This document shows, in pieces, positions 1 to 64,000 of a DNA stretch of 64,000 nucleotides. A program made the translations under genes and the position numbers. This DNA comes from Felis catus (taxonomy: Eukaryota). Location of the stretch: the NCBI RefSeq assembly GCF_018350175.1, contig NC_058368.1, forward strand, positions 47,184,001 to 47,248,000. Direction: 5' to 3'. Position 1 is the first letter of the stretch. The number at the start of each line of letters is the position of its first letter. Below the pieces are notes generated by a model. That model was not told where the DNA came from. It was given only the letters and a program-made list of their open reading frames with translations, and made no database searches.

Positions 1-504
1 CTCAGCCACCCTCCCCCCTCACTCTACTCTCCCTCAGCTCCTGCCTGTTGTCCTTTGAGACCACAACTCAACTGTGGGTCCCCTGTCTTTTATCTGATCT
101 CACTTGTCACATTTTGTCCCTTCAAGAACTTGACTCCTTTAAGTCACCATATCTTCCAATGGCTTCTGTCATGAAGACCATCTTCTCTCAATATCTGGCA
201 GCTCAGAGTAGGGCCATGGGGGGACAAATGGGGGTTGCTTTCTCTTTTATTAAGGACACTTCCACAACTATATCATGGAGCTAGATACCTTTTTTTCATA
301 GTTTTAATGATTTAAATTCAGTTTGTCTACCTCAAATTCTTCAAACCATACTCATTGTTGGTTACCTCTTCACCCATAGCTCATATCACCAGATTTATTT
401 CTTCTGTCTTCCTTGGCCTCTGATTCACATTCTTCCTCTCCACTCCACCATCTAGTTTTATACTTAACAGATCACCATTCTTACTGATCACCCTTCAAAC
501 TCCT

Positions 505-842
505 TGACATTATTCAGCCTTATTCTCCTAAACGTTTTGAAACCCCTGAGCGCCAGATGCTGTGCCGAACACTGGAGATATAGTGATGAGCAAGGAAAAC
601 ATGGCCCCTGCCCATACGGAGCTCCACAGTCTAGTAGAGACAACAGAAATGTAAACACATGTACACACGCAATAGCAGTTTTCCTACGTGTTGTTAAGAG
701 ATATCACAGAGTACTGCAAAAGCATGTAAGAGAAAGATCTAAAACTTACTCTTCTAGGAAGGCTTCTCTGAGATATGACCTGAGATGAGTAGAGGAGAGC
801 CAGATGGAAAGGTAGAAGAGCATTCTGAGCAGAGACCAGCAC
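505..842 (-). mobile_element. Old L2 LINE 3' fragment
   Basis: Degenerate match to reversed L2 3' end (gatgctgtgccgaacactggagatatagtgatgagcaagg...catggcccctgccc...cagtctagt); boundaries approximate. Confidence 0.6.
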
Positions 843-1310
843 AGTCTATCCCAATTTTCCTGATGTCTTACCATCCTCTTACGACTACTCTGGACTTTCT
901 TCATCCTCGGATCCACAGTTAGGTGTTCTAATGTGGCTTCTTGAGCAAGCTAGATGCCTTTACCTTTTCTAAACCCACCCAGTTATTCTCAGTTGTAAAT
1001 TCTAGAGCACCTCCACAATTCACTCTCTTGCCTCTAGCTCTTAGAGAAGCTAACGGTATGAGATCATTTTTGTAGGTCACAGGCTGATAAATATCAGAAA
1101 TTTCATATGGTTTAAACTAATACGTTACCAAATAAACCTACTTGGCAACCGACAGTCATTGTAACCACTTCTAGCTAGTGTATTTCCCTTTAAATGTTTA
1201 TGGAAGCCATGCACTGAATGGCTAGTCTCCTTGGTCATTAAGACTTCCAGGGGAAAAGCTTTTATAATCAAAATAGTCACCCAACCCATTATTTCATGAC
1301 AAATAAACTC

Positions 1311-1522
1311 TTTTTTTTTAAGCTTATTTATTTATTTTGAGAGAGACAGAGAGTGCACACAAGTGGGGGTGGAGAAGAGAGAAGGAGAAACAGAATCCCA
1401 AGCAGTTTCCCCACCATCAGCACACAGCCCGATATAGGGCTTGAACTCACAAACTGTGAGATCATGACCTGAGCCTAGATCAAGAGTCAGATACTTAACC
1501 AACTGCACCACCCAGGCGCCCC
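1311..1522 (-). mobile_element. Can-SINE (SINEC_Fc type)
   Basis: Reverse complement of GGGGCGCCTGGGTGG head ending at 1522, (GA)n and T-tail; TSD aataaa(c/t)tcttttt on both sides. Confidence 0.95.
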
Positions 1523-1744
1523 AATAAATTCTTTTTTTTAATCTAACCTATTCCTCTCTATTGCTCCTCAAAAAATGATATACCAAGAAGGTGTTTTGTT
1601 CTCTTCTGTGGACTAGCCCTGTAGATACTGATGAACTGTTATTTAGTTATTTTTTCTCTGTCATTCTTTTCAAAACAGCTACTCGAGAAGACTCCACTAG
1701 TACTATTTTTGTGGCTTCTGCACAAAATGAGCAAAGAAGTATAT

Positions 1745-1950
1745 AAGGTAATAAGATTTACATAAGGTTTTCACGTACTTTATCACATTTGAGGCACAAT
1801 TCTATAAACTATGTAAGGCAGGTAATGTTCCCATGTTATAGTTGGGAAAACTGACTTTCAGAGATTTAGGTGACTGTGATATAGGCAATTAGCAAGTGGT
1901 AAAGTCACATTAGTGCTCATTTCTTCTGATTTTAATTCTGTGGTCTTCCC
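1745..1950 (-). mobile_element. MIR SINE remnant
   Basis: MIR core reversed: aggcaggtaatgttcccatgttatagttgggaaaactgactttcagagatttaggtgact. Confidence 0.65.
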
Positions 1951-4900
1951 ATGCCACTTCACCTCCTTTTTGTCTCTCTTGCAGGAGGGATGAGAGGGAC
2001 CGGTGAAAAGAGTCAAGACACCTTATGAAAGCAAATTCTTTGGTTTGCTTGGGTAGGATAGGTAGACAGGGAAACCAGGACTTCTCAGAGCCCAGAAGCG
2101 TTTATACCTGTTCTCTGTTCCCAACCTCCAGCCTTTCTAACATCATTGCCCTTGCCCTAGCTCCCTACTCCACTCGTCAACCTCGTATTGCTCTCCATAT
2201 TCTCTAATGACTTCTTAATTCTCGAAGGAGTGAGTGGAAGGGAGGAATTCGGAAATAATGCTGAGTCAAGGCTCATCCCCCCAATAGTGAGGCAAATACC
2301 TGCAGAAAGAACAAGCTAAAGGGATGGTGAAGAGCACAGTGTAACAGCCAATGACCCAACACACGACTTGTTCTCGGCCAGTTTACGCCCCTTCGCCTTG
2401 CTCTGTTCCTCCAGAGTCCCGGAGATTTAAAAATCTCTCTTGCACACATCTTGCATTCAAAATTTTCAGAGCCTTCTAAAACAAACAGCTCTACGGCCCC
2501 ATAAGGGTAGTCCCATGTAAAGATAAAGACTTGCAGTCTTTTCAGACATTATGAATTGGGGACCCTTATTATAGATCCTACAGCTGTGATCTTTGTTCTA
2601 CATTTTCAGAGGCCTGGGACATGCTGTAGGCTTGAGAAAAGGAAATGAGTAAGTACTTAACTAAATCACTATTAGGTGCCAGGCCCTGTGCTAGGAATTT
2701 TACATAGAGCTACACTCTCCGGAAAGTAAAAATAGGGAAGTGGAGGAGGAAGAAGTGAGGGAGGAAGAGAAGAGGAAAAGGTGGTGCTAGTGACAGTGTT
2801 ATTTGTTTCATTAGGGGAAGAAGAAGGGAAAGGTTTGTTTTATTTTTAGCCTGTGCAAATACTGTGTAGGGATGTGTTTTTCTGAAGACCCATATAGTGA
2901 CCAGGTGGAATATGGGACAAATCGGGACAGCTCTCTGAGCTGGAGAAAATACCTGTAATTTGCCACCTCCCTTCACCCTCTTATTCCACCCTTCCTCCCC
3001 TCCCTCCCCTAAGATGAAATGATCTGGGACAAACTAATTGAGAAAACTAGTAGTGCATGCCTTCGGGAGGTTTTATTAATGGAACCAGACACACTGCTAT
3101 AACAGAATGTACGACTGCTCTTTTACATTGATCTAATTAGAACATTTACATACTGAATGCCTCCTGGACAATTCCCTACCAATGACACTTAGTGTGCACT
3201 GGGCAAGACTACTCTTTAGGTGAAATTGAACAAAGAAGTCATCAAGTCTCCTTTTTCTCTAAGAAAAATAACATTGTCAAGGTTATTAACAGTCAATCAA
3301 CTGTCACATGCTCGACATAGATGGGGATATGGGTTTCCTTGTACTTACGAAAGACGGGGGAAACAAAACTTCGTCACCCCCATAAGGAAGACACCCTTGG
3401 AACAGAAGCTCTATGATTTTGAACAAAGAATGAGAGTAGGAAGAGGGTCATGTTATGCAGGTTAACTGAGAATAAAATGTAAAAACATTAGATGATTTCA
3501 GTAATTAGGATATGCTTAATATTTCATGATTGTGTGGTATTTTATGACTTAAGTATTTTCACAGGGTTTAGCTCTTTTTATAACCCACACCATGCCTGTG
3601 AAATCAGTGATTACTTTAGAGGAGATGTGGCCAAAGTCACCCAGGGTGTTAAAGATGGAGTAGGGCTGGAAACACAGGACATCCAACATTCTTGTTCAAA
3701 CTCTAATACATCTGTGTGGAAAGGGATACTTTGCATGTTCTGTTTCTCCACCATTTCCTACACACTCCTCCCAGTAATCCTGCCCCCCCCCCCTGCCGCT
3801 CCAAAAACACATGTTTTTGCTGTTCTTTATTGCCTGAACTTCCATGAAGTGGAAGATGGAATCTCTGTGTAGAATCAGTACATCATAGATATTCAGAACA
3901 CATTGGTTAATGATTTAAGATTGGGGTTATCTGAAAAGGGACCTGAAAAAGCATAGGTATTTTCAGAATTCCCATCTTAAAGGGAAATTAAATCAAATGC
4001 AGCTATTTAGATGATATCCTTAAAGGGAGCTTCTTCTATGCCTTAGTTTTAGACAAAGTTTCAAGGTTCTATAAAGTTCAGAAATGTGATGATGAGTAAA
4101 AATAGAAACCTGCATAAATCAGTATATGCAATGCTAAAAAGGGAAAATAATTATACATTTCTTTGCCTTCTCTCTCCATTCTACTTCATTCTCTTCTTTA
4201 TTCCTCATCTCTACTCACAAAAGAGAGGAAACCAACCCACTTAAAATGCGACTGAGTCAAAATTCTTCATAAAATGATTGAAGCACCACCTTGCATCCCG
4301 AAACTAAAGAAACAGCAGGCATCTTGTGTTAAGCAAAAGAAACAGCTCACAAGTCAAAAGAGAGATCACTACAAAGATATTTCTCTAGTCAAAGGGCATT
4401 AGTATGCAAAATATATTAAGTACTGGAATCACATTAAAGAGATGGGAGACCTAATCCAAACAAGGCTCTTTATATTGTTGACCAACAGCTGACCGAACAT
4501 TGTTTCTGACAATGATGAGGTTTTTATGGATAGTCAATGTTCACAATGGTGAAGAAACAGATCGTTCAGACGCATGCCAGACATTTACAGAGAAGTCATT
4601 CATCCCAGATGCTCTTATTTTCAGATTGGAATTTTCCACCAGTGGCTCAATAATTATGCTGTTGCATATACTCTGCGAGCTAGACATATGTGTTCCTTTA
4701 TAGGACCTGGAGGCCTTGTCTGGGCAGCACATTCAGTTGGCCCCCAGCCTAACGACCTAGTTGTAGAGACTCCATCCCACTGGTCTCTCCAGCTTTGTTC
4801 CGGCTCAAGGAAGGGCAGTTCCTCCCAGTTTCAACCCACAGAGAACCAGCAACTTTTGAGATGATTAAATTTTCTGCCCCATTACATATGTTTATCACAT

Positions 4901-5894
4901 TACAATTCAAATATGCAAGGAAAACATGGCTCCTGTATAACTGATTTGATTTTCCTCATAAAGGCTCCAACCAATCAAGAAATGGAGGGAAAATTAAATT
5001 TAGTCCAATCTGGATTAAAATGAAGCTTAAACCAATAATTGGAAGTCTCTCCATTCGTGTAAATCAGTCTTTGGAAGACGTTCAGTCATTGTTGCCTGCT
5101 TCCCTTGCTACATTCCAAAACAGTGTCTTGGTGTATGGTGAGAGACATAAAACTGGAAGGTGTTGGGATTAATGGGATCCTTTGGCCTTACACTGGCTCT
5201 TGAACATGGATTGTCTATCTGGCATCTTCTGTGGAATGGTTGGCTCTTTCCCACATACCGGCGCTCATTTATACTCCACAGCTAATAACTGCAGATCATG
5301 AACTAGTGGTTCACTCTTTCTTCGCTCAGTCATCACCTAGTGGCCCATCTTATGGACTTGACCTCTGCTCAACTCCTCCACTCTTGCTGATGCTGCAGAC
5401 AACTCCCACTCCCTGAGTCTCTGTCACATCCTCGCTCCAATTCCTAGCCTCCAGGGTCCCTCTCAGTCCCTTGGATGTCAAGCTCCAGGGTTGCCCACTG
5501 CCTCTCATCTCCTCATTCATACCATATTGTAACCAATGGAAGTTCAGGGGTGCAAACTAAGCCCTCTTTCTGCCTGAGCCTTCTGCTCTTCTACCTTATG
5601 ATACATGGGCTGCCCCATATGAGTGAACAGGCTCTTTGCACTCTTTATAGCCCCCACCCACCCACCCACACACACACACGCCTATCAAAAGCAAAAAAAA
5701 ACCAGTGGAACGAAAGTCCTTCTACTCTTTGTTTGCATCTTAGCCTGGTTAATTTACCTCCTCTCTGTTCATATCTTTGAGGCCATAAAGAGAGAATGTT
5801 GGAACACATTTCCGGTAACTTTCCTCCCCTAGACCTTTCCTCATCTCCCCACCAAATCCTCAGATCTGAGATTAGGGGAGTTGGGGGAGAGAGG

Positions 5895-5944
5895 AGGAAT
5901 TCACCTTGTAAGGAATTCACCTTGTAAGGAATTCATCCTTACAA
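5895..5944. repeat. 16-bp tandem repeat (AGGAATTCACCTTGTA x2.5) ending in a 9-bp inverted repeat
   Basis: Units at 5895-5910, 5911-5926 and partial 5927-5935; TTGTAAGGA (5922-5930) pairs with TCCTTACAA (5936-5944). Confidence 0.9.
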
Positions 5945-6868
5945 AAATCATAGCCTCTTTCCCTCTTAACCTGGACCCACTCCTGATAGAAGGAAATTTG
6001 TCTGTTGTTAAGGGCATATAAATCAAGAAACTTATGAAACATTATCCTTCTTACACAGAGTTAACAGAAATCTCAGAGGCAGAAAAGAAAGAGGGTAAAT
6101 TCTTTCAGAGCCCAGCATTTGACCAGAGGTGGATTTCCGAATAAGTAGCAAAATGCTATATACCATTTGTTTTGTCTCAGAACCTTACTAAACTGCCACC
6201 TTTTACAGTCTTGTCCTAAGGCTTATTAAGGAAGACTACAATGGCACTTTTGTCTCCTCTTCTAACAATCTGTACCCCTCTGCTATGAGCAATTTCTAGA
6301 TAACAGACCCTGCACGGGCTGACAGAATACCCTATCCTGTTTTCATAACCTGTTTATTCTAGAAATTGTTTTCATAGTTTCAAGGACAAAGTGAATACAT
6401 TTCTTTTTTATGGTTCCCTTTGGTCTCTGGTGTTTGATTTGTTTGTTGTCCTGTGTTTGACTTGGATGGTCCAAGACCTTCATAACTGTTGGGTGAGGGG
6501 GGAGGCTGTACAAATTCATTTTTATGGTTACTAATAATACCACTCTTTCCGAAAGAAGAGATTATCTTAAGTATTTGGCCAACTGGAATAAAACTCCGTA
6601 TCACTGAGGTAAGTGAGGAAAACCCCAAAGGTTAAGTAGACTAATCAATCTTACATGCTTTCATTGAATACATTTCCTCTTTTCTTATCTTTTCCATCTT
6701 TTCCCCTAAACAAAAGCAGAATTTTTAAAAGCAGTTTTATTTTTACAAGAAGGAATAATCTCTTCTCAGTGTTCCACTTTAGGGTCCAGCAGCCAGAATC
6801 AAACTATCCTTGTCTCTTAAGGAAAAAGCCTATCCTCCTCCAAGCTGCACTAGGAAAAGAGAGCAGCA

Positions 6869-7030
6869 GGGGCTCCTGGGTGGCTCAGTCGGTTAAGTGT
6901 CCAACTTGCCAGGTCATGGTCTCGCTGTTCGTGGGTTCAAGCCCCGTGTTGGGCTCTGTGCTGACAGCTCAGAGCCTGGAGCCTGCTTTGGATTCTGTGT
7001 CTCCCTCTCTCTGCCCCTTGCCAGTCCACA

Positions 7031-7084
<54 letters not shown>

Positions 7085-7113
7085 AGTAAATAAACATTAA
7101 AAGAAAAAAATTT
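6869..7113 (+). mobile_element. Can-SINE (SINEC_Fc type) with long (CT)n
   Basis: ggggctcctgggtggctcagtcggttaag head, (CT)n at ~7037-7081, A-rich tail, degenerate TSD aaga(g/c)agcag(c/t)ag. Confidence 0.95.
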
Positions 7114-10100
7114 AAGACAGCAGTAGTTGCTGTACGACTTCCACAAACTGTTTTCACCAGCACCCATCTTTTGCTCCCACGTGACTTTTTAACAGATATA
7201 TCATTGAAATAAAGGACATGATCCCCATGCCCTGCCTCCTCACTGAGTTTGCAGTTATGTTTGGCATCCTCTTGGGATTTTTATGGTTGTGTTGTTCCTG
7301 CGTTCTTCTGATAGACATAAATAGCCAAACAAACAAAAACTTCCTGGCCCTCAGAAGCTATTTGATACAACTTACACTGATGAAGGTAACATGTGGGCAA
7401 AGTTAACACGTGGGCAAAGTTCTTGTCTGCAAATCCACAGAGCTTGACTGATTTAATTGAGTAAAATAGGCTGTGGTACATCTCAAGATTGCCCCCAGAT
7501 CCAGAAGTTAGTATAGCATATCTGAGAACTTCAAGCCAGCATCTCCGAATCTCCGTTATGTGGTATGCAAGGTTTTCCTGACAAAGATCTAGCCCTGTTG
7601 GCTAACCCAATGTGTTTGAGATGCCACCTAGCTATTTGTTGTGCTTTTTCAGTGTTGATCTATCAAAAATCACAGTCTTCCATACCCTACTCTATATAAA
7701 AGACTTGTGAGAGGATTTACTTGTGTGACCCAAAGAAATGTTTGCCTTTCATGTTCCAAATCATATGCATAAGCAATGTACTCTCAAGTGTGAATTCCTC
7801 AGTTCCCTAAACAGCAAAACTTATGGATTGTGAGAATCTAGCATATATTTAACATATTCAATTTTGCAAGTTAGAGCACACAGATTTTCCCCCAAATAAA
7901 TACTTAGATAATGCTAAGAATTCGGTGAGGGTGTGATTTAAAGCATCGTTAAGGATTTCAGAATTAAACCTTATATTCTCAGTAGCTTTCATGTAATTCC
8001 AGTCCAAATTTCATCCAACCATAAAAAATCATTTTGAACTAATATGATAGGAAATTAGATGAGCCATAATGTCTAGGCAAAATCAGCTAAGTTTAAAATG
8101 TAATGGCATATATAAATGTATATATTATAAATATAAATGAAACAGATCACAGGGTAGTCAAAAAATGACAGCTGCTTTAATTCGTAGGAGTTTAGACTTC
8201 CAGCCCCTCTGGAAATTACGAAATGAGGAATAACAAAAAAAACTACCCCCCATTATTATCCAAGCACAAGTGGTATAAGATCATTTATCTTGATGTATGT
8301 CACCTTAGAGCACATATTATCCCTATCTCTCAAAGTGTTTTTTCCCCCTTATTTCATCTCTGACATTCATTGTAAATTTAATGATCCACATACGATTTGC
8401 TGGTGTCTCAGTCTGGTGTTTTGAATCATGAAACTAGTGCTAAATTTATGGCACTGCAGTACCACTTAGTGAATCATTAAGCAGTACAGTGATTTTAATG
8501 ATTTGGATCATACTGGACCTCATCACTATATAATGAGGTTCCATTTAGTGTAAATTTTATGTAAAAATTCAATTTGCAAACCAACAACATGAAACTACAA
8601 CATTTTTTCTAACTTGACATTGTATTTATTTATCATATATTTCTACTACGGTCTACTTTTAAGTTCATTAACGGGATAATACTTTAGTCCATTTTCTTTT
8701 CATTAGCATAATATTTAAATGACCCCAAGAATGTAAGTGACCAGCAACACCTTAAACCACCTTAAACTCTTTCAGTGTCAAGTTTGCTCGACTCAAAGAT
8801 CTCATAAATAATTGCAAACTTTTATATGGCTTTATGATCTTTGATGCTATACATTCATCTCACCATTCATAAACTAAATTGCTTTATCACCTATCTTTCA
8901 TTACCACGACTGATTATTAATGCAGAAAAGAAACAATGGCTACAGCATGCCTCTCTCATCTCTTTCATTTGATAAAAGTCCTCGGCCTTCAACAATTATG
9001 CTTTTTCTCCCAAGGAAATAAAATTTAACATTCTAAATGTAGTTGAATTAAAATTTCAACTACAGTTCATCTATGCCATATCAAACCGTGAGTCAGAACT
9101 TTGCCTTAAAATAACATTTTGGCTTCAAAAAGATACATTGGTTAGCAATAGGGATGGCAATAAACCCTACAGCTGAAATTCACTTAGTGCTAGGTTTTTA
9201 ATTAGCAGAAAAGGAAACTGAGGCTAAGAGAGGTTACAGTTATGAGGCCAGGGTTATGCAGCTCTTATGCAGTATCGAGAAACAAATGCAAGTTCCTGGG
9301 CTCCAACTGCTCTCCCCCTCCATTCACTCTAAAATGGAAGGGTAACAAAATAGCATAGTCGTATTATATCTGCAAAATACATTTCTGACTTTATGTTTTA
9401 GATTTCAGTTCCTTCTGCATCATTGATAAGCGTGTCTTTGTAGTGACCTGCTTCACCCTGTATTAAATTATGGTTTTAAAAACCTAGTTCTAACAAGCAT
9501 AGTAACAATACTAAGTTCATAAGGTACACTAAAACTGAATTTTTTACAGTCTGCATGGGTAGTAAAGTATAATTTTTAAAAGTAGTTCCTTGACCTTAGC
9601 AAATGTTATTCAGAGGGCTATACCCATGGATGATGTAGAATTTATTTCCGACTCATCCTGAATAATGCATGTTTTAGGGGGAAAAAAAACTGAGAAGGGT
9701 TGAAGAGAAATCAAGTACCTAATTTAAATAGACTCAGGTTTTCAATAGAAGCAATAAGCTACGTGGTCTTTAAAGTCACAAAGAAGTATGGGGTCCAGTC
9801 TGTCTAAATTCACACTTAGACCTCAATCCACTGAGGACCAAAATAGATCAAATGAAACAGCCACTTCAAGACTTATTTCTGTGCATCAGAAAGCACAGTA
9901 TGTCTCGTTCCTATATTTGTGTTGAAAGGTTTAGGGTGGATAAGAGAGGTTTTAAAACTCCTTCTTCTCAGGTAAAAGAGGTCACAAAGTAACTGGAGAC
10001 ACTGACTATTGAAAGGTCTCTGATGAGCAGTGCTCACCTGGGCCAGGAGTTGTCACATGCCCCGGGGACCCTGGCAGCTTAGGGCATTTTAATCATCTTG

Positions 10101-11504
10101 GTTCAGGCTCTGTTGTTGTTTTTTACCTCGTTTGGTCTTCAGCTGCCATCTCCTCTGAAAGGGTTCATACTAGAGCATGAGAACAAGTGCGAATTAGAAG
10201 GTAGAAGAAAGGGGCTCATCAAGCAGAACATGGCAGGCCAGCCTAATCTCTATTTGTCCTGACTTCTTCCCATTGCTTCTTCCTACTTCTAACGACTCAA
10301 ATGCCTAAATTTTACATGAACTTCATTAAGTTTCTCAGAATTACTAATAATCTCAAAAATAAAGGCATTTACTCTTTTGCTTCATTCCTGTGTAGTCGAG
10401 ACACTTGATTCAGATTTACCACAATGTCATCAAGGCACAGAAGCCCTCAAAGCTGTACAGTCTCAGTGTCGTCACTCAAAGATCCTAACTTACATGGGAA
10501 GATGTTAGTCAAACCCATATTTAGACGTACTAAAATGTGGGAAAGTATAATTGGAAATAACGCTTCAAAGGAGATTAGGTTCCGATTGTGGCAACGAAAC
10601 AATGCCCTAAAGAAAAAACTGTAGACTTATTTTATGAAAAACATTGAGAAAGTCTGGAAGGGATTTGGATTTAGGCAATGCAGGCATCGCCCTATGGGAA
10701 TGTCTTTTTCTATCCCACTTCCATAGCATCTTTTTTTTTTTTTTTTGTATCACTTGGTCTGTGCAGCTCCAGTCTTGGTGCCATATTAGATAAGTGCTTA
10801 TATTGGTGCTTATATTAGATAAGACTTTCAAAAACACTTTCCTTTGTTTTACTCCAGGGTCTTCTTCATCACCCACATGGATCCCAGCAAACTTCAGCAA
10901 GCAGAGTCATTGTGAGAGGTGTTTTCTGGTCTTCAAGACTCTTGGCCGCTCTTTGCTATTGTCTCAACCTGAATGTTCTCCAGTTGGGAGAGGGAAGGAT
11001 TCATGCTTGGCTGCCAGAGCACAGGAATTCTTACAGAACCTGGAACCCTAGCAGAAGCTCAACCCTTGGACTGCACCATGAACCTTCCCACCAAATCCTG
11101 TGCCTCAGAGAAGTCCCTAAGAGTACAATACATTCCTTCTTGGTCTTGAGGACCCACTCCCTAATTCAGATGCACCCACTTTCATCCCTCTTTCTCCAAG
11201 CATTTTTCTCTCCCCTTGTCCCCTCTGTAAAGTCTGCTATAATGCTCTCTAAGAGCAGTAGTAAATATGATGTCGGAGAAGCAGTTTAGCAGTATCTTCA
11301 AGCAAATTCCATTTTTTTTGCTCTGCAAAACAACAGCCTTAAGATAAGGGAACAGAAGTTCTGGTTAATTTCTTTACATAAAAGAGAGGGCAAAATAAAT
11401 TAAAATTTAATTTCTTACTGAATTATTTTCCTGCCAAACAGATCAATCATAACAGGATTGACTGAGTATTTACTGTGAACAGAGATCTGTCCTCATTTCT
11501 AATA

Positions 11505-11700
11505 ACAAGCATTTATTGAGCATCTAACCTATGAGGAACTAGATGCAGTTACCACAGTTCCTGTCACTGGGGCATTCGCAGTCCAATGGGGGTGGTGGTG
11601 GTGGCAGTATTTATAATAGGAGGGGTTTCTAAAACAGAGACAGATGGATAATCTATCATACCTTAATTAGCATAGGGTTATGTCCATAAAGTGCTAAGAA
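11505..11700 (-). mobile_element. Old L2 3' fragment
   Basis: aacaagcatttattgagcatcta...gttcctgtcactggggcattcgcagtccaatgggg resembles reversed L2 terminus. Confidence 0.5.
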
Positions 11701-13037
11701 ATCACCATGGGTGATTAAGTGACCAGTGCAAGAGTCTCAGTTATGTTAATTATGTTAACAGTATTTTGTACTTTTATCCTAGTTCACTGAATGCCATCCA
11801 CAGCCAACTGACTACTGCCTTGGGAAGTAGGCAGCAAAAATTATATTCACAATGCTATAGATGGAAAATTAGCACAGAGGAAAGAAATGGCTGGGTCAGG
11901 CCCTCCAATTCAGTTGCAAATGTTAAATCTCAACTCTTAATTTATTAAGTTCTACTCTGCTCATGGAAATGCTTAAACCTGAAAAAAAGAACTTCAGTCC
12001 ATTATCACTAGACTCATTGACATCTCAGTGTGATGTCTCTTCTCTACTGGCCAGTTCATTCAGGTTTAAACAAATGTGAAAAATAAAGACCTATGTCCAG
12101 TGATACAAACTAGAAAACTTCTCAATTTATAACCATATCAAAAAGTTAGTAAACTGCACCACTTTTAATGCCTGTTAAAAGTTCCTTAATAAACTTAAAA
12201 CAGTAATTTAACTGTATTTTAGTGATCAGAAGAGTATTTGACTTCATATATTTTAGACTTGTAATTATGTCCCAATGGGTTGGCCTTTAATGCTTTTGGT
12301 GAGATGAGGATCAAGAGAAATGAAACGATATTTAAATGTCACTAATTAGACTACTATGTTACAAACCATTAAGATGCATAGTGAAACCTTAGCATTGTAT
12401 GATCCTCTCTTTTTTACCCACTAATGCCAGTTTTTAAGAAAGTTTCCCTTCCACCTCTCTGTCCTCCTCTAAAAATCCTAAGCTTGAAAAGTTCTATTAA
12501 AAGTACATAAACTTAGGTTTGACAAGACTTCCTGTAATTGCATAACACTAAGACTTCCATATTCAGGAGTCTTGTGTTCACCGTTTTCACTTGTTTGTAT
12601 AGCATTTATTGTAGTCATTTCCTAAACTCAAGGAGTTAAATTCTAGTTATTCTGGTTTTAGGACCAGGCTCTAATTTGACTCCAGTCCCTAGCATGAAGC
12701 AAGTTTCACTGGTAAAGTTCCTTAAACTATAATGCTAGAACTCTTTTGAGAAAAGTGTGTGTTCCAGGTAAGCCAACATGTGTAAGTACTGATGAAACTA
12801 GTATTTTACAGCAAAGACAATATATGATATTTACAGTCTAAACAATTCATTGCAGTGTACTTTTTTTTTTTTTTTGACAGAGAGCGTGAGAGAGAGAAAG
12901 AATGTGAGCAGTGGGAGGCAGAGCGAGAAGGAGGGACAGAATCCCAACTAAGCTCTAAGCTCAGCGTGGAGCCCAACGCAGGGCTCCATCTCACGACTGT
13001 GAGATCATGACGAGCAGAAGTCAAGAGTTTGATGCTT

Positions 13038-13828
13038 CATGAAAAGATGTTCAGCGTCGCTCCTTATCAGGGAAATACAAATCAAAACCACACTCAGGTA
13101 TCACCTCACGCCAGTCAGAGTGGCCAAAATGAACAAATCAGGAGACTATAGATGCTGGAGAGGATGTGGAGAAACGGGAACCCTCTTGCACTGTTGGTGG
13201 GAATGCAAATTGGTGCAGCCGCTCTGGAAAGCAGTGTGGAGGTTCCTCAGAAAATTAAAAATAGACCTACCCTATGACCCAGCAATAGCACTGCTAGGAA
13301 TTTACCCAAGGGATACAGGAGTACTGATGCATAGGGCCACTTGTACCCCAATGTTCATAGCAGCACTCTCAACAATAGCCAAATTATGGAAAGAGCCTAA
13401 ATGTCCATCAACTGATGAATGGATGAAGAAATTGTGGTTTATATACACAATGGAATATTACGTGGCAATGAGAAAAAATGAAATATGGCCTTTTGTAGCA
13501 ACGTGGATGGAACTGGAGAGTGTGATGCTAAGTGAAATAAGCCATACAGAGAAAGACAGATACCATATGGTTTCACTCTTATGTGGACCCTGAGAAATTA
13601 ACAGGAACCCATGGGGGAGGGGAAGGAAAAAAAAAAACAGGTTAGAGTGGGAGAGAGCCAAAGCATAAGAGACTGTTAAAAACTGAGAACAAACTGAGGG
13701 TTGATGGGGGGTGGGAGGGAGGAGAGGCTGGGTGATGGGTATTGAGGAGGGCACCTTTTGGGATGAGCACTGGGTGTTGTATGGAAACTAATTTGTCAAT
13801 AAATTTCATATAAAAAAAAAAAAAGAAG
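13038..13828 (+). mobile_element. 5'-truncated young felid LINE-1 (end of ORF2, 3'UTR, poly-A)
   Basis: ORF2 C-terminus, G-rich 3'UTR (13698-13739), AATAAA at 13798-13803, A-tail; perfect 15-bp TSD AAGAGTTTGATGCTT at 13023-13037 and 13829-13843. Confidence 0.97.
13039..13593 (+). pseudogene. L1 ORF2p C-terminal fragment (184 aa, cysteine-rich domain), no EN/RT
   Basis: [27 protein letters not shown]...[26 protein letters not shown]...[12 protein letters not shown]...CTPMFIAAL...[14 protein letters not shown] is the canonical L1 ORF2p C-terminus; uninterrupted. Confidence 0.95.
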
Positions 13829-14469
13829 AAGAGTTTGATGCTTAACTGGCCAAGCCACCCAGGTGCCCCCATTGCAGTGTTCTGAGATAAATTTTTAACA
13901 CGTGATAGCATTCTTAATTACTAAAACTTTATGGAACACAAAACTTTACTTTTAGGATTTTTTTCAAGCTTTCAAAGTAAGTAATGATTTACCAGCTAAA
14001 GGAAAAACATACTTAAGATCAAACCTGAACAGTAGTAATATCTTCAGGATTTTTGTCATCTTTTGTAGGTCTCTAATCTAGGTCTGGGGCAATAACAGAG
14101 TTAAATAACACATGCTAAACAGAAGAGTCCCAAGCCTGGCTCAGTCCTTACAACTTCAGGGGGAAGAGAGAGAGCTCAGGTGCTCCAGGAGCTCCAGGTA
14201 AGCTCACTTTCTCCCAGTAGTGGGAGCGAGAGGGGACCCAGAGCTCCAGGGGCCCATGACAAGACCCTACACTTTTGTCCCCCAATACCCATCACCTCCC
14301 ACCTACTATCTGCCTTGAGATCATTGGGATGAGTCTCCACCCTTATTCTTGTTTGCATTGGTTACGTGAAGCCCAGGGCTCCCAACTGGCCCCTCATGCC
14401 CTGCACTCCAACCACCATCTGGCTCATGAGCAGAGAAGCAACACAAGCCCTCCCCACACTCCCTGGTCC

Positions 14470-14912
14470 ACTCTTGTCCCCTTCACTGCTGTTCCCTTCA
14501 TAGCATTTATCATCATCTGAAAAACTATGTTTATATTTGTCTGTTTCTCTCCACTAGCATGTATGGTTAGTGAGGGCCTGTCCGTTTTTTGCATTGTTGT
14601 AGTCCAAGCATTTAAAATAGCTCACAGCAGGGGCGTCTGGGTGGCTCAGTCAGTTGAGTGTCCGACTTAGGCTCAGGTCATGATCTCACATTTGTGGGTT
14701 CAAGCCCTGCATCAGGCTCTGTGCTGACTGCTTGCTCAGAGCCTGGAGCCTGCTTCAGATTCTGTCTCCTTCTCTCTCTGCCCCTGCCCCGCTCACGCTT
14801 TGTCTCACTCTGTTTCTCAAAAATAAATAAAATGTAAAAACAAAAAAATTTTTTTTAAATAGCTCACAGCAACTAACAGTTGCTCAATAAATATAGGAGT
14901 GAATGAATGAAA
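14470..14912 (+). mobile_element. L2 3' end (interrupted by SINE at 14630-14856)
   Basis: ttcatagcatttatcatcatctg...gtctgtttctctccactag...tgctcaataaatataggagtgaatgaatgaa (L2 terminus). Confidence 0.7.
14630..14856 (+). mobile_element. Can-SINE (SINEC_Fc type)
   Basis: ggggcgtctgggtggctcag head; perfect 15-bp TSD AAATAGCTCACAGCA at 14615-14629 and 14857-14871. Confidence 0.96.
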
Positions 14913-15098
14913 TACAAAGAAATCATATGAATTGAATTAAATCAAGTTATATTTATCATGCTTTTAAGCATGTCAGGCACTTGGATGACTAGGCTGCTAT
15001 AAGTTAAGGATTAGAGACGTAAAGATTAAGGGTAAAAACTGGTGCCTTCTTTCCACATCCTTCATGCCTGATATTTGCCTTCATAATGTGAGTGTGTA

Positions 15099-15129
<31 letters not shown>

Positions 15130-15173
15130 TTATATATACATATATATGTGTGTATGCATATATATGTATATAT
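15099..15173. repeat. (TC)14 plus imperfect (TA)n microsatellite
   Basis: Read directly. Confidence 0.9.
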
Positions 15174-15612
15174 GACTCTGAAACCAAGCCCTAGAGAAAA
15201 TATTACCGATTTTGAATATTAATTCCATCTGCATAAAAGTAAGAAGAAAAAGCACAGACATGGTACTCCCTGTCGTCATCTACAATTTTTGATATATAGT
15301 TATATAAATTTACAATATTACAGGGACTATTTAGTGAGAAATGCACATTTTACAACGACTTGGGTCAAATTTCCTTATCTGGCAAGAAAAAATAATTTGC
15401 CTGGATGAGAAATTTTCAGTGAGGGAAATAAAGCACCAAAAGACATTGAAAGTCAGAAGAGAAAACAAGGTTATTAGTAGGCCTTTATGCAATTTATAAT
15501 CACCTACCTCTGGAGGGGTAAAAATGGTCCCGTTTCTCATTGTTGGCAATTCTTCTCAATGACCAATATGTCTACCAACATTTTCTTCTGGAAAATACAG
15601 TCAAAGTTGTAA

Positions 15613-15800
15613 CAGAAAATCACAGATGCAATCAAATTCATACTAATGGTTGAAATGCACCATATGTCCTCTGATACCTATGCACAATAGGGTGCAGGTT
15701 TAATGACTTTCTTATTGTGCCCCTGTTGTAATTAGGTATTAAAGGACATATGGTATGTTGCCGTTTTAACAGTGAATTTCCTTGTTTTTTATTGTTTTCT
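15613..15800. other. Long imperfect palindrome, probably an ancient palindromic non-autonomous DNA-transposon remnant
   Basis: 15659-15680 matches the reverse complement of 15733-15754 at 20/22; pairing continues inward and outward. Confidence 0.7.
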
Positions 15801-17594
15801 ATCAGAAGCTTAACAGTCTTTCAGGGTAGTATTAGTAGTGAGAATTAAACCACATGTTGATTTCATTTTTTTTTTAAGGCTTGGAATCTCATCTTGATTA
15901 GCCTTATTAGTGTAGTGCCAAAGAAAACATCCAAATCAAATCTATTTTCAGTTAATATGGAGTAAAACATGCTCGAATTGGTAAGAAAAAAGTGAAAACT
16001 CTTCTAGAAATATAGTCAGAATACTATATGTAGAGGTTTAGAAATCAAATAATAGTTTATTTGTCCAGAAAGTCACCAAAAGTGTGATGACTTGGAAATT
16101 CTTCAACCCTCTGGCAAACCATTTATTATCAAAATCATTTTTTGAAATTAAGCAACGACCTTATAAGAAATTGCTGTATAATTGGTAAAGGACACAATAA
16201 AATCCCAAACAAATATACTCGTAGCAAAAATCCAACTGAAAACAAAAAGTCAACGGAATAAGAGCTATGAGTCATGACGTTCAGTGTGTTCAAACACTAA
16301 GATTTTTCAGACCCAAAGAGCATGATAGATGCAAATTCAATAAGCTGGAAAAAAATCAGATCAGCTCAGACTATTTTTATTACCACACAAAAATGAATTA
16401 AGGGAACAAAGATGTGATAGCAAACTACACTATTTCAAGGCGTTTCAACTCTCACCTTAAACTTAAATCTAAATCTCTTCTCAGATTTTAGCATATATAC
16501 CAACCGAGCACTGAGTAGTTTTAAAATCAAGTGGTTCTTAGCATCTAGAAGGAATGTTACAGATTCCGAGGAAGGCAATTTTCACTGGATTCTACAGCAT
16601 TCCACTCGAGCTTTCCTAGATTTCTGCATTTCAGGTCAAAGAAAAGGAAAGATCCTATCATGCAAGTTGATATTCTTCAGTCGTAAGCATGGCTACGCAT
16701 CCCTGTCCCAGTCAGCACGAGGGCACATTACAAGATAGCCAGCCAGGCTTCCAAATGAGCCATGAAGATTAATAAAATACAATCTCCAGCGGATGTTGGC
16801 ACCTCCCTGTCAAGCTAGCTAATGAGTACTGTGTTACTGTAAGAGTCAACTGTCACATTATCTCTGGACTAATAAATGGATTCTAAGACAAATAACAATA
16901 CACAACTAAAATTCAGTCTGAAAAGAGCTTTTCATTTATTGCAGCCTGGTGCAGCCCCAAGAGGCTCTCTAGCTGTCGACACCATAAGCAATGTCACTTT
17001 TTATAGGAAGTATTCAATAGGGGTGAAGTCAGTGTAGGAAAAAGAAATCTAGGGTTGTTTTTTCCAAATTCAGGGTTTAAAATTAATTGTTAAGTTTCAC
17101 TCATACAGATCTGAGAAATTTATATTTAGAGAAAAATGTGTCTAACTAGTGAGTCTGCCAGGAATGTAGTGGACAAAGCTTGTTTGGGGGAGATAGTTCA
17201 CATTTGGGAAATTTTTAATTTAAAATAAGAATCTATACCTTGTAGTGATACATTTATTAGAAATGAACTTCACCTCAGACATGAGATCCCACTGCAGTCA
17301 TTTTGTCTATGTGTCTTTCCAGAATCTGTACCAGAGGAAGGAGGCTGCACAGGAAACTATAAATGTTGACATCACACACATAATTCTGTTTCTGCCAATG
17401 CAGTGTCAGTATCCTCGAATTTATTCTGATTAAGAAAGTATATGCGTAGTATAATAGTAAGAAATAATTAGTTACAAAAACAATAGTTACAAAAGATCCA
17501 GTTTTGTGAGAATTGTGGTAAACATAGTGAAGGGCATGACAAGGAAATCATTTTATCTAGTTTGTAATTGCTATGAACAGAGAAAGAAGAACTC

Positions 17595-17621
17595 AAAGGA
17601 AGGGAAGGGAAGGAAGAGAGA

Positions 17622-17682
<61 letters not shown>

Positions 17683-17878
17683 AGAAAAAGAAAGAAAGAA
17701 AGGAAGGAAGGAAGGAAGGAAGGAAGGAAGGAAGGAAGGAAGGAAGGAAGGAAGGAAGGAAGGAAGAAGGAAAAGAGGAAAAATAAGGGAAGGAGGGAGG
17801 GAGGGAGGAAGGAAAGAGAAAGAAAGGGAGGAAAGGAGAGGAAAGAAAGGAAAGGAAAAAGAGAAGAGAAAGAAAAAA
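17595..17878. repeat. Compound (GAAA)n-(GGAA)n purine microsatellite
   Basis: 284 bp of A/G with one T (17784); roughly 14 GAAA units then roughly 16 GGAA units. Confidence 0.97.
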
Positions 17879-18959
17879 TATAGGAAGCACTCAGTGTCTT
17901 TGTGCACTCAAAGATGTTATTATTCGTTTTAATATTATTCGTTTTAACCCATCCATGTTTCATAATGTCCTCCTGATCTATCATTTATAATAACATAATA
18001 AACCAGAACTCGACATCAGAGAAAGTGTGCTTCTGAACATAGGTGGTAGAGGTTCATTTACTCACTAACTTCTGGGAAAATTGCAAAAGGGAAAGAAAGC
18101 ACAAAAGAATTACTTACATAATGGGTTGGATGTCTAGTCTCCCCAACCCAGTATTCAAAATTATGGTAGTAGCTTAGCACCTGTATTGGGGAAATGCTTG
18201 TTCCATTCGTCTTGAATTTCTATTGCTTTCGTGTTGTAAACTCGACCCCAGAGACCTAAGAGATCTTCGTCCCTCGCTGTATACACGCACTCATAATGTA
18301 CTCTGTGCAGCACCGGCACATAGTAGCTGCCTAAGAAATATCAGTCTCTCCCTCCCTTCCACACTAGCTCTTTTTCCTCCCTAACTCACTCCTTCTCCCT
18401 GCTCTGGATTTAACTTGCAAGCGCTAATTGTCCAGAAGATGGAATTCAGTTGTTCTGAAAGTGTTCATTCCACAGTTCTCCGTGCCCCTCCCAGCTCCAT
18501 CAAGATTGATACCAGGTAAGACGCTTGCAAAGGTTTTTCATACTCAAAGAGTTCAGTTTTTTCATTTCAATACTGGAATCATTCCACAAAATTTTAGTTT
18601 AGTTTAGGAAGCACACGAGATTGTGAAAATGTTAGCTACTGTTATTGCCATGACTATATTATTATTGCTGTTATGATGATGGCGAGGATGGTGGTTGCCA
18701 AGAAATTTACTATTTTCTTCAAACCATGTCACCCCTGAAAGAATGAGCTCCCCGGGTTTACCTCCTTCCATTTGAAATAGTGCTTCCCTTTATTTGTTTC
18801 TTGTATTTCCTACAGACCTGTAGAATAAAGGTTCTACACCCAAATTATTAGGTATTTATATCGTTTCATGCTTCGAAGAATGCTTTCTCATTCTCGTCCA
18901 CGTCGCCTTATCATTCTTTCACAGCTCTGGAGATCTTTGATATGTATGATTTAATTATT

Positions 18960-19190
18960 ATCACTAACAAACGTCATGGGGGTGGTGCGCATAACCTTCA
19001 AAGATTTCTGCGTGGAATAACATCATTTCTTAGACTTTTACAACAAACCTGTGAGGCAGGTATTATGGTCATATGCATGAGAAGATTCAACATCACGAGG
19101 AATGAAGGACCTGCCTAAGGTCATACTGCCAGAATGTCGCGGATTAACTGAAATGCAGGTCCTCTGAGCTCCGTGCCGCACCCCCTTCTA
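18960..19190 (-). mobile_element. MIR remnant
   Basis: acaacaaacctgtgaggcaggtattat...gacctgcctaaggtcatac...aatgcaggtcctctga. Confidence 0.65.
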
Positions 19191-19689
19191 GCCGGGCGTT
19201 ATGTGAATACATATCTCTGTCCATCTCATTTTTAGAGGAGGGGCCTTTAACCTCGGCCAGGCTCCAGAACAGTTTCAGTCTTTTTGGTCGCCTTCAGATG
19301 GCACTCCTTCCCACATACAACATCCATCATTGTCACTATCTTATCGGGGCTTTCTCCCTCATGTAGGTATGCAGTTTTTAGGTACATTTATACTGAGATG
19401 TAGACACTTGATAGTTTTACCCCAAAGAGGAAAAGGGAAAGGAAAAGTCAGAGGAGGATAGCAAAAGATGAAGAGAAAAACTGCTTACAATAGACTTCAC
19501 TACTCACTGCATAAATGTGCCCTTTTCTTATCCCTCAGGCTGCCATGACAGGAAAGAACATTCTCCGAGATCAGAGCTGTGTCCCTCAACTGTCACATAT
19601 GTTGAGGACACTTCGGCCAGCCAAGGATAGAGGAGGATGGTAGGATCTTGCCCAGTGTTTCCTTTCATGCAATGCATAGGAGGGCGGCA

Positions 19690-19900
19690 ATAAATACAAA
19701 GATGAGATCTCTGTGCCAGGCACTTTGCACGTCATTCAATTCTCACAGCAACTGAAAGCGAAGTACTACTGTCATTTGATTCTAAGGATGGGAAAACTGA
19801 GACTCTGTAAATTAAATAACTCGACTAAGGCGACACACAGAGATAGAGCAGAGTTGGGATGCAGACTCAGACTATCGACATCCCTCCCATAAGAACATTA
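19690..19900 (-). mobile_element. MIR remnant
   Basis: ctgtgccaggcactttgcac...ctcacagcaac...ggaaaactgagactc...aaggcgacacacag...gcagagttggga. Confidence 0.75.
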
Positions 19901-22900
19901 TTCCACCACCAAAACGAAACCTCCACTTGGGCATCTCCCTGGGAGGGTGTTGACTGAAGAAAGCATTATGATGGATATTTGACATTCTCCCTTTCACGAA
20001 GCAGCTGTCCCCAGGATCCCCAGACAACCGCCCTAATCTTATTCAACTCTCTGTTTAGGGGCTTGTCGAAACAGAGGGAACAACAGTCACACAATCTCCT
20101 CAGCCCGCTGACACAGTGGTTCTGCTCAAATGAATCACTGGTGGGCACAAACGGGAAGAGCCGCCTAGGAAAGATGTTTCCCTCTACCCCCCAGTTCTAA
20201 GCGACGCACTATTGTGTGTTCCAGGCCCAAAGAGAAGATCTGCAGTAAATTACACGTGTCAGTAACATTTGTGGGCTCTTTGTCAGGGCACAGGACCCCA
20301 AATGACTGAGCCAAAAGCCTGAATTAACGGGAGAGGCTGTTGGTTTTCACTAAGCAGGATCTCTAGGCAGTGTCAGAAAAACACAGTCTTTGTTGTATCT
20401 TCTTTGTGTAGGAACGGGACGCTTTTCCAGCCGAGTCCGTTTCATGCCAGCTTGGTGGGCCTGCAACTTTTTAAAAATTCACTTAAAAAAAAATAAAGAG
20501 CATGTCCAAGAATAACAAATGAGAAATTTATATCTTCAAAATATGTAGATTTGAGATTTGTTTTGGAAAAAAAAATGCACAAGGCTCTACTGAGCATCTG
20601 TAACAATGATATATCTACACATTATATGGCCAGCTATCTTTAGTTTGTTTTTATATCCTGTGGAGTGTGACATCTGTGCAAAAATTATGAACTGACTCAT
20701 ATACATGAGGTGCTTATTCAGAGTTTGAAAAATGGGCCTATTCTTCTATAGTCCAATTATTCATGAAGAAATTAGAAAGAAACTTTAAAATCTGGGAATC
20801 TTTTTCTTAATTTATTTGTGTGTTACTCGAGTCAGCCTGATCAAGCAGAAACTATCCATAACGAGGGTGAAGGTTTTTCTAAGTGGGTTAATTATATTTA
20901 TTTTCATGGCCACCAGTCCCTCATTTGCTTTTTATAAATTACTCAGGGCAAGGGGCTAATCTCTGTGATCGCTCTCAATCTAGACGTAACAGCTCAACCT
21001 TTCACTTGAAGTGGATCTTTTCTATTACAACCCTTTTATGAACCACCTGTAAAAGGAAGGAAGGCTATATCCACGTGAAGATATAGATATATGCATATAA
21101 AAATTTATAACTATTCCCTAATCACTCAGACGTGTAGGCTAAGCATCACTTATGATTACTACACAGATACTATTATACAAAGAAGTACATTTATATGGAA
21201 AACTAAAGAAAGCTTTTATTATAAGAATAAATGTTCACTGATGCTTAACTCTAACTATCCTATTAATGCAACAATAAGGAGATTCATTCATCTTTGTCAG
21301 TCCATATTTAAGCCCCCTTAAGTATGTCTTCAGGCAACTAAGAGAAATTAGATGATTCTCTCTCTCACTTTGCTATCCTTGCATGAAATTCTACCCCTAC
21401 TCTCCCCCTTCTACTCCTTTCAGACTCTTCTACTCCTAAATAAATTTTCAATCAGCATTCCAGAATGGAAAGTTAATCCTTTATTTATTTGAAATTCTTT
21501 GCAAACAGCTGTTTGCTCCAACTGTTTTGACATCAATCAAGACTGGGGTTGGGTCAGGATATACAATGCACACATCCAGAATAACTGACTTCCATCTCCC
21601 GGCCAGTGCACTTTGAAAGTTGAGGCCAGGGTAGGAGGTGGTGAGAGAGGGAGAGTAGAAGGTAACAGAGAGGAAGGAAGGTAGAAAACTAATTTTCCTT
21701 GGGCACCTGCTACGTGGCAGGCACGGTACACAGTACATTCACATATGTTATGGGAAGGGATGATTTCTTCCCAGTTTCTCAGGTTTTTGGAGTTGACTTT
21801 GTAAAACATGAAAGCAACAGAGAGTTGGAAATTTATGAGCTTGGAGTCAAATTTCCCTTCGGCTTCAGGATCTTCTACGTGTAACACTAGACACGCACAT
21901 CTCAGAGTCAGGGACTGACCCTGACCCTCCTAAGACCTTGTTACTCCTTGCACGGGGGGCCCAAGCCTGTGTTCTCTGGCATGCCAGTGAGCAGAAAACT
22001 CAAGTGCACACCTTTACAAATGAAAGAGATACCTTCTTCTCTGCTGTCTTCAGAAAAACGTTAGTTAGCAACACCGTCATCCATAAACTGTAACCCCACC
22101 ACACATCACTTTACCAGTGCAGTTTTGTTTTTACATTCTCTAAGATTCCCTTTTTAAATCTATACATGGGGTCATGTGTTAATTCAGTACTGGGCGCTAC
22201 CCCATTTGTCAGTTAATAGCTTAGCAAGGGTCAGTGAGAGATAACCGGTGCCTTTGAAATATGAGACAAGAGTCTGAAAGATGACCTAGGAGTCCAGTCG
22301 AGGAAAAGGGTGGATGTCCGGAAGGGAACTCTAAAGAGAAGTAAGTGTGCTGGTATGTGGGGACGAAGGGACAGATTGATACATAATCAGTATTGGCTAG
22401 CTGTCTACGTGTTGCTGAAGTGGCGTATGGAGTAATTGTATAAAAACACTGAAAAGAAATAAGGCCATGTCGATAGCTATTTTTATAAATTCAATTGGTT
22501 ATTTTGACTTTTAAAAACTGTCCTCATCATGCAAATTCAGTCTCTCCCACCAAAAAAGGAAAGCTGTTTCTTGCTCCAAGAGGCACTGAGCCTATATGAA
22601 CGATTGCATGAAAAATCAGTAAAAGCAGCTGTGAGAGGGGTACGAATGTCATTTTTGCTTGCCGGAGAATCTCTGAAAGCAAGATTGCCAAGGAGTGGGC
22701 AACAGCGGCTTGTGCAACAATTCTCTACTATTGATTTTTTTTTCCTTTGTAAATACCTTGTGATAAAAGATTTTTTTCGGGTCTCTAAAAATAAAAAATA
22801 AAAAAATCAAACTACAGAGACAAGGCCTTTTTAATATTTTGCAAGGCTGACAACATCATTGTTAATAAGGCATTTATTGGGGGCCCACTGAGCACGGTGA

Positions 22901-23339
22901 CATTCCAGCTCAACACTCTGGCTTCCCACCACGGTCCCCGCTGGACGCCAGCCTATCCGTGCAGTTAAACGTCTGCGATGCAGCTCTCTTCGTTTATTGT
23001 TAATTAACTTTAGGTCTAGATCCCATCCACATACAACTTAAAATACAAATTGTGTGCACTTTGAACATGGTCTTTGAACGTTCCTCACTAATTGTTTAAA
23101 TGACGTGCGGATTTTGTCTCTAGCAGTTGGTTTCACTTTAACCTTTGGACAAATTGAAAACTTTTTTTTTTTTCGTAAAACTCCATTCTTCTTTGTAGTC
23201 TTAATTTTGTACCACAGGGACTGTTTAATAAGCAGTTTGCAGGTAGAAAAGAAAGACCTGATGACCCAATATTCTCTGTTTTCCCCAGTGATTAGATGTA
23301 GAAATTAGTCAAAAAAAGAAAAAAGAAGAAAAAGGAAAA

Positions 23340-24330
23340 AAAAAAGGAAACTGGATTATGATTGGTTACATATATACAGGAGCAATTCCCTGAAGTCGTT
23401 AAGGGAGCAATAATGAGAGAAAGTTGTTGCTAAAATTGATTTTAGGCGGAAGCCGGTTTCATTTCCCTAAAAAATCTTTTGTATATTTATTTAGTAATTG
23501 CTCATGAAATAATGCTTTAGACAGGCATTTTAGAAAGCATACCTCCTGTTTAATAAATCTGAGACTTTGATAATTATTAATGCACAAACGCCAGCAGAGA
23601 GATGCTTTATTCCCCATGTCATAGTACAGCTATTAATGATACTCAAAGGAGTGAAAATTACCATTTCGGAAGTGTCCAAAGCAGTAAACTGGTAAACAAG
23701 CCGGCAGTTAGGGCTATGGATGATGTGAATCAACAAGGGTGAAAAGATTTGGTTAATCTGTGTATTAGTGTTAATAGGAATAGATTATAGAGGAATATTT
23801 GTGATGTGACCTTCTGTGCACTAATTGAAATAGTATTCAGAGTCAGCATTGGCGTAATCAAGTTAAACACGGAATCATAAATCATCATGAAAAGTGCTGT
23901 CACAACTTCGCCGTTAATGCCCTGGACTGCTGGGCAGCCTCGCGAAAATATCTGCTATGCCGATCTTTAGGTTAATAGGAACAGAAATGGCATTTAAAGA
24001 CTATTTGGATCAAATCTGCTCTGAGGTTGAAAGTGTTCCTCTGTTAATTTACTGGTAATTTGAAGTGATGTAGTTAGGGTTAGAAGGAGCACAGCTGAGC
24101 CCCTTATAGCAAAACAAAGGGCTGTGGGAGTTTCTTCTAATATTTATTTAATTGCTTTAGGGTACAATGCTAATCAGTTTTAATATACATGTGTAGTTTC
24201 CTTTGTTTCTCAGATATAAAACAGTTGGCAAGTTGATCAAATGCGTATCATTAGCTATATAGCTTCAGGTGATGCATTTGACAATGACAACTTCAGCATC
24301 CTTACATTTACCAAACAGAAAGGTTTTATT
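23340..24330. promoter_or_regulatory. Candidate conserved non-coding element / developmental enhancer
   Basis: ~1 kb with no recognisable repeat, containing PBX-HOX (23877-23885), MEIS (23897-23902), MAF half-site (23840-23848), FOX GTAAACAA and ETS CGGAAG motifs; motif inference only. Confidence 0.4.
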
Positions 24331-24738
24331 GTGTACACATGGAAATATTTCTGACAAGTTAAACTATGATGTGTCCTGAGAAGGAACAAGAATTTACTAG
24401 CAATATTTTTCTTATGAACATTTTTTATTGATTGAATAGAATCAAACTAGCAGGCTTCAGAAAAACACAGAGGAATTTGTTAAGAAATGATATATACTAC
24501 TGCCAATAACACCCAGTGTCCCAATGCAGAGGAAGGTTGTGCTAATTTCACCAGTTACTCATCAGATCATGTAGACAATAAGATGTATGATTCTAAGAAG
24601 TAAAGGGCTTGTTTATTGTAATTTTCTCCAAATGCTATAAATTAATACAAATTCCAGCAGGCAACGGATAATAGAATCTTTTCAAAACTATGGCATTTTA
24701 CTTCAAATCTGAAAATGCCTCAAGTCTATCCAGCTTTA

Positions 24739-24956
24739 TCAACTTTTTTTTTTTTTTTTTTTTTTTTTTTGGGGACAGAGAGAGACAGAGCATGAACGGG
24801 GGAGGGGCAGAGAGAGAGGGAGACACAGAATCAGAAACAGGCTCCAGGCTCTGAGCCATCAGCCCAGAGCCCGACGCGGGGCTCGAACTCACGGACCGCG
24901 AGATCGTGACCTGGCTGAAGTCGGACGCTTAACCAACTGCGCCACCCAGGCGCCCC
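24739..24956 (-). mobile_element. Very young Can-SINE (CpG-rich felid subfamily)
   Basis: Near-consensus with many intact CpGs; perfect 17-bp TSD AAGTCTATCCAGCTTTA at 24722-24738 and 24957-24973; T27 run. Confidence 0.97.
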
Positions 24957-27339
24957 AAGTCTATCCAGCTTTAAATAATGTATTTAAACTCAGTAGGCAA
25001 GTTGGGTGGAAAGATGTAGTTCTTTTAGGTGAATAATCCTAGGGGAATATTTCTTCCTAATTGTCATTCACATGAGTAGGGAGGGAAGGGAAGGAGTTAC
25101 TCACCCGTAAATGCAGTAGGGTATTTTTTAAGCCACGACAAAATTTTGAACAATCTTACAGTTGACCCGCACGAAACAAATAGATGTTGTAGAAAATCTG
25201 AGTTCAGGTTGCGGTTCAGACATGCTCAATTATTCCTTTGAAGAGAAGATTCGTGATTTTTGCAATCCTTCAGGTTACTTGAGTACCATTTTCAAGATCT
25301 TGACACTGGAGAGTTGCAGAGCCCAAGCAGCCCATCTCAGCCTAGATTCGGTTTCTAGGTAAAACAACTGAGGCTCTGGGGTGAAGTAGCTGGCCTACGT
25401 TCCCATAGCCAGCCGGGGATGGCGGCATTTAATGATAACTCATCAACATGGATGTCCCTAAAACAGTACCCTGAACATTCTCACTGTAGATTCCTATCAG
25501 AAAAGGTTTTTCTCTTTTCGCTGATACTTTGCATCTTTTACCTGCAAGACTTCAAAAACTTTTCTACCTTTGACAGTACTTAGTACTTTCAGATCCTACT
25601 CTCCAGAGCCAATCAGTTGCTGGCAGTTAACAGAGTACCAAATATGTTTTCGTACAATTAGCAAGTATCAGAAGTGATTTCAACTATGAAATGACTAAAA
25701 TACCCGCTGACAAAATCTATTTGCCACTTTTAAGAAGTGGAGGTCATTTTAGGAAAATTACTTAACAGAATGTTGAAAAAAGTTTCAATCACCATATTTA
25801 AATGGGGGTGTTAGTCATGGTGCCACAGGCTGATGATATATTTGCATTGATTTCTCTAACAATAAAAAGAATTAGTTGTCACAACACAGGGAATTATCCG
25901 CCCTTGGAAGACAAAGCTGGTTCTACATCAAGAAAGCAGGGTGAAAAAAGGAAGGAGGAAATTTTACCCTGTGTGAGAAATTGTGCCTGCCCTTTCTTCC
26001 TTTGTTACTAGAGATACAAATATGAATGAGAAAGAGTTAGCTGATGTGGGTAAGCTCCCAATCTGTTTGGGACACACTCCTCGTACCGCAGAGCTCGTGG
26101 TACACCAGAACTCCTTGAAGAGTTCTTAGCAGATTTGTGGCAGGAACAGTACTAGAAACCACTTCTCCAGACTCCTAATCCTGTGGTGTGGCTTCTTCAC
26201 CACTGTGCCACTCACATCCTGCTTGGATCTGCAGCTCTGGAAGTAAGTGGGAACCAGAGAGGAGAGAGGAAAGAGACAGTACCCCCTCTCCACCCGTGTA
26301 TCTGGGCACCCTATGAATCCATGCATGAGCATCAATCAGCACTGACTGCAGTAGGTTTCACTATGGATTGCTGTACCTCAAGCAGAAAATCTGAAAGGGG
26401 GCGGCAACTAATGACTAGGTGTTTCTTATCTTCCAGAGGTGTGATACCAATTAATACATAAGGCAAATACATGCTCTTAAGGCATTTTTTTTTTATTGCT
26501 CTCCATTGTCTTTGGGAAAGGACACCCGTTCTCAATTTCTGCTTTTCTTTCTCCTTAATACTTAATAATGACCTAGAATTGCACCTGGCACATAATAAGT
26601 ACTACATAAATATTTGTGAAATTTTAAAAGCGATACAGGTTCATTGTTTTACATGTGTGCTTTGTGGCCATGACTTTAGGTTTTTAAGATTTGTGTTCAT
26701 AGATTTCTTAAATGGTGGGATTTTGAGAAGTAGAAGTGTGAATGGAATTGACATCTAAGTGGAGATGTTGTACTTCAGCGTAACAATTCCACATCTGACA
26801 CTAATTTTAAAATCTTTTCTCCCAAATGCCTGCTCACTACCTTGGCTTTATAGGCCGACCTGCCATCCGTGAGCATAGCTGCGTGTCTCCTCCACTTGAA
26901 GAGCCCCATGAGCATAATATAGTCAGTGGGAGTGCAGGACAGAAAAAATATACACTGCTTTGCACACAGCCTGAAAATCAAGGCATAAAAGAGGAAAAAT
27001 AAATCAGTGCGCCCCATTCGGCCTTTGCATGCATAATTCATCAATAGAAATAAGTACCCAAAGTGTTTTACCAGTGAGTGTAGGACAAGTTACTTTATTT
27101 TTCATTAATATCTGAATCGTAGCTACATTTCAGACAATTCCAATATAGATCATTTGGACTATATAAGCTATATATTTAAGATAAATAAACACCATCAACT
27201 TGTTGGTTTTAGGATATATATATATTGTCTTGAAGATATAGTCCATCCAGTGTTAAGGTTGATCTATAAAACTGAAAATAATGCAAACCTTAGCTGAAAG
27301 ATAATCAAAATATTAGTGCCTAAGATTATGAATGGGAAT

Positions 27340-27585
27340 TAACCTTTACTGAGCTTGTACATTTTGACCACTATAGTAAGCCTGTTCAAATACACTATCT
27401 CATTTAATCTTCCCAGTCGTCCATGGGATTAGTGCTGTTTTCTCCATTTATAGGTGAAGGCTCTGAGATCCAGAGAGATGGAGTAAGTCACCCATGATCA
27501 CACAGACTAAACAGTAGAGTCAAGATTTCATCCCAGGTTTCTTTGATCTAAAATCAAATTCCTTTGACTACCCCCATGCTATTTC
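27340..27585 (-). mobile_element. MIR
   Basis: tatctcatttaatcttccc...ctccatttataggtgaaggctctgagatccagagagatggagtaagtcacccatgatcacacag. Confidence 0.8.
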
Positions 27586-27893
27586 TCTAATGGGGTTAAC
27601 AATTGTATATAAAATAAGCTACATACTTGACAAGAGATGCATGTGTATAAATACTCATACTTAGTAGGTCAGTGAGAAATGGATGGCAAAATGTTAAGAC
27701 CCAAATTTGAGGTCTATTAGCTCCTTTCTCCTTCTTTGTTCAGCAGGTATAGCCCTGCCAATCCCTTGCAAACATTTGCTACTTTATAATTCCTTCCTCC
27801 AGCCAGAAGGGCTTTGGGGCAGTTGGGGTTCATGAGAAGGTGGGTGGAGGGAGTTTTGACTTCTAGATAGTCTTTTATCTGACTTAGATTTTT

Positions 27894-27969
27894 CTTCTCT
27901 TTTTCTTTTTTTTACTTGAGAGAGAGAGAGCTGGGGAGAGGGGCAAAGGGAGGGAGAGAGGGAGGGAGT

Positions 27970-28011
<42 letters not shown>

Positions 28012-28136
28012 ATCTTACACAGGCTCCACACTCAGTACAGAGCCCGATGAGGGGCTCAATCTCACAACCCTGGTATCATGACCTGAGCAGAAATCAAGAG
28101 TGGGACACTCAACTGACTGAGCCACCCAGGTGCCCC
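27894..28136 (-). mobile_element. Can-SINE (older carnivore/felid type)
   Basis: T-tail, (GA)n, ends gccacccaggtgcccc; TSD tg(a/c)cttagatttt. Confidence 0.93.
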
Positions 28137-29389
28137 TGCCTTAGATTTTCTATTGCAATCGCAGGCATCCAAAGGAATCACATACATCCAGAGATTTGCA
28201 TGGCCTTAGGGAATGAAGGGAAAGGGACTAGGATCAATAAATAAACACAGAGGGACAAGTAGAAGACACAGAATGTTGGGGAGATTTCCTCTTGAAGTAT
28301 GAAGTACCACTCAGCATTGTCATGAGAGTCCTGACACCATATTTTACCCTTTCCAAAGTCTCCTGCACAGGAATGCTCCCTGGGGTTAGGAGAAGAGAAA
28401 GGAGAAGGATGTACTTTACCTTCACTGTCTTAAGCTGGGAGCTCCAGGCCGAGCTTGCTGGTCTGCCTGTGACTCCTGTGCGCGATGGTCCCTGCAGAGG
28501 TATCAACACCCCTGAGCCTCACCTCCTCCCAATCCTAGGGTAAAAGGGAAAATTACAGGTAAATGGATCTTCAACCACCAAAAGTCAGGTACAACATTAG
28601 ATGTGTTTTCTAGATTACAGTGTTAAAGATTTGAATATGTTCCCCTGCAGATAAAAAAGTTATTATGAAATTCACCCTAAGTCCACTTCATCCCATGGTC
28701 TCGAAAGAAACCTATAGCCAAACCCTAGCTGACATTTCATATAGCATCTGAACATCAGCAGTACTCTTGGTATGAATATCATGTAAATTGCATTAAAAGC
28801 CACAAATTTACATAAAAACTATTGCATATTTAATATAGACAAATGTTATCACATAGTTAATTTTTTTAATCTTCAAAAATTTGGAAATACAATTATTCAA
28901 CATATGAAATAAATAAATTTAATACATATAAATACATTTATATAAGCATTGTCAATTTCACTGCATTTTTCCTGGTCTAGTTTTCCAAGATAATTTGTCT
29001 CTATGTTCACATTATGAGCTTGCAATGTCTGTACATAAAAAAGCCTAATTGCATTTTTTAACGTTGAATTTTGACATAATGATTATAATCATCTTTTGCG
29101 ACATTGTCCTACACTGAGTCCTTAAAGATTTTCAAATTAACTTGTTCAGTTCTAAAACTCTAAGCATGACTATTTTAGTTGAGAGGCAAAAAAATGCTTG
29201 AAAGATGAATTAATAAAATTCTATCCCATACATTATCCTGCTTGGCAATGAACGGAGTGCTTATAAGAGAAGGATAAATCTAATTTAACATTATAACTCT
29301 TTTAATAATAAAAATATATAGATTCAAAACCTCTTCAGTGACCCTGTCTCACACAGTATAATTCCCTAAAACTTCTAAGTCACTCAATG

Positions 29390-30010
29390 ATAAGAGGCTG
29401 ATCTAAACGCTTCCACTGCATTAATCAAATACCAGGTCTAATTAAAAGAGCCATGCACAAAGCTTTTTCAAAATGTTGCTCAGGTATTGCAATAATTTCT
29501 GATCACCCAAGCCTGGAAGACAAATAATTAGAGCTGCCAGAGCATTCTGATGAGTGATGTCAGCATCTCCAAGTGACCTTCCCTCCACTAATTAATTTTC
29601 ATCTTAAGAAAAGAGACCCTGTTGTTGCACATTATTAATTGAGTTCACTAAAAGATGCGCCTGATTAATTTTTGTTGATAATACTTGTCATTCTAGGCAG
29701 CGGCTGTAATCATTCTATTGGGTTTTATTTTTTTAAGTTGATCTAAGTCCTTTGCAATGTGACTGATATATCTGATACAAAATATCATGCATAAGGGCAT
29801 ATCCTATAATGTGTCTGGGCTATTTTTCATTGCAGTTGTTTGCCAAGGTAAAATGAAATGGCAGAGTGGAGTTTTCGGAGCCGTTGGAAATGATAAAGGT
29901 ATCATTTCACTTTGCCCTCCTTGTAGTTTAGTGAGGCCACTAATTCTCAAGTCCCCCAAAAAGATCACTACACCCATCTTGTAGCCTCCTCTGGGGTTTT
30001 ATGGCGAAAT
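29390..30010. promoter_or_regulatory. Candidate homeodomain-site-rich enhancer
   Basis: Three TAATTA, two TGATTAAT and one TTTTATGG in a block with no recognisable repeat; inference only. Confidence 0.35.
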
Positions 30011-30998
30011 ATCCATTCCCCGGTGAAAACTCACCGGAATCTCACAGGAATCTTCACTGCATGTCTGTTATTATCCAAAGGTTTCTTACAACTTCCTTTG
30101 TCCTTGAGTGGGATGGATAGCCTGCTAAGTACTTCCAGCCTTCCGACCCTGTGTGAGAGGCAGAAACTAAGCCCAGAACTTGGATTGTTGCCCTGTTCAT
30201 TCATAAAATATTAGGATTAGAAAAAATAGAGAGAGAGTTATATTAAAGTATTTATTTCATTAACCTAAAATTAAACAGGAAATTCGGTCACACACCTAAT
30301 GAATATAAGCTGTACTCTAATATGGGAACATTCGCATGTCATTGAATTTCAGGGCCCTTATTAAAACCATAGTTTGTTTTCAGCAGAACTTTCTAAGTAT
30401 AGAATTAATTTCTTGGAAAAATATTGTGTTTCAGCTTCTAAGTGAAAATATTTCATTTGTATTGGGAAAACGAACTCACAAGGCTTCTTAGGGGTCCTGC
30501 TAAGCACATTTTGATGACTTAGTCTAAGTCAACAAAAAATAATTGCGTGGATAATATGCTTAACAATTAAGAGAAAAATCCTTGCTGAAATGTCTTTTAT
30601 TCTGTTTTGTTTTGCTGAGTCCAAAACCTTTGTAAAGGATCTTGAGTCTTTGTTGAAACGGACAAGGTTAGGCTTTATCATCCACACTGTATGCTATGTG
30701 CTTAGAAGTTTAAAGAAATTCATAAACATAGTACAGACGGAAAACAAAACTATTCTCTCAAATCTCTTTTGAGATAGCCTTCTCTGCTGTTGTAAGCCTG
30801 TTTCCTTGTTTTATTTCCCATTGGGTGAATACAAGATGGCCTGAAGTTATCCTAAATCTAATATCTGATAAAGTTGCCCTATTGTTTAAGCCAAATTCAC
30901 ACCTCTCCATGAGAGGTCTTCAGTGGAGAGAAATGTGGCACTCATTCTCTAACAGGAGTTCAGTCTCACTGTTATCCGTCAATAAAACCTAAATATCT

Positions 30999-31196
30999 GG
31001 GGCGCCTGGATGGCTCAGTTGGTTAAGCCTCCCACTCTTTGTTTCAGCTCAGGTCATGATCTCACAGTTCATGGGATCAAGCCCCGCATAGGGCACTGCA
31101 CTCACAGCAAGGAGCCTGCTTGGGATTCTCTCCCTCTCTCTCTCTCAAAATAAACAAATAAACATTTAAAAAATTAAAAAAAAAAAAAAAAAGAAA
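30999..31196 (+). mobile_element. Can-SINE
   Basis: ggggcgcctggatggctcagttggttaag head, short (CT)n, long A-tail. Confidence 0.93.
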
Positions 31197-33039
31197 CTAT
31201 CCACAAAGAGTTAGGCACTTTGTGTATCTTCTGTAAAATTTGGAAGACTTAAAGCTGAGAGATTCTATGCCTTGCCAACACTGAGGAAAGAGAAATTGAA
31301 ACCCTAAGATTTGGGGATAAAGGAAATTGTTTTGTGAGATGAAAGATGAATTCACAATGCAAAAAAAAAAAAAAAAGAACAGCATGTAGAGACACCAAAC
31401 CTGATGTTTCAGAAGATAGTTTATGGTCACAGTATTTTAGAACAAAAAACAACTTTAGACCTCATCTGTCCAACCCCAATATTTCACATATAAAGAAACC
31501 AATCCCCAGAACATTTTGATTGATTGAATAACAAGAAATATAATCCTTTGGATTAAGGAAATGAGTAGAAATAACAATGATAAACACTAACTTGTATTTA
31601 GTCAGAACACCTTTATTTAAAATCATGAGCAATGCATATTTCTCATGAAATAGTACACAGTTGCTATAAAGATTGGCTTAGGTACCTGTGTGTATCACAG
31701 CATATACACTTAGCAGTGTTGATATCTTTTTTACACTATGGTACTAAGGGGTCATACATGTTTATTCTGCTGTACCTATTCAGGTTTTTGCCTTTTTCAG
31801 CTAGGAGGTTAATAAATAGAACATAGGGGAGAGAGCTGAAGGGGAAGAAAAAGAAGAGAGGAAAGGAAAATAAAGGAGGGAGACCAGCACATGATCATTT
31901 GGTCCCATTTTAATATTTTCTCATTATTCTTCCAAATTTTAACTCACAAACCTGGAAAAGATTGCCTCCATCTGACAATTTGTGGGTAAATGCAACATTT
32001 TTCCATCATGAAATAAGTTCAAATATTAACCAAGTGGAAAATAATAAAATTGGGAAGGTTTATATCATAGTATCCCTCACAAATGCACTTTGCATAACTT
32101 CTGCAAGGCCAGGTCTTACGGACAGCTAGGCAAATCTCAAGAATGGATCGCAAATCTCTAAAACAATGTAAATGACGCACGTTATGGTATGATTTTTATC
32201 ATTGGGGAAAAAATTAAGTCATTTCTTTTTTAATTTGAAGAAAGCATAATGACCTTGAGGGGGCAAACTTTGGGACTTTAGGGAAGGAAAGACAAAGACA
32301 AATAGGTACCAGGATATCTTCCTGAGGACAAGGAAGAGAAAAATGGAGTGCGATGAATCTAGGTCAGTGTAACTGAAAGAATACTGAACCTTAGGAGGGG
32401 TCCTTCTTATGAGTGAGGTGATCTAAATCAATATGGAGAGATCATCTCTGGCTAATATATCTGACATTAATTTTCTAATCAGATTTCACCTATAGGCTGT
32501 CAGCATCCCTTTCAGAAATCATCAATATTTTCCTTGGATGAATACATAATAATCTTTTTACTTCCTCTTGTGATTTTTTTCCTGTTTTAATAATAATTCA
32601 TTTTCATAATTATATTTAACCAAACTAGAAATTGAAAAAAGAGGTTCTCTGAACTTGGATTCTGACTTTTAGCTATGTCATCACTCTCAATGTCAAGTGG
32701 GGTCTTTTTGATTTTGTACACAGAACACCTAATAAGGTAGATGTCATTGAATAATGTTTGGTCCTAAGATGTACAGCTATCTCAGCCAATTAATTTTAAT
32801 TTTCACTACAGTTTACATTGACTGAGTTGTCCTCAAGCCAATGAATATTTTCCCAGTGATTGAATGGATTTAATGTGTAGTCACAATATGTGTGAATATG
32901 GCATCTCCAGACACCCGAAGGCATTCACATCTCTATTCAATGTGAAGGATATGCAGGCAGCGGGGCTCAGAGGAATGTGTATAAGATATGGGGTTAGATT
33001 AATTTTGAGAGTCAGTATGGCCAAAAATCAAAACACGCT

Positions 33040-33248
33040 TTGAGAGATTTGGAGTCAAACAACTTTGGTTGGCATCTTCTTTCTTAGAGGACTTACTTAA
33101 ACTCTCTGAGACTTGATTTCTGTATCAATAAAATATAACTACATTTCACATTTGCCTCAAAGTATTGAAAGGAAATATACAAAATAATAAATGTGAAAGC
33201 ATCCAACCCAGTGCCTGATGCATTGTAGGAGCTCAATAAAAGTTATTT
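33040..33248 (+). mobile_element. MIR remnant
   Basis: ttacttaaactctctgagacttgatttc...gtgcctgatgcattgtaggagctcaataaa. Confidence 0.7.
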
Positions 33249-34174
33249 TACACCCAATCTAGGTTGAGTTGTTCACTTTATTCAGGGAAAGATTCTGCAC
33301 TTTGGTCTTCACACTGCTTTTCCCTCTCAAGCAAAGGAAACACGAAGAAATTGACTTCTCTGGGATCCTACCTGAGCCCAACAAAGTGAGCCTACTGGTC
33401 AACCTAAGAAGTAACGTTTCTAAGACTAATCAATGTTGCATGATGCTGGTAGAATCCCAGAGTTGTAGGGCAAAGTTCAAAACCCTCACTCAAGGTCAAA
33501 CTTGTTAGAGAGTTTGAAATCATGTATTGAGAAATTTTTCATATTCTGCAGATATAAGATGGGTTGTCCAGAGTTTTTGAGATGCAAATAAGGTAGGGAA
33601 AGAAAAGACACTGGCAGTGAAATTGAAAGTAACAATTTGACTGTTTTTCAACCTGATTTGGAAAAAGAGTTTTAAAGCTTAAAAGGCTGGCAAGCAACAC
33701 ATGATAATCTATGGTAGTTTAACTTCTTAAATGGAGTTTCACAGACCTTACTAAATTTTGACAAATCTCACATCATTTAATTTTTTAAGAAGTGTGTTTG
33801 ACCCAAGGTTTTTGAAATATCTTTATATTTGACCTAGAAGACACCTTCAGCGTAGCCTCTTTTAAAGATATTTTTGACAGAAAGTTAGCTTTGGCTAGTA
33901 GCCACACCACCATAAGTTTTGACCTTGAGTGCACTCCAATTTCTGGTAGTATTTGAATAAGTGATTTCTAGGTGAAAGTAAGAGGTCAGGAAATAAAGTA
34001 CCAAAGTTATCAGGATTGATTTTTATTATTTATTTTTCATTAATTGCCCGTGCACTACCCCTTCCCCTCCGATTTAATTCTTTCTGAAAATTTCCTTCAG
34101 TTGTAGGTCATTAACAGTAATTTTAATATAGGTCATGTCCTATTATAACAAATTCCAAAGACTTGTCTGGACGA

Positions 34175-34390
34175 AGTGATAGAGTGGAAAGAGCTTTGGG
34201 CTTAGAGTAAGAATGCCTGGATTCCCATCCTGGTTCTGCCACTAACTAGTTGAATAAACTATCTTTGCCTCGGATGAGATGATGATAATCAGCTCTCCAA
34301 TCTTACAGGGTCTTTCAAGGGTTTAAGGTAAGTTCTTGCCTGTGAAAGGGCATAGAAAGTTGTAAAATATTGCACACATAAATCATTACA
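34175..34390 (+). mobile_element. MIR remnant
   Basis: gagtggaaagagctttgggcttagagt...cctggattcccatcctggttctgccactaactag. Confidence 0.7.
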
Positions 34391-34574
34391 CTAATTAAAT
34401 TATGTATTTGATTTATGTTCTTGAAAATTTGAGGATCAAATACTGTTTCAATAAATGACTCTTGGAAATAATTTCATTTTAAGTATGTAACTGAAATAAA
34501 AATGTTTGTATTCATGGAATTTAAGCTATAAAATTTAAGGCTGCCATTCCTAAAATGATTCTATTCTATAAAGT

Positions 34575-35232
34575 TAACTGTGTATAATAGTAAGAGCCTC
34601 CTAATAGGTCATGCTGCTTCCATCCTTGTCCACTTAGAGTCTATTTTCAACATCTGCCCAAATGATCCTTTCAAATTATAAGTCAGCTCATTTTACTCTT
34701 CTATGCAAATCTGTCTACGACTCCCCTGTCACTCAGATTAAAAGCTAAAGTGCTTGCAAAGACCAAAAGGACTTAACACGACTGGGCCCACTGTTAACTC
34801 TCTGACCTTATCTGCTACTGAGTTCACCAGTTCCACATTCCCTCCCTGAGATTTCCGTGTTGTCTGGTCTCTCCACCTGGAACACTCTTCTGCCTGAGGT
34901 GTCTAACTCACCGATGGCATTCAAGTCTGTTCAAATGTCATCTTCCCAATCAGACCTATCCTGAGCACTCTATTCTAAACTGGACTCCTTCTCCACATAC
35001 TGAATACACTTACGCTGTTCTGATTTTTCTTTTTTCTATAACACAAATCACCTTCTAACATGCTATATAATTTGCATATTTATCATGTTTATTGTTTGCC
35101 TCCAGCCACCATAATATAAACTCCACTAGGGAAAGGATTTCATTTGTTTTGTTTGCTGATATAACCCATGTACTTCAGACAGTGCCTGGGTGATATGGTA
35201 AGTGCTCAAAAACTTAGAAAGAATGAATGATA
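34575..35232 (+). mobile_element. L2 3' region
   Basis: agcctcctaataggtc...ccatccttgtcc...gatcctttcaaa...aagtcagctca...acagtgcctgg...gtaagtgctcaaaaa...gaatgaatga. Confidence 0.85.
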
Positions 35233-35579
35233 TAATGATGATACCACATAAACCTTTGTTGTTAGGTATGCTGATTTCTCTGGCCCATTCTTATGATCAA
35301 CCACAAGTATTTACAGAACATATACATCCAAAACAAGATGAGAAATATAGCTATAAAAAGAGAATGAAACTACCCAGCTCTTCTAGACACAGAATCCATG
35401 ACCTTGGAATCTCTTTATAAATTTTTTAACCAATGGTCTTAGCAGGATTTTCTTTGTCCTAAGTCTATAGAACATGACAACATTAATCTCTTAGTAAATT
35501 TGCATAAAATTTGCAAATATAATTTCATGAACTGTAAAAGCAAAATCAAAGTATAATATAGCAATTTCATTGACTTAAT

Positions 35580-35800
35580 CTTCCAGAATCCTATCAAGAA
35601 AGTAATCAGATTTTCTTATCATTATTTATTCTTTTTTAAATACTTATGGCTCATCATTCTGCTATTATCTAGAGGTTGATTAGTAATTTTCCCCCTCCAT
35701 ATTTATTTCAGTGTTCTAGTGGAAATTGAACTAATTATATCTAGTACCTAGAATAACTTTATTCTTTCATCTTTTAAATCCATAAGACACTGTTTTTTAA
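35580..35800 (-). mobile_element. Possible highly decayed L3/CR1 fragment
   Basis: Loose resemblance to reversed CR1 ORF2 (ctatcaagaaagtaatcagatt...gttctagtggaaattga...). Confidence 0.3.
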
Positions 35801-38800
35801 CTTATATTTCGAAATCTAAAGTTTCATACTGGTTCTTTAAAACCCAGTCTATATTGGCTCAATAATTGCACGGCTTGGGCATCTTATACAGATGGGAAAA
35901 TTAGTACCTATAATTAGGGCCGTGTCCCACTTCCCTTCATTTATGCTGTGATTTCAGCAGTGGCAACTGTGGTCTTTGGTTTACTGTTCTTAGTATCAGT
36001 CTCCCTTTCCAATTCACAGCTATAAACCAAAATTTTGGTTCTATCTGCATATTTCCAATGTGAAATCAAAGCATTCAGTCTGAGCAGATCGTTGTATATA
36101 CTGGTGAGAATGGAGCAAAAGAACTAGAGACAGTCTCATCAACAAGGTCACAATCCTTAAAATGACTTCTACTCATAGCCCCCATACCATTAGCAACACT
36201 GGACCTCTCAATAACACCAAACCAGAATATGAAATCATCTGTGCAGTCACTATACCATGAAAGTTAGAATTTATTAATTCAATCACTCAGTAACTTATCT
36301 TTAAATACTTTGGCTTTTTTTTTGAAGGGGTAAGGGAAGTGGTTGGCTGAGCAAACACAAGCGCCAAAGGGTTACTAAATACATTGTCTAAGGATTTTCA
36401 TTTTTCTTACTTACAATCTAAAACTTGAAATTTCTCCTGTTTCTCTTTTGTCTTCACTAACTGTGATTCCCTCAAACGTAATGCACTCTCTTTGGTTTTT
36501 AGGGGAATTGAAATATTTATCAAAATTGAAATGAAAGATAAACCCAAATCTACCTCACTAGATGGCAACTCAATGTCATCTGCGAAGAAAACTGAAGTAT
36601 TAAACCTAAGTCTGTTTGTATAAACAGAATTTTGGAGTTTTTTTTTTTTAAAAAACAACAACATAGATTTCATAGTGTTTCTATTTTTCGGTGCATAACC
36701 TGGGTTGTCTTCTAAAGCTTCAAACATGATTATACAACATCATTCCATAAATTTGTTTCCTAAAATTTCTCCATTCCCCTCATTAGTCTTTAAAGTTCCA
36801 TTATTTGCTTCCTTACCAGAATGTATTTCTCTAGAAACATTATATGGATATTATCCAGGTGTGTTAACTCCAGGGTTTTGGCTACAGTCCAGCTTGAACA
36901 ATTAGTTAAAATTCTCTTTTAGTTTTAACCAGATGTTATAGTCCTCATTTCCTGACCTAAAAGGCTCTTTCAAATTATGAAGAACTTTTAAATACTTGTC
37001 CCATTCTCTTTCAGAGCTAGCTGCACCTCAGTGCTAAATTAATATGGTCTGATATTCAGTATGTACATATAATTAGTGAGGTTTATACCACATTTGGAAT
37101 AAATCAGGCTTAAAAAATACTTCAAGTATGAGAAGGCAAGCATTAATTAACAAGGACTTACACGTTATATATTTTTTACTTTAAATCTCCTTTTGCCATG
37201 GTTTTGGCTGAGATTTCAATTACTGAAGAGATCGATGCATTTCTAAATTTCAGGTAGTTTCATCTGTTCAGAGAGACTGTAATCTTCCTACTGATAATAC
37301 CTCATAGCCACTTTGCATCTTATCAGGGCCCAGTCAACCCTGCTTATGCTGGAAGTTCTCAATATATATTTACTAACTTGTAGTATGATGCAGTTATATG
37401 TTTTTATAGTTGAAGAATTCTGAAAAGCCACCAGCATAGTTGAATCATTTTTTAGCCCTAATAAACAATATTAGTCATCCATGATCACAGCCATTTGATC
37501 TATTTTTTCTCTTAGTCTTTTAGTTCCTGTAGTTAGTTAACTCCTTACAGCCCTTAGGGGAGCCAAATTAAAGTAACTGTCCTTACTCGTCATTGGTTAC
37601 TGAAATTACCAAAAGAGCAGCCGCTGCAGGCCAGAGACAGTTGATGGCCAAAGGCAGATCCTCTCAGTTCTTAATTCTAAACAACCACAAACAAGGGTGC
37701 TGGGTTGGATGGAGGAAAGGAAGTAAAAGAAACATTTTAAAAGTGCAATCAACTGATTTGAAGAAAATCCCAATGATGTGTGGTATGTGCAATAGACATC
37801 TGAGAGAAAATACTGGCCAGAAGCTATGCTTAACCTTCCCTGTTCCTTACTTCTAGCAAACATTGAGACCAAATGCTTACATCTTTTAAATACAGCTCGT
37901 AGGTTGGTGGCGTTCTGTGTTTAGATAAAAGTGAGTTCAATATTTCTTTATTAATTTTAATGGTATAACAAGAATGGTGTATCATTTTGACATAAAGAGT
38001 TCAAAGTTACTATGCAAGCACTCCTCCATTAATCTTTTAAATATATTTGCTGGGTGAGCAGCCAACATAATCCTGCCTAAACAGATAAGAAAATAGAGAG
38101 CTGGTGATAAGGTGACTCCTTTAAAGCTTCACAACAAATCAGGGAAAGAGACGGAGCTCAAGTTCCCACCCATGCCCCGGGCCGCTTGCGCCTCTACTGC
38201 CCGTGCTCAGGAGAGGAGCAGTAAGCTGATGCTCGGGACTTGCAAATCACTTGATAAAGGAGCCTCATTCTGATCATTTCTGGAATGTTCAGAAGAGAAC
38301 TCCACAAGTGAAACGTCTGCAAAGTTCAGAAGAGAATTCCACAAGAAGTATTTTTTGTCATATTATCAGTATTTTGAGTCGTATCCCTTGCATAGCGTCG
38401 GCTTTTAATTATCTAGGGAATAATTATCCATTTGTGGTTTATCGAGGCCCCTTTCTTCGCCCTGCTTCCTGTCTTTGGGCCATTTCACTGCTCATTAATA
38501 TTTGCATCAGAGACCAGATCTGCTGATTTACTATGCTGGTGTGTCTAGTGAGAGATTTGGTGGGCAAAGAGATAGAAACCACTGAATTTGACACTAAATT
38601 CAGATAACCTTAAGGTTTAATCTGCCCATACTAGACGAGGTAGCTGAACTCAGTAACAATTGATAACATAGTTCATTTGTCAGGGAAAGGTCCACTCCTT
38701 TTTGTCTTTGATTCAGCATACCTACTTTTCTCTAATTCTATACTTGATGCTTATTATCACAGATAATTGAAATTTGACAAAAGACACAATCACCTGTGTG

Positions 38801-40079
38801 ATGGATTTTGGCAATGTTCACGTTTTTAAACTCTGCATTTCCCACCCCTAGTAAAGAAGCCTCAATAAATACATCTTCCATTTATTAAGGAGTAAGTGAA
38901 AGGCACGCTTGTTCCATGTTATCTGCAGGTTGGTAGATAAAATATAGCAATCAGCATCCCGCCACGCTTCCCCCTCAAGGATTCCCCTGCTTAAAGAACC
39001 AGTGCTGGTGGTGGCAGATTAGTAAGAAGTCGTGATTGCCTCATGAATCAGGGTGAAGCTTCTCACAGGTGCCAGTTGGTTTGATCTTCCTAGCCACTCT
39101 AGGAGGTTATATATCTTTTGTGATTATCACTCACAGGGATATCCTTGAAGGAAAATGAGGCCGCCTCACCAGAACACAACTAAATGAGACGCACAGAAAG
39201 GAACAGAGACGGTAGAAGAGGACAAGAGAGAGGATTCTTTTAGAGTCTACGCAAATAAAATGGAGTGTGTTGGTGAACTCCCTCTTGCTGCCACTCAAAG
39301 CCCTATTCCTAGAGCTGTGCTGACCGCATCAAAACAATGCTGCTGCATAAGCAAGGGAATAAACAAAGCAAAGACCCATTAGCTCTGTTTCCATTAGACA
39401 CGCGGAGGGTAAAAAAAAAAAAAGAAAAAAATCAATAACAGGCAAACAGAAGATAAAATTGATAGGAAAGAAATGTTAATTTTAGAGCTTTACAACAAGG
39501 TATTGCAAACAATGGCATGCAATAAAACCTTGAAAACTATTTTTAAAACTTTCAAAATCATTTACATGGGGAAAAAGAATTCTAGCAGGAACATATACAG
39601 CATATTAAACTTTAGTGCATTTTTAATGACTTGTCTTAAACAAATTATGCATGAGATAGATTACACATCCCTCACCCACTTAACAAAAAGGCATACGCAG
39701 GAACAAAAAACAAAACCAGGTGGCTTTTAAAAAGAAATTAAGTGTATGCTTGTGACTGATTGGGAGACATGCCAAGTGATGTGAAGGACCTCATAGAATA
39801 GAGTTCTCTCGAAAGAAGTTAGATTGATGGGCTTTTCAGCCCCGGCTGTAGGCAGAACAGTATAAATGATAGCGGTCTCCACTTTTGGATTCCATCCTGT
39901 AAATGCCCACAGCAGACAGGGTAGGAGAGCAGAAGGAATAGGAACTCTGGGATAAAAAGTCTTAGATTTCAGCCCCAGCACCCCCACTCATTAACTGTGC
40001 ACACTTGGACAGGGACTTCATCCGCCCTCCTTTTCTTCATTTGCAAGACGGAGATAATACTAATAATGCTGCCTTAGCT

Positions 40080-40515
40080 TCTTAACTTGGAGCGAGACCC
40101 CAGCCTTGGTATGTTTAAAGACCCCAGACTGTAGGTATGGTTCAAAAACCACTGGTTTGAGAGCATTGGTTCTCAAATTCGAGGGTGCATCTGGAGTTCA
40201 AAGCACAAAGGGCTGAGCCCTGCCCTCAGAGTTTCTGAGTCAGTAGATCTGGGGTTGAGGGGGAGAACCTGTATTTCTGACAGATAACCAGGTAATTCTG
40301 ACGTGGCTGGTATTGGGGCCACATCTGAGAACTTCCAATCAAGTCTTGGGATCCTGTGGTCTACATACCAGCCGGGTCAGCCTCATCCCAGAGCTTATTA
40401 GTCACAGAGACCCACTGAGACTTTGCTGGAAATCCTGGCCCATTCTGCTAACCCAGAATTGGCATTTCACAAGATTTGTACATCCATTAAAGTTTGAGAA
40501 CCTCCGTTCTAGAGC
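40080..40515. mobile_element. Cluster of MER5-type hAT-Charlie MITEs (clearest copy 40163-40336)
   Basis: cattggttctcaaattcgagggtgcatc...cagagtttctgagtcagtagatctgggg...ggggccacatctgagaac; extra MER5-like termini aaaaaccactgg (~40145-40155) and agtttgagaacctccgttctag (~40491-40512). Confidence 0.8.
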
Positions 40516-41584
40516 ATCTGCAGAGGTAACAGATCTAATAAAAAAAAAGATTATGCAAATCTGCTGTAGGGTATTTTAGAAAAGCCTCCCAATCTAAACA
40601 ACAGAAATCCAGGTTCTTGGCATTGGCATTCCGCTCCCCCCAGGAAGTCCTGTGTGTGAAACCGACAACATACACCAAGTGGAAGCAGCTATTCTCATCA
40701 AGCAAGGGGCTTACCCCCACTGCAGTGGGTGCCAGACTGCTGGGTGCCCAACTGAACATTGAGGCCAGGTTGAACAACTGCTATAGCATCTTTCCACTCT
40801 TAATATGAATTTTGTTTCCATAGAGGATGATCTTTTCAGTCATTCCTTATTCTCTTTCCTATCACCCCAAGAAGACTTTCTTTGTGTTTCCCATGGATGT
40901 GCTTATTTCCTATCTATGAACTCAGTGGTGATATGAATTTTGGTCAGAAGCAAAGCAAGCTGAAAAAACCAAGTGCATTTCCATTAGGAAGTTCCTTTAG
41001 GCTAAAGAGTCAGCGGGTTAAGTGTCAATGATCTAATATCAACCTAGCATCACAACGACCCCTTCATTCAAAGAAGTCTTCCCATTACGTGGAATACAAA
41101 TTCGAGCGCCAGCTTCACATTTGTGAGATTTATACGACCATTTAGAGAAATTCTTCTTGTAGCTCCTCTGATAACATCACTGGCAATACAAAGCTGAATG
41201 GTTCAAATCAGGTTTCATCTCAACTATGTAGTGGTTTAGTGTTTGAGGATGAACTTACAGACTATTAAATTTATAAAAACAAAGACAAATATACAACATA
41301 AAACAATTCAAGCTCCAAAAGCTTTATATTAGCTTTTGGAAAAGAATAGCTACCAAAAGAAAAAGGCAATGAAGATTAAATCTTTTAAGATTCAATTTGT
41401 CTATTTTGCCATATAAGGCCTAACCTTGCTGGAGACTTGGAATTATGACTTTATTTTTGGCCCCAACTAAGCAAGGCAGCAGATATCATTTCAATGATAA
41501 GTTTTACAGTAGAATAAATGAGAAGATACTCTGATTTTCAGAACTAACCCTCTCAAGTGATATTAATAATGTAACTATTATGGG

Positions 41585-41586
<2 letters not shown>

Positions 41587-41630
<44 letters not shown>
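41587..41630. repeat. (AT)22 microsatellite
   Basis: Read directly. Confidence 0.97.
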
Positions 41631-41633
<3 letters not shown>

Positions 41634-42949
41634 AACAATGTAAACATAAAAACACATGGACTTTTTAAGTTTTCATATGTGATTTCCTTCTTAAAAGTGA
41701 CGACATGGTGAGAACAAAAACAAGTAAACTATTAGAACCTAAGAGATGTTTTGGACAGAATTATTTTTCAGCCTTACAGTCTGTCTTCCTTCTTATCAAC
41801 TTTAAAAAGAGAAAAGATAGTATCTTTCTCACACAAATAAATCAGAACTCTAAGCACTGTCTCGCTTGCGAGAGAATGCCTTCTACTTCCAATAATGTTG
41901 CCTTTCTAATAAAGCATTTCTGTATGTGTCTTTTTTTTCTTGATGCTAGTTTGCTGCTGCGTTAAGATTTCTCTTAGCTTTATGGGAATTAAAGAATTCA
42001 TTTTTCTTCATTGCGAGGATGGAAATCTCTCTGCTATCTACTTTCAGGCAAGACTTTATTAACAAATCCCATGGCAAAATCCACCACCTACCTGTCGAAA
42101 AAGGTGTGATCTTTCCAATCGAGATGTGCTTAGAACCTAAGCAGCTCCGTTATCCTTTTGTGTTCTATATATTTATCCCTGCATCAAGGAATGATTTATC
42201 TATAAAAGATACCATACATATTTGAATTATTCTTATTTATGCATTATACTAAAGCTTTAGGAATAACGCCCTGGTATCTCCCCCAGGGAGTCCTCCGGGA
42301 AGACTTTGGGAATGATAAATGTTGAATTTGTGTTGCACAAGCAAACAAAATCTCCCAGGCCACAATTTTTTTCTTTTTTAATACAATAGCTCAAAAGCCT
42401 TTTCTCAGACATCTGGAGACAAGAGAGGTTCAGAACAAAGTCAACACCCCAACCAGAGGGTGATACCTTGAGGGCAGGAACCCTACAACCTTGTCATCAG
42501 TCTGCGAGGGCTGTGAAGTAGCAAACAGTCTGCTTGGTGCGTGGATGGGCTGGAAGAGCAGAACTCTCCCCACTTGTAACCACTGTGTATAACCTCCTCC
42601 CGTCCCCACCCCCGGTCTATAAACCACTTTGTTCTACAGAGAAGAGTGGCTTCTTGAGAGTAACGTACAACACTAACACGGAATAAGACGCTTGTCCAAC
42701 CGAAAAGAGGTTTTGAGCTTTTGTTCTGTTAACTTCCGCTTCTGTTGACGTGGTTAGGATGTTAAGCTTTTGGAAGGCAGTTTCTTTGCAAACCCCACCA
42801 GGGCTCACCCAAATCTTGGCACATAATAGTTGTTGGTTAAACTAAACTGCACTGACTTAGTGAAAGCCATTTAGTGTTGACAAAAATAAATACATTAATG
42901 CACGGCTCTACAGCGCTCTCGTTAGATCCTATTTTAAACCTTCCTTTCA

Positions 42950-43075
42950 AATTTTATGTTAAGTTTTTGATTCGGTAATGCATGCAGATGATACAAAATT
43001 CAAAGAAGTATTAAACATCATCCAGTGAGGAGCAAGCCTCCACTCTGACTCCCAGGTACTCAGTACTCAGTATGG
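42950..43075 (-). mobile_element. Ancient L1M(E)-type 3' end fragment
   Basis: ggtaatgcatgcagatgatacaaaattcaaag...cagtgaggagcaagcctcc resembles reversed L1ME 3'UTR. Confidence 0.5.
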
Positions 43076-44892
43076 GAGGGAAGGTTGATAGCTGGCCTTT
43101 TTATAAAAGGAAGTATTTGGTGGTGGTGGTTGTTTTTGAGGACGGTGGAAAACGAATGCTTTTTCCTTTGGCACTTTAATCCTTAACTTTTCTTGGCCTT
43201 TTCAGACCTGGAAAACAATCTCTCTTTAAGATAAATAAAACCCAGGACACCACCTGAAATCCGCAAACAGTACTAGTAAGGCTGGTAGTAGCAAGTCTAA
43301 AAGCCATCCACCTGAGACCACGACCACGCCTGCCAGCCCGAGAGTCACATTGCCAACAGCATCGACGAGGGCGGGTCTTACCTTTAACGACCTTGTGCCA
43401 CGTAGGAACAGGCTGCAACAGAAGTCTGCATCGAAAGGTTCCTGCGTTGCCAAGGTTATTTCTCAAAGATATTCCGACAGCCAAGCAGCAGTCTTAAGAA
43501 AGCAGTGAGAAGTTTCAGCTTTTTCTCATCCAGTGGGTAGAGATAAACCACTCAGAGTAAGAATAAAGATTGAGGATTCAGATCAACAGAGCATCTATAC
43601 TACAGCGTTTCCTGATGTTTCAAATCTCCTGCTCTTGTTTTTTGTTTGTTTCGCTTTGCTTTCTTTTGTGAGGTTACATGGACTTTTCACCTGTGTATAG
43701 GAGCACCTTAATTTCACTACAGCGCAGAAGAAAATGTGTGTTCCTGCGCACTAAACACAAACGAAGAAAAGTGTTTTGGCCCTATAGGAAAACAGTAACC
43801 TCACTATCACTGTTTGTGATTTTATATTATGCTCTAGTGACTTTAGAAAAATCCCTTAATATTTCTTGATATGCTTCACAACCTCTACTCTAAAATAGTT
43901 TTAAGGAAGGAAAATAGAAAGGAAAAGAGTTAACGTTAAAAAATGCATTTTGGAGACAATGACAAATGCATCCTATGAAGAATTATGAAATGTTTCATAT
44001 TATGCGTGCCTCTTTGACACCAACCCATAACACTGGCTTTGACCAGAGATAACTATCGCTTAGGCATTTGATGAGCATTAAATTGTCTTTGGATATTTTT
44101 TAAGTACCTGAGATTTCTCAGGTACTAGAGAACGCTAGATTAAATGAAAGAATACTACAAGCAGATCATCTGAGGCAATTATGGATTTGCAAATCACTTC
44201 TACAACTCAGGATGCTATTTCATTCTCTGAGCAGTTGGTGTAAAGTGGTACATAATTTGAACAATCACCTACTAAAACTTGCAAGCACACGCCTAACGCT
44301 GATTTTTGCAAAATGCATGATAACGCATACTGTATGTTGGAAGGTAAGACAGAGCCCTTAATGTTCCCCTAAGGATGTCTCTTTTTCTTCATTCTCTCCA
44401 ACAGCAATGGTCTTTGCTTCAGGTTCCCTAGCCTAAAAACGATTTATAAATGATTTCAACTTTGAGAAAGTGAATCAGATTTAATCCAAAAAGGAAAAAG
44501 AGAGATAGTAGCATTTACACATTTCTGGAGGCTGGCAGCAAGATAAATCCAATGTGACAAATCTCTGTGGGCTATTAAGTGGATTTTGTTATGGAAAGCA
44601 CACATAAGGCATGCCTAATGAGAACGTAGGGTGCTGGGTTTTGAGAAATGGGCTATTATTTATGAATTCTAGGTGGTATCCAAAAGAAATACATTTAAGG
44701 GCTTAAACACTGATCTCTCCAGGCCCTGGACTTGGCTCTAGGCATTACTCAAAACTGAAAATACGGCATGTATGTGATCCTTCAGATAACCACACATTTT
44801 ATAGGACAATCCATAAGTCTTCAAGGCCTCTAGGCTTTTCATTTCACTAAACAAGATCCTAATTTGAGATTGTCAAGGACACAATCTGTGCC

Positions 44893-45100
44893 ATCATGGA
44901 AAGAGCTCTATCCTAGGAGTCAGAAATTTTGGGTTCAAATCCTGCTCCAGATCCCAGTTTCTTTATCTATAAAATAGTGTGATAATACCTGCCTTGTACA
45001 CTTAATAATGTCCTTGTGAGGTTCAATGAGATAATGTACTAGGAAGAGATTTTGAAGTGTGAGTGCTTTAGACATGTCACATATTAGCATTATTAATACC
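44893..45100 (+). mobile_element. MIR
   Basis: ggaaagagctct...ggagtcaga...gggttcaaatcctgctcc...cagtttctttatctataaaa...gtgaggttcaatgagataatgta. Confidence 0.85.
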
Positions 45101-45440
45101 TGGGAATTCTTTGGGACCACTTAGGATTGCCTCTATGTCAAAATAGCCCCATGGCCAGAATCTGGAGATGCAAGGTCCTCTCCCAGCCCGGGAGAATTAT
45201 CCAATCCAATTTCTTTGCAAAGAAGTCCACGAGAGCAGAGTTGCCAGGAGCTAATCACATTAATATAGAAGCTTTACTCTCGTTCACCAGATTGTGTGCT
45301 ACGTGGACCCAAATCCTGCTTTGTTCATCTTTGTATCCTAAGCGTCCAGCAGAGTTAACTCTCACCAAATAACTGTGAATGAAGTGAAATGAATGAGATG
45401 TCTGCTACTGGCAGCAGCCTAAGTGAGGCATTTTGACAGA

Positions 45441-46060
45441 TATATGAGTCAGAGTTCAGAGAATCAGAACCACCAGGAAATATATACATACAAAGGGATT
45501 TACCATGGGGCTTGGGCTCTGCTCAATTGTGGGAGCTGGTTAAACAGTACATGAAGGCTGTTGCTTTTGTGTTTGGTGCCGAAGCCCGAAGGCCGTAGGG
45601 CAAGCAGGCAGGAGGAAGAGATGGCCGTGAAGAGGGGAAACGAGGACAAGATGGAACCACAAGGATAATTCGAATCTGCAAAGGAGGGACAGGAACCTAC
45701 ATCCGTGTCTCATACACACACCCCCATGAGACCCCACCTTTGATGATGAGGATGTTCTACAGGTGAAGCTTATGTTCTTCATCCGAGAGCTAAACACATA
45801 CCTGGCCCGGGGATGCAAGAGACTGAAGGAGGAGATCCAGCAGGCCCACGTGCTGCCCCACACCAACCAGGTGAGCCAACAGATGGGTGACAACATACAT
45901 GGGCTGCAGTGGCACCATGTGCCCTGGATGGATGTTCCAACTGCAAGAGATATGGCTGCAGTTTCACTTGCACCTTCCAAGTGTCACTCAAAATGTCTCT
46001 CATGGTCCACGAACTCTGAAGAGAAGGGAGTTCTGGGACATAAGCGTTGACCATCTGCTG
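45441..46060 (-). mobile_element. Old ERVL-class solo LTR (resembles the MER76 family as recalled; name unverified)
   Basis: tatatgagtcagagttcagagaatcagaacc at 45441 is a decayed reversed ERVL LTR 3' end (tgtattagtcagggttc); aattgtgggagctggttaaacag, atggctgcagtttcacttgcaccttccaa and gaagggagttctggga are LTR-type blocks; right boundary approximate. Confidence 0.7.
45757..45933 (+). pseudogene. APOA4: Captured fragment of apolipoprotein A-IV coding sequence inside the LTR
   Basis: LQVKLMFFIRELNTYLARGCKRLKEEIQ------QAHVLPHTNQVSQQMGDNIHGLQWHHVPWMD aligns to recalled human APOA4 [65 protein letters not shown], 29/59 identities by hand with one 6-aa gap; a fragment, not the gene. Confidence 0.85.
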
Positions 46061-49000
46061 GCCGCCTGGCACTTTGTGTACTCCTCAGAATCCTTCAACT
46101 CTGTGAAGTGATTAGCTTCCCTGTTTCATAGATGAAATCTACAAGATCCCTTATGTGTCCTCCTTGGAGCTTCAAATGCACCCTACTCCAGGTCTGTGGT
46201 CCATGCCCTTTTCCTATACTTTTACCTTGGAGCAGCCGGAGCATTAACACATGGCCTCAGCTGGCTTTGAGTTCTCCTCAGGGCAACCTTGAGGAAAATG
46301 CACAGCCTCTAGAAAGAGCTTCTTTCAACTTCCCCATCCTCAACAGCAACACAGATACAGAGCTGACACTTTTTCACATTGTCCCTTCAGTGTCACTTAA
46401 AGAGGTCCAGGGAGGAATGAAATGTAAACCCCGGAGAGAAAACCCTCAGACAGTGGGAGGAGTTGGGAAAAGCTGATGGAGCCCTCTTAGCCTACACTCT
46501 TAAAGTTCAGCTTAGGTCTCTCCCCTCGAATGTTCCCATGTGCACTCAACAAATATGTCCTGGGGAGCCTTCATGTGCCTGAGTGGCCTGGCTGTGACCG
46601 TGTGTGTCATACCACTCAGAAGACATTTGTTCCCTACCTGAGAGCCTCCTGAAAACCAGCTCACATTCCTGAGTATCCTAGTTAATGATATTAGGTACAT
46701 TTTACAATTCTTGGTTTCTTAAATGTGTAACGGCTCAAACAGCCATTTCCAGTAGGTAGTCCTCTGTCAGACATACTCCTCCAGCGTCTCCTCAGGCCAG
46801 AAGCTCTCTGGAAATCATATTTCACTTCATCACAGAGTATTTTAAAAGTTTGATTCTGAGAATGAAGACAGAGAAGTCACTTGTGCCTTGGGAAGAGAAA
46901 TACATGAATCTGAATTTGAGGTTCAAGAAAATTTTTAGATCTTAGAATAGATTTCATAGATCATATGTACAAACAATGTTACCAAGAGTGTAAGTTTCGA
47001 AATCTTTAAAAATATTTAAATATAAACACTAAGAAAATCAACTAAAATGTAAGTTGCATTTTTTACGTCTCTCTTTGTTATCAATGTGTACATAAGCTGA
47101 GTAAGGAATAGAATCAGTTCTGTTTCATTTTAGAATTAACATGTCTTCCTTGTATCCAAGGCAGGCCTTAGGCAAGTTGGGAAGTAGAGGAAGTTGAATA
47201 TTTCAGAGCCCTTCAAGCCTGCATCCTGCCAGAAGGTATTCTAGAACCCATAAGCCAGAAACTTCCAAATACAAAATTAATTTCTCCTCCGCCCTTGAAT
47301 TTCTCTCCGTGTGCAACACCAAAAAAGCAGGTTAATACATTTGTGCACCAGAATTAACGATGACCAGGGCTGAGAGCACCATTCCATTTTACAGAGACCT
47401 TCAAAATCTAAAAAAGTGACTGATAGAGGTCTTCCAAAATTTTCAGGAGGGCAAATGAGGAAGATATTTTGTTAAAGGGGTCAAGGAAAGTCGGTCGCAG
47501 CCAAAAAAGTGAATTTGCATTTTTAATTAAAGAAAGATGGAAATTATACAGAAAAGTATTGTGGTCATAAAGTAAATAAAATACGGCTCATGGCAAAAAT
47601 GCACTTTTGTGTCATTCTCCTTTAGGTAACACATTATTTCCATGCAGTAACATATTTTTAGGAGAGGAGAAATCACCTTTTCCATCTCTTTTCCTATTTC
47701 ACATTAGAGTTTTTTCCAAGGTCGTTAAGATGAAAAAATGACAGTAGACTTTCTTATCAACAGCTTGTTCCAACAGATACAATACATGGGTTGGGGATCA
47801 AAAAGAGCATGAGAAGCATTTCTGCCAACATTGTAGAAAATATTGAACATCTGCTATATCTGGGATCCTGGGAGTTGTAATTATAATTTTTTGAAATCTG
47901 TACACAAGAGTTATAAATATTAGAACTGTAGCCTGTGATAGCCATGAAATATTTAACTTGTTTGGCAGGCTGAAGCAAAACTCATAAACTTAATTTAAGC
48001 AAGCCAAACACTATAGTTTCACCAATTTTACATCTTTCATGTCATTAGTTAGATAAATTAAAGCCAACCATAAAACAGCCTAGAGATTGCCGACTGGAAG
48101 TCCTAGGGGTATACCAAAAAAAAAAAAAAAAAAAGTATATTTTGAGAATTAACTCATTTCGTTGTCAGTTTACCTTTCCCAGTTATCCACACTTGTCAAA
48201 GACTCTGGTTTGCGGACACGGGACGAGTTGTTCAGCAATGGCTTCAGGGTAAGTCAAGAGCAAAGTAGACGTCAGGCATCTTAAGCAGGTTCACAACAGC
48301 CACAAAAAGAACGGAAGGCCACTGGTGATTTCCGCAAGCTTCGGCTCAATCCGTCAAACACCATCCACCACCCCGAGTGAAAGCCTTTCAAACCTGAGAA
48401 CAAAGCCCTGGTAAGTAGCTCTGTGCTGCTGTACCGGGTAAGCGGAGACGCTAAGAAGCAGAGAGAAACCAGGTCTCCCTCGTGTTAGCTCTGTGGCCTG
48501 GCTGCAGAAAGGCATATGGGCTAGAATATTCTACTGTGTCCATCTTACACGAGCCTTTTAGGTTGAACACGTGACAGCGATAACCCAGCCAACTTCACTG
48601 CCTATTTTTAAGTTAAAAGTACCATACAGTTAGCTTTCACACTGCCTCGTTCATACTCCTCCACACCCCCTACCCTCACTCCAGGCCCAGAATTCTCCCC
48701 AATAAGAAACTAAGGGTAAGTATAGTCACACTATAGATTTTGAATGAAAATCATCGATGATGCTACCATTTATTAAATAGCACTTTAGTTATATGATATC
48801 TTTTTGCAATTGAACCTCGAAGCAATCCTGTTTATGACTATATGTAAGTGACTTTTACAAATCAAAAAAAATAAATAGCCCCAGGAAAGCTGGGAGATGT
48901 GCCCACAACCACACAGCTGACAGCACTGAGCCTAGTCCTCAGGTGTCCTGAGACTTGGTGCGGCACTCCCGTCACAAGGGAGGCACCTCATTCACAGAAT

Positions 49001-49689
49001 TTCTGCTCGACGGGCGTCTGGAAGCAGGACGGAGCTGAGCAACTCCAAGTCCAGAGCCCTGCTGGTGGGGTTTCCAGGACTCACGGCTTCCCTCCTCCTG
49101 GCCCTTCTCTACGCCCTGGCGCTTTTTAGATTCAGCATCTCTATTAAAACTTCCTACTCCTCTTTCCCTGCCTTGTCTCCCTCTCTTAACCCCTACAAAG
49201 GACTGAAACTGGCTGTCAGCTCTGGGGCTTGCCACAGTCATAGCAGCCTTTGTTAACAAGTTAAGAATCTACAGGAATCCCCTCTTTGCTGTCTCTACAC
49301 TCTGTACATGAGAGCAATCAAATGGATCAGCTGGAAACCCCTAGCTGCGAATGCATAAAAGAGCAAATGAATAGGAAAGTTCAAACGAGATATTTCACTG
49401 AAACATCCTGCTGATCCCGTTTTATTCTGCATTTAAGAAAATAATACCCATGCCCAAACAGCCTCTTTCTCCCTGAACTAGAGGGTTGATATCACACAGA
49501 CTGTCTACACAGGGGAACCAATTCAAGGCAGAACTGAAAGTTCCAGTTCAATGCAATCAGCCCATGTCATATGTCTGGGGCCCATCCAGCGGGCTGCGAA
49601 TGTAAAAGAGCCGATGTGCGCTGCCAGTGGCCCACACAGGCAGGAACTGATGCCTGAGGTTCGCTTGAATGGGAAACGAGGTTAAGGTT

Positions 49690-49870
49690 TTCTCAGTGTC
49701 TCCTATGTGCCAGGTACTGTGCAAGGCTTTCTGTGTATGTTTCTTCATTCGTTTTTACAGTAAGCTAATGGGATAGATCTTAGTATTAGTACCCCCCTTA
49801 CGAACAGACATTAAGTCAGTTCCTTAAGATTAAAAAGTTAGTAAGTGGACGATATAAATATTGTATGCAA
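49690..49870 (-). mobile_element. MIR remnant
   Basis: ctcctatgtgccaggtactgtgcaaggcttt...ttagtaagtgg. Confidence 0.6.
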
Positions 49871-52351
49871 ATATGTAGCAAATGGAAACTTTAGGGAGAT
49901 CTACATTCAACTCACCCCTGAGAACTGTGGATTTCTTGGCCTGCCTTGACTCAGGACACAGAGCCAAGATGACAAGGAATAAGCTATTTAGGCTCTCCTA
50001 GTGGTTCCCACATTCTTGGACAGCTGTGAAGATGCTAAAAACAATCAGGTGTTAGTTCTAGGGGAGTCCCCACAAACTGCTTCTCCAGTTCCTCCCCGCA
50101 GTCCCCCCAAAATAGTCATGGTCCCTGGAGGTCATGGGGAATGTGGTCCTGCCTCCTATGACCAAGTGGTGAGGAACGTGACAAAGCTGGGCTGCAGAAA
50201 CAAGGGACCTTGTCCTCCTCCTTGTCTTCCTTTTAATCTTCATCAGGGATAAAGCACACACACAAAAAAAGGATCAGCTTCAAGGCTCAAAGATTTTCAA
50301 ACAGGGTAATTAAAAGTCATAAATGTTATGATTTGACATTATTTTTCTTTTACAAAGAATAAAAAATGGGAAATTCCAACAGCTTTGCAGAGGCATTCAA
50401 CTCAGTTCCCGCTGGTAATTGAAAACTCCAGTTCTGCTGCACTGGGACCGAGGCTTCTTGCCCACAGGAGGGCATCACCTCTGATTACACAGACAGGTTC
50501 AAGGTTCTGAGAGGCCCGATGGATGAGTGCCAGGAGAAAGCAGAGCAGGAGTACTTAGCGAGACCTGCAGCGTGTGGGCGGTCAGGTGCCTGGGTGCTGA
50601 CACCTTGCCGCTTTGATTCTCTGGCTGCACACAGGCAGTGTAGACTCAGGAAACCTTTCCGGGGCCGCGTGTGAAAGGGAAAGCTGTTACTCTTCCAAGA
50701 CTGAATAGTGACAGAATCAACTCCACCAGGACCCCAGATCAAGCCGCCCTGTCCTGTGGGAACCGCATTTTCCTCTAAGATTGCTGGGCTTGTTTACATG
50801 TGTTTTATTCTGAGCTACAGTAATCTGTTCACAAGAGACAGAAATCCTGGTAAATCAATCCTTAAAGCCTGTTGACATTTGTCCACTTGGCAGATCATAA
50901 AAGCCCCTTGAAAATCACAGGAGAAAATGTGTAAACCGCTTACCAAATTATATGATGTAAACGCCAAGAGAAGGCGTTCTGCAGGATAAGATCACTGAAT
51001 CGTGACTGCCTTCCGAATGTAACTTTATTTTGGTCTTGGGTTATATGTGAGGAGTTGCCAAGATCAACTGAAAGAGAGACAAAGATATATAAATGCAGCC
51101 CAAAAGCTGACTTTTAAGTTCTGTGTCTTCAAAAAGACTGGAGATTCTTTATGAGATGTAGTTTCGCATAAACAATCTTTGCTAACAAGAGTTTTCCCCA
51201 AGTATCAGTTAAATTTTAACTAGTTCCCTGTAAATGTTGTGTTGAGTGCCAGAAATAATGTCAGAGTTTTGAAAGACAAAACTAGAACTAGAGGAAGCTT
51301 CGTGGCATAAACACACAGAGAAAATACCCTGGAATGGTTGGTGGCAATCAGACTGAGAGGGGCTGAGTTCAAGGGTACCGCCACCACTTTCCCCAGATGT
51401 CTCCAGAGAGACTTCTCAGAAGACTTGAAGAGGAATGTAATAGAATAATTACGCATGAAGCCATGGTAATAATGTCCTGATAACAGTGTAGGTAAATATC
51501 TACCACAAGCCGTTATACCTGAATGGAGGTGTATCCCAGGCTCTATGAGCAATCAGGTCCAAAGTCTGAAACCCTCTTAATGGATCAGGTAATCTCTCTA
51601 AATTCCATTTCAAACCTTTGCCTCAGTTGCCTAACAATTAACTGCTTGTATTTGAATCTTCCGTAAAAACAGTGTTAGTTTCATGACATCTCTTCACTGT
51701 TTCACACATCGTACTAGATGTTCAGCTGGAAGGGAGAAGCGAGTGTTTCTCATGAATGCTGCCAGGTATACTTGGGCAAGGAATTCCCTTAATGTTCATG
51801 CATGCCTTGCATCTACAATAAAGCTGATGGTTAAGGAGTAGCTCCCAGGTCTCCACTATAACAGGAAGCCCTTCATGTGTGGAGAGCTCTTATGGACAGG
51901 AGAGGTGTGACCTCCTTCTGTGAGAAGAAGCTGGGCAGGTTTAGTACTATCCAGGGACCCCACCTCTTTCTCCAGGTGAGAGTTATAAATATGCTCCCTG
52001 GCCTCCAGGAAGGGTTTGCTAATGGTTTGTAAGACCAGTGACTCGGTTCTTCTACAACGCACGTGCAGGTGCATATCACACCACCACAGGATCTCACATG
52101 GATAAGGAGCCTTCCCCGGGAACTGATTCAACATCCTCTTGAATGCACATATTCTGTCTCTGGTACGTTCACGCAAGTCTCATCCAGCCTGTGAAGACAA
52201 GGAATGTTAATCCCCGAGGCAGCCCTTTTCAGCTTTGGACAGGTCTAACTCTCCAAAACTGATTTTTCTGAATAACCCTTAGCATTAGTTTAATTTCCTA
52301 ATAAGGATATTTTTATTTCATGGCATCCTAAATAAGAAATGCAATCCCCTC

Positions 52352-52577
52352 GGGGCACCTGGGTGGCTCAGTCGGTTAAGCGTCCAACTTCCGCTCAGGT
52401 CACGACCTCATGGTTCCATGAGTTCGAGCCCCACATCGGGCTCTGTGCTGAAGGCTCAGAGCCTGGAGCCTGCCTCAGAGTCTGTGTCTCCCTCTCTCTC
52501 TGCCCTTCCCCTGCTTATGCTCTTACTGTCAAAAATAAATAAATATTTTAAAAAAATGTTTTTTTAATTTTTAAAAC
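52352..52577 (+). mobile_element. Can-SINE (SINEC_Fc type)
   Basis: ggggcacctgggtggctcagtcggttaag head; TSD aagaa(a/c)tgcaatcccctc. Confidence 0.96.
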
Positions 52578-53786
52578 AAGAACTGCAATCCCCTCTTCCT
52601 GAAATAGGGAGCAGAAGTCAGGAAAGAGCCAGCATTTGTGTGTGACTTTGGGAGACTTTTCCTCGCCATTCGTCTCAGTTCAGGAGAAGAGACAGCATCT
52701 AGCATGCAAGCGGCTGCCCCTGCCTGGCGTCTTGGTTTAGGGGGTTCCATGGCCTGCCCCGGTAGGAGCAGATCCTACTGTGGTTCTTTGCAGTTTTCTC
52801 ACATGTCAATTGTGCTACCTCTACTGATGGAAGAGGTTTTCAAATGTAATCTAGATGATGTGTTCCACTTATCCTGTCTTCATTCCACATACATTTGGTG
52901 GGTGACTATAATTATATGTCAGTTTCACATTCTGTGGTGATTAAGACACAAACGCCTCTCTTCAAAGAGGTGATTGTCTAGATGAGTAAACAGGCAGGTC
53001 TCGTACCTCATGATTAGGACAAGAGCTCCACAAAAGGTCTCCCACCCTGTAAAAGTGCTCCTGGGGGATCTGATGTCTGGGAGAACCAAGCAATAGGCAA
53101 GTAAGCAGGGAACAACAGAATGTCTCCCAAGCAAAGGGAATAGACTTTATAAAAGACCAACGTGGGGCGAGCATGATATTTTCCTGGAACCACATAGAAC
53201 ATGGTTTCTATGTGGATAGGAGAAAATGTTTGTTAACATCCTCTGCATATAAGACATGTGTATGGACAGCTGAGTCGCCATGATGTTGAGAAAGAAGGGA
53301 CAGTTTTTTCTTGAAACAGAGGAAATGCTACAGACCAGAGCTGGCAGTAATCCTGAGAAAGTACAGTTTATCACTCATTGGTAATGTTTAGAAATTTCTG
53401 AAGAAAAGTATGTACTGAGCTGGAATTATGGAGTTTTAGGGTAATTTCTAGGACCGACATTCATGTAGGACCCACTATGTGTCAGGTGCTATGTATATAT
53501 ATAATGTATTTGATCCTCATGCTTATAAGGAAATTGCTGCTTTCTTCAGATAAACTACCTGGGAGCTCCCAGTTTGATTCAGGACAGAGAGGGTGCCTCC
53601 ATCAGGATTCCTGGCTCATTAGCTTTTGTCACCAGTGTCCTGGCCTCTTAGAGGTGCAAGTTCCTCTGACCCTCAGCCTTTCTTTTATTACCCTGTGGCA
53701 CTGCTGAGATACAGCTGGAATGTTTAAAAAGAATAACTAAGGCCATGGGGACAACAAAAGGAAAACAAACAGAATAACATGAACAC

Positions 53787-53802
53787 TAAATAAATAAATA
53801 GA

Positions 53803-53841
<39 letters not shown>
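53787..53841. repeat. (TAAA)n microsatellite
   Basis: Read directly; one TAGA interruption. Confidence 0.95.
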
Positions 53842-53920
53842 GACATGTGTATGATGTGCTCTGCACAAAAGACTTTATGCATTAAACCGTGTGTTGGTGT
53901 TTAAGTTATACTTGAATATT

Positions 53921-54137
53921 GGGCGCCTGGGTGGCTCAGTCAGTTGAGCGTCTGACTTTGGCTCAGGTCATGATCTCACAGTTCATGAGTTCAAGCCCCA
54001 CATTGGGCTCTCTGCTGACAGCTCAGAGCCTGGAGCCTGCTTCAGATTCTGTGTCTCCCTCTCTCTCTGCCCCTCCCCTGATCATGCTTTGTCTCTCCTT
54101 CTCCTTCAAAAATAAACATTAAAAATATATATTTTTA
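53921..54137 (+). mobile_element. Can-SINE (SINEC_Fc type)
   Basis: gggcgcctgggtggctcag head; TSD aagtta(t/c)acttgaatatt. Confidence 0.96.
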
Positions 54138-54432
54138 AAGTTACACTTGAATATTAAAGATTAAAATAAAATATGCTAACTTATCCAGAAAGGAAGCACT
54201 GAGATATAAAGATAAAATGTTGTTGTGGCTTTGTGGCACTCACAGTCTGGTGGAGGCAGTATTTTTTTTAACTTGTATTTAGTCTAAAGCATCATGACCA
54301 AATAGTAACACTGGATATTTAGTTAAGTGGAAAGTTTTTGAATTATTTTCAGTAATTGGGTCTAATAAATAGTCTTATGAGACAGAAACCCAAAATAGAA
54401 ATCTCCTACTTCTACTTGTGATGTTCTTTCTC

Positions 54433-54467
54433 TTTTTTTTTTTTTAATTTTTCAATGTTCATTTATT

Positions 54468-54516
<49 letters not shown>

Positions 54517-54680
54517 ATGAGCAGAAGAGGGGCAAAGAGAGAGGGAGACACAGAATCCGAAGCAGGCTCCAGGCTCTGAGCTGTCAGCACAAAGCCAGCC
54601 ACAGGGCTCAAACCCACAAACTGTGAGATCATGACCTGAGCTGAAGTCAGATGCTTATCCGACTGAGCCACCCGCGCCCC
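54433..54680 (-). mobile_element. Can-SINE (SINEC_Fc type) with long (GA)n
   Basis: T-tail, (GA)n, ends gagccacccgcgcccc; TSD tctttctc. Confidence 0.95.
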
Positions 54681-55102
54681 TCTTTCTCCTCTTAATAGAA
54701 AATGGCAATAGTAATCAAAAATAGTTAAGTCCTGTCCTTGAATGTTAACTGAAAACCAAAATGTATTCTGGCCAGTGATTAGCTCAATGATTGTTCCTTC
54801 TTTTGACCTTTGAGAGGCTCTACAGAGGTAAAAAGATAATGAGCTGAACTGAGTTGGAGGGAAGACTGATGTGTGTAGAGTGTGGACATAGCAAGGAACA
54901 GGATATAGGAAGTAGCTCCCCAGAAGAATATTCTGAAAAGGAAGGAAACCATCTCTGGCAGTTAAATGTTTACCAAGAAAGGAAAACTAGTGGACAACAG
55001 TAAGGAGAAGGAAAATTTGACTAAAACAAATGTTCTGGATTCTACTTAAAACCTCTCCTGGCCCCTATTCAAGGAATGTTTTCTTAAAATCTTATTTTAA
55101 AC

Positions 55103-55316
55103 CAAAGTTTCTCATCATTGGCACGATTGACAGTTAAGGCCAGGTAAGTGTTTGTTACAGGGCTGATTGTAGAACATTTACCAGCATCCCTGGCTTCTAT
55201 CCACTACATGTCAGGGGCACCCCCCCCCAAAACACTCCACTTGTGACAAACAAAATGTCTCCAAATATGCCTAATGTCCTATGGGGAGCAAAATTGACTT
55301 GCTTCAAGAACCACTG
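55103..55316 (-). mobile_element. MER20 hAT-Charlie MITE
   Basis: ggcacgattgacag...agcatccctggcttctatccacta...ttgtgacaaacaaaatgtctcca...aatgtcctatggggagcaaaatt...agaaccactg; 8-bp TSD-like ttttaaac/acttaaac. Confidence 0.88.
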
Positions 55317-55474
55317 ACTTAAACTATCAGGTACAAGGAAGCAGAACATAGTCAAAAGAATTTAATGAGATAATGGAAGGGATCCTTGCAGCAAATATTA
55401 TTGTAACCCCACTATTGCAGATTGTAAATGTTCCCCCCAAGTTCTTAACCTGAATAACCTTTAGAATCTGTTTG

Positions 55475-55523
55475 ACACACATACACATACGCAAACACAC
55501 ACACATACACACACACACACACA
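55475..55523. repeat. Imperfect (CA)n microsatellite
   Basis: Read directly. Confidence 0.9.
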
Positions 55524-55729
55524 AATGGAGATTTTTCCTAACCATCTTTATATTGTGTTAATACTAAGAAATAAGTTGGCATTCTGTAATATAAAAATTA
55601 AATGGATCTCCAAATCAGCTTCCCGGGGTTTCAGAATAATTTCATGTTACCATATCAGCGTAGGAAAAAAAAAATGTATCTCATCAAAACTATTCCAGAA
55701 GCACCTCATTTTGATAGGAAAGTACTTTG

Positions 55730-56000
55730 TGATGATTACCTAATAGGCAGCATTTGTTGAAATGCTTTTAATAGACCTTTTTTATCACATGCAAAAGAAT
55801 TTCAATGCTAGTTCAGTCTCCTGTTTCATTCTGTCATGAATCAATTTGTAGAGACATTTAGAAGTCAATAATCCACTGCAGCTTTGATGACAGGTGATTA
55901 ATTTCTACATTTTAGAGACATAATAAGATTTAGCAATAAAAAGGCCTTGAAGTAACCTACCAAACAGCTTTAATCTCAGCCTTGGGACTGTTGCTAAATA
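55730..56000. promoter_or_regulatory. Candidate TALE/HOX/TCF enhancer module
   Basis: CTGTCATGAATCA (55831-55843) and CTTTGATGACAGGTGATTAAT (55882-55902); inference only. Confidence 0.4.
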
Positions 56001-56868
56001 TGAATGCTTGTACACAAATGTGAATGATTTAAGTTAGTAGGTTTTATTGCAGACTCCTTGTGTTTTCATATTAATCTTGCTTTACAATCAGGCTATCTAT
56101 ACAATCAATTTATGTTGGATATTTTTTCCAACACAATGCTTGGAAGGAGGAGGGGGCTAACAAATTATTTACACACAAAGGGTTTGTTCTACAAAAGAAG
56201 TCATTTTACCTGCTTATTGCTGAGGGGATGACTGATTTTATTGGCGTAGCAAAGAAAGAGAAAAAAGAAGTGAAGGTGGCCTTCAGAGAGAGGATAGGTT
56301 CAGGAAATGGATGGCGATGAACAGTGAACAATAGCTCACCCTTCCTTCCAAATAATCAGCCGCTGTCTTCCTCGGAATGCCTTTCCTTCCATCTTTTTTA
56401 TTCTTAAAATTAACAGAGGCCACAGAGTAGTTTCTAACCCTTATGAAAATATTTCTACAAATTCAAGTGCTGATTTAAAAAAAGAAAAAAAAAGGGGAAA
56501 GTTAATCTAACCTAGAAAGAAGAATTCACCTTCTACACTGAGGGATGCTAACTACCCAGATATGGACGTTTGTTTAAAAATAATTATAAATGAAGACGGA
56601 TACATTTGTGTTCTACATAATTTATCATTTCTGACCAACAGATGATACCTTCTTAGAAAACACTAAGTATTCCGAAGGCAGATGTTCCCATTTCAGTCAC
56701 GTTGTGCCGTGCTTGTTAAATCTCAGTAGCTGGACATTTCACTTTGTTCTGACATGTTTGTGATGTAAGTGGAGGGTCATGGCCGAAAGTCTTTATGGAA
56801 GAAATATGGGTTTTTTTTTCTTTCCGAAGGAAATGACTAGAAAAGTGTTGGGTGCTTAACACACATAC

Positions 56869-56900
<32 letters not shown>

Positions 56901-57174
56901 GCCTGCATGCTTCTGGGAAAGATCCAAGAACAAGACCTGGAGACAAAAATAAAAGACTTCTCAGGAGACCACCCAACTAACCAAAACTCAAACTCACCTG
57001 CCATTACTGTGCCCTTTCCCTTCTCCCAACCACCATGATCCAAATTTTGTTTTCCTCATTATTCTTCTTGTTTTAAAGATTAGACATCTGCTATTATCTT
57101 TAATTCGTTCTCTTTTTTTTAATCCAAACTTTAGCATGTCTCCCACTAAATGTTTCTTAAGATAGCTCCTTCTA

Positions 57175-57400
57175 GGGGCGCCTGGGTAGCACAGTCGATT
57201 AAGCGTCCGACTTCAGCCAGGTCACGATCTCACGGTCCGGGAGTTCGAGCCCCGCGTCGGGCTCTGGGCTGATGGCTCAGAGCCTGGAGACTGTTTCCGA
57301 TTCTGTGTCTCCCTCTCTCTCTGCCCCTACCCCGTTCATGCTCTGTCTCTTTCTGTCCCAAAAATAAAATAAACTTTGAAAAAAAAATTAAAAAAAAAAA
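57175..57400 (+). mobile_element. Young Can-SINE (CpG-rich felid subfamily)
   Basis: 15-bp TSD AAGATAGCTCCTTCT at 57159-57173 and 57401-57415; diagnostic ttcagccaggtcacgatctc and ctgggctgatggctcag. Confidence 0.97.
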
Positions 57401-57594
57401 AAGATAGCTCCTTCTTTTTCCCTCTTTTAGGGCATTAAGTCCCTCTATCTTATCTCAGCCCCTCAAGTGGGCTTCACCGCCCCCAGCCTTACCCTGACCA
57501 CCTTCCTATACATTTGCAATGCTTCTGCCAGACTAACCTTCCTGCAGGACCTTCCCACAGGACCCCTTGCCTGCCTGTTTGCTTTTTTAGGTCA

Positions 57595-57900
57595 TTTGCA
57601 CATTCAAGGAGCATGTCTGAGCAATTAATACATGCTGAGTGCTATGGTAGGGACTAGGAATTTAAACATGAAGAAACATGGTGTCTTCATTTAAATAGCT
57701 CAAATCTACCCAGAGAGACCGACACAAAAATAACTAGCAGAGTGCTAAGTGCTATAACAAATCTGTACATATGTAGTCGCCAAGTGTAGTAGGTACTACA
57801 GTTGAAGTTGTTATTATTAACACCTCCTAAGGAGAAGACATCAGGGCTGAACCCTGCCAAATCTTACCAGGCAGAGAAAGGCTATCCAGACAGAGCAAAT
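57595..57900 (-). mobile_element. Old L2 3' fragment
   Basis: cattcaaggagcatgtctgagc...gtgctatggtagggactagg...catggtgtcttca...gtgctaagtgctata. Confidence 0.55.
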
Positions 57901-57978
57901 AATAAAGTCAACACACAGAGTCACCCTTTCCTTAAGATGTGTAGATAGGCAGATAGATTATGGAGAGATGAGAGATGA

Positions 57979-57979
57979 T

Positions 57980-58023
<44 letters not shown>

Positions 58024-58041
58024 GATAAAGATAGATGATAG
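57979..58041. repeat. (GATA)n microsatellite
   Basis: Read directly. Confidence 0.93.
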
Positions 58042-58295
58042 AGGGGTTTTCTCCTGACTCTCTTGCTCTCTCCTCCCATCTCCTCATCTCTTGCAAATCC
58101 CTTGAAAGATGAGTCTATGTTTTTGCCTTCCCACTTGCTTCCCAGCTCACCACTCTGCTGACATGCTTGCCACCCCTTAAAAATCTAAGTGGCCTCCCAG
58201 ATGCCAAATAGAAGCATTCTTTTCCATCCTCATCTCACGGGACCACTCTTGCACTAAAAACTTTTGTGTGTGCCCTCATTTTAAAAGCTCTTTAT

Positions 58296-58508
58296 GGGGT
58301 GCCTGGGTGGTGCAGTCGGTTAAGCGTCCGGCTTCAGCCAGGTCACGATCTCGCGGTCCATGAGTTCGAGCCCCACGTCAGGCTCTGGGCTGATGGCTCA
58401 GAGCCTGGAGCCTGTTTCAGAATCTGTGTCTCCCTCTCTCTCTGCCCCTCCCCCGTTCATGCTCTGTCTCTCTCTGTCCTAAAAATAAATAAACGTTGAA
58501 AAAAAAAA
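58296..58508 (+). mobile_element. Young Can-SINE (same subfamily as 24739 and 57175 copies)
   Basis: TSD AAAAGCTCTTTAT at 58283-58295 and 58509-58521; same diagnostic positions. Confidence 0.97.
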
Positions 58509-58894
58509 AAAAGCTCTTTATTTCCTTGACTTCGATACACATTCAAATTTACTTGTATATCTCCTATCTCTCGGGCTTTTCTTGTGGACTCTGCTTCTTT
58601 ACCTGCCTTTAGAGGTTGCGTTCCTGAAAGATCTCCATTCACTGTCCACACATCCCCTTGGGGGTGAGTCATCATTCTTAGGGCTACCGCCATCCCCTCG
58701 CAGATCCCCATCAGTCTCAGGCCAGACCTCCCTCTCAAAGCCAGAACCATTTTATCTGACTCCCGGTGGAACAGCTTGCGATATTATGTCTGACTACCAG
58801 TAGGACATCTGTCAATAGGCTACCACATATCTTTAGAGGGAAGACACAAAAAAGTGAAGAGCGTGCTTCATCTTGATTAATCAGATCTGTTAGA

Positions 58895-59070
58895 GAGGTG
58901 GTCTGTAAAATAAGGAACACACACGGAGGAGTTGCACAATTGGGCTGAAGGGAGATAGTACACTACCACAAGAATCTAATAAGTAAGTGCGGGTGCACGT
59001 GTGTGCTATAAGCACTAATAATAATTTTATTGATTAGAGTGCATGATCAAAAAGGTTTGGAGACCAGTGA
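58895..59070. mobile_element. Possible decayed hAT-Charlie MITE
   Basis: Ends gtgcatgatcaaaaaggtttggagaccagtg, resembling a Charlie-type terminal inverted repeat. Confidence 0.4.
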
Positions 59071-59238
59071 AGTAAAGCATAGTTCCCATAGAGACAAGGC
59101 TGTGAGTTGAGTCCTGTGGGGGACAATTGTTTTACTCTGTAAATAAGATTTTTTCATGTATAAGATTTTCTCTGTTACTAAGGTGTTTTTCCTTTGCTCA
59201 AGAATACAAAATCCAAATTTAAAATCTAAATATAACTG

Positions 59239-59360
59239 GGGGCACCTGGGTGGCTCAGTCGGTTAAGCGTCCGACTTCAGCTGAGGTCATGGTTTTAAGT
59301 TCGAGTCCCACATCGGGCTCTGTGCTGACAGCTCAGAGCCTGGATCCTGCTCAGATTCTG

Positions 59361-59394
<34 letters not shown>

Positions 59395-59458
59395 CCTCCC
59401 CCACTTCCTCTCTCTCTCTCTCTTTCTCTCAAATAATAAATGAATAAACTTTATTTTA
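59239..59458 (+). mobile_element. Can-SINE (SINEC_Fc type)
   Basis: ggggcacctgggtggctcag head; TSD aaaatctaaat(a/g)taactg. Confidence 0.95.
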
Positions 59459-60699
59459 AAAATCTAAATGTAACTGTTATCTTATCCCCATAGAGCTTTG
59501 CCTTTCATTTCAGGATACCATTTGAGTTCCAAGGACTTCGTTATAGCGATATTGCCAAAATTAATAATCCCATGAGAATTTGGTGCCACCACAAAAAGCT
59601 TGGAGTAACTGTCCACTTTCTCCCACTGGTATTTCAACATTTCTCGTTGGCCAAATAGAGAGCTTTAAACACATACATACACACAGGCACATGCCCATCT
59701 ATCAACTCTCTTTTGTTTAAAGAGTAATATCTAACAAATAATAGTGTTTCCTGTGAAAGGTGCTAAATGCTCTGTATGCATTAACTTATTCAAACCTCAG
59801 AAAAAGCCAATGAGAGATACTATTGTATCAATTTTACAGGAAATAAGGGAAACGGAAGATAAGTAATTGTTGCAGCTTTGTCTGGATTCAGGTCAGTCCA
59901 TAGATACCTCAGCTCTTACACAATTAAGAGGCAAGAAGAAGAGAGAAGCTATAATGATGAGAATCTATAAGCACTGAATCCATTCCTCCTTGGGGGTCCC
60001 GCTTAATACTGATTCCCCAGTGCCCTCCGTCCCTGCCCCAAGACCCAGGCAAGAAAATTTCTTTAATATCCTCCTACACTCAGTGCTCATTCTTACCTCC
60101 AGTCATTGATCAATCCAATCTTGTTCCCCCCACCAAATGCCTTTAATCTTCCCTTCCAAGTCCAAATTTTTCCCTTTTCTCAAGCCCAACCCATATTTGT
60201 GACTCTGAAACTTCTCTAAACTTCTTTTGCTATTATAATAATTATTACCATTTAATAGTTACTTGTTTTTCAGGTTTTTTTCATGTATTCCATTTTTTCC
60301 CATGAGAGTACAACTACTTTGAAGACAGGCAAGCATCCTGTGTGTCCCTTCTTCTGCATAAAATCCTGGCTGGCTATATAATGGTATCATTAAGTACTTG
60401 TTTGAATGGCTAACTGGACGAAAGATGATCAGGAGTAATAAAATAAATAAATAAATAGAGATAGTAAGAAATAAGGGATCTTGTGCAAGTAAATCTTGAA
60501 CTTAATGTGGATTAAAACATTTCTTCTTTTTTAATTGATATATAATCAACACATAACTTCCTGTATGAATTAAAGCATTTTTTAAAACTCATCTCATACG
60601 AATAGCAACAGGACTGCTCTAATAATTTCAAAAGCTTCATAAAATTATTTTTTTATTGTTACAGACTAAAATGAAACTGATACGAGGTGAAGGAAGGAA

Positions 60700-60915
60700 G
60701 CTAACACTGATAGAGCACTTACTGTGTCCCAAGTCTCCAGTATGTATTGTGAAGTGTGGTATCTCAATTAAGCCTTGCAACAGACCTGCAAAGTATCATC
60801 AGCCCACTTTTTTAGGTGATGAAACAAAGATTTAGAGACGGCAGGCAACATTCTCAAGATTAAATAGCTATCATGTTAAAGAGCTATACTTTGAACTCAG
60901 TTCTAGAATAATCCC
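60700..60915 (-). mobile_element. MIR remnant
   Basis: agctaacactgatagagcactttactgtgtccc...tatctcaattaagccttgcaacagacctg...gatgaaacaaagatttagaga. Confidence 0.7.
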
Positions 60916-61188
60916 TGGCCAATCTCTTTGTATTTGTTGTTCTTGACACATTGTAAGGTGCTTGTTGCTGCCTATCTGCTTTGAAAGGCAAAGACAACCC
61001 AAGGCTTTCCTGAAAATGTCTAAGATACATAAGAAGGGACACTCAGTTCTCGTTCTCTCCTTTGCAGGCCAACCATGGCTAATCAATATCAATATCCATG
61101 CCAATCTCTACAAGTACTAGGAGTCCCCACACTGTGCATCAATCACCATATATATGCTAAGGTCTCACTCTGGAGCATAAAGCTGCCT

Positions 61189-61191
<3 letters not shown>

Positions 61192-61220
<29 letters not shown>
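61192..61220. repeat. (AT)n microsatellite
   Basis: Read directly. Confidence 0.93.
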
Positions 61221-61222
<2 letters not shown>

Positions 61223-61394
61223 CTACAGATTACCTCCTCAGTCACACATTCTCCAATATCCAATAGGCCAAAGTGAGAAAACAGACTTTTCCAAAATCAC
61301 TAACGAGAAGTGGGGGGCCGGAAACCACACTGAGACAGCTTCCCTCCTGTGCACGTTCAACTTGAGCCCTACACCGGACTAGAAATCACAGTCA

Positions 61395-61806
61395 TGTGAT
61401 ATGTCGCAAGGAGCACAGGCTATACTTTGACGGAGCTGAGTTTGACTTCTGGTCCGTCCCTTCTGTGAGCCACTGTTGCCTCAGCTGTGGAATAAGGATA
61501 GAAACTAAAAGGTTGCCATAAAGATTAATCGAGGAATGCCTGGGTGGCTCAGTAGGTTAAGCGTCTGAATTCAGCTCGGGTCATGATCTTACGGTTGGTG
61601 AGTTTAAACCCTGCATTGGACTCTGGGCTGAGTGCAGAGCCTGCCTGGGATTCTCTCGCTCTCCCTCTCTTTCTGCCCCTCCCCTTCTCATGCTCTCTCT
61701 CTATCTCCATCTCAAAATAAATTTTAAAAAAATATTTTAAAAAAGATTAATTGAAATAATTTATATGAAGCACCTGGAAAATAGTGGGTATTCAATAAAT
61801 ATTATT
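61395..61806 (+). mobile_element. MIR interrupted by a Can-SINE
   Basis: ggagcacaggct...gcctcagctgtggaataaggatag...[SINE]...gcacctggaaaatagtgggtattcaataaat. Confidence 0.65.
61533..61741 (+). mobile_element. Can-SINE
   Basis: ggaatgcctgggtggctcagtaggttaag head; TSD aaagattaat(c/t)ga. Confidence 0.93.
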
Positions 61807-63650
61807 TTCCATCTCCATTGACAGAAACATTCTCAATAGAGAATACTTATTCTCAATGTGTGTGTAATAAGAACATAGAAAGAATACAGACAAAATTCAT
61901 ACCAAACCTGACTAAAATATAAATATTGACTATTGCCATAATAGATGGAGGGTTCAGAGCATATAGAAATATGATAAAAGTATAAATTAGCAAGAACAAT
62001 AAAGGTAGAAAATTATTAATTTGACAGATACCAGAAAAAAAATATTTACTCCAACTTCTTGCTTTCCTCTCCAGGTATCCATTTTCCTAGATTTCCCACA
62101 TAGTTGCATGGCATGCAGACACAACAGAGTTAAGAGACAAGGAAAATAATTCGAAACAATAACCAGCCCTATTAGCCACTCTTTTGTAATTTTTTCTAAT
62201 TTTTCGCAATCTGAGGCACCAACAACGTATATCAAAGATGGAAACACAGCTGAGACAAAAGGACAATTGTTTGCTGTGTTAACCTGGGAGAGCTATTGCA
62301 GCCCAGTAACATCTGTAATAAAACGATGGCTGCCTGTTTTCTCACCAGTGTCAAATCATCATAAAATACTGAGGAGAAGGGAGGAATCAAATCTTGCAGT
62401 CCTCGAAATCTGATATGAGGTCTATAACCAACCCTGTGCCAGACAGGTAGCTTTTACAAGAGGACAAACACACTGTAAGGGAATGAATCAAAGCAAAGGA
62501 TTAGATAATTGAGGAGGTGACAACACATCAGATAGCGGGTGGCAGAGTGAGGTATGGAACAGGAGTTGCCTGCCCAGCAACACACAGGAAGAGTTACGAC
62601 ATTTATGCATTTTCATTTCTACAGGTGGGAACCTCAAATCATTCCATGGGCTAGCCTCTGAGTACCTCTAATCCAAGCCTGCCAAGGCTCAGTTGATATA
62701 CTCCCGTATCGTCAGAGATGGACCCAACATATTTTCAACAATATTTCTTTGGTCCTAACAAGACACATTTTAAGTCTAAATAACCCGTAAATTCAGACCT
62801 TATATTCTATGTTTAAGAAATATGCCCTTACAGGTTCTATTGTACATGGCCGTAGATCCAGGAAATATTATTTAACCACCTACTCTGTGCCGGGCTTGAA
62901 TAAGACCACTCTCCTCCAGTTTGCCATTCCATCCTGACAGCCATGCTCTGTTGTCTGTGCTATTATCTTCTTTTCATAGGCAACAAAATAAGAATCAGAG
63001 AAGCGACTTCCCAAAATGACATGTACCAGGAGAATGCTTTTTCTCCCCTAATCTGGTCGGTCTGATTGCAGCCAGAGTACGGAAGGACTGTAGGGCTGCA
63101 GTGTGCTTGCTTTCAGCCCAAGCCCGGAGCTCCAGGCCCAGGGTGCTTTCTCTCTCCTCCCAGGGCTCTGACTCAGGATCTCACGGCCAGCAGTTCTCCG
63201 TCAAGTCTGTCAGCCTCTGACAACATTTTTTCCACTTTATTTCAGACACTGGATTTGTCTTTTGTTAAAACAATATAAAATTTGATTATTTTCCTACTCT
63301 TGTTCGTTTGCAACATTTTATAATTTCCAAGGTTTTCTTTTCTTAGTCTTTTGCAAATAACAGCATCTGGCTAAAAGGCCTAAGGATAAGCCAGCACTCC
63401 AACAAAGGACAATTAGCCTTCAAAATGGATTCTGACCCCTCCTAACAGATCTCCGTTCCAATTTTAAATTATCCTCTTGACCTTAAAGACGATGCTCTGT
63501 GGGAGTGAGACACCTAAAACCACTGTTCTTCATAACCCAGTCGAGTTATGAATTTAAAGTTTCCCACAAAATAGCAATAAATCCAAAGACAGTGTAGGAG
63601 AACCACAGGAAAAGGGTTGCTTTCTCATCTCAAGAATTTTTTTCAGTTCT

Positions 63651-63858
63651 GGGGCGCCTGGGTGGCTCAGTCGGTTGAGCGTCCGACTATGGCTCAGGTC
63701 ATGATCTCTCGGTTTGTGAGTTCGAGCCCCGCATCGGGCTCTGTGCTGACAGCTCAGAGCCTGGAGCCTGCTCCGGATTCTGTCTCCCTTTCTCTCTGCC
63801 CCTGCCCCATTCACACTCTGTCTCTCCCCAAAATAAGTAAACATTAAAAAAAAAAAAA
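63651..63858 (+). mobile_element. Can-SINE (SINEC_Fc type)
   Basis: ggggcgcctgggtggctcagtcgg head; TSD aagaatttttt(t)cagt(t/c)ct. Confidence 0.96.
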
Positions 63859-64000
63859 AAGAATTTTTTCAGTCCTTAAAGAATTTAGTTGTAGAAAATC
63901 TAGGGTCTTGAACTTCTAGGACTTTCTAAAGTTAGCCAGACGTTCAAAAGATCTGCATGACAACCTCAGAAGACATCAAGAAAAGGTCAGACATGGGGAA

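Follow-up and report, generated by a model that had tools for sequence, protein, structure and literature searches.

A decayed APOA4 fragment, probably captured in antisense orientation within an old ERVL-type LTR, in the genome of Felis catus

The window analysed here is a 64,000-nucleotide stretch of Felis catus DNA (assembly GCF_018350175.1, contig NC_058368.1, positions 47,184,001 to 47,248,000). It carries a fragment of about 180 bases from the coding sequence of apolipoprotein A-IV (APOA4). The flanks of this fragment are likely to be a long terminal repeat (LTR), presumed to be of ERVL type. The features are listed below in window coordinates; P numbers denote matches from the protein searches described further on.

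45441..46143, minus strand: decayed sequence of about 700 bases, presumed to be a solo LTR of ERVL (ERV3) type, with inferred ends
45499..45504, minus strand: hexamer with a weak, two-mismatch likeness to a poly(A) signal, some 60 bases inside the presumed 3' end
45501..45756, no strand assigned: non-APOA4 stretch left of the fragment, shared with P0010 (40.9 bits, 0 of 60 shuffles) and weakly with P0023 (17.1 bits, 2 of 100 shuffles)
45730..46050, plus strand: stop-free frame of 106 codons, of chance-level length, with an ATG at 45772 that opens a 92-aa ORF
45757..45936, plus strand: APOA4-derived fragment (E 3.9e-10), antisense to the presumed LTR, with codon-position GC and CpG decay
45837..45844, plus strand: net six-codon gap relative to APOA4, common to the close homologues and placed elsewhere in P0023
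45937..46040, no strand assigned: non-APOA4 stretch right of the fragment, shared with P0010 and P0022 (0 of 100 shuffles each) and weakly with P0023 (2 of 100 shuffles)
46041..46143, no strand assigned: variant LTR 5' end or host flank of a truncated LTR, present in P0005 and P0011 (0 of 100 shuffles each) and absent from the P0022 tail

The original prediction gave a translation for 45757-45933 and a stop-free frame at 45730-46047, both of which were reproduced exactly, and likened the product to APOA4 with 29 identities and a six-codon deletion. A phmmer search of 177,635 PDB sequences with the 106-residue frame bears out that likeness. APOA4 chain 9hx4_F is the best match (E 3.9e-10, query residues 10-69 against chain residues 76-141), and the alignment printed with it contains 29 identities and a net six-residue gap. 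APOA4 chain 3s84_A is second (E 3.8e-08), so APOA4 accounts for the first two of three PDB matches, as had been anticipated; the third and last at E<=10 is an unrelated coiled-coil protein (E 0.18), and no apolipoprotein besides APOA4 was found in these sequences at that threshold. The similarity to APOA4 is significant and specific, and from sequence comparison the APOA4 origin of 45757-45936 is real. Pfam assigned no family to the window frame.

The fragment corresponds to residues 76-141 of the APOA4 precursor, and a profile of eight homologues extends the match to residue 144 (E 5.6e-16). We take residues 76-144 to lie in the last exon of APOA4, and given this assumed exon layout the fragment crosses no splice junction. 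In comparison with the APOA4 chain it represents about one sixth of the length, lacks the signal peptide, carries the six-residue gap and is broken in homologues. Its GC content is 56%, versus approximately 40% for the window, with values of 0.63, 0.27 and 0.77 at codon positions 1, 2 and 3. CpG is depleted (observed/expected 0.22), with TpG at 1.95 and CpA at 1.56. Together, the codon-position GC and the CpG depletion point to old coding DNA that was methylated and then decayed. No further copies of the fragment were found elsewhere within the 64-kb window, and word-index protein searches, one of them limited to 439-2000 residues, returned no full-length APOA4.

Read on the minus strand, the presumed LTR starts with TG at 46143 and ends with TA at 45441, both termini having been picked by eye. 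Candidates for its right end are about 46143, in place of 46060, and about 46040. The 45441 end presumably resembles those of ERVL/MaLR LTRs. By ends and length we likewise presume a resemblance to MER76 and MLT2E/MLT2F; the original prediction named MER76 and we lean towards the MLT2E/MLT2F type, and both are ERV3 LTR names. The same element, a presumed LTR, lies on both sides of the host piece, as P0010 matches the flank to the left (0 of 60 shuffles) and the flank to the right (0 of 100). The fragment belongs to the 5' half of this presumed LTR, so that its transcription from a solo LTR would require a start site upstream of the fragment. Elsewhere in the window, 29726-29783 matches the element end at 45430-45484 weakly and not significantly (69% over 58 bases, E 0.13).

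No other apolipoprotein exon or retroviral ORF was found with Pfam among 100 ORFs within about 8 kb, in agreement with the original prediction that no other exon lies nearby. Adjoining gag or pol sequence was likewise absent, with 0 of 100 ORFs of 52 or more codons in 37291-54961 matching Pfam at E<=0.001; this test covered 100 of 111 listed ORFs, and short decayed frames would escape it. Rfam returned 0 matches in the window, and a scan for tandem and short repeats gave nothing notable. A SINE of approximately 220 bases, of a cat-family type, occurs in at least 14 copies across 1301-63863 that are 68-92% alike. To the left of the element, 44890-45050 presumably represents a MIR fragment and 45280-45400 an L2 3' end; the left flank shared with P0020 lies partly inside the latter. 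An open frame of 186 codons at 13033-13593 on the plus strand reads like what we assume to be the C-terminal end of L1 ORF2, and a purine-rich simple repeat at 17461-17984 gives rise to several spurious long ORFs. Among 24 sequencing runs listed, 20 contain the stretch, one of them labelled feline metagenome. Six of the 20 are RNA, and three of these six (gut or mammal metatranscriptomes) cover 0.73-0.90 of words over 1.8 kb; neither figure has a bearing on expression.

A HMMER search of 1.84 billion representative proteins gave 12 matches, of which 11 are unnamed Logan/ENA ORFs that contain the APOA4 piece. The remaining one, P0006, an insect tandem repeat, was discarded as an artefact. Cluster mates P0020, P0022 and P0023 stood in for P0009, P0012 and P0014, and the homologues were aligned to the window DNA with a frameshift-aware, neutral-divergence score. 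Pfam assigned no family to the 13 homologues searched, save for repeat-driven matches of P0006 and one sub-threshold match of P0014. DNA relatives were sought in viral, metagenome, GTDB, plasmid and phage collections and none was found, the 66 + 7 pattern matches being due to chance, and the ESM Atlas held no usable relative.

Eight of the ORFs are close to the window, at 1.8-2.8 bits per codon. P0020 matches 26 codons of left flank beyond 45441, outside the element (0 of 100 shuffles, 54.6 bits). On the right, 46060-46155 is matched by both P0005 and P0011 (0 of 100 shuffles each). These ORFs therefore look like the same locus in other mammals. The shared outside flank of P0020 also indicates that the insertion is old. 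P0003, P0004, P0007 and P0013 are probably the same locus as well, judging by their level of similarity and the shared gap. The position of the ATG is common to P0003, P0004, P0005, P0013 and P0020, and the frame is open throughout the piece in P0003, P0004 and P0020. P0005 and P0008 are near-identical over the first half and were counted as one lineage. The sets P0005/P0015/P0016 and P0008/P0018/P0019 are near-identical to one another and stand one frameshift apart inside the APOA4 piece, an indel within one lineage.

The other three ORFs, P0010, P0022 and P0023, are more diverged from the window (0.9-1.6 bits per codon, with one 8-codon stretch of P0023 at 2.3) and match it within 45501-46040 only. 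They are also distant from one another, with pairwise scores of 36-56 bits versus 60-77 bits to the window and a shuffled maximum of 15. In P0022 the 87-residue tail is unlike the right flank of the window, an equal score being attained by 47 of 60 shuffles. P0023 matches APOA4 at E 0.005 with its six-residue gap at another place; it aligns to APOA4 residues that are absent from the window and lacks residues that the window keeps. P0022 reaches APOA4 in the PDB at E 0.32-0.54 only, and P0010 alone has no PDB match. A common tail of the three diverged ORFs after about 46040 was considered and is not supported, as 35-98% of shuffles equal its score, in a comparison that was possibly underpowered. 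Taken together, the mutual distance, the shared flanks, the P0022 tail and the P0023 gap favour separate repeat copies. These three translated ORFs are therefore likely to represent separate copies of a dispersed repeat, and we favour a repeat source that would have held more of APOA4 than the window copy.

The main rival to this account is a truncated APOA4 retrocopy made by L1, which landed once in an existing LTR or in unique DNA, so that the diverged ORFs would be copies of this one locus from mammals that are distant or evolve fast. Such a single event would suit the 8 of 11 homologues that look like the same locus, and the homologues are unnamed ORFs that carry no species label. The grades of similarity also overlap, with P0023 at 69-84 bits and P0020 and P0011 at 82-102 bits to the core group. 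What speaks against a single retrocopy is the existence of three mutually distant copies, together with the different gap position in P0023, the unmatched P0022 tail, and the absence of both a poly-A tract beside the fragment and, in a scan at the element ends, a target-site duplication. The match stops at residue 141-144 of 396 and no A-tract follows it, so the fragment does not have the form of an L1-made processed pseudogene, in line with the original prediction. We consider the single retrocopy unlikely.

The plus-strand frame shows decay rather than constraint. Four of the eight close ORFs, or three of seven lineages, are frameshifted inside 45757-45936 (P0005, P0008, P0007 and P0011). 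P0013 breaks off after 41 residues. All three distant ORFs are frameshifted inside the piece or at its edge. The homologue search favoured open frames, yet the frameshifts are present. Identity in the APOA4 frame (148/237) does not differ from that in the remainder (433/716; Fisher p=0.64), which comprises 64/105 out of frame within the fragment and 369/611 outside it; these counts are pooled over six close ORFs, with P0005 and P0013 omitted, and are a protein-level proxy, not dN/dS. By the same protein-level proxy, an intact frame is not maintained under purifying selection. The frameshifts and the lack of excess in-frame identity leave no sign of coding function, and the fragment in this solo copy is likely to evolve neutrally, as far as sequence comparison can tell.

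The length of the open frame is unremarkable, since an open frame of at least 106 codons, in one reading frame or another, turns up in 42.7% of 2000 resamples drawn from 45441-46060 with a first-order Markov model; the frame is most likely incidental. An unnamed ORF in the protein collection, P0002, is 99% identical to it. The first half of the peptide is amphipathic, with a maximum 18-residue hydrophobic moment of 0.66 that is reached by 0.5% of 2000 shuffles. The mean moment is 0.35 (matched by 1.4% of shuffles), and values lie below 0.3 across much of the second half. This pattern is a trace of APOA4 origin and no evidence of use. The original prediction had proposed a dispersed lipid-binding module. 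Its dispersal is likely, as the piece travels with non-APOA4 flanks in the diverged copies; a functional module does not, given the frameshifts, the lack of in-frame excess and an amphipathic first half only. A coding function is likewise unsupported, given the frameshifted close homologues and the identity comparison.

We conclude, with a probability of about 0.7, that a piece of APOA4, now decayed, was captured once in antisense into an old ERVL-type LTR, was copied to several loci and is now neutral in this solo copy. Such a single antisense capture of APOA4 last-exon sequence into the ERVL-type LTR could have occurred by LTR-mediated template switching, a known mechanism. By established retroviral biology, a piece placed in the 3' LTR would be present in both LTRs after one more round, and it would thereafter have spread passively with the LTR. 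Copying to both LTRs would explain a family-wide spread without host benefit. The antisense orientation would require an antisense template or an insertion at the DNA level. A study of mouse describes an opposite-strand transcript that overlaps APOA4 exon 3 and the 3'-UTR, with a similar signal in human liver (PMC5291254).

That natural antisense RNA is described as affecting APOA4 mRNA in mouse (PMC5291254). This effect and the antisense orientation of the fragment bear on the proposal that the copies act at the RNA or DNA level, either through LTR-driven APOA4-antisense transcripts that tune APOA4 mRNA or through regulatory sites given to the LTR by a captured CpG-rich exon. We regard such action as improbable: the piece is no better conserved than its flanks, just 29 of approximately 60 residues still match APOA4 and pairing would be poor, its place within the 5' half of the supposed LTR may put it upstream of the start site, and the CpGs have decayed. 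Very improbable, in our view, is a broader scenario in which many antisense copies of APOA4 last-exon sequence, drawn from natural APOA4 antisense RNA, were scattered through placental genomes by a family of ERVL LTRs. Some copies would still be active, either by tuning APOA4 through LTR-driven antisense RNA or by encoding an amphipathic, lineage-restricted microprotein in the ATG frame that has stayed open in this genome.

The carrier might also be a mobile repeat other than an ERVL LTR, either an LTR of another class or a non-autonomous element. Weak LTR hallmarks lend this some credit. A scan with left ends at 45438-45443 and right starts at 46030-46199 gave no perfect 5- or 6-base target-site duplication, although its loss is common in elements of such age. 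There is no poly(A) signal with one mismatch or fewer anywhere in the element, the hexamer at 45499..45504 having two, and no convincing TATA box was found in the presumed LTR. The nearby ORFs tested also include no internal retroviral one. Set against these are the length, the TG start and the presumed likeness of the 3' end to ERVL/MaLR LTRs, along with two independent, tentative family assignments (MER76 and MLT2E/F) that both point to ERV3. We hold a carrier of another kind to be highly improbable. The least credible alternative, that the plus-strand ATG ORF at 45772-46050 (92 aa) is translated as a microprotein reusing the APOA4 amphipathic helix, is very unlikely: the shared ATG, the frame kept open in three homologues and the high moment of the first half are outweighed by the frameshifts in half of the close ORFs, the early end of P0013, the lack of in-frame excess identity in a frame of chance-level length, the low moment of much of the second half, the missing signal peptide and a strand opposite to the presumed LTR promoter.

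The fragment is likely to be a fossil of a known gene-capture kind, not a working gene, and no new function is indicated. The mechanism of capture is known; the unusual parts are the position inside the LTR and the antisense orientation. The locus is a clear example, in a mammal, of a piece of host coding sequence lying antisense inside a presumed LTR, capture into the internal region being more usual. If the capture is family-wide, the copies would form a dated neutral record of the ancestral placental APOA4 exon, and they would also give rise to false calls of APOA4 pseudogenes or ORFs.

The APOA4-bearing sequence is probably present in repeat libraries already. No description of an APOA4 piece in an LTR was found in the literature searched, a scope that left most subscription papers and the Repbase/Dfam entry notes outside, and the same search found no paper linking MER76 with apolipoprotein or ApoA-IV. 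The available parts of PMC11353194, PMC4724089, PMC9927554, PMC3649676, PMC7805219 and PMC2584115 contain nothing on an APOA4 piece in an LTR. MER76 and MLT2E/MLT2F are listed as ERV3/ERVL LTRs, as names only and with no mention of an apolipoprotein, in Kojima (2018, PMC5753468). Frith (2022, PMC9004415) dropped host-gene fossils that overlap RepeatMasker annotations, a filter that would hide captures such as APOA4 in an LTR.

The closest parallels are the LTR-mediated retrocopies of Tan et al. (2016, PMC5131818). In that paper, partial host mRNAs are described as captured by double, microsimilarity-dependent template switching and spread by later rounds. Three human cases are given among primate-specific loci, to which the human screen was restricted, including HERV-K/FAM8A1, and APOA4 is absent from the main text. 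The APOA4 piece resembles these retrocopies in that an incomplete stretch of host coding sequence has LTR-element sequence on either side, with no poly-A tail and with probable secondary spread. Unlike the cases of Tan et al., in which an internal ORF is replaced and the host piece is more often sense-transcribed, it apparently lies inside the LTR, is antisense and is much older.

Two further systems compare with the APOA4 piece. ERV-Hako, with pieces of the SUSD6 and SPHKAP 3'-UTRs (Frith, 2025, PMC11905727), is similar in being an ancient mammalian ERV that holds a non-functional host piece in several copies; it differs in being a Group II ERV of primate age with UTR cargo, reported in the relic body and not in the LTR. 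In crocodilians, ERVs have likewise taken up and amplified host genes, as in CrocERV29 (KIT-ligand) and CrocERV31 (nectin3) (Chong et al., 2014, PMC4299795). There the ORFs sit in the internal region, are intact and evolve under purifying selection, whereas the APOA4 piece is broken and bears no sign of selection.
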